From NCBI GenBank assembly GCA_020536535.1, contig JAHLWZ010000460.1:1-36977 (forward strand): DNA of 36,977 bases, read 5' to 3'. Made by a program: the position numbers and the translations under genes. The notes under the pieces were generated by a model. The model saw only the letters and a program-made list of their open reading frames with translations, made no database searches and was not told where the DNA came from. This document shows, piece after piece, positions 1 to 36,977 of this stretch. Positions within the stretch are counted from its first letter, which is position 1. Each line of letters begins with the position of its first letter. The stretch comes from Pelomyxa schiedti. Lineage: Eukaryota > Protista > Evosea.

Positions 1-1134
1 CTAAGAAAAGAAGCGGAGCGGGAGGAATGGTAATGGCACCGTATCGTCAGTTGCGGTTGTGCACATTGTTACCGTGTCTTCGACAATCGTCGGTCCCTAC
101 CCCGCTAACAGCAGCCTTCCCACACCTTTTTTATTTTTTTTCTATTTGTCTCTTTTCAAGAAAACGAGATGGGGAAACGAATGATTGAAGCAGATCTGAG
201 TCTTTTTTTAGACCCTGGGGCGCACACCAGGGTTTTTTTGGTGGGTAGCGTGGGCAAATAAATAAACTCACAAGGTGTTGTTGTTAGTGTTACTGGTGGG
301 ATGTGGCTTTGGTGGTGGTGTTGGCTTATGTGGTGGTGGCTGTGATGATGATGGTGGTGACTTGGATGGGGGCGCAGGGACAGGCCTGGGGCTGTGCCCC
401 CGTGGTTGTTGGTTGTTGTTGTTGTTCGTTGTGGTTGATGTTGATGTTGATTGCGGGGGTGGTTGTGCCTCGGTGGTGCTACTACTGGTGGCGTTTGTGA
501 TTATGGTGTTTGTTGTGGGTGGTGGTTGTGGTTGTGTGGTAGTATTATTAGTGACATGGGAGCGTGTGTGGTGTGCTGTTGTTGGTTGTGATTGTGGTTG
601 TGAGGACGATGGGGGCTGGGGCATTGGCCTGGGTTTGGGTCTGGTTCCCGTACTCCCTGGTTGGTTGTGATATGGGCGTCAGTTTATGTTAATTATGGTA
701 TTATTACATTAGTGGCTGTTGGGTGTACCTTGAGTGGGGGGATTTGGCCTTGGCCGGTGTGTGGTAGTTGGTGACGAGGTAGCCGCTATTGTTGGTGGTG
801 CTGGTGCTGGTGCTGGTGTTGAAAGCGATGCGGATGATTGTGGTGCTGTTGATGATGAAGACGCCGTTGTTGTAGAAGATGTGGGGGAAGAATTAGTATC
901 GGTGTTGGCTTCTATTGTTGCTGCAGAAACAGATGTGGTTCCGGTGGAAGCTGGATTTGAAATGACCGCGGTGGTGTCTGGGGGCGAATTTGATGATATG
1001 GGAGAACCGGTAGGTGGTAAGGACAAAGGAGGTGTGCTGTTGGTGGTAGTGCTTGGCGTGTTCTCTGTGGTTGGCTCACTGGGTTGTGTGTATGGTGCGG
1101 TGGGTGGTAGGTCCGGTGTGCTGGATGATGGGAC
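1..1134. repeat. Near-identical copy (allele or duplicate) of 26031-27195: 3' end of the RasGEF-RhoGAP gene plus the PAK upstream region
   Basis: Starts ctaagaaaagaagcggagcggg exactly as at 26031 and stays colinear to ...gctggatgatgggac. Differences are SNPs and microsatellite-length indels (compare ORFs 268-624 vs 26298-26687 and 709-1026 vs 26770-27585). Confidence 0.95.
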
Positions 1135-1328
1135 CTCCCCGGGAGTAGGGGAGGGAGACGTAACTTGTCGCGTTGTGGAGGTGGGAGGGAGAGGGGGTGG
1201 AGGATGTGTGTTCCAGGAAGAGGAGGTTTGGCGGTTTTTAATTGTTTAGGTGGGTTTGATTGAGGTGGGGGTGGAGGTGGATTACCAGGAGGGGCTGGTG
1301 GAGTCTAATAGCAGGTTTAAATAAATTC
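1126..1328. repeat. Copy of 25348-25551 (PAK Pro-rich exon), joined to the preceding copy through 9-nt microhomology tgatgggac
   Basis: tgatgggacctccccgggagtagggg...gcaggtttaaataaattc matches 25348-25551 with a few SNPs. Confidence 0.93.
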
Positions 1329-1428
1329 NNNNNNNNNNNNNNNNNNNNNNNNNNNNNNNNNNNNNNNNNNNNNNNNNNNNNNNNNNNNNNNNNNNNNNNN
1401 NNNNNNNNNNNNNNNNNNNNNNNNNNNN
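1329..1428. other. Assembly gap (100 N). Further 100-N gaps at 17348-17447, 19235-19334, 34795-34894 and 36147-36246
   Basis: Runs of N of fixed length 100. Confidence 0.99.
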
Positions 1429-3172
1429 TGTTGGTTGAACAAAAAAAAAGGGAAATGAGGGAGAGGGGAACAAACACACCGTGGACACAACAGGATCGAA
1501 AACACGCTCAAAGGACTTGGAGCAAACAAGTGATTCTTTCACAAATGGGGACAATGTGTTTGGTGAAGTTCCTTGGAGAAGAATCCCAAAACAAGTGATT
1601 GACTTGGAAAAAAGAGGTCAGGAGAGACGACGAGTGGGAAATGGCATGCACACATGCTCAAACAGTTTGTTGTCTGACCCATGTTCCAGATCCTTGGGAA
1701 CAATCTGGCGGAATATTTCCCAAAAATAACAACTGATTGCGCTCTTCAGTGTGGACGAAATCGAACCCTGATCTGCAAGGATATGCAATCCAATCCACGC
1801 CGGAGGGAACAACAGGGCCTGTGGTTGACAAATGAGATGTGGGGAGAAAAAAAAAAGGATGCCGATGTGAACATACGTCGTTGCATGCAAGGGACCAAGA
1901 AGAAAAGTCAGACAGTCGAGAAGAGAAGTGGCTGGAAATTGTGTAAAGGCAGGAAAGGAATTGTGCCATTCCGGGAAGCGTTTGTGTTGACTGGAATGGT
2001 TGGTACGCACTGCAATGACCAAACCTGTGGAGGTTGCCTTCGTCCACTGACAAATTGACCTTGAAACATTTAGAGGGATAGAAAAACTCATCATGGAGAA
2101 TAACACACACACACACCTGTGAATTGCTGATGATTCCCAACTCTGACAAGTTGCCCTGACTGAGTGCCTCTTTATTGCAAAATATGGTTTGCATTGGAAC
2201 CGGAATTCCAGTTGCCCGCTCGATCTCCTTCTTGAATGTTTCGACAGTGTCTTTGGACAGGTCCAGGTTGATGTCAAAGTAAAACATTGTCTCCAGTTGG
2301 GTTTGTCCAACAAACTTGGTTCTATCAATTGTCCCTGATACCTCCTCCGGCTCTTGGGCTTGCACCTTGTAAGTGGCACCCGGTATATAATACTTGGTAA
2401 CAACTTTGATCACATCCTTTCTCGCTGTAACCTGTGCGGAGTTTAGTTACCAGTTGAGACTTTGTTCATAGTGTAAAAGGGGGGGTGATACATTTTGGTT
2501 GGGAGAGCAGTCTCTGACTTTGTCACAGCACAACCATGCATAAGCACTGACTTGTGGTTGCTTTTGCGGCGAGGAGGAGGGTGATGCCGCCGCATCAGCG
2601 GGAATCACAGGCGGCGCCAATCTGGACACATCGACGCCGCATTCCTCGAGGGTGTGGACATCAGCCAGGGGCCCATCCACAACCACCACCCCACCGTCGT
2701 CCCCACCCACAAGTGCCAACTCAACGTCACAGTTCTCAACGCGAACACAATCCAACAACGAGGAGCCCGTCGCGGCCACACCACACCACGATGTCGCCGA
2801 CGACGAAGATGACGACGAGGACGAGGACGAGGACACGCGAGGGTGCTTGGGAGGGAGGGGCCTCGCCGCCGTCGCCGACGCGTACGCATCGACAAGGTCC
2901 TCGTGTATCGCGTTTCTGAGGTCCCGAACCGTTGGTCCCCTGCCGCCCTTTCCTTGCTTGAGTGATGTACTCCTGGATTCGCGTTTTTACTGTTAGTCTT
3001 TGTTGGTGTGGCAAAAAGACACACAAGCACAAACAACAAACACCAAACGGTGTTTTTTTTTTTTTTACAATAATGACCTTGTTCCGTTGAATAACCAGAA
3101 ACAATTGTAGTGCACTACCACGAGTGTTGGTGCGTCGTCGACGCCCGAGGTCATCGAGGTGTCGCTGGCCAT
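1429..3172 (-). CDS. 5' part of a tandem paralog of the Ubl/vWA/E2 fusion gene (N-terminal ubiquitin-like domains); truncated by the gap
   Basis: Start MASDTSMTSGVDDAPTLVVVHYNCF (ATG 3172) is homologous to MASDTTSAAPSRDSPSLVVNYSCF at 10800. Contains Ubl-like DLSKDTVETFKKEIERATGIPVPMQTIFCNKEALSQGNLSELGI. 1429-2060 is almost identical to 9097-9735. Confidence 0.8.
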
Positions 3173-3245
3173 GGCACCTCCCTGGAACTAATTCAAAATT
3201 TCGTAGACTCCCAACTTGGGTCCTGCGACCCCTTTGTTGACTTTT

Positions 3246-4617
3246 TTAAACTGAACACTTTGTGTGCACAATAGCTGGTCCACATTCGTTGTACTCTTCC
3301 TCTGTTATCCACTTCAAATCAGGTTGCGAGGCCATGGTACATGCCCCCCACCAGGTGCAGTTCCTTGGATTCGGCCTTGTTGTCACCCTTGCATTGACTG
3401 TTGTTGGTGCCAGTGCTGACATTTCCCTCTGAAGCCTCTCAGCCAGCCCTGGGAAGTTTGTTGATCCCCCAACAAGCACCATGTTCTCAAACAACTCCTT
3501 CCTCAGCCCAATGTCACACTGAGATATGGCTGTGAAGCAGCTCTCCTGTATTCCAAGTATCTCCATGTGGGCCAGAGAGGGCCTGAACAGAACCTCAGGG
3601 CACCTTATCCTCTCAGTATCAAGGTGGAGAGACTGCCCATCATAGAGCTCATGGTCCTTCTTGAGTGCCTCAGCACCCTTGGCCATCTCAGACTCAAAGT
3701 CAAGGGCCACATAGCAGTTGCACTCTTTTATTGTGCTAATCAGGGGCATCTCTTTGTCAGTGAAGGAGTGACCACGTTGCTCCAGCATGTCCCTCATGAA
3801 CTCATCAAGGTCAAAGCCTGCAAGGTTAATCCTCTGGATTGCGTTTGTAATGGGTGATCCATTGTGGAATGGAACCACTGTGGTTACACCAGCACCAATG
3901 TCAATAACTAGGCCGGTTGTAAGGTCAGTGCAGCTATGAAGGGCACATGAAGGCTGAGATGCCAAGAACAATGCAGCCACGCCAATCTGATTAAACATAG
4001 TTTCTGCAGTCCGGGCCCTGTCTGCTTTGGGGCAAAGGGGTGTGTCAGTGAGGAAAATATTGCACTCTGATGGCTCAACACGAAGCTCTTTGGCAAGTGA
4101 GAAAAATGGAAAAGGAGTTAGGAGAGGGTGGTACCATCGAAGAAGGTGTAGTTCCACACCAACTCCATGTCATCCCAATTTGTGACAAGGCCACGCACAA
4201 CTGGATGAGAAATGGATGCAAACCCTCCTTTCCTGCTTCTGACCCAATCACCCACTGTGCAGGTGATTGGAATTAATTAGTCAACATATCCACAGTATTT
4301 GGCGTCTCCATTAATATTTCCCCCTATTTCCATACCACATAGAACCATCTATAATTCGCAATATAATATATAGTAATATTTAAAACCATAGAGTAGTATG
4401 GATTACACACACCAACGTGGTCTTTTACTGCCATTCCAAATACCTTCCTTTCGTGGCCAACCAAGGACTCGAACAGCACTGGCGAGGCCGTGCCCACCAC
4501 CCCGGCCTTGCATGTGTCCGACCCACAATCTACAACTGCAGTTGGCTTAACCTACCTATAATTATCAAGGCAATCCCACTTAACAAAGGACCCCCATACT
4601 GGAACAGCGGCAGCCAT
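3246..4617 (-). CDS. Divergent actin / actin-related protein (multi-exon)
   Basis: Spliced motifs: VVDCGSDTCKAG (phosphate-1), VFGMAVKDHVVGD (D-loop), HPVVRGLVTNWDDMELVWNYTF, GLVIDIGAGVTTVVP, INLAGFDLDEFM, ERIRCPEVLFRPS, NMVLVGGSTNFPGLAERLQREM and WITEEEYNECGPAIVHTKC, all colinear with actin. Confidence 0.93.
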
Positions 4618-5060
4618 CGGTTTACCGGGGGTACCTCGTGGTTATTTCCAAGAATCAAGTGAGGAGGCCCCAGATACTACCGTTCCACTAAAAGCCAATT
4701 TCATCAATTCGGTGGTGACCAGTTCCACGCGAGGTGGGCCCAACCGTCACAGCATCAAGGACCTTGCGAAAACTGTACCCGCTGATGCAATTTAAGAACC
4801 TATATTATTGAATTATCTTGTGTTCGAACATTTGTTTTTGTTGTGCACATTAACCCTTGCGGCTGCTCTCGCTGTATTATGAAGTGTAGGAATAAACTCA
4901 ATAGTACAAATTTCGGATGGAAGGGATCCCGAAAATCAGACATACAATCCCTTGAAAAGAAGTTGTTTTGGCTCCAATGCACATTATTCACAGTTTGTAG
5001 ACACTTACACAACACATACTGAGTCCCTGTTTTCACAGTGTTTGTAGTTGTTGCGTGGGT

Positions 5061-8000
5061 TCACGTTCCTTGATTTGTGTGTGAGGAAGGCCAGTGAGAA
5101 AAACAAAAAAAACCTTTGGTGATTTCACGGACCCACTCCTCCATGCTTCTTTTTGCTTCCGCAACTGAAAAGATATGATTTTGTATACTGTGTTCATAGG
5201 CTGTAATAAACGGTGTTAGAGCAACCAATTCACGATAGGGATTGGATCACCTGTTTTATCAGCAAAGAATTGATGGGCCAAAGTGGAATCCAGAGGGTCT
5301 TGCGTTTCAGGGAACAACAACAACCCATAAACGCAATCAAGAACCTGAAAAAAGAGTGAACGAGTGCGAGTTTGAGAGGATTGATAATAAATACCATTGC
5401 CATTGTTGTGTCCGAAGTCCAGTTGCGGCCAAAAATCGAGTGGCAAACACGGCCATACGGATTGATGTTGCAATGAACAATCGGTGTGACGAATCGAACC
5501 TGGAGCGGAGCGGAAAGGGGAAATTGATCGGCCAAAGGAGATAGAGATACACAATAATAATATGACAAACCTCGGGGCTGCAAAGAGGATAATCCACAGG
5601 AAACGAGGCATACAACAACCAACAACCACGAGAATAAGGGCTCGAAGATGGACCCCTCATTATCACTCTCCAAAATCCAACATCCTCCAAACACGGGAAC
5701 ACCTGGGGGTTTACGGTTATTAGTGCCAGAAAACAGTCTGATTGAAAGGCATGAAATCAAACCTGGTAATCCGGATGTGCATGCCTCTGAATTCCGGCCA
5801 ACTCCGAAAGAATTCTTCGGACCTGGTTGGGAGACCTCACAATCCCCGATTCGGGACTTGTGGGTTCTGGTGATGTTGTTTCTGTGGCCTGGCGACTCAG
5901 CGTTGACGCAATAGTCGAACAAGGTTGGGACAACATGGTGGGAAGTTGATGTTTCTGCATCGCAGAGTTGGAAAGTTGATGCCGGGAGTGAAAATCAAAC
6001 CGGAACGAATCTGTCATTGCAAACATCCTTGGGCAGGTTTTTGTATGAATCAAGTCCGGCTTCAGATTTGACCAATGGAACGTCTGCCCTTGGAGGCCTG
6101 TGGTAGTTGTTGGTGATAGTAGACGATGAGTCTTAACATGCCTCATTTCAGAAAATAAGAGCGTTTCCAACTCAACCAACTTGAGTGTGTCTTTCAGTGA
6201 CTCGGGCACGAACGACAACCCTCCTGTGTTGATGTTCAATTCGCGAAAAAAGAAAAGGTTGATTGACCTGTTGCCTTGCAGACGGCATGGAGACCGTGAT
6301 TTTTGCCACCTTCACAAATCATGATGGAGTCCAGAATGATATTGCTCGTCTGCAACAGATTGGCAATTTCGTGTGGCAATTCTTTTGAACATGTGTCTTC
6401 TCCATCTAATTATCGTTAAGGAGATGGATGGATAGTCCACAGTCTGTTACCAGTGAGACATAATATGCGTTTGGTGCACTTAGGCCGTATTTCAGCAAAG
6501 GTGTTCAAGGTGGAAGCTGCTAAATTGATTGCAGAGAAAAGTGCGGTATTGCCTGCAGAAAAGTGTGTAACAATAGAAGGCACCACCCACATTAAACAGA
6601 CCGGTAGCTGCAGCAGATTCAACTTGACTTCTAAATTCCTCAAAAAGAGGAGTAATATCACATTCAAGTGATGGTTCATCAGAAAAAAGTACGAGGCCAA
6701 TTTGAACAGGATAGTTGTAAGCCTCAAGTAAATTTAGAAAGCAGAAAAAACACAGCAGTGGTAACTACCAGTGAGCGATTGATAAACGCATTGAACAACT
6801 GCTTTACAATGTCTAAGCGAGTCATTCTGCAATCTAAACCATCTGGACCTGCGCCACACGCATCAACCTTGAGAGACAGGGCATTGCCCTCGCTGTAAAC
6901 GCAATGCTGTCCCACGAAACTGCGGCACTCAAGGCAGGTCCCAACCTTTATAAAAGTTATCAAACAAATAAGATAAAAGATAGGCTTACTTTTACACCGT
7001 CAGAGGACTCCACGAGATCCCTCCACAGAGAAAATGCACTTGGTGCTAGTCCGGTTTTCAACCAGGTCTTTAACTTGAGAGTCCTCACAGAACATCCCGC
7101 ATCAATGTGGAACTGAACAGGGAGCTCTCCTTTTCCCACATTTACAGTAACATTAACGGATTCTCCTTCATGGAAATCACTTCCATCACCAGCCTCCATT
7201 TGAAGAGTTTCCTTGTTTGTGATGCCATAATCAGAGAGCATGAAACTCCTCTTCAGGCATCGTTCTGGAAAGAGTTTAGATGTGGGAATAAAGCTTGGGA
7301 GACTACTCTTGTGTGTGAGGTGAAACCTCGGTGGAGCATCAATAATTTTGTCTGGAGTGTAAACAGTCGATCCTTCCACAACACCAGAGGCTTCAAGTGT
7401 GGAGTCTGTGCTCAAAACACGCCCAGAAAAAATGATAATGCACTCTCTGGCACTGGGCCCACTTGTGACTGTCGCAAGTGGCAATGCTGAAATCAGAGAT
7501 CCAACTGTGCATTGCTTCCACACTCTCAGGTGGAACGTTTTCAAACCTGCTTGACTGATAAGATCAATGTTGATGAGATCCTGTGGGCCAGTGGAGTGTG
7601 CTTCCAATATCGCTCTGTTCGGTTGCAATGAAGGCCAAAGGCGGGATGAAAGCAAACTGTGAATCTGGGTGGGTCCGGGTTATTCGCGAAGAGAGCGGGA
7701 GATGACAATTTACTTGTGAAATGATGAAACTGGGGTGAACGTCAAGGGTGACATATTCACCACCAGAAGTGTCCAAAGTTGGTACATTGGCCATTTTCTT
7801 GATGAATATTTGCATTGTTGGGATCCGACTGGATTCTGGATGAGGAACCTATTCATGGATCAACAAAAATAAAAGATGAAACTGCTACTTTCTTCCTCAA
7901 TGATGGAAACTTCGGACCATGGAACTTCCGCAACAACAGGGTTTTGTTTTCTTGGACAGACATGATTGACTTCCATTTGTGACTGAAACTGATTGATTTT

Positions 8001-10800
8001 AAAAAAAAAGAAGTTAGCCTTTGGAGTCCATAAGAAGGGGTTCCTCACCAAGAAACTTCCAAAGTTATTTTTGAGCAAATGCCCCTGGATTTGAAGATTT
8101 TCTGCAGGTAATGTCCATTGACAGATTGACACAGCTTGTGATGAATGTGAGTGGTTCGGGGGAATGGATTGCTTTGTTGTACCTTTTCAATCTTCTGGTT
8201 GGCTTCAGCAGTTGGGATGTTCAAGAGAGGAGGTGCAGTCTGGTCGTCAGGCGAAAAACTGTGAAACCTCATTGATGAACTCATGTCCAGTGCCACAATG
8301 ACAGCTTCTTTCACCTGATTTTAAGAGATGATAAAGATGCAACACGGGATGGAGAAGGGAGATGTGTGCCTCTCGTTCATCAACAATCACATCCCTTTTC
8401 GTTGACCCAAGTGTTTTGGCCAGAATCTGTGTGTATGTGTCGTGTCTCAGAACTGGAAGTGTGAAAGGGATCTCTGGGGGAGCCACTTACTTCGGGTTTC
8501 ACGACTTCACATTGTCCTTTGAGAGGGAGGAACAGTTGCACTTCACCAACACTGCAAGGCTGTGGACCGAGGCAGACCGAGTGAGTGGCAGATTCGTCCA
8601 GAGTGATGCAAGGCGTTTGTGCAGTCGAGAGGTTGAGTGTTGCAACAATCCTCAACGCCGGGAATGATGTTCTGGAATGAGACCGAGCCATTTTCACAAC
8701 ACTCTCCCATGCCACTTCTTTCACAGATTGAACAAGCTGTGCCGGGAGGAGGGAGGGAAAAAGAGGAGGGAAGAGGGAAGAGAATGAGGTTGGGTGAAAT
8801 TGAGGTGACTGATGATGAAAATGAAGAAATACCGAGAGAACAGACTGATGTGCACTGTTTGTGGTTTCCGTCTGTGATGTTGTCGTTTGTGTGCACACCG
8901 AAGTGCCGTTCGTTTTCCAGATGATCACTTTGGTCCGATGAATTCATGTGAGTGGAGTGTGTGAGTTGCAGGAAATACCTTGAAGAGCCTTTTGACGTGA
9001 GACAACAAGAAGGGAAAGAGTTTGCTTGTCTGAGACAGCGCATTGTCTTTCAGCCTTTGCAATCGAAGTCCTGTTCAAAGGCCGGTTCTGATGTTTTGTT
9101 GGTTGAACAAAAAAAAAGGGAAATGAGGGAGAGGGGAACAAACACACCGTGGACACAACAGGATCGAAAACACGCTCAAAGGACTTGGAGCAAACAAGTG
9201 ATTCTTTCACAAATGGGCACCGTGTGTTTGGTAAGGTTCCTTGGAGAAGAATCCCAAAACAAGTGATTGACTTGGAAAAAAGAGGTCAGGAGAGACGACG
9301 AGTGGGAAATGGCATGCACACATGCTCAAACAGTTTGTTGTCAGACCCATTTTCCAGATCCTTGGGAACAATCTGGCGGAATATTTCCCAAAAATAACAA
9401 CTGATTGCGCTCTTCAGTGTGGACGAAATCGAACCCTGATCCGCAAGGATATGCAATCCAATCCACGCCGGAGGGAACAACAGGGCCTGTGGTTGACAAA
9501 TGAGATGTGGGGAGAAAAAAAAAAAAAAGGGTGCCGATGTGAGCATACATCGTTGCATGCAAGGGACCAGGAAGAAAAGTCAGACAGTCGAGAAGAGAAG
9601 TGGCTGGAAATTGTGTAAAGGCACGAAAGGAATTGTGCCATTCCGGGAAGCGTTTGTGTTGACTGGAATGGTTGGTACGCACTGCAATGACCAAACCTGT
9701 GGAGGCTGCCTTCATCCACTGACAAATTGACCTTGAAACGCGATTTAGAGGGATAGAAAAATGCATGATGGCGAGTAACACACCTGTGAACTGCTGGTGA
9801 TTCCCAACTCTGACAAGTTGCCCTGACTGAGTGCCTCTTTATTGCAAAATATGGTTTGCATTGGAACCGGAATTCCAGTTGCCCGCTCGATCTCCTTCTT
9901 GAATGTTTCGACAGTGGCTTTGGACAGGTCCAGGTTGATGTCAAAGTAAAACATTGTCTCCAGTTGGGTTTGCTCAGTAAACGTCACTTCCTCAGTTGTG
10001 TCTGACACCACTTGTACGGACACACTTTGGGCTTCCTCCTTGTAAGTGGCACCAGGGATAGGATATTTAGTTGAAACTCTTATCACATCGCTTCTTGTTG
10101 GAACCTGTGGTTTGATTACTACTAATGATAATAATTATTAATTACTATTTGTTTCCTTTCTCATCTAGAAGAGGAAATACATTTTGGTTGGGAGAACCAT
10201 CCCTCGCTTTATCACAGCACAACCAAGCATAAGCACCGACTTGCGAGGAGGAGGGCGATGCCGCCGCATCGGCGGGAATCACAGGCGGCGCCAATCTGGA
10301 CACATCCACGCCGCATTCCTCGAGGGTGTGGACATCAGCCAGGGGCCCATCCACAACCACCACCCCACCGTCCCCGGTCACAAGTGCCAACTCAACGTCA
10401 CAGTTCTCAACGCGAACACAAGGAGATATCGTAGCAGAAGACACGGATGATGACGACGTTGCTGTCGATGTAGGGTGTTGGTGTTGTCGCTGGCCGACAT
10501 CAACGGCGGCGGTACTAGTACTACAACTCGGGGATGAGCAGATACTGAGTAAGTCATTGCATATCGCGTTCCTGAGGTCTCTCACTGTGGATCCCCTGCC
10601 AACTGATACTTTCCTATGCAACGTGGTTATATCATATTATGGTGTCAAGATCTTGGGGTTTTTTTTTTTTTGTGTCCGTTTAACTGTTGTGGGAGGTCGC
10701 GATGTTTTTACCTGGTTCCCTTCAACCAAAAGCAACTGTAGTTGACTACGAGTGAGGGTGAGTCGCGTGACGGTGCTGCCGAGGTGGTGTCGCTCGCCAT
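5061..10800 (-). CDS. Large multi-exon fusion protein: N-terminal Ubl domains - uncharacterised region - vWA domain interrupted by ~3-4 ubiquitin-like domains - C-terminal UBC (E2) domain
   Basis: E2: RRILSEL...WRVIMRGPSSSPYSRGCWLLYASFPVDYPLCSPE/VRFVTPIVHCNINPYGRVCHSIFGRNW (catalytic Cys present). vWA MIDAS: IVALDMSSSM (~8290), RLDIVKQLFNAFINR, GNTALFSAI, RILCLT/DGED. Ubl: MQIFIK..TLDVHPSF, IIFSGRVLSTDSTLEASGVVEGSTV, LSDYGITNKETL. GT-AG introns link the exons I traced (e.g. 5703-5762); not every junction was verified. Confidence 0.8.
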
Positions 10801-11015
10801 CAGGTCTGACCACCAACAAAGTTGTTGGTTAACTTTCGAAAACCAACTTAGGCTCCACCTGTGCATGGCTTCCCACGTTGCAAACTACTGGGCACAGCCT
10901 GCGCCCCTTATTGGTGAGGAGTCTCTCAATCATGGACTGAGAGTGAAGAGAGATCTTAAGGAAATTCCAAAAACTCGCCGCTGTTTGTACGCACAAACAG
11001 TAGAGGAAAAAAAAT
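10801..11015. promoter_or_regulatory. Putative bidirectional promoter between the E2 fusion gene and the RBR E3 gene
   Basis: Divergent ATGs at 10800 (-) and 11016 (+) are 215 nt apart. Contains ATTGG (reverse CCAAT) at ~10910. No experimental support. Confidence 0.5.
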
Positions 11016-14000
11016 ATGGCAACGGTATCGCACACGTTCGAGAAAAAAACGTTCCACGGCCCAACGTAACTATTCGGGTGTATTTTATTGACTAACGGCA
11101 CCTCAGGTTTTGCTCCTACTGTGGTAAATTTATTTGGGGATTGTATTTGCAAGGTACCCGTTTATATATACATAATTCGTTTAGGTGCTTACTTGTTCGT
11201 TTTAGGCTATTCATGCACAGGTTACCTGAAATACCCTTTCCTAAATTTTAAAATTTTGCCTTGCCCTGCTATACGAACTAAAGTCAATAATAATTAATTA
11301 GGATGTACGTACACTACTCACAAACGGTGCCGCCGGCTGGCCCCTCCCAGCTGCCGGCGTCATGTTTTGGTTGCCGCAGCTCCAACTCCTCCAACACCCA
11401 CTCCAACACCTACTACTCATGCAACTCCCACTTCTAGCCCAAGCCCTACTCCCACTGGCAGTGCTTCTTCTTCTGGTGCCAAGACGAAAACGGGAAGTGC
11501 TTCTGGATCCGTGGGGAAAGGAAGTGTGCACATTGAAATCTCCTCTGGCTCTTCCTCTTCCAGCTCCAAAAGTCTGGATTTGCATCCCACTGCACCATTG
11601 GTCGTTGAATCACCTGTTGTGACAACGGCATCAGCCGTTGTGTCAACACCTGCTCGGGCTTCATCTCCAGAACACCCAAAGCCGACATCTACACCTTCCT
11701 CTCCATCAGCACCACTTACTGCTCAACCTGCAACTACAGCTTCAACCTCCACAACACCCAGTGCATCAGCTTCCGCATCACAGGTTATTGATGATGCAGT
11801 CATTGCCAGGATAATGGAACTTGGGTACTCTCATGACCGGGCTATTTATGCTCTTTCGCATTCCGTATTATACTTTTCAGTCCTACTTCTTCTTATGTCA
11901 ATAGGACTTCAATGAGTCTCGAGCTATTGATTGGCTGCTTAATCACCTTGAAGATGCTGTGGATGCAGCACCTTCGAACACACCAGCATCTCCTGCGACT
12001 TCCACCATGGCCACACCATCCCCTGTTAACAAGTCTTCAACAACAGAAAAGCTACCGACAACTTCTGTGTGCACATCTACATCATCCGCGGCACAAACCA
12101 GCCCATCTAGTGCTTCGGAACCAACTTCCAAGCTAATTCGAACATCAGCTCGTGGAGCTCTGTTGCGTTCCAAGATGTATGAGGGTTTGGGGAAGGGAAA
12201 TAAAACTTCAACTTACAATGATTCAAGGTTACAGGCTAGAGAGTATGTAGACTTTTTTTTTCTTACCATCTAAGTTTAAACCCTTCTGTGGTGTTCCTTG
12301 TACAGACGGGGTAAATCAATCTCATACAATTTTGAAAACTAACATTTCTAAAGCTGGCCTGGGAATGTCAATGGCTGACGAAAATGAATTTGATGATGAA
12401 AATTACCATGAAACCGATGCCGATTGGTTCTTAGATGAAGGTGATGAAGCTGACGAGAGGCTATTCCAAGTTATTGAAAGAAGCACTCTGGCAAGAAAGA
12501 TCGAACTGGTTAGGTGATTGAGCGATCTTTTTAGATTTTAACAAATTTCAGACAATAGCTGACCTTGCTCTTGAACTCAATATGAGTCCTGAAGATGCTG
12601 GGTTGCTCTTGAAATTCTTTGGGTAACTTCACATCAATTTATATTGCATTTATGCAATAAGGTGGAAGAAGGAATCTCTTGAACACTCTTATTGGGATAG
12701 CCCCGAAAAATATTGCGAAAAAGCTGGAATCATTTTTGTATACCCCTTGCCACAGGTCACTATTATTACTTTAACATTTTCACAGGGAACAACAAAAGAG
12801 GTAGTACCGGACGTAATTGAATGCCTTGTTTGCTGCACAGAAGTTCCTGGTGCGCAATCTTGTGCATTATCTTGTGGGCATCGCTATTGCTTTGACTGCT
12901 GGAAGGGGCATCTATCAGCAATGGTTCTTCCCTTTCTATGTTGTTGGTGAAATATTTTTCATCCCGTCTTCATTTCCTTCCCTATCGCAGGTAACTTCCC
13001 TTGGTGCTGAAGTAATCTCCTCAAAATGTATGGCCCCAGGGTGCCCATGCAAGGTACCACATACAACCTGGAAGATTGCCGAGCCCAAAGATTATGAAAG
13101 GTTCCTTTTTCCTTTCCGACACCATTAATTGAAAACAGATACTTGTACTTCCTTACTAAAGATTTTGCTGAAAAGAGTGGGCAGTATGTTTTCTGTTCAA
13201 ACGAATCTTGTGGCAAAGTCATACAATTCTTTGGTAAGCTAGTGTGATATTTCTGTACCCTTACATTTTCTTAGGCGGATACAAATCAGCTGATGTAGTC
13301 GAGTGTTTGTGTGGTCAACGTTTTTGGTTAAAATTCCCCCTTTTTCCCCTTCGATATATAACCAAACCTTCAGTTTTGCATGCGGGAGAGAGAAGCATAA
13401 TCCCGTTACTTGCACCCAAGTAGGCCAAGATAGAAACATTTTTGATGAATCCTAACCCTCTGTGAATAGTTTGATACATGGAAAGCAAAGAATAGTGGGG
13501 ACGAGGAAAGTATCAAACTTGTCAATGCCACAGCCAAGCCCTGTTTCCATTGCAGTAATGAATATTATTATTTTATTTTATGAGGTACTAAACTGTGCCA
13601 CCAGAAATGCCAACCGAGAGGAACCAGGGCTGTAATCATATGACATGCTCCCGATGTAGAGGAGAATGGTGCTGGATGTGCAGGGGTGATTGGAAGGTTG
13701 CCATGTACCCCCCCAGTACTCCTACTGACACGCTTCCAGACTCATGGGTCACACACAGGGGGTTACTTCAGTTGTAACAAATATGATACCTCAGACGCAA
13801 AGAAGATTGATGACCAATCTGCCCGTGTTCTCGAGGATAACAAAAAGATGGCTTTCTTCTTTGAGAGGAAGGCATGCGCATCGTTTTGCTGTGGAATTAA
13901 TGCATCTCAAAGGTTCATTGGGCATGAAAGCAGTGCCAACCAGTTGCTGCGGAATAAAGCCAAAATGTTGGCTGATGCTCAAGCATATGGTCAACAAGCC

Positions 14001-14800
14001 CACATCAATTATGATGCTGTTGGGGAAGCAATAAACTTAATTGTCGAGGTATGCCACTCGGTCTCTGAGTTAAACCTCATACTGTACTTTAAGTGCCGCG
14101 TTATCTTGAAATACACCTATGTGTATGCCTTTTTCATGCCAGAAACATGGAAGGAGAAGAACTTCTTTGAGTACCTCCAAGGTTCAGTTTCACTCTCCCA
14201 GTTTCTATGCTTTGTTCTGAAACAACGAATACAGCCAATGCGGAGGGCATCACCGAGAGGTTAAACAAACTCGTACAAACGCCAGTTGAGACCCTTAACC
14301 TCGACGAACTAATGAACCTGATCCGGGTCACCCGGAAGTTCATCAACAACTTGGTTAAAGGAATTGAAGAAGGACTCCCAGAAGTAGAGCGCACTCCCGC
14401 ACCCGCTCCCGAACCCGATCCCGCAAGTAAGTCACTCCCATTCCCAACAACCCAACCAAACCACTACAGTCAACAAACAGCTGAATAACCCACAACAATA
14501 TACAATACAACAACAGCAATACCGGACCGCGTGAAGCACCCGCTGCACAAGCACGAATTAGTCCGCAACTATGCGGACAACGGGTGGCGATGTGATGGTG
14601 CTGACAGGAAGGGTGGCTGCAGGCGTGGAATCACCGGATTTGGACAGACCTCTGGGATGTCGAGATGGAGATGTGCTTCGGTATGTGTGTTGTGAGAGCA
14701 ACAACCAAAAAAAAAAATTACAACAACCCATCTAATGCCTTGCTTGCAGTGTGACTATGACCTATGTGACAAATGTATTCTAGACAAGAAATCGCCCTAA
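11016..14800 (+). CDS. Ariadne-family RBR E3 ubiquitin ligase with N-terminal C1 domain, S/T/P linker, UBA, RING1-IBR-RING2-Ariadne and C-terminal ZZ-like zinc finger
   Basis: Spliced N-terminus [80 protein letters not shown]1 [57 protein letters not shown]2 [22 protein letters not shown]. Ariadne [30 protein letters not shown]. Tail [25 protein letters not shown]; stop at 14798-14800. Confidence 0.92.
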
Positions 14801-14958
14801 CGAACGTGCAAACATCAACCAACGCTCACAGAGCTGTTGCCCTGATCATAGTTGTAAAGAATTATAGTCGATCGACGTGCTGGTCTTTTCTCAAAGAAAG
14901 TCCCTTTGATTAGATCACCGGGTAGAAGAACAAGAAAATAATAGTGTGCCGGTTTGGT

Positions 14959-16990
14959 ATGATGGAGACCCTGAGCGGGGCATTGCAGTCACTGATCGAG
15001 CCACGGCCCCACCTTGTGGTTCTCGTCGATTGTTCCGACTCCATCCCGCCCGCGGACTACGCGGTCGTCCGCGACAGCGTGCTGCCCAGGCTCCTGTCGC
15101 GCACCCGCGGCCTCACCCGCGGCGTCCTCGAGTTCGCGGGCAACGGCGAGGCCCACCCCGTGTGCCCCCTGACCACGGACGACGCGCAGCTGGCCGACTC
15201 GGTGCGCCCGCGCGCGGGCCCCACGGAGCGCCCCGACGGCCGCGCGTTCCCGGGCATGATGCGGCGCCGCGAGGGCGCCTCCAACGTGTCGTTCGCGGTC
15301 TCGTACGCCAGCGGGTACTTCAGCCGGGCCAAGCAGGGGGCGTGCGTGGTGGTGACGGGGTCGGCGGCGGGCTACGGGCCCATAGTACCCCTGCCCTTCG
15401 CGAGGGTTGTGTTCATGGGCGTCGGCGGCGGGGTGACCGCCGAGGCGCTCTGGGAGAAGTTCCCCGGTGCCCAGTGTTTCCACTTTCGGGACGGCACTGC
15501 TTTGTACGAGGCGCTGAGGGGGCTGACGCCCATTGTGGGTGCCTCTACGACTACTGGCACTGGCACTGGCGGTGGTGGTGCTATTGCAACCGGAAACCAA
15601 CTAGTTCAAACACCACTAACAACAACAATGACAACAATAAATAATAGTAGTACACAAGAGCAGCTGGTACAACAACTACAAAGTGAGAAGAAAGCTTTGC
15701 TGGATCGCCTCAATCGGTGTGAAGAACAGTACAGACAGCTCCAGGTATCTATTGCCCCCTAGACTCGTGGAGTGGCGGTCATTATCCTCATTCTCACTTC
15801 ACACCACAGCAACTCATTGACACAATGATTTCACTTATTCCTGCCGATATCTCAGACTTCTCATTGGAACGACGCCTTGGAACAGGCGCTGGAGGAGCGA
15901 CCTTTAAAGTGCAATTCCACAGAAACTGCTCTTCAACATCAACAAGCGGACAGTATGCATCCTGTCCCAATTCAAGCAGGACAACCACAATGATGGTCAT
16001 GAAAGTTGTATTCAACTGGGAGAACACACCAGGGCAAACAATGCTGAGGCAGAAGTATATGGCCGAGTGTGTCATTCTCTCTTCAATCCCGCATCATCCC
16101 AACGTTGTTCACCCGCTCGGTGCGATCGTACTCCCAAGGTTTCTTGTGCCTTCAAAATATCTTACTAAAACCATGTAGGTTACCATCTGAGTTTATCGAA
16201 GCTATCTCAAAAGAGAAGAACATTTTCCAGGACACATCACTCAACCGATCACTTGGGTTCCTCATGCCCTTCTGTGGGATCCCCTTGTCTCCCTTTTTAT
16301 CCTCAGTTGATACCGTAAGTGTTCGTTCCTTCACATATTTTTTTACCATCTTCCGTCTCCTTTGCTCAGATGCACCTCACGAGAGTGGTAGTGGATATTC
16401 TGAGTCAGGCACTCAAGGCGATTCATCACATTGAGTCCCACATGATTGTTCACAAGTGTGTTTCCTTGATATTCCTCTCCACCAACATACCAACCAGGGA
16501 CATCAAGCAAGACAACCTCCTGATTGACCCGGAAACCAGAAAACTGACTGTGATCGACTTTGGGGAAGCACAGCGGTGCCTCAACAGCAACCTTGACAGC
16601 ATGATATCCACAACCGCACAACCGTGGGCCAACCCAGGCACCATTCCGCCGGAACTCAGCACCATCCTGAGGAACCTCACCAGGACCAACACCGCGTCCA
16701 TGTTCTCATACGCAAAGTGCGATTCCTTCGCGCTGGCACTCACGTTCTACGATTCCCTCCTTCCGGAACATTCCAAATTCATTGGAACCCCACAGAACGC
16801 CGACATGTCACAGTTCACAACAGATGCTCTCCTCTCGTCGTTCCCTCTCCCTTCTTCCGTTCTCTCCACCGCCACATCAACCCTTCATCCAGTCCTTGTT
16901 GGGATGATGCATCCTGACAAATCCAAGAGGTTGTCAGCTGATCAGGCCCTCTCCGTCCTCATCGTTGTCAGTGCCACATCCTCATCATAA
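14959..16990 (+). CDS. vWA domain - coiled coil - PINK1-like Ser/Thr kinase, copy 1
   Basis: vWA LVVLVDCSDS (DxSxS). Coiled coil QQLQSEKKALLDRLNRCEEQ. Kinase LGTGAGG, VMKVVFNW, HHPNVVHPL, NRSLGFLMP, spliced HKDIKQDNLLI, LTVIDFGEA, NPGTIPPEL, FSYAKCDSFALA, MMHPDKSKR. Confidence 0.85.
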
Positions 16991-17058
16991 TGAAAAGATG
17001 ATGAACAATCCAAAAATTTTTGTTTCGACTAAACATCGAATCGATACGGTTTTAATTG

Positions 17059-19701
17059 ATGGCAATGCTCGGGCCGGGGCCCTCCCTCGCCATCTTTGTT
17101 GACAGCTCGGCAGCCGTCTCGCCCGGGGACTACGCTGTCATCCGCGACAGGGTGCTGCCCAAGCTCATCGCGTGCACAGCCGGGCTCCAGCGCGCCGTCC
17201 TCGCCTTCCACGGCCCAGACCGCGTAGACACGGTGTGCCCCCTGGTCGCCGACGACCTGCAGCTGACGGACTCGCTGCGCCCGCGGCTCCCGCCCACCGA
17301 GCACCCAGGCGGCACCCGCCACGCGTTCCCCGGGAAGATGCAGCACCNNNNNNNNNNNNNNNNNNNNNNNNNNNNNNNNNNNNNNNNNNNNNNNNNNNNN
17401 NNNNNNNNNNNNNNNNNNNNNNNNNNNNNNNNNNNNNNNNNNNNNNNGACACGGTGTGCCCCCTGGTCGCCGACGACCTGCAGCTGACGGACTCGCTGCG
17501 CCCGCGGCTCCCGCCCACCGAGCACCCAGGCGGCACCCGCCACGCGTTCCCCGGGAAGATGCAGCACCACACCCGCGACGGACCAACGGACGCAGGGATG
17601 ATAGGCGCCCGCGCCTTGGAGTGGGTGGGGGAGCCGGACGTGGGGGTGGTGCGGGCGTGCGTGGTGGTGACGGGGGGGCCGGCGGCGACTGGGCCCGGCG
17701 GGGGGGCGGCGGCGGGGAGACTGCCACCCGGGAGGGTGGTTGTTATTGGGGTGGGGATGGGGAATGGCGGCCGAGGGGCTGGCGAGGAAGTTCCCTGGGG
17801 CTCGGTGTTTCCACTTTGGGGATGGCGCTGCTTTGTACAGGGAATTGGACGGGTTGTGGCCTGTTTCGCAGAGAGGGAGCTGTGCCGTCGCTGCAACTGT
17901 GGGTGTTATTTCATCTGAAAACAAACAAGCATACCAAAATAACAAATAACAAATAACAAATAACAAATAACTGCAAGTACAGCAGGAAAGCGGGCTGGTG
18001 CAACAACTTCTAGGGGAGAAGAAAGCGTTACTGGATAGCCTGACTCGGTGTGAAGAAGAGCTAAGAATTTACCAGGTATCTCCACTATTGTTCCTCCGTA
18101 CATTGACCGATCACCGCTTCGCAGGCTCGTTGTGAACAAGATGCGAGAAGCTACAAGGTCTTCCTTTTTTTTCTCTTTTATCCTCTCCCTTGTCGCACCC
18201 CTAATTGCTCAAAATCAAAGCAGACTCGTATGAGTCAGTGCGAAGAAGAGTTGAGGAACTCTGAGGTATTTTTGGCGGTCATTATCCTCATTCTCACTTC
18301 ACAGCACAGTGGCTCATTGACACAATGACTTCCCTGATCCCTGCCGATATATCTGATTTCTCGTTGGCCAGACTTCTTGGAACGGGTACCAGTGCAGCGG
18401 CCTTTGAAGTGCAATTTCACAGAAACTCCTCTTCACCACCGAGCGGAGGTAATTCCAATGGAACAACGATGATGGTCATGAAAGTTGTGTTCAACTGGGA
18501 GAACATTCCAAGGCAAACGATGCTGAGGCAGAAGTATATGGCCGAGTGTGTCATTCTCTCTTCAATTCCGCACCACCCCAACGTTGTTCACCCGCTCGGT
18601 GCGATCGTACTCCCAAGGTTCCTTTCTTTTGCTCTCAGGGCACTTTGATGATAACCACTCATGAAAGGTTGCCGCCCAACTTTGTCGAAGCGATACCGAA
18701 AGAGAAGAACGTTTTCCGAGAACTGTCACTCAACAGATCACTCGCGTTCCTCATGCCCTCTTGTGGTATCCCCTTGTCTCACTTTTTGTCTTCCCTTGAT
18801 CCCGTGAGTGCTTTGATTTCCTTTCACATATTTTTCCTCATCCTTGGTTGAACCAGATTCACCTCACGACCGTGACAGTGGATATTCTGAGTCAGGCACT
18901 CAAGGCGATTCATCACATTGAGTCCCACATGATTGTTCACAAGTTTGCGATTTCTCTTCACATTCATCTCTCCACCAACATACCAACCAGAGACATCAAG
19001 CAAGACAACCTCCTGGTTGACCCGGAAACCAGAAAACTCACTGTGATCGACTTTGGGGAAGCACAGCGGTGCCTCAACAGCAACCTTGACAGCATGATAT
19101 CCACAACCGCACAACCGTGGGCCAACCCAGGCACCATTCCGCCGGAACTCAGCACCCTCCTGAGGAACCTCACCAGGACCAACACCGTGTCCATGTTCTC
19201 ATACTCAAAGTGCGATTCCTTCGCGCTGGCACTCNNNNNNNNNNNNNNNNNNNNNNNNNNNNNNNNNNNNNNNNNNNNNNNNNNNNNNNNNNNNNNNNNN
19301 NNNNNNNNNNNNNNNNNNNNNNNNNNNNNNNNNNACCGTGGGCCAACCCAGGCACCATTCCGCCGGAACTCAGCACCCTCCTGAGGAACCTCACCAGGAC
19401 CAACACCGTGTCCATGTTCTCATACTCAAAGTGCGATTCCTTCGCGCTGGCACTCGCGTTCTACGATGCCCTTCTTCCGGAACATTCCAAATTCATTGGA
19501 ACACAACAGAACGCCGACATGTCACAGTTCACAACAGATGCTCTCCTCTCGTCGTTCCCTCTCCCTGCGATTCTCTCAGCCACCACTCCACGATCATCCA
19601 CGCTTCATACAGTACTTGTTGGGATGATGCATCCTGACAAATCCAAGAGGTTTAACTCTGAAGGAGCCCTGTCACAGCTTACGCAATCATTATTCTCCTA
19701 G
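17059..19701 (+). CDS. vWA - coiled coil - PINK1-like kinase, copy 2; interrupted by two gaps and an apparent +1 frameshift near 17760 (sequencing error or pseudogene)
   Basis: Paralogous to copy 1 throughout (AIFVDSSAAV, KFPGARCFHF, MVMKVVFNW, HKDIKQDN, YSKCDSF). Homology switches frame at gtggggatggggaatggcg. Confidence 0.75.
17937..17971. repeat. (AAATAAC)5 heptamer tandem repeat, probably intronic in kinase copy 2
   Basis: aaataacaaataacaaataacaaataacaaataac read directly; it places stop codons in the vWA frame. Confidence 0.85.
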
Positions 19702-19793
19702 CACTACGATTGCATGTAACAAACCAAAATCACTGGACAAAACGACTTACAAAAACGTGTTTGTTTTATTTACTGTGTGTTGTACAGGGAAGG

Positions 19794-21255
19794 TCAAGGT
19801 GTTTCCTTTGTGATCAGGGGAAGGTCGTTGCCTGCTTTGTCATCGAAAACATCACCAGTTCTTGGGGTACCTTCTTCACCCATTGACAGCACTGCCGATG
19901 AGCCTATTGGTTTCACAACAACCAACTCCACTGCCTCTGTACTATCAGAGGCTGATTTATTTGTTGTGCTGTCAATTCCCCCAGCTTTCACTGGGACTTG
20001 TGATGATAATGACAGCGACCGCTGTAGCATGGAATCCCTCTTCTTTAGGAGGAACAGCGTTGGCAGTGACACCAGCAGGAAGCTGGTTGATACCGCAAAA
20101 GTGCAGCTCCACCATATTCCCCACCGCATCAACGTCACACCAACAAGCAGTGAGTATGTATATGCACCCACCACACCCATTCCCATCGATGTAGCTGTAC
20201 CGACCACCATTTCGTGGCCGTTGGTTATCATCAGCGCCGAGAATGATGCCAGAGAGAATATCGGGAATGCGCTGAGTGCTCCGGATAGAACCGGTGATGC
20301 CTGTGATGCACATACAACCGCCAGCATAAGAAGTGCTCCGGCCGATGACCGCACACCGTAGGTAATGATTCCCACCTTGAGAGTGCTCTTTGGCGGTGGC
20401 TGGAACTCAAACAGCTTCATTAGGGCCCCGACTACAAAGACCGCGAAGAGGAATGAGAGCGACACGGTTACGAGGCCGTCCATTCCGACGTAGTCCACGA
20501 TGTAGTCAACTCCCCAAAGTGAAAGCGGAACGGAAACGCCCAGCCAGAATACGAGATTGACCGCAACAACGACGCAAACAGAGACCCACCGCCGCTTGAT
20601 TCCAATTTTTTCAATCCCCATTGGAACGAATACCCATAGGAGGTATGACAATGAACTCGGCAACCTAACAAAGATTTTGGTGAGTGGAATGAAAGGTGCT
20701 GTATTGCTTTGTTTTATTATTTATATGATTTATTATTATTATATTTATTTTCTCTGTACTTAATTTTGAAGTTCCATTCTAACCATACTGTGCAGGAATA
20801 AATTAATGTACACACCCGACTATCGGGCACACAAGCATTGCCTTGGTGAGAGCTTCCTGGTCAACAACAAGGAATCCCAAGGAAACTGTAGTAACAAACT
20901 CCAGCGATGGTAATCCCCTGTGTTATGTAAGCATTCAACTTGTTTGTACCAATCAAGCACTAACAACAAAATAAAATAAAAAAACCTAAAAAAAGGGCAA
21001 AACGCACCCGACCAAGCCCCCCCATGTTCCCCCTCCTTTCTCAGACGCAAATGTTGTGAGTCCAACCCAGAACCCACCAACCACACACGATACAATCGCC
21101 GTAATAACAAACTCAACGTCCACCATCCTACGAGAAAACAAAGCTAATTTGTGTGCCGGGTTCGTGTTGGAAACAATCTGTGTTTGTTGTTTAGTGAGTT
21201 CTTCCTGGTCACATCGACTAAAAAAGGGAGTTTCGGTGAAGGACGGGGTACTCAT
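19794..21255 (-). CDS. Multi-pass membrane protein with internal two-fold repeat, DUF3147-like (start may be 21126)
   Basis: Hydrophobic ORF 19794-20663 plus upstream exons. Repeated motifs SEKGGGTWGGLVG/GLP and SQASPVLSGALSAFPIFS resemble the GxxxGGxxxxLP / GxxSGxxSAFP motifs I recall from prokaryotic DUF3147-type proteins. Confidence 0.65.
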
Positions 21256-21432
21256 CTTGGGCCAGTTTCATGGATTCTTCGCTTGGTTGTTTCATTGATG
21301 TCTGCGGAGGATCTTTTCCCTCTTGGGTTGTGTTGTGTTAGGCGCACCTAAGTTTGAGGCAAAAAAAGATTCATTCAATGTTTCTTTGTATTGTTATGAA
21401 TGTCAATGACACAATTCTTGGTATGGTTTTGC

Positions 21433-22725
21433 TTAGGATTTGGTCATGTACTCCTCCATGTCTTGGTTCAGCTGGTCAACCGTCACACTACATGGTGGTA
21501 AGTGATTTGTTGGTTATTATCAAGGCACTTACGGTTCACGCTTGGGACCAGACCTGCCCAATGAGGACCTCCTCCGCCCTAGGCGAGCTGGGCTGCCGGA
21601 TATAGGGGCCCGACTACAAAGGGGTTAGGCGAAGACTTGCACGAAAAGAGCGGAAAAGTTACTTGGGCTTGATGACAAACACGGAGCGATTTCTTGGCTT
21701 TTGTTGCATGACGGCAGTGGTCATGGATTCTTTCATATTCCTAGGGTGTAATCTTAGAGTTTACAACTGTGCCGGAACTGGCTCACTGTTGTGAAGTATA
21801 CAAAACGGTTCCCTTGTGATGGATCTTCATAGGCTGCAAACAAAGTTAAAGAGGAAGGGGGAGGAGGGAGGGGGTGATACCACTCCATCAAGCATTACAC
21901 CGTTGTACTTATTGATAGCTTCCATGGCATCATCTGCATGTTTGAAAACAACCTATCCAACCAAGCATAAATATGATGGTTGATAGGAGGTTGAGATCAA
22001 TAAAAGGGTAAAACGGCACTGCCCACTCAAAAAACACATTGCAGAGGGGCGGGAGGAGGGTGGTGGTCGACCAGCCTTGTTGTAACGCTGGTGTTGTGTG
22101 TGCAGTGCGTGTTGCAACTAGCCAGACTCATAACGACAACGCAATGGTAAAGAGCGGCAGCTCTATGAAAAAGTAAAAGAAGAAAATACCTGCAAAGAAA
22201 AGATGAGTATGTTGAAGGAGAGTAATTAACTTACCTCAGCAATACCCAGAGGGCGCGAAGAACGGGCGTCATACATCAGGCGGCACGTCACAAGTGGGCC
22301 GACCTTGGAGAACAGCACCTGCATATCTTGCTCGGTAACGTTGGGTCTCAAACCCGCAACCTGCAACGCAGAGCCTTCGATGATCCTAATTGTGCGGGTG
22401 AGTTTCTACCAAAGACACATGGACATCCGCACCCGTTACCCACACGTGGGCCCAGTCTACTCATTACATCAGACCCTCCTCCGCGCCTCCTGTTGCCCCC
22501 ACTAGCCAAAGTGGACCCAACCAAGTTTGCGTCGGTCATAGCCTCCACCTCGTCATAGAAATCATGTGGCCACACATCCTCTCCCCCAACTTCCTGGACG
22601 TCGCCGTATCGTCCTCCCCTGTTCCTCCTTGAAGGCCTGAACGTAGCGCCGCTAGTTGCTGATGCAACAGCCCTCTGGTACCTCACTGCTCCCCTCCCTC
22701 TGACATTGATGTCGTCACCGTCCAT
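21433..22725 (-). CDS. ALYREF: ALY/REF (THOC4/Yra1)-like mRNA export adaptor
   Basis: R/G-rich N-terminus with WPHDFY (WxHD motif). RRM LCVAGLRPNVTEQDMQVLFSKVG...MYDARSSRPSGIAE/VVFKHADDAMEAINKYNGVMLDG. Spliced C-terminal UBM PVTVDQLNQDMEEYMTKS, stop at 21433-21435. Confidence 0.85.
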
Positions 22726-23087
22726 CGTGTTGTGTATGTGTTGTTCGTAAGCTGAACACGAAAGTTAAAGAAAAGGGGCAGTGTGTCGTCTTTTGTCGTC
22801 TTTTTACCGGTGTCGCGACGCGCGTGTTGCTTCCCAAGGCCTTTTTTTTTGTTGTTAGAAATAGCAACTGCAGGAGTTTAGCTTCCGCTTTTTGGATAGA
22901 ACCAGTTGTGCTATTATTATTCACAAACAAAAAAATACCCGAACACACGGAGTGGTCTCACACTGTCCTGGTTGTGGCTGCTGTTGTTGCATTGTTGTGT
23001 AATGTGGTGGTGGTGTTGTTCTCATTTGGCGGGATGGGTGAATTGTAATTTTGGGGTGTTTGGCTTGGGGTTTTGTGGGAAGGTAGG

Positions 23088-26000
23088 TTAGAAGGCTTTG
23101 GCAGCTTTGATCTTCTTTGCCGTGTCAATGGCTGGTGCTAGGGCTTGCGGGGTGCTGGCTTTGCGTAGGAAGGGGTGTGTTAGCATGTCTACGGCGTTGG
23201 GCCTAGCGTCCGGTGATTTCTCCAGGCAGGTGTTGACAAATGACACGAACTCAGGGGACCACGCCTCAGTCGCGTTCTTGAGGGGCGGAACTCCTTTGGT
23301 GGATATGAGGAACAGTGCGCGGAGCGGAGGGAACTCCATGTACGGGGGCTCTCCTTCAGCCATCTCCATGCACATGATGCCGGTGCTCCAGACATCCACC
23401 TTGGTGTTGTAATTCTGACCACTGTGGGATTTGAGACATAATTTTAAAAGGAAACTCCAACAAACCGAATAACTTCAGGACACATCCAATAACTACAGAC
23501 GAAGTTAGATTGCTTACAAATAAAGATAAAGCAGTTAGCTTACGGGGTTCCAACTATTGTTGCCCTCTGTTTCTTCTGTTGAGTTAATTGGGCTGCGTAT
23601 CCTATGGGAGAAAAGTAAGAAATTAAGAAACATTGGTGCAAAACTAGTACCAAAGTCTGCCAGTTTGACCGAACCCTCCAGTGATAGAAGAACGTTGTCG
23701 CTTTTCACATCTCTAAAGGATAGTTAGGCAGGACAACAGGTTATGCTGTTACCGGTGAATTCTATGCAGACTGTGTACATACGACAGTGCTTTAATAACA
23801 CAGAGAGTAATCTATGTTGTGTTCATTTCTGTCTTAGGTAATTCTACTTAGATTACATATGCAATTTGATCTTCCTTTAGTTTCAATTGAGAAAATTGAT
23901 CAAGTATTTCGGTCAGGCATCCACCAGACATGAACTGCAGAACGTGGGTCAGAAGAAAAGGCACAACATGAATGGCTGACCTCCATCACAACCCATAATC
24001 TATCTTTGACAAGGTAACTGTCAATATATTCCACAATATGTGGATGCCGACTTGTTTTCATGATTGCAATCTCCGCTGTTATTAGTCTGAGGTTTTGTTG
24101 TGTTAAAGTCATTTTCTTGACAGCAACAGGTCGGCGGCTACTCTTGTGGAAACATAGGAAAATTTCACCTGCCGCACCCTCTCCAATCTTCTTGGATTCT
24201 TGATAGACCTGAAGAAAGGCACTATTATTAGTGGGAGAAAGAAGGAACTATCGATACTTCATTAGGGTCTCCTCTGGCAACCATGTCATGAATGTTCGAT
24301 GGCGCTTCTTCGGGGAGAGGTGTGTTTTCTAATTCTGGCTCGGGAATGGCTCCAGAGGATGGTGACGAAGCAGAAGACCCAGTGGGCCGTGAAACGGAGA
24401 AAATAAGGTTATTTGAATCCTGGTTTTGTTGTGTTGCTTGAGATGTACTGTACGTTTCAAGGCAGTTAATCATTTCCTCTGGGTGGTCCAGAACTTCTTC
24501 TTTTTTGAACTAAGACTTATGAGATTGTTGTGCGCATTTTTTGAGGTACACATACCCCACCACCAATAATCAGGGCTTCCCATTCAGGTGGAAGGCCAAC
24601 AAAACCCGTCCTTGCATTAAAATCGACATGAATGTGGTGCTGCACATTGTATGGAACTCCAACTTACACAGCAGAACCTACTAACAATACGGTACTCTTG
24701 CCTGCTTTCTTTTTTCTAACCTAACCACTGGCACAGACTTATGTCCCTGAGAGTGGTACCACCCCACCACCAATAATCAGGGCTTCCCATTCAGGTGGAA
24801 GGCCAACAAAACCCGTCCTTGCATTAAAATCGACATGAATGTGGTGCTGCACATTGTATGGAACTCCAACCGATAATGGCGCTACTGGCTTTGCAAATAC
24901 TTTCCATTGCTAAAACAGTCAGAATTCTACATACGCAAAGGAGCACACCTGCTGAAGTTTTGATAAAAAGCTTGTCTTCCCAGTATCATGGTCAGTCGTT
25001 GACACAACAAGAGGGCGTTGAACAGGTATAGTTTTCATGGGCATCCCTCTTCCTGAAATAGGCGTGGCTGGAGTAGAGGGTGGTGGGCTGGTACCACTCT
25101 CAGGGACATAAGTCTGTGCCAGTGGTTAGGTTAGAAAAAAGAAAGCAGGCAAGAGTACCGTATTGTTAGTAGGTTCTGCTGTGTAAGTTGGAGTTGGAGG
25201 AGGGGAAGAGGAAGGTGATCTGTCAAAGGCTGTTTCGTCAAACCAGTCTTCACCATTAGGGTTTGAGGTGGAAGTTGATGATGAAGTAGTAGTAGAGGGA
25301 GTAGCAGTCAAAACACTTGGTGATTGTGGTGATGAGGGGGAAGTGGGTGATGGGACCTCCCCGGGAGTAGGGGAGGGAGACGTAACTTGTCGTGTTGTGG
25401 AGGTGGGAGGGAGAGGGGGTGGAGGAGGACGTGTTCCAGGAAGAGGAGGTTTGGCGGTTTTTAATTGTTTAGGTGGGTTTGATTGAGGTGGGGGTGGAGG
25501 TGGATTACCAGGAGGGGCTGGTGGAGTCTAATAGCAGGTTTAAATAAATTCTGAACGAGAAAATGTACCGTTTTGGTTGCTGGTAAAGGCCTAATAGACG
25601 TTAATTGAGAATACCAGTATGAAGGAGGTACCTATTCACACTAGCAGTTCTTGTCACCCTTGACGGAATTGCAGGTGGCGTAGTGCTGCCTGTTGGGGTC
25701 TGCGGAATTGGCCGTGAAGGCGGTGGCATCAGTAATGCTGACATGCGTGCTATTTAAGGATAAGGACTTTGGTTTATAGGGTTATTATTGGTACCAGGGT
25801 TTGAAGCAAGGCTGCCATTCGTAGACGTGTTCGCGCAAGTGGAGCCGTTAGTGGTGGATGGTTGGTACAAGTTTGCCCCGCCGTACCCACTGTATTCCGG
25901 GGACTGCTGCAAGAGAAAAATAATCACAATCAGGACTATTCACCCACGCATGCAAAACAAAAAGTATTTATTATTGTTTTTAATAAAGCAAGCGCAAATT

Positions 26001-26096
26001 GTATCGCTAGATTATGGTAGAGGTTTTTTTCTAAGAAAAGAAGCGGAGCGGGAGGAATGGTAATGGCACCGTATCGTCAGTTGCGGTTGTGCACAT
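23088..26096 (-). CDS. PAK: PAK/STE20-family kinase with Pro-rich N-terminus and CRIB (PBD) domain; start position uncertain
   Basis: CRIB VGVPYNVQHHIHVDFNARTGFVGLPPEWEALI. Kinase IGEGAAGEIF, VAVKKM, EIAIMKTSRHPHIVEYIDSY, HRDVKSDN, DFGYAAQL, TIVGTP, DVWSTGIMCMEMAEGEPPYMEFPPLRALFLI. Confidence 0.93.
24554..24870. repeat. Direct duplication of the CRIB-coding segment (24554-24663 = 24761-24870) separated by an inverted copy of 25089-25195
   Basis: 110-nt identical direct repeats; 24655-24761 is the reverse complement of 25089-25195. Confidence 0.95.
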
Positions 26097-26297
26097 TGTT
26101 ACCGTGTCTTCGACAATCGTCGGTCCCTACCCCGCTAACAGCAGCCTTCCCCACCTTTTTTTTTTTTCTGTTTGTCTTGTCTCTTTTCAAGAAAACGAGA
26201 TGGGGAAACGAATGATTGAAGCAGATCTGAGTCTTTTTTTAGACCCTGGGGGGCACACCAGGCTTTTTTGGTGGGTAGCGTGGTCAAATAAATAAAC

Positions 26298-29200
26298 TCA
26301 CAAGGTGTTGTTGTTAGTGTTACTGGTGGGATGTGGCTTTGGTGGTGGTGTTGGCTTATGATGTGGTGGTGGTTGTGATGATGATGGTGGTGACTTGGAT
26401 GGGGGTGCAGGGACAGGCCTGGGGCTGTGCCCCCGTGGTTGTTGTTGTTGTTGGTTGTTGTTGTTCGTTGTGGTTGATGTTGATGTTGATTGTTGTGCCT
26501 CGGTGGTACTACTACTGGTTGCGTTTGTGATTATGGTGTTTGTTGTGGGTGGTGGTTGCGGGTGTGTGGTAGTATTATTAGTGACATGGGAGCGTGTGTG
26601 GTGTGCTGGTGCGGTTGCTGTTGCTGTTGGTTGTGATTGTGGTTGTGGTTGTGGTTGTGGTTGTGAGGACGATGGGGGCTGGGGCATTGGCCTGGGTTTG
26701 GGTCTGGTTCCCGTACTCCCTGGTTGGTTGTGATATGGGCGTCAGTTTATGTTAATTATTATTATTTCATTAGTGACTGTTGGGTGTACCTTGAGTGGGG
26801 GGATTTGGCCTTGGCCGGTGTGTGGTAGTTGGTGACGAGGTAGCCGCTATTGTTATTGTTGGTGGTGCTGGTGTTGGTGTCGAAAGCGATGCAGAGGATT
26901 GCGGTGCTGTTGATGATGAAGACGCCGTTGTTGAAGAAGATGTGGGGGAAGAATTAGTATCGGTGTTGGCTTCTATTGTTGCTGCGGAAACAGATGTGGT
27001 TCCGGTGGAAGCTGGATTCGAAATGACCGTGGTGGTGTCTGGGGGTGAATTTGATGATATGGAAGAACTGGTAGGTGGTAATGACAAAGGAGGTGTGCTA
27101 CTGGTGGTAGTACTTGGCGTGCTCTCTGTGGTTGGCTCACTGGGTTGTGTGTTTGGTGCGGTGGGTGGTAGGTCCGGTGTGCTGGATGATGGGACAGAGC
27201 AAGTGGAGGAGTCTGGAGGAGAAGAGCTCAGGTCGGATGTGTGTTCCTTGAGGAGCGGTGATTCAGTTCTGGAATTTTGTATTTGAGTGGTTGTTGCCTC
27301 CTCGGGAGTGGGTTGTTGGGGTATTTCAGGGGGAGGAGGAGGAATGGGTTCCTCGTCTGTGATTGGGGGTGGAAGTTCCGGAGATTTTGAACGAGGTTCC
27401 GGGATTACAGTTCGATGCGGTGGCGGTGGTGATGGTGTGTGAGCATGAGAGGGGGGTGGAGGGGGTGGTTTCTTAGGTGGTGGCCGTGGGTGTGACGGGC
27501 GTATTGTTGGTGAATCCGGAGCAGGAACAACAGAATCATCCGATGATTGTGAACCGGACTGATTGAGTGGTTTCTGAGTGGTCACCGGCGGAGTAGGAGT
27601 GTTTTGTGGCGACTGCTGCGGGGCAGATGGAGGTGCTGAAGTATCGGCCTTCCTTGGAGAGTCTAGGTGGGCAGTTACAGATACAGTTGCGCATTAAAAT
27701 AAAATAACCTGTAACCACAGCAACAACTTGCTGTGCAATTTTTGAAAGCTGGGCACTGCTGACTCCAGGTTGGGTTACTGATGCAGAGGGGAGTCCTGAC
27801 CCACTGGCTCTTCCTCTTTTAGCTGTGTCCCCTCTGGCGGTGGTGACTTGGTTTGCTATTTCCTGAAAAACATAAGACAATGCCAAACTTCTGCATTGAA
27901 CCTCCACTTGCTCAGGAGAGAGGAATTTTATAACAGGCGGAGGTTCTTTAAATTCTTTGCGTTGAAATCCGCCAATAAGCTCGGCATCATACTTAGCTAA
28001 CTAGTTCCATCAGAACGGGATAAATTCAGTATTGCAACAAAGACCTGGTTATGATTTTCCATCATAATTTTGCTAAGCTTAACAATCAGTGGGAGTGAAT
28101 CCACTGCCTCAAGCTCATGGGCGGGGCGCAGTATGAAAGGACCAAATATTGTGCAAACCTGTTGAACGAATAAGGCAAATACTTGGACTGGACAACCTTC
28201 TCCATTTTTAAATTGCATGATTCCGCCCAATACCGGAGAAATGCAAGTAAAAAGGATAAAACAGAGAGGTTTGGTCCTGGTGCTTGGTGCATGTGCCATT
28301 TTAGATTAGATAAGTCAGGTTTTTCTCCTGTTCGTTTTGAGCTGGGTTTTTTTTTTCGGGAATGTCTTAACCTGCCAGAACTTGTTCCCCAATTTTTGAG
28401 AACTTAGGCCACAAACTATAAGTCAGAAGCGGTTCGGGTAACTCTGCTAAGAAAACTCGAACAAGCTCCCCAATTGCATTGTTGTCTACACCACATAAAT
28501 CCACATCTTGCCCTATGTCAAACAGTTAATTGCAATTCTAACCGTCATAAGGGAAACCAGAATCATAAAGAGATTTGAGCTTTTCAATTGGAGATAATGG
28601 TCCCTCAGTTGTGAATATTTTTTCCGATGTCAATGCTGTTTCGATTTTAGGAGTACTTCGTCATAAAATAACATACCATGGTTATATAAATGCTCCAAAG
28701 ACTCCCGAAGGGAAAGAGGCACAAGGGAGCAAGTCATATGAGAAGCAACGATTTTCAGGTCAATTCCAAACTGCTTTGTGCGCTCTGTGGAAAATGAAAC
28801 TTGGGGCATGGCAGTTAATAGACGTACCATTAACTCTTGACTAAATTGATGTGAAAAATAAAAACGGTTGGAAAAAGTGAAAAACCTGGGAAGTAAGCAA
28901 TTGGAACCAGTTACGGGTAGTGTCCTCATTTGCACAAGAAATCTATTGATCATGTAAAGGCACTGCCGGGTGAGAACTAACATACAACAAGAGGGCTTTT
29001 GGGAATTTTGATTATGGGCTTCAGCATCACAGCAAGTTGTGTCCCGTCTTTGACATACACAACATCATAGTACTGCAGTGACAAAATTCTTTTGGGGGCT
29101 GGAGCCTGGGGGATGGTCAAATGGACAATCGACAGGGAAAAAAAAATACCTGTAGTGTAGTATAGCACAGTAATAAACCATCAACAGCGACAAGCCAACG

Positions 29201-32200
29201 TGGTTTTTCTCGTGCGGGTAATCTTCTTTTTGTTGTGAGGTCTAAATGAGTGGGCTTGCTCCTTTGACAATCCAGTTTGCTCATGTATCCACACAATACA
29301 CCTTCCATCTGTAAAAAATGAAAATGAGGCAAGGGAAACAGGCAGCAGAACGTTGTTGAAAGTCTGCAACCGGGTTCTTATTCCATCTTCTGTTTCTACC
29401 CTCTTTTTGTATGTTAGTAAAAAGAGATTACAATTTTTTTCATACAGATAATCTTTGAACGGCACAAGCTACAAGCAATCCGTTGGCAGAGATACCAATT
29501 TCGTTGTAGGACTGTTTAGCATGAACCCACTTCACTGCTGGTGGTAAGAAATTCAAAAAGGTCTTAGATGGATACAAATAGAGCCATTCTCATAATGAAA
29601 GAAAATCAGTTCAGTCGTCGAGTCAAAAGCAGATGCCAAAATCGGTGTCATGAGGGACAGAGGAGCATTGCAGTCCAGAATGGGCTCTATGAAATAGAAT
29701 TAAATCTGCAAAGAAAATAGCCAAGCATACGGTAAATAATGCAGGAATCATTACTGATATAGGCAATGTGAACAAAAGTAGGAGAGGATAAAATGGCAAA
29801 ATACTCCCCCTGCACAAAGGTAACACAAAACTGACAAAATAAAAAAAATACATACTCCTTTTTTTGTGTAGGTAGGATTAGAGGTAATAAGATCCTTAAT
29901 TGACATGTGATCATTTGTAACAAACGCTGGTACACTTTTGCTTGCTGGAATCACAAAAGAAAATCCACTGCCTCGGCTAGGTTGGCGAGGGGGTGAAGGG
30001 TTGGCGTTTGGAACGGTGGGGGTGGGTGCTGATGTAGATGGGAGAGGGTTTGTAGGAAGTGTTGTCATGGGAGTAGGTTTCTTTGTGGGCTTTTGCTTGG
30101 AATACCATTTTTCCAAAATTATTCTTCACAAGGCTCAGAAAAAAAAATTTGGAAGGGAACAAACCTAGTTGCATCAGCAACAGTACAATTACAGGGTACA
30201 GAAAAAAGGGTAGGCTCGAATTCTGCTGGTAGTAACACATTTACACTTGACTCCTCTCCAGTGAATATAGTCACTAGAGAAGAGGCTATAACAGAGTCTT
30301 CAGCTCCTTCAGAACTCGGTGAGTTTGTGGGTGTGCCAGCAGCAATTAAAGCAACTGTAGAAGCACCAACATTGATTTTTGAATCAGTGCCCTCAGCTCC
30401 CCGAGGTTCAATTCTATGTCAAGATAAGAGAGATGGGTGAGGCAAATACTACATTAAAGAGCGCTTGTAGCAAGCATCCTCTGAGTAGGCTAAAGCGCGG
30501 GACGATATCCAATCGCAGACTGTTTCAACAGTCTCTAAACAGTAGGGACTTTGTTGATATTGCTGAATTTCCAGAATTACTGTTGCCTTTTTGAGGTGAG
30601 CTACGCGTTTTGGTTGTTGCACATACAAGGAGACGGCATTTATTGAAATTCACGTTTTCTCCAAGCCAAGTTTGGTTTCCTTCCTCTGTTTGCAGTAAGC
30701 AGTAGTTAAGTCAATTTTTATTCCGATTACCAATGAATGTGAGGTCCGTCTGATAAATTCCAAGATAGGGAATACAGGGCTAATATGGGTTATTCTTTAC
30801 TGTAAGATTAAGGAGAGATGATCCTACCAAAGGAACACTGTGCAGTTTTTTTCTCATCTCAGCATAGTTTTTGGCATTGTTTGTAAGTTCTCGCAAGTAA
30901 TCAAACACTTTCGTATGCCAAGCTGAGATAGCCTTGGTTTTTTAAAAAAAGTGTTGGCATAATGAGATATGTTTAAGGTGTTAATGTACATTCCAGGTCT
31001 TCTTCAGGCGGAAAATAGCACTGTTTGTGAGTCCGGCAATAATTTCCATCACAGCATTATAGTTGTGTAGATCGTCAAGCCACTAAGTAACTTTAATTTT
31101 CGTTAAATATTTTTTTTAATTCACATTTCCCAGCTCAATGAACATCTCCATTTTTTTTATACGGGAGGATAGGTCCTCTGCCTCGCATATCTCTTCCACA
31201 ACCCAATGGCTTATCTGTGTCGCATAAATACAAAAAAATTACACAATCTTATCTGACCTTGTTAAAATGTTGAACCATCTTAGAAACGTTGGGTGCCAGG
31301 GATTTGTCTTTTTTTGTCCAAGCCAAGCCAATCAACTCCCATGGTTTTATAGCACGGAACATCGATTGCTCAATAAGGGTAATCTGCCTGGCAATTTCTC
31401 GAAGCTATATCAGTTAAAGAAGGGAATGAACACAAAGGTGACTACATGAATGGTGTTCATAGACAGAGTATCAACTGGGAAGGGGTGACCAAGGGCCATA
31501 ACAAGAGGGACAAGTGGGGCAGGAAAAGGGGTATCAAATACTGTTTTTCGCTTCGTTTCTTCTCCGGAGACCTTATTGCCTTGAGAAGATATTGGAGAAA
31601 GATGGGGTTACTGATTTATTGATTGCTTTGATTAATTTGTCTGAAGCAACTTTCATTACTGGGGCGGAAGCTGTTGCAAATTCTCTGAGCTTTTCTACAA
31701 GTTCTGGATTTGTCCCACTATTCCATAGCCGCTCTACCCAGTTTGTGAGGACAATGAATACTCTGGTGATATCTCAGGTGAAAACTGGCTATTGAGTTCT
31801 TACCTAAGTCTAATTGGAAATACAACTGCTTTCATGAAGACTTCACGGTCTTCTGGTGATGTAATTGAATCTGGAGGTTCTTTATTGTACCTGTAAGTAG
31901 TCAATTACAATTTCTGGATTGCTGGAATACCTATTCACAAGAAGCTCCAAAAGTCTGATTGGTGTTGTGTGGGCTGAAAATGTCAACAAAAAATGGTGCA
32001 TGAATTGAGTGTCTGTTGATGTTTGTTCGGTTTGGCACAGGAACGTATTAACCAACCTGAACCATATTTTTCTGTTGTTAATCTTATTATGAGGGCTTCA
32101 GGTGTTCCAGCTTTCACTTGTCCACCTTCAACAACAAGAGATTGTCTGAAATTCCTGAGCACTAGAAAATAAAAGGGACAGGCTGTACACACAGCTGGAT

Positions 32201-33107
32201 GAAATCGTTGTCTTTTGGCTTCTTCTTGCTGTTGGCATGCCTGGTACCACCTGTGCCACTAATAAATACAACTCCACTCCCAGTGGCAGTATTGTTTTCT
32301 TTTGGATTGCCTGTAGATTCCGTCCCTGTTGGTTGCTGCGCACTTAAAGAAGAGCTTGTAGGAGGGAGAGACTCTGAGGCCAATCCAGAGCTTCCAAACA
32401 TCCTATGAGAAGCAAAAGAAGTGCTCTTCAAGCCCTCCACGCTCATACTCCTCTCAGTCCTTTGGTGGCTGGTATACGATCCCCGCACACACCTCCCAGC
32501 CAAAAACCCCCCAGTACCCCTGGATGCACCCTGCTCAGCTAAATGCCAACAGTAAGTGGGAATTGCATGCACACACAAACAGTAATATTAATTAATTACA
32601 CAGAGCCAACCGATTTGATGTCGAATTGAAAATCAAACAAGCAACACATATACATCTCCATCTATATATAGATGTCGCACCACTAGGGGGGGCTGCGGCC
32701 CCCGAGCCCGAGCTGCTGCCGCTGGAGCCCGAGCCCGAGCCATTGTTAACCCCCTCGTCGCCCCCCTCGCCCGGCAGCGGGGGCGGCGGCGGCGGCACCT
32801 CGTCGTCGTCGTCGGGCTCGGGCGGCGGCGGATGCGGCGGGGGCGGGATGAAGTCTGCGTCGTTCTGCTGTTGCTGCTGCTGGTCCACCCCTTGCCTGTT
32901 ATTATCGCCTTCGTCGACGGCGGGCGGGGGTGGCGGTGGTGGCGGCGGTTGTGCTGACGAGGAGGACGACGATGATGATGACGCCATGGGGGGCGCAGGG
33001 GATTGCTGTTGTTGTGGCTGCGACTGTGGCTGTGGGGACGACGAGGAGGGTACCTTGCTGATATGGCTGTTGTGGTTGTGGTTGTGGTTGGAGTGCCTCA
33101 GTAGCAT
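26298..33107 (-). CDS. Large multi-exon protein: Pro-rich N-terminus - REM - RasGEF (CDC25) - PH - RhoGAP-like - Pro/Ser/Thr-rich tail
   Basis: REM VKAGTPEALIIRLT..FMHHFLLTF..TTPIRLLELL. CDC25 LHNYNAVMEIIAGLTNSAIFRLKKTW, PCIPYLGIYQTDLTFI, VNFNKCR. PH GYMSK..PRWLVAVDGLLLCY..PKRILSL. RhoGAP FGIDL..VPLSLRESLEHL..LAFLRYW..TIFGPFILRP. The reading frame continues past the GEF end (IEPRGAEG...), supporting a single gene. Confidence 0.8.
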
Positions 33108-33302
33108 GTGGTGGTGGGTGGGGGGTGATGGATGTTACGCTACCGACCTACCCCCTTTTTTTTCGTTGTTGGTCGTTGTTGTTGTTTGGGGGGTGCCCGC
33201 CGCCGGCGTAAGTTTTTTCGGTGGTTGCGAAAACGACGAAAGGCCGCACGTGCCACGCAACTTTTTTTAGGGAAATCTGTCGGCAGACGAAGTAAGCGAT
33301 GA

Positions 33303-34494
33303 TCACGAGGAAAATATTTGATTCTTGGGCCTTAGGGGTTCCTTTGAGGCAATTTGCTTGGTGCAGGCTGGGCATTTGGCTATGTGTTTGGCACACAGGG
33401 AGCAAAGTACTGTGTGGCCACAGGGATGGACCCTCACCTCCCTTTTGTTCTCAAAGCATACAATGCACAGTGAGCCCATTGAGAGCGAGGTCTGGGGGTG
33501 CAGTGTAGACAGTGCTTGTAGCATGAGGGCTTTGTGAAGTGCCTGTGTTACTGTGGTTGTTGCTTCATTGAGGAAGCTGGGGGTCAGGGCTGAGAGGTCA
33601 TCTATTTTATCATCCAAGAGGGATAAAGTCTGGCTGAGAAGCGTGGCTTTCTGGGTGGCTTGTTCCAGTGTGTTGTGGTGTGCCGACAGTTCATTTTGCA
33701 GCTGTTGAACTTCGCCTTCAAGGGAATGCAACTCAGAATGAAGACGGGAAAGAATCCCCTGAACTCGAGTCAATTCTTCAGCAAGTTCTGAGAATGCTAC
33801 TTGGCATTCTCTGCCGATTTCAGTGAGACAAGAGGGTAGTGTGATGTCTCTATCTGTGTTTGCTGGGATAGGTTGTGAATCTAGAATACTGTCACTTGTG
33901 GGGTGCAGTTGCTCTGGAGAGCATAGTTGGTGGGTTTGTGATACAGGTAGTTTTGCATGGCCATTAGATTGGGTTCCTGGTTGTTGGTGCCTGGAACAGA
34001 TTGCCTGAGAAAGCTTCTGTTGTACACAAGTGAGAGTAACAACAGCAGTTTCAATTGTGTCAGATGAGTACAACTCAGGAGGACCACAAAACGTTTTCGC
34101 TGTCACTTTCTTCTCTAGAATTTGTAGCTGCCCTTCAACCTGGGTTTGTTAGGATCTTCTTAACGAAAATTTGGTCACTGCACTTTGACATAGTCTTAAA
34201 CACAGATTCCAAATAAATTACCTCAGTTGTTCTTGTTCGAGTAGTTTCAATCTGTCCCATAATTGTTGCCTTTTCTCCCTTCAACCTCTTGGTTGCATCG
34301 TAAGAGCTCTTCATGTCAGCCTCTAACCCCCTCCCATAATCGCGGCACCTGCGCGCTGCAGCCGCAGCCGCCAAAGACGCAGATACCGCCACCTCTGCCA
34401 ACGATGACACTCTGTCCAAATCTCCAGTTTTGTTCCTAGTCTCAGATACAACCGTTGCCGATACGCCCCTACGTCGGGGCTTCCTTTTCCCCAT
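33303..34494 (-). CDS. Coiled-coil protein with C-terminal C3HC4 RING finger (IAP/MGRN-like RING type)
   Basis: CIVCFENKREVRVHPCGHTVLCSLCAKHIAKCPAC. Heptad region LAEELTRVQGILSRLHSELHSLEGEVQQLQNEL. One intron (~34139-34221) joins the MGKRKPRRR exon. Confidence 0.85.
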
Positions 34495-34657
34495 TCTCTT
34501 TTTCGCGATTGTATGATTGGGGACTGCTCCCCAGTAGGTCACTCCGAGAGTTGCGACTCCGCAGGGCGGTACTGAGGAAAACCATGTGATTAAACAAATC
34601 CCGCCTCGGGGTTTTTTCTGATCTTTTCATCATTCAGTTAAAAACAAGGAAAGGAAG

Positions 34658-35882
34658 ATGGACGGCGAAGAGGCACCGACACCGACAACACCGACACCGA
34701 CACCGACACCGACGGCGGCGCCTGCACCGCGTGGGACACGCCAGTGGCTGATAGAGGAGCGCATGCGGCTGGTGCAGCGAGCGCGCGAGAAGATNNNNNN
34801 NNNNNNNNNNNNNNNNNNNNNNNNNNNNNNNNNNNNNNNNNNNNNNNNNNNNNNNNNNNNNNNNNNNNNNNNNNNNNNNNNNNNNNNNNNNNNNCACCGA
34901 CACCGACAACACCGACACCGACACCGACACCGACGGCGGCGCCTGCACCGCGTGGGACACGCCAGTGGCTGATAGAGGAGCGCATGCGGCTGGTGCAGCG
35001 AGCGCGCGAGAAGATGGAGAGGCGGGAGGGGATGGAGAGCGACATCGACGAGGTCATGACGTTCCTGGGCGACCCGGCCATCATGTCGTTCCGCGTCATC
35101 GACGACGACGGGTTCCCCAGCGGCGACGTCGACACTATCATCAAAATAAAGGAGGCACAGCAGAAATGCGCCAGTTTGTTGTTGTTGTTGTTGTTGTTGG
35201 GCACCATAAAATTATAATAATTTCTTATTATTATTGTTGTAATTATGATTGACAGAAGGACTGGTTATCCACACTAGATTTATCTGGTTAATAATACTTC
35301 ATGGTTAGGGTTGCAGAACGATCACGTCAGAATTATGCACGAGATTGAAGACCTTATAGTGCGCCTCCACCAATTAGACAGAGAGGCAGATGAAACAACC
35401 ACCGTGCAGACCTCTGCAGCTCCAACTTTACCACCTGTATGCAACTTTTTTCTTTTTTTTGGAAAAGCAGGGTTTTTTTGCCTCACTGTTGATAGGCTCT
35501 TGCCATTGTGGATGAAGTATCGGTTGGAGGGCCTGCTTACTCAGCAGGGTTCAAGGTTGGAGACAGAATTCTCAAGTTTGGTAGTGCGTCTGTAGAAAGC
35601 TGTGCCACTGTACCGAACAAACTTTCTGCCATAGGCACTATTGTTGGATCTAGCATTGGAACGTTGTGTACCCGACTATTTGGAAGATTTCTAATTTCAC
35701 ATTCAGTGACGTGGAGGTTAAAGTGTTCAGAAGTTCTGGTTCTACTTCAAGGACTCTCACTCTTTATGTACTTCCCAGCAAGTGGAGTGGCTCTGGTGTA
35801 CTTGGGTATGCATTCCCGGTGAAGAAGCAACTCTCCATTAATTTTATTTAGGATGCACCTTTCTCCAGTGACAGGAAACTGA
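34658..35882 (+). CDS. PSMD9: 26S proteasome assembly chaperone Nas2/p27 (PSMD9); first exon duplicated across a gap
   Basis: Nas2_N VIDDDGFPSGDVD..IKEAQ..LQNDHVRIMHEIE. PDZ IVDEVSVGGPAYSAGFKVGDRILKFGS..LPSKWSGSGVLG. Confidence 0.92.
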
Positions 35883-36246
35883 ATGTGTTTGTACACTTAA
35901 TATGAATAGTTAATCACGAAAGTATGCAGCCTCCCCTGTTAGGTTTTTGTGTTGGCCGTATTTCTCGCACCAATGTGAAGAAAGCTTCCTCGATGTTGGT
36001 TTTTCTCAATCCCGAAGTCTCTCTGTACATTTTCTTTTGTCATTTATTCAGCATTACACGAAATATACAATAGAATAGAGGGAAAAACCAACATGAAAGG
36101 ACAGTTCCAGGACTGAGCCACACTTTCACCCTCTCCTCTTGTTACANNNNNNNNNNNNNNNNNNNNNNNNNNNNNNNNNNNNNNNNNNNNNNNNNNNNNN
36201 NNNNNNNNNNNNNNNNNNNNNNNNNNNNNNNNNNNNNNNNNNNNNN

Positions 36247-36977
36247 ACCGTGGGCCAACCCAGGCACCATTCCGCCGGAACTCAGCACCCTCCTGAGGAA
36301 CCTCACCAGGACCAACACCGTGTCCATGTTCTCATACTCAAAGTGCGATTCCTTCGCGCTGGCACTCACGTTCTACGATGCCCTCCTTCCGGAACATTCC
36401 AAATTCATTGGAACCCCACAGAACGCTGACATGTCACAGTTCACAACAGAGGCTCTCCTCTCGTCATTCCCTCTCCCTGCGATTCTCTCAGCCACCACTC
36501 CACGATCATCCACACTTCATCCAGTCCTTGTTGGAATGATGCATCCTGACAAATCCAAGAGGCTAAACTCTGAAGGAGCCCTGTCACAGCTTACGCAATC
36601 ATTATTCTCCTAGCACTACGTTTGCATGTAACAAACCAAAATCACTGGACAAAACGACTTACAAAAACGTGTTTGTTTTATTTACTGTGTTGTACAGGGA
36701 AGGTGTCAAGGTGTTTCCTTTGTGATCAGGGGAAGGTCGTTGCCTGCTTTGTCATCGAAAACATCACCAGTTCTTGGGCTACCTTCTTCACCCATTGACA
36801 GCACTGCCGATGAGCCTATTGGTTTCACAACAACCAACTCCACTGCCTCTGTACTTTCAGAGGCTGATTTATTTGTTGTGCTGTCAATTCCCCCAGCTTT
36901 CACTGGGACTTGTGATGATAATGACAGCGACCGCTGTAGCATGGAATCCCTCTTCTTTAGGAGGAACAGCGTTGGCA
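36247..36977. repeat. Near-identical copy of 19335-~20065: kinase 3' end (36247-36613, +) and membrane-protein 3' end (36706->36977, -)
   Basis: Begins with the same accgtgggccaacccagg as 19335 and is colinear, with SNPs (e.g. TPQ/TQQ, RLN/RFN, EST/DST). Confidence 0.95.

Follow-up and report, generated by a model that had tools for sequence, protein, structure and literature searches.

The analysed stretch of DNA (the window, 36,977 nucleotides of Pelomyxa schiedti contig JAHLWZ010000460.1) carries the five-exon gene Pelo_5786, the features of which are collected in Table 1. Its spliced product is a 609 aa protein, identical to the database protein P0002 of P. schiedti, in which a vWA domain, a coiled coil and a protein kinase domain follow one another. 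The four introns all have GT..AG borders and measure 65, 40, 55 and 42 nt. The next gene encodes a tandem paralogue, P0004 (Pelo_5787), whose kinase is 79% identical to that of Pelo_5786 and whose gene runs across the assembly gaps 17348-17447 and 19235-19334. The gene ending immediately upstream of Pelo_5786 encodes an RBR ligase. A functional link to this ligase was considered and set aside as a likely chance neighbourhood, because the Pelomyxa kinase family is spread over many contigs.

Table 1. Features of Pelo_5786 and its tandem copy, by position in the window
Feature	Position	Strand	Content	Basis
Pelo_5786 gene	14959-16990	+	five exons	spliced translation
Exon 1	14959..15744	+	residues 1-262: vWA domain, Gly/Thr-rich linker, start of coiled coil
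vWA domain	14986..15540	+	residues 10-194	Pfam (weak), P0022 alignment, model and fold search
Long helix / coiled coil	15646..15836	+	residues 230-271, cut by intron 1	model
Intron 1	15745..15809	+	65 nt, GT..AG, phase 0, between vWA/coiled coil and kinase
Exon 2	15810..16138	+	Gly-rich loop, beta3 Lys327 (16002), FNW motif, Thr335-Pro336, alphaC Glu348 (16065), HPN, beta4
Insertion-3-like segment	16134..16248	+	about residues 371-395, between beta4 and beta5	alignment, model
Intron 2	16139-16178		splits the coding of the insertion-3-like segment
Exon 3	16179..16314	+	Ins3, beta5, hinge, alphaD
Exon 4	16370..16455	+	alphaE, first part of the HKD catalytic loop
Exon 5	16498..16990	+	Asp447, Lys449, Asn452, DFG (16556), activation segment with Asn491, YxKxD, alphaF-alphaI, stop; no C-terminal extension
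Tandem paralogue P0004 (Pelo_5787)	17059..19701	+	vWA / coiled coil / kinase

Transcription and domain layout of Pelo_5786

All four introns are skipped in RNA contigs, a single contig starting within the vWA domain at 15347 and ending at 16788; intron 1 is skipped in the contigs of both X3 and X4, which represent one RNA sample. Since these contigs join the vWA part to the kinase across introns, the fusion is transcribed and is not an artefact of the gene model. Exon 1 is covered at 14941-15195 and 15285-15741, and the first half of the vWA domain is not placed on the same transcript, because the contigs leave 15196-15284 uncovered. The third joint was recorded as a skip of 58 bases with three intervening letters, consistent with the 55-nt intron and one changed letter. 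Through the fourth joint the catalytic loop is read as HKD, a detail missing from the first-pass annotation of this locus. About 1% of the letters differ between the contigs and the window, and the contigs could derive from an allele or from a near-identical third copy of Pelo_5786.

Concerning the N-terminus, Pfam reported VWA_2 below its cut-off (E-value = 0.006), and the region is alignable to the clear vWA domain of the paralogue P0022. The domain was poorly folded in the full-length model and its PDB sequence matches were weak (a single, unrelated match and no solved vWA domain), and it was therefore folded by itself (pLDDT 72). The best VIA match of this model was a vWA domain (Z 19.8, rmsd 2.2, 157 aligned), and an ESM Atlas search with the N-terminus led to vWA-type clusters; by these results from the model, the Rossmann-type vWA fold is real. 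This fold is common to the intracellular vWA domains of Rpn10, TFIIH p44/Ssl1 and BatB (Z 15-20 across the class), from which Pelo_5786 differs in having a partly degenerate MIDAS and no sequence-level match to a solved vWA domain. Scored at DxSxS..T..D, which we take to be the MIDAS positions, it has the DxSxS and a Ser at the Thr site but lacks the Asp that would follow strand 4. The model shows a high-pLDDT helix over residues 230-271, which VIA aligns with the N-helix region of PINK1.

Resemblance of the kinase domain to PINK1

The first-pass annotation had proposed a PINK1-like kinase domain outside animals on the basis of seven motifs, all of which are present in the spliced product, and PINK1 indeed ranked first by sequence, profile and fold. 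Specifically, the top five hits of the PDB sequence search were all PINK1 (E-value = 6e-11 to 1e-8), followed by GSK3 (4e-6), and the likeness exceeds what chance would give. A 16-sequence family profile placed 12 PINK1 sequences first (53-59 bits), ahead of Pim-1 (44.6 bits). The kinase domain is modelled confidently in the full-length prediction; Foldseek returned PINK1 in nine of the top ten rows, with FGFR2 interleaved, and the top 12 VIA entries were PINK1 (Z 24.0-25.4, 294-320 residues aligned), the next kinase reaching Z 23.9 over 254 residues, so that the predicted fold favors PINK1 over ordinary kinases by a small margin. Identity to the PINK1 structures compared (TcPINK1, PDB 8UCT/7MP8; PhPINK1, 6EQI/7T4K; human, 9EIH) is 17-22%. 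Less specific searches gave Pkinase only (Pfam on the kinase part) and generic kinases only (ESM Atlas); exon 2 alone had no PDB match, and exons 4-5 with the intron retained misleadingly ranked GSK3 first. The likeness of the family to PINK1 is already caught by automatic annotation, as the paralogue P0066 bears the NCBI name 'PTEN induced putative kinase 1', and CDD or PANTHER may, we presume, already group the Pelomyxa kinases with PINK1.

PINK1 and Pelo_5786 share the FN motif, the 21-residue spacing from the beta3 Lys to the alphaC Glu, the YxKxD motif and a helix ahead of the N-lobe. Pelo_5786 retains the six catalytic residues (Lys327, Glu348, Asp447, Lys449, Asn452 and Asp466). Family searches gave 62 domain matches, from which 43 near-complete domains (39-94% pairwise identity) were used and 19 partial ones left out; the six residues are intact in 38 of the 43, while the remaining five have lost at least one. 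Pelo_5786 has HKD instead of HRD, as do three of the 43 domains in all, and its GxN motif reads AxN. Comparison with the tandem copy over 257 kinase codons yielded dN/dS = 0.31 (Fisher p 3e-7), a sequence-based measure by which the kinase is under purifying selection.

The insertion-3-like segment that had been noticed earlier is of nearly the right size and is ordered in the model, where it forms two short helices (pLDDT 85-92). The distance between HPN and the end of beta5 is 44 residues in Pelo_5786 and 45-50 in 13 PINK1s, whereas 12 outgroup kinases range from 21 to 41 with a median of 22; the one outgroup row with 41 residues indicates that a long beta4-beta5 loop can arise independently. 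The 13 PINK1 rows were labelled from motifs; one of them has a cluster member named Pink1-like (Hydractinia), and the tree unites all 13 in a single clade. The profile-profile alignment stays colinear across Ins3. With Tc numbering mapped by motif offsets from the PDB alignment and the numbering given in PMC5679756, Asn394 is the equivalent of TcPINK1 Asn287 and Asn491 that of Asn385. At the Gly-Arg-Asn signature of PINK1 the query reads Ser-Leu-Asn, the Gly285 and Arg286 positions are mostly not conserved in the 43 family domains, and PxALP is found in none of the 43 versus 12 of the 13 PINK1s. Ins3 has been called unique to PINK1 kinases, which that paper defines by Ins1-3 plus a C-terminal extension, Ins3 and Ser205 being needed for ubiquitin (PMC5679756). 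The idea that Ins3 here binds ubiquitin, carried over from PINK1 in the earlier reading, fares poorly against these replacements and that of Ser205 by Pro. A complex prediction of the kinase (270-605) with a foreign ubiquitin domain (P0154, 1-76) scored 0.01 and 0.00; made without an alignment and without folded controls, it is evidence neither way.

Apart from the Ins3 signature, several parts of PINK1 are missing or altered. The stretch from Glu to His measures 10 residues, versus a PINK1 median of 22 (range 9-32), so that Ins2 is absent, as it is from some PINK1 rows. At the Ins1 position lies a low-complexity beta2-beta3 loop (pLDDT <50 at 306-316); Ins1 is described as largely missing in TcPINK1 (PMC5679756). 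Phosphorylation of Ser202/228 is reported to lead to the alphaC kink and the ordered Ins3 (PMC8828467). The Ser205/Ser228 position (beta3-Lys+9) is Pro336 in Pelo_5786 and Pro in 32 of the 43 domains, versus Ser/Thr in all 13 PINK1s, and one residue earlier (Lys+8) a Thr stands in 37 of the 43, Thr335 in Pelo_5786. The chain ends 19 residues after the alphaH-alphaI Arg, versus 73-131 in 12 of the 13 PINK1s, and thus lacks the C-terminal extension; in PINK1, TOM20 is reported to be bound by the NTE:CTE interface (10.1101/2023.12.23.573181). The first 35 residues contain one basic and five acidic residues, versus at least five basic ones in 11 of the 13 PINK1s by the same crude count, and no basic presequence was found there. 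Hydropathy does not separate PINK1s from Pelo_5786, whose peak lies inside a vWA strand. The earlier proposal that a vWA domain and a coiled coil take the place of the PINK1 targeting sequence holds. Further differences from PINK1 are a Glu in place of the Cys after DFG, the HKD loop, and membership in a multigene family; animal PINK1 is a single-copy gene. Finally, of five TcPINK1 residues whose mutation is reported to lower ubiquitin phosphorylation drastically (PMC6039469), Asn385 is kept, Ile210 is replaced by Leu, and Glu209, Asp381 and Tyr429 differ, although Glu209 and Asp381 are also variable among the 13 PINK1s (Asp381 being kept in five).

Paralogues, relatives and phylogeny

Close-family searches matched P. 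schiedti proteins only (49 of 49 and 22 of 22) and revealed at least 52 distinct proteins, a lower bound for this species. The N-terminal partners of the kinase in these paralogues include Sel1, ankyrin, MORN, AAA, CNH/Vps39, INTS5, small GTPase, SH3 and vWA domains. Errors in the gene models may have created some of these combinations, the RNA comparison having covered Pelo_5786 only. With N-termini shuffled among at least 52 close paralogues, vWA is one fusion among many, and the idea that this architecture is special is not sustained. An exhaustive search with the family profile led to 369 proteins at E-value ≤1e-10. From the best 150 of these 369, 30 relatives were looked up, including eight from Pelomyxa and one each from Trimastix marina, Gefionella okellyi, Sycon ciliatum and Argonauta hians, as well as Hydractinia PINK1. 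The insertion was found in many of them together with a motif set made up of Asn at beta3-Lys+4, Gly-Asn before APE (Asn at APE-7) and Tyr-x-Lys-x-Asp (Tyr at alphaF-Asp-4). The Ins3 kinases outside PINK1 (Trimastix marina P0081, Gefionella okellyi P0163, Sycon ciliatum P0111, Argonauta hians P0130 and metagenome proteins) share the insertion and motif set with Pelo_5786, lack Ins2 in most cases, and carry ankyrin, ARM, SPRY or ubiquitin domains in modular fusions; P0130 gave ankyrin matches only against the PDB. Among 45 relatives scanned, with the five best families considered for each protein, at least three carry a fused ubiquitin-family domain; two of these belong to the group adjoining PINK1. 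No described function was found for the Trimastix, Gefionella, Sycon, Argonauta or metagenome Ins3 kinases.

Two trees were built, with an ingroup picked by the Pelomyxa profile and an outgroup of 8-12 kinases that does not include PEAK/NKF3, PLK4, NEK or GAK. In the 71-row tree, which kept the insertion and omitted two candidates missed by the motif pattern, the insertion-bearing kinases are set apart from the 12 outgroups (SH-aLRT 88). For the 46-row tree the Ins3 columns were removed and a mixture model was applied, 25 rows (four of them outgroups) having been dropped for run time; the Ins3 kinases and animal PINK1 still share one branch (100/98). Within it PINK1 forms its own clade (100/99), Pelo_5786 belongs to a Pelomyxa and Trimastix clade (97/91), and the group nearest PINK1 consists of Gefionella P0163 and three other proteins (89/80, unstarred). 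A Trp at APE-9 occurs in all 18 Pelomyxa-labelled rows of the Pelomyxa/Trimastix branch versus none of the 13 PINK1s. Neither tree joins Pelo_5786 directly with PINK1. A clade of PINK1 with five sampled close-family rows was rejected (AU p 5e-5), while PINK1 with the whole 13-row Pelomyxa/Trimastix clade, a grouping chosen after the tree was seen, was neither recovered nor rejected (p-AU 0.13).

Profile scores agree with this placement. A profile of 14 non-PINK1 relatives gave 183-211 bits for the PINK1s of the PDB and at most 126.5 for other single kinase domains, with one two-domain EGFR construct at 149. A profile of 25 relatives scored Pelo_5786 at 179, PINK1s at 163-220 and outgroups at 58-114 bits. 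With a PINK1-only profile Pelo_5786 reached 88.5 bits and the outgroups 23-63, while other protist and metagenome proteins went up to 152; together with the tree, this makes Pelo_5786 related to PINK1 without being its nearest relative. The best hits and the tree placement thus lie with the PINK1 group and not with unrelated kinases, as the first-pass annotation had anticipated, but any PINK1 orthology implied there is not supported: Pelo_5786 is a PINK1 relative and most probably not a PINK1 orthologue. The sponge and mollusc Ins3 kinases stand outside the PINK1 clade, and the superfamily therefore has several old branches. Rather than wholly an animal invention, PINK1 probably represents one branch within an older group of eukaryotic kinases.

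Proposed function and alternative readings

Pelo_5786 is probably catalytically active and works in the cytosol as a Ser/Thr signalling kinase; the set of at least 52 paralogues to which it belongs falls within a likely ancient Ins3 superfamily of which PINK1 is a separate branch. A cytosolic role is likely because the mitochondrial parts of PINK1 are missing. The vWA domain would bind a partner protein and so position the kinase, and the coiled coil would either dimerise the kinase or pack on it. As in PINK1, a folded protein substrate may dock on a surface made by the FNW loop together with the ordered Ins3, and autophosphorylation, if any, would take place at Thr335 or Thr339, not at the Ser used by PINK1. 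Paralogues would exchange the N-terminal module and thereby send the same kinase to other targets. One kinase module behind many binding domains fits many targets better than a single ubiquitin substrate at a mitochondrial gate; something other than ubiquitin Ser65 is the more likely substrate, and the job of Pelo_5786 would not be TOM-gated mitophagy. The organelle of P. schiedti is described as reduced, with Tom40, Tom60, Sam50 and Sam37 as the only TOM/SAM components reported in that work (PMC8887013).

The enzyme could instead be a PINK1-like ubiquitin/UBL kinase, in which Ins3 and the FNW loop dock the ubiquitin fold, Thr335 takes over from Ser205/228 and the vWA domain replaces the mitochondrial anchor, an unlikely reading that nevertheless has several residues in its favor. 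The position and length of Ins3 are right, the Lys-to-Glu spacing is 21 as in PINK1, aromatics stand at Lys+3 and Lys+5, and the Thr at Lys+8 is widespread. The equivalents of Asn287, which lies 4 A from residue 205 (PMC5679756), and of Asn385, reported as required for ubiquitin phosphorylation (PMC6039469), are both kept. To these may be added the ubiquitin-family domains fused in relatives, two of which sit beside PINK1 (89/80, unstarred), and the RBR ligase gene just upstream. However, the Pro at the Ser205 position, the loss of Gly285, Arg286 and PxALP, and the fact that the Thr-Pro before alphaC may be a mere helix cap weigh against it, and no ubiquitin-family match occurs among those listed for 22 close Pelomyxa proteins. 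Moreover, Asp381 (kept in five of the 13 PINK1s), Tyr429 and Lys382 are replaced by Gln, Ile and Pro, each of the three having been reported as required for ubiquitin phosphorylation by TcPINK1 (PMC5679756; PMC6039469). From the sequence, phosphorylation of ubiquitin or a UBL by Pelo_5786 seems doubtful. There is a similarly small chance that docking and phosphorylating ubiquitin-fold proteins was the ancestral job of the Ins3 superfamily, the Pelomyxa enzymes being cytosolic ubiquitin/UBL kinases whose N-terminal domains set their targets. If true, phospho-ubiquitin signalling would be older than animals, Parkin and mitophagy, and would operate in an anaerobe that has no conventional mitochondrion.

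A divergent true PINK1 orthologue, which lost its mitochondrial parts with organelle reduction and then expanded, is very unlikely: PINK1 is the best characterised match, the P0066 name points the same way, the p-AU of 0.13 tolerates the wider grouping and the organelle has few TOM/SAM parts (PMC8887013), yet both trees, the higher PINK1-only scores of other protist and metagenome proteins, and the sponge and mollusc kinases speak against it. Convergence or a search artefact, with an ordinary divergent kinase acquiring its own beta4-beta5 loop, could draw on the low identity, the small structural margin, the 41-residue outgroup loop and an ingroup chosen by the query's own profile. It is largely refuted and can be given hardly any weight, since the grouping survives removal of Ins3 (100/98), reciprocal profiles split ingroup from outgroup, the profile-profile alignment is colinear through Ins3, and FN after the beta3 Lys, GN before APE, YxKxD and the longer activation and alphaEF-alphaF segments all agree. 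In kinome trees, NKF3/PEAK kinases are akin to PINK1. The N-helix/C-terminal module of these proteins (SgK223, SgK269) is reported to resemble that of PINK1 (PMC8828467), whereas Pelo_5786 has all catalytic residues and no C-terminal helical extension to pair with its N-helix. No PEAK/NKF3 protein occurred among the 60 PDB/profile matches listed or in the fold lists, which excludes nothing. The least probable reading makes Pelo_5786 a scaffold with weak or no catalysis, comparable to the PEAK pseudokinases: the HKD and AxN variants, the catalytic losses in five of the 43 domains and the coiled coil beside the kinase would suit it, but the six catalytic residues are present, HKD recurs in three domains and dN/dS is 0.31.

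PINK1 has been placed among metazoan-specific genes (PMC3789837) and is reported missing from the related archamoeba Entamoeba (PMC9796589); our literature search, which covered few subscription journals and no supplements, found no paper on non-animal PINK1-like kinases. The occurrence of Ins3 kinases in Amoebozoa, a metamonad and a malawimonad, together with non-PINK1 paralogues in animals, suggests an order of events in which Ins3 would have come first, while Ins2, the C-terminal extension, the Ser228 switch and the PxALP/GRN signature would have been acquired later on the PINK1 branch. Given that order, the origin of ubiquitin kinase activity would become testable with soluble natural enzymes.

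Divergence between the two tandem kinase genes

The kinase gene Pelo_5786 and its tandem copy (Pelo_5787, P0004) differ in the exons encoding the coiled coil. A single 65-nt intron is present at 15,745–15,809 in Pelo_5786, whereas its counterpart in the tandem copy (18,077–18,309) apparently consists of three introns separated by two small coiled-coil exons; coiled-coil exons appear to have been lost or internally duplicated with the frame kept. Repeated sequence flanks each of the N gaps at 17,348–17,447 and 19,235–19,334 on both sides, which gives the P0004 model a truncated vWA and a duplicated motif; these are likely assembly artefacts. The vWA-coding stretches (14,980–15,530 and 17,050–17,900) fall in 1-kb bins with a GC content of 58–61%, compared to 41–49% in their surroundings.

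Ubiquitin-system genes and other neighbors

Ubiquitin-system genes are abundant in the window. The kinase gene starts approximately 160 bases downstream of the end of an RBR E3 ligase gene, which harbors an extra Cys-rich C-terminal exon pair and which, judging by its motifs, appears to be of the Ariadne type and not Parkin. On the opposite strand, the E2 piece, the stronger ubiquitin-like piece and the DxSxS motif possibly constitute a single vWA-UBL-E2 gene (about 5,230–9,050). The hydrophobic ORF had no match in the Pfam scan and probably encodes a multi-pass membrane protein.

Neighboring features of the tandem kinase genes
Feature	Position	Strand	Evidence
Ubiquitin-like domain, weak match	1661-2446	-	Pfam
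Actin-family gene	3249-4169	-	Pfam
Ubiquitin-conjugating E2 domain piece	5233-5994	-	Pfam, E 8e-9
Ubiquitin-like domain piece	6963-7679	-	Pfam, E 1e-5
vWA-like DxSxS motif	near 8290	-	Motif in translated sequence
RBR E3 ligase gene, UBA ... IBR/RING	about 11250-14800	+	Pfam: IBR E 5e-11, UBA weak
Hydrophobic ORF, 308 aa	19797-20720	-	Translation
Second kinase (conventional catalytic loop, DFG)	about 23600-23750	-	Motifs in translated sequence
Coiled-coil RING protein	33306-34148	-	Pfam

Relatives carrying insertion 3

In the tree of kinases bearing a PINK1-type insertion 3, a sponge (P0111) and a mollusc (P0130) protein fall outside the PINK1 clade, and thus uncharacterised PINK1 paralogues exist in some animals. 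Fusions to ubiquitin or UBL domains were found in P0154, P0177 and P0110, with the N-terminus of P0154 being a near-complete ubiquitin that lacks the Gly-Gly end, and the Gefionella protein P0163 was placed in the group nearest PINK1. These four proteins are better candidates than Pelo_5786 for a pre-animal ubiquitin kinase.
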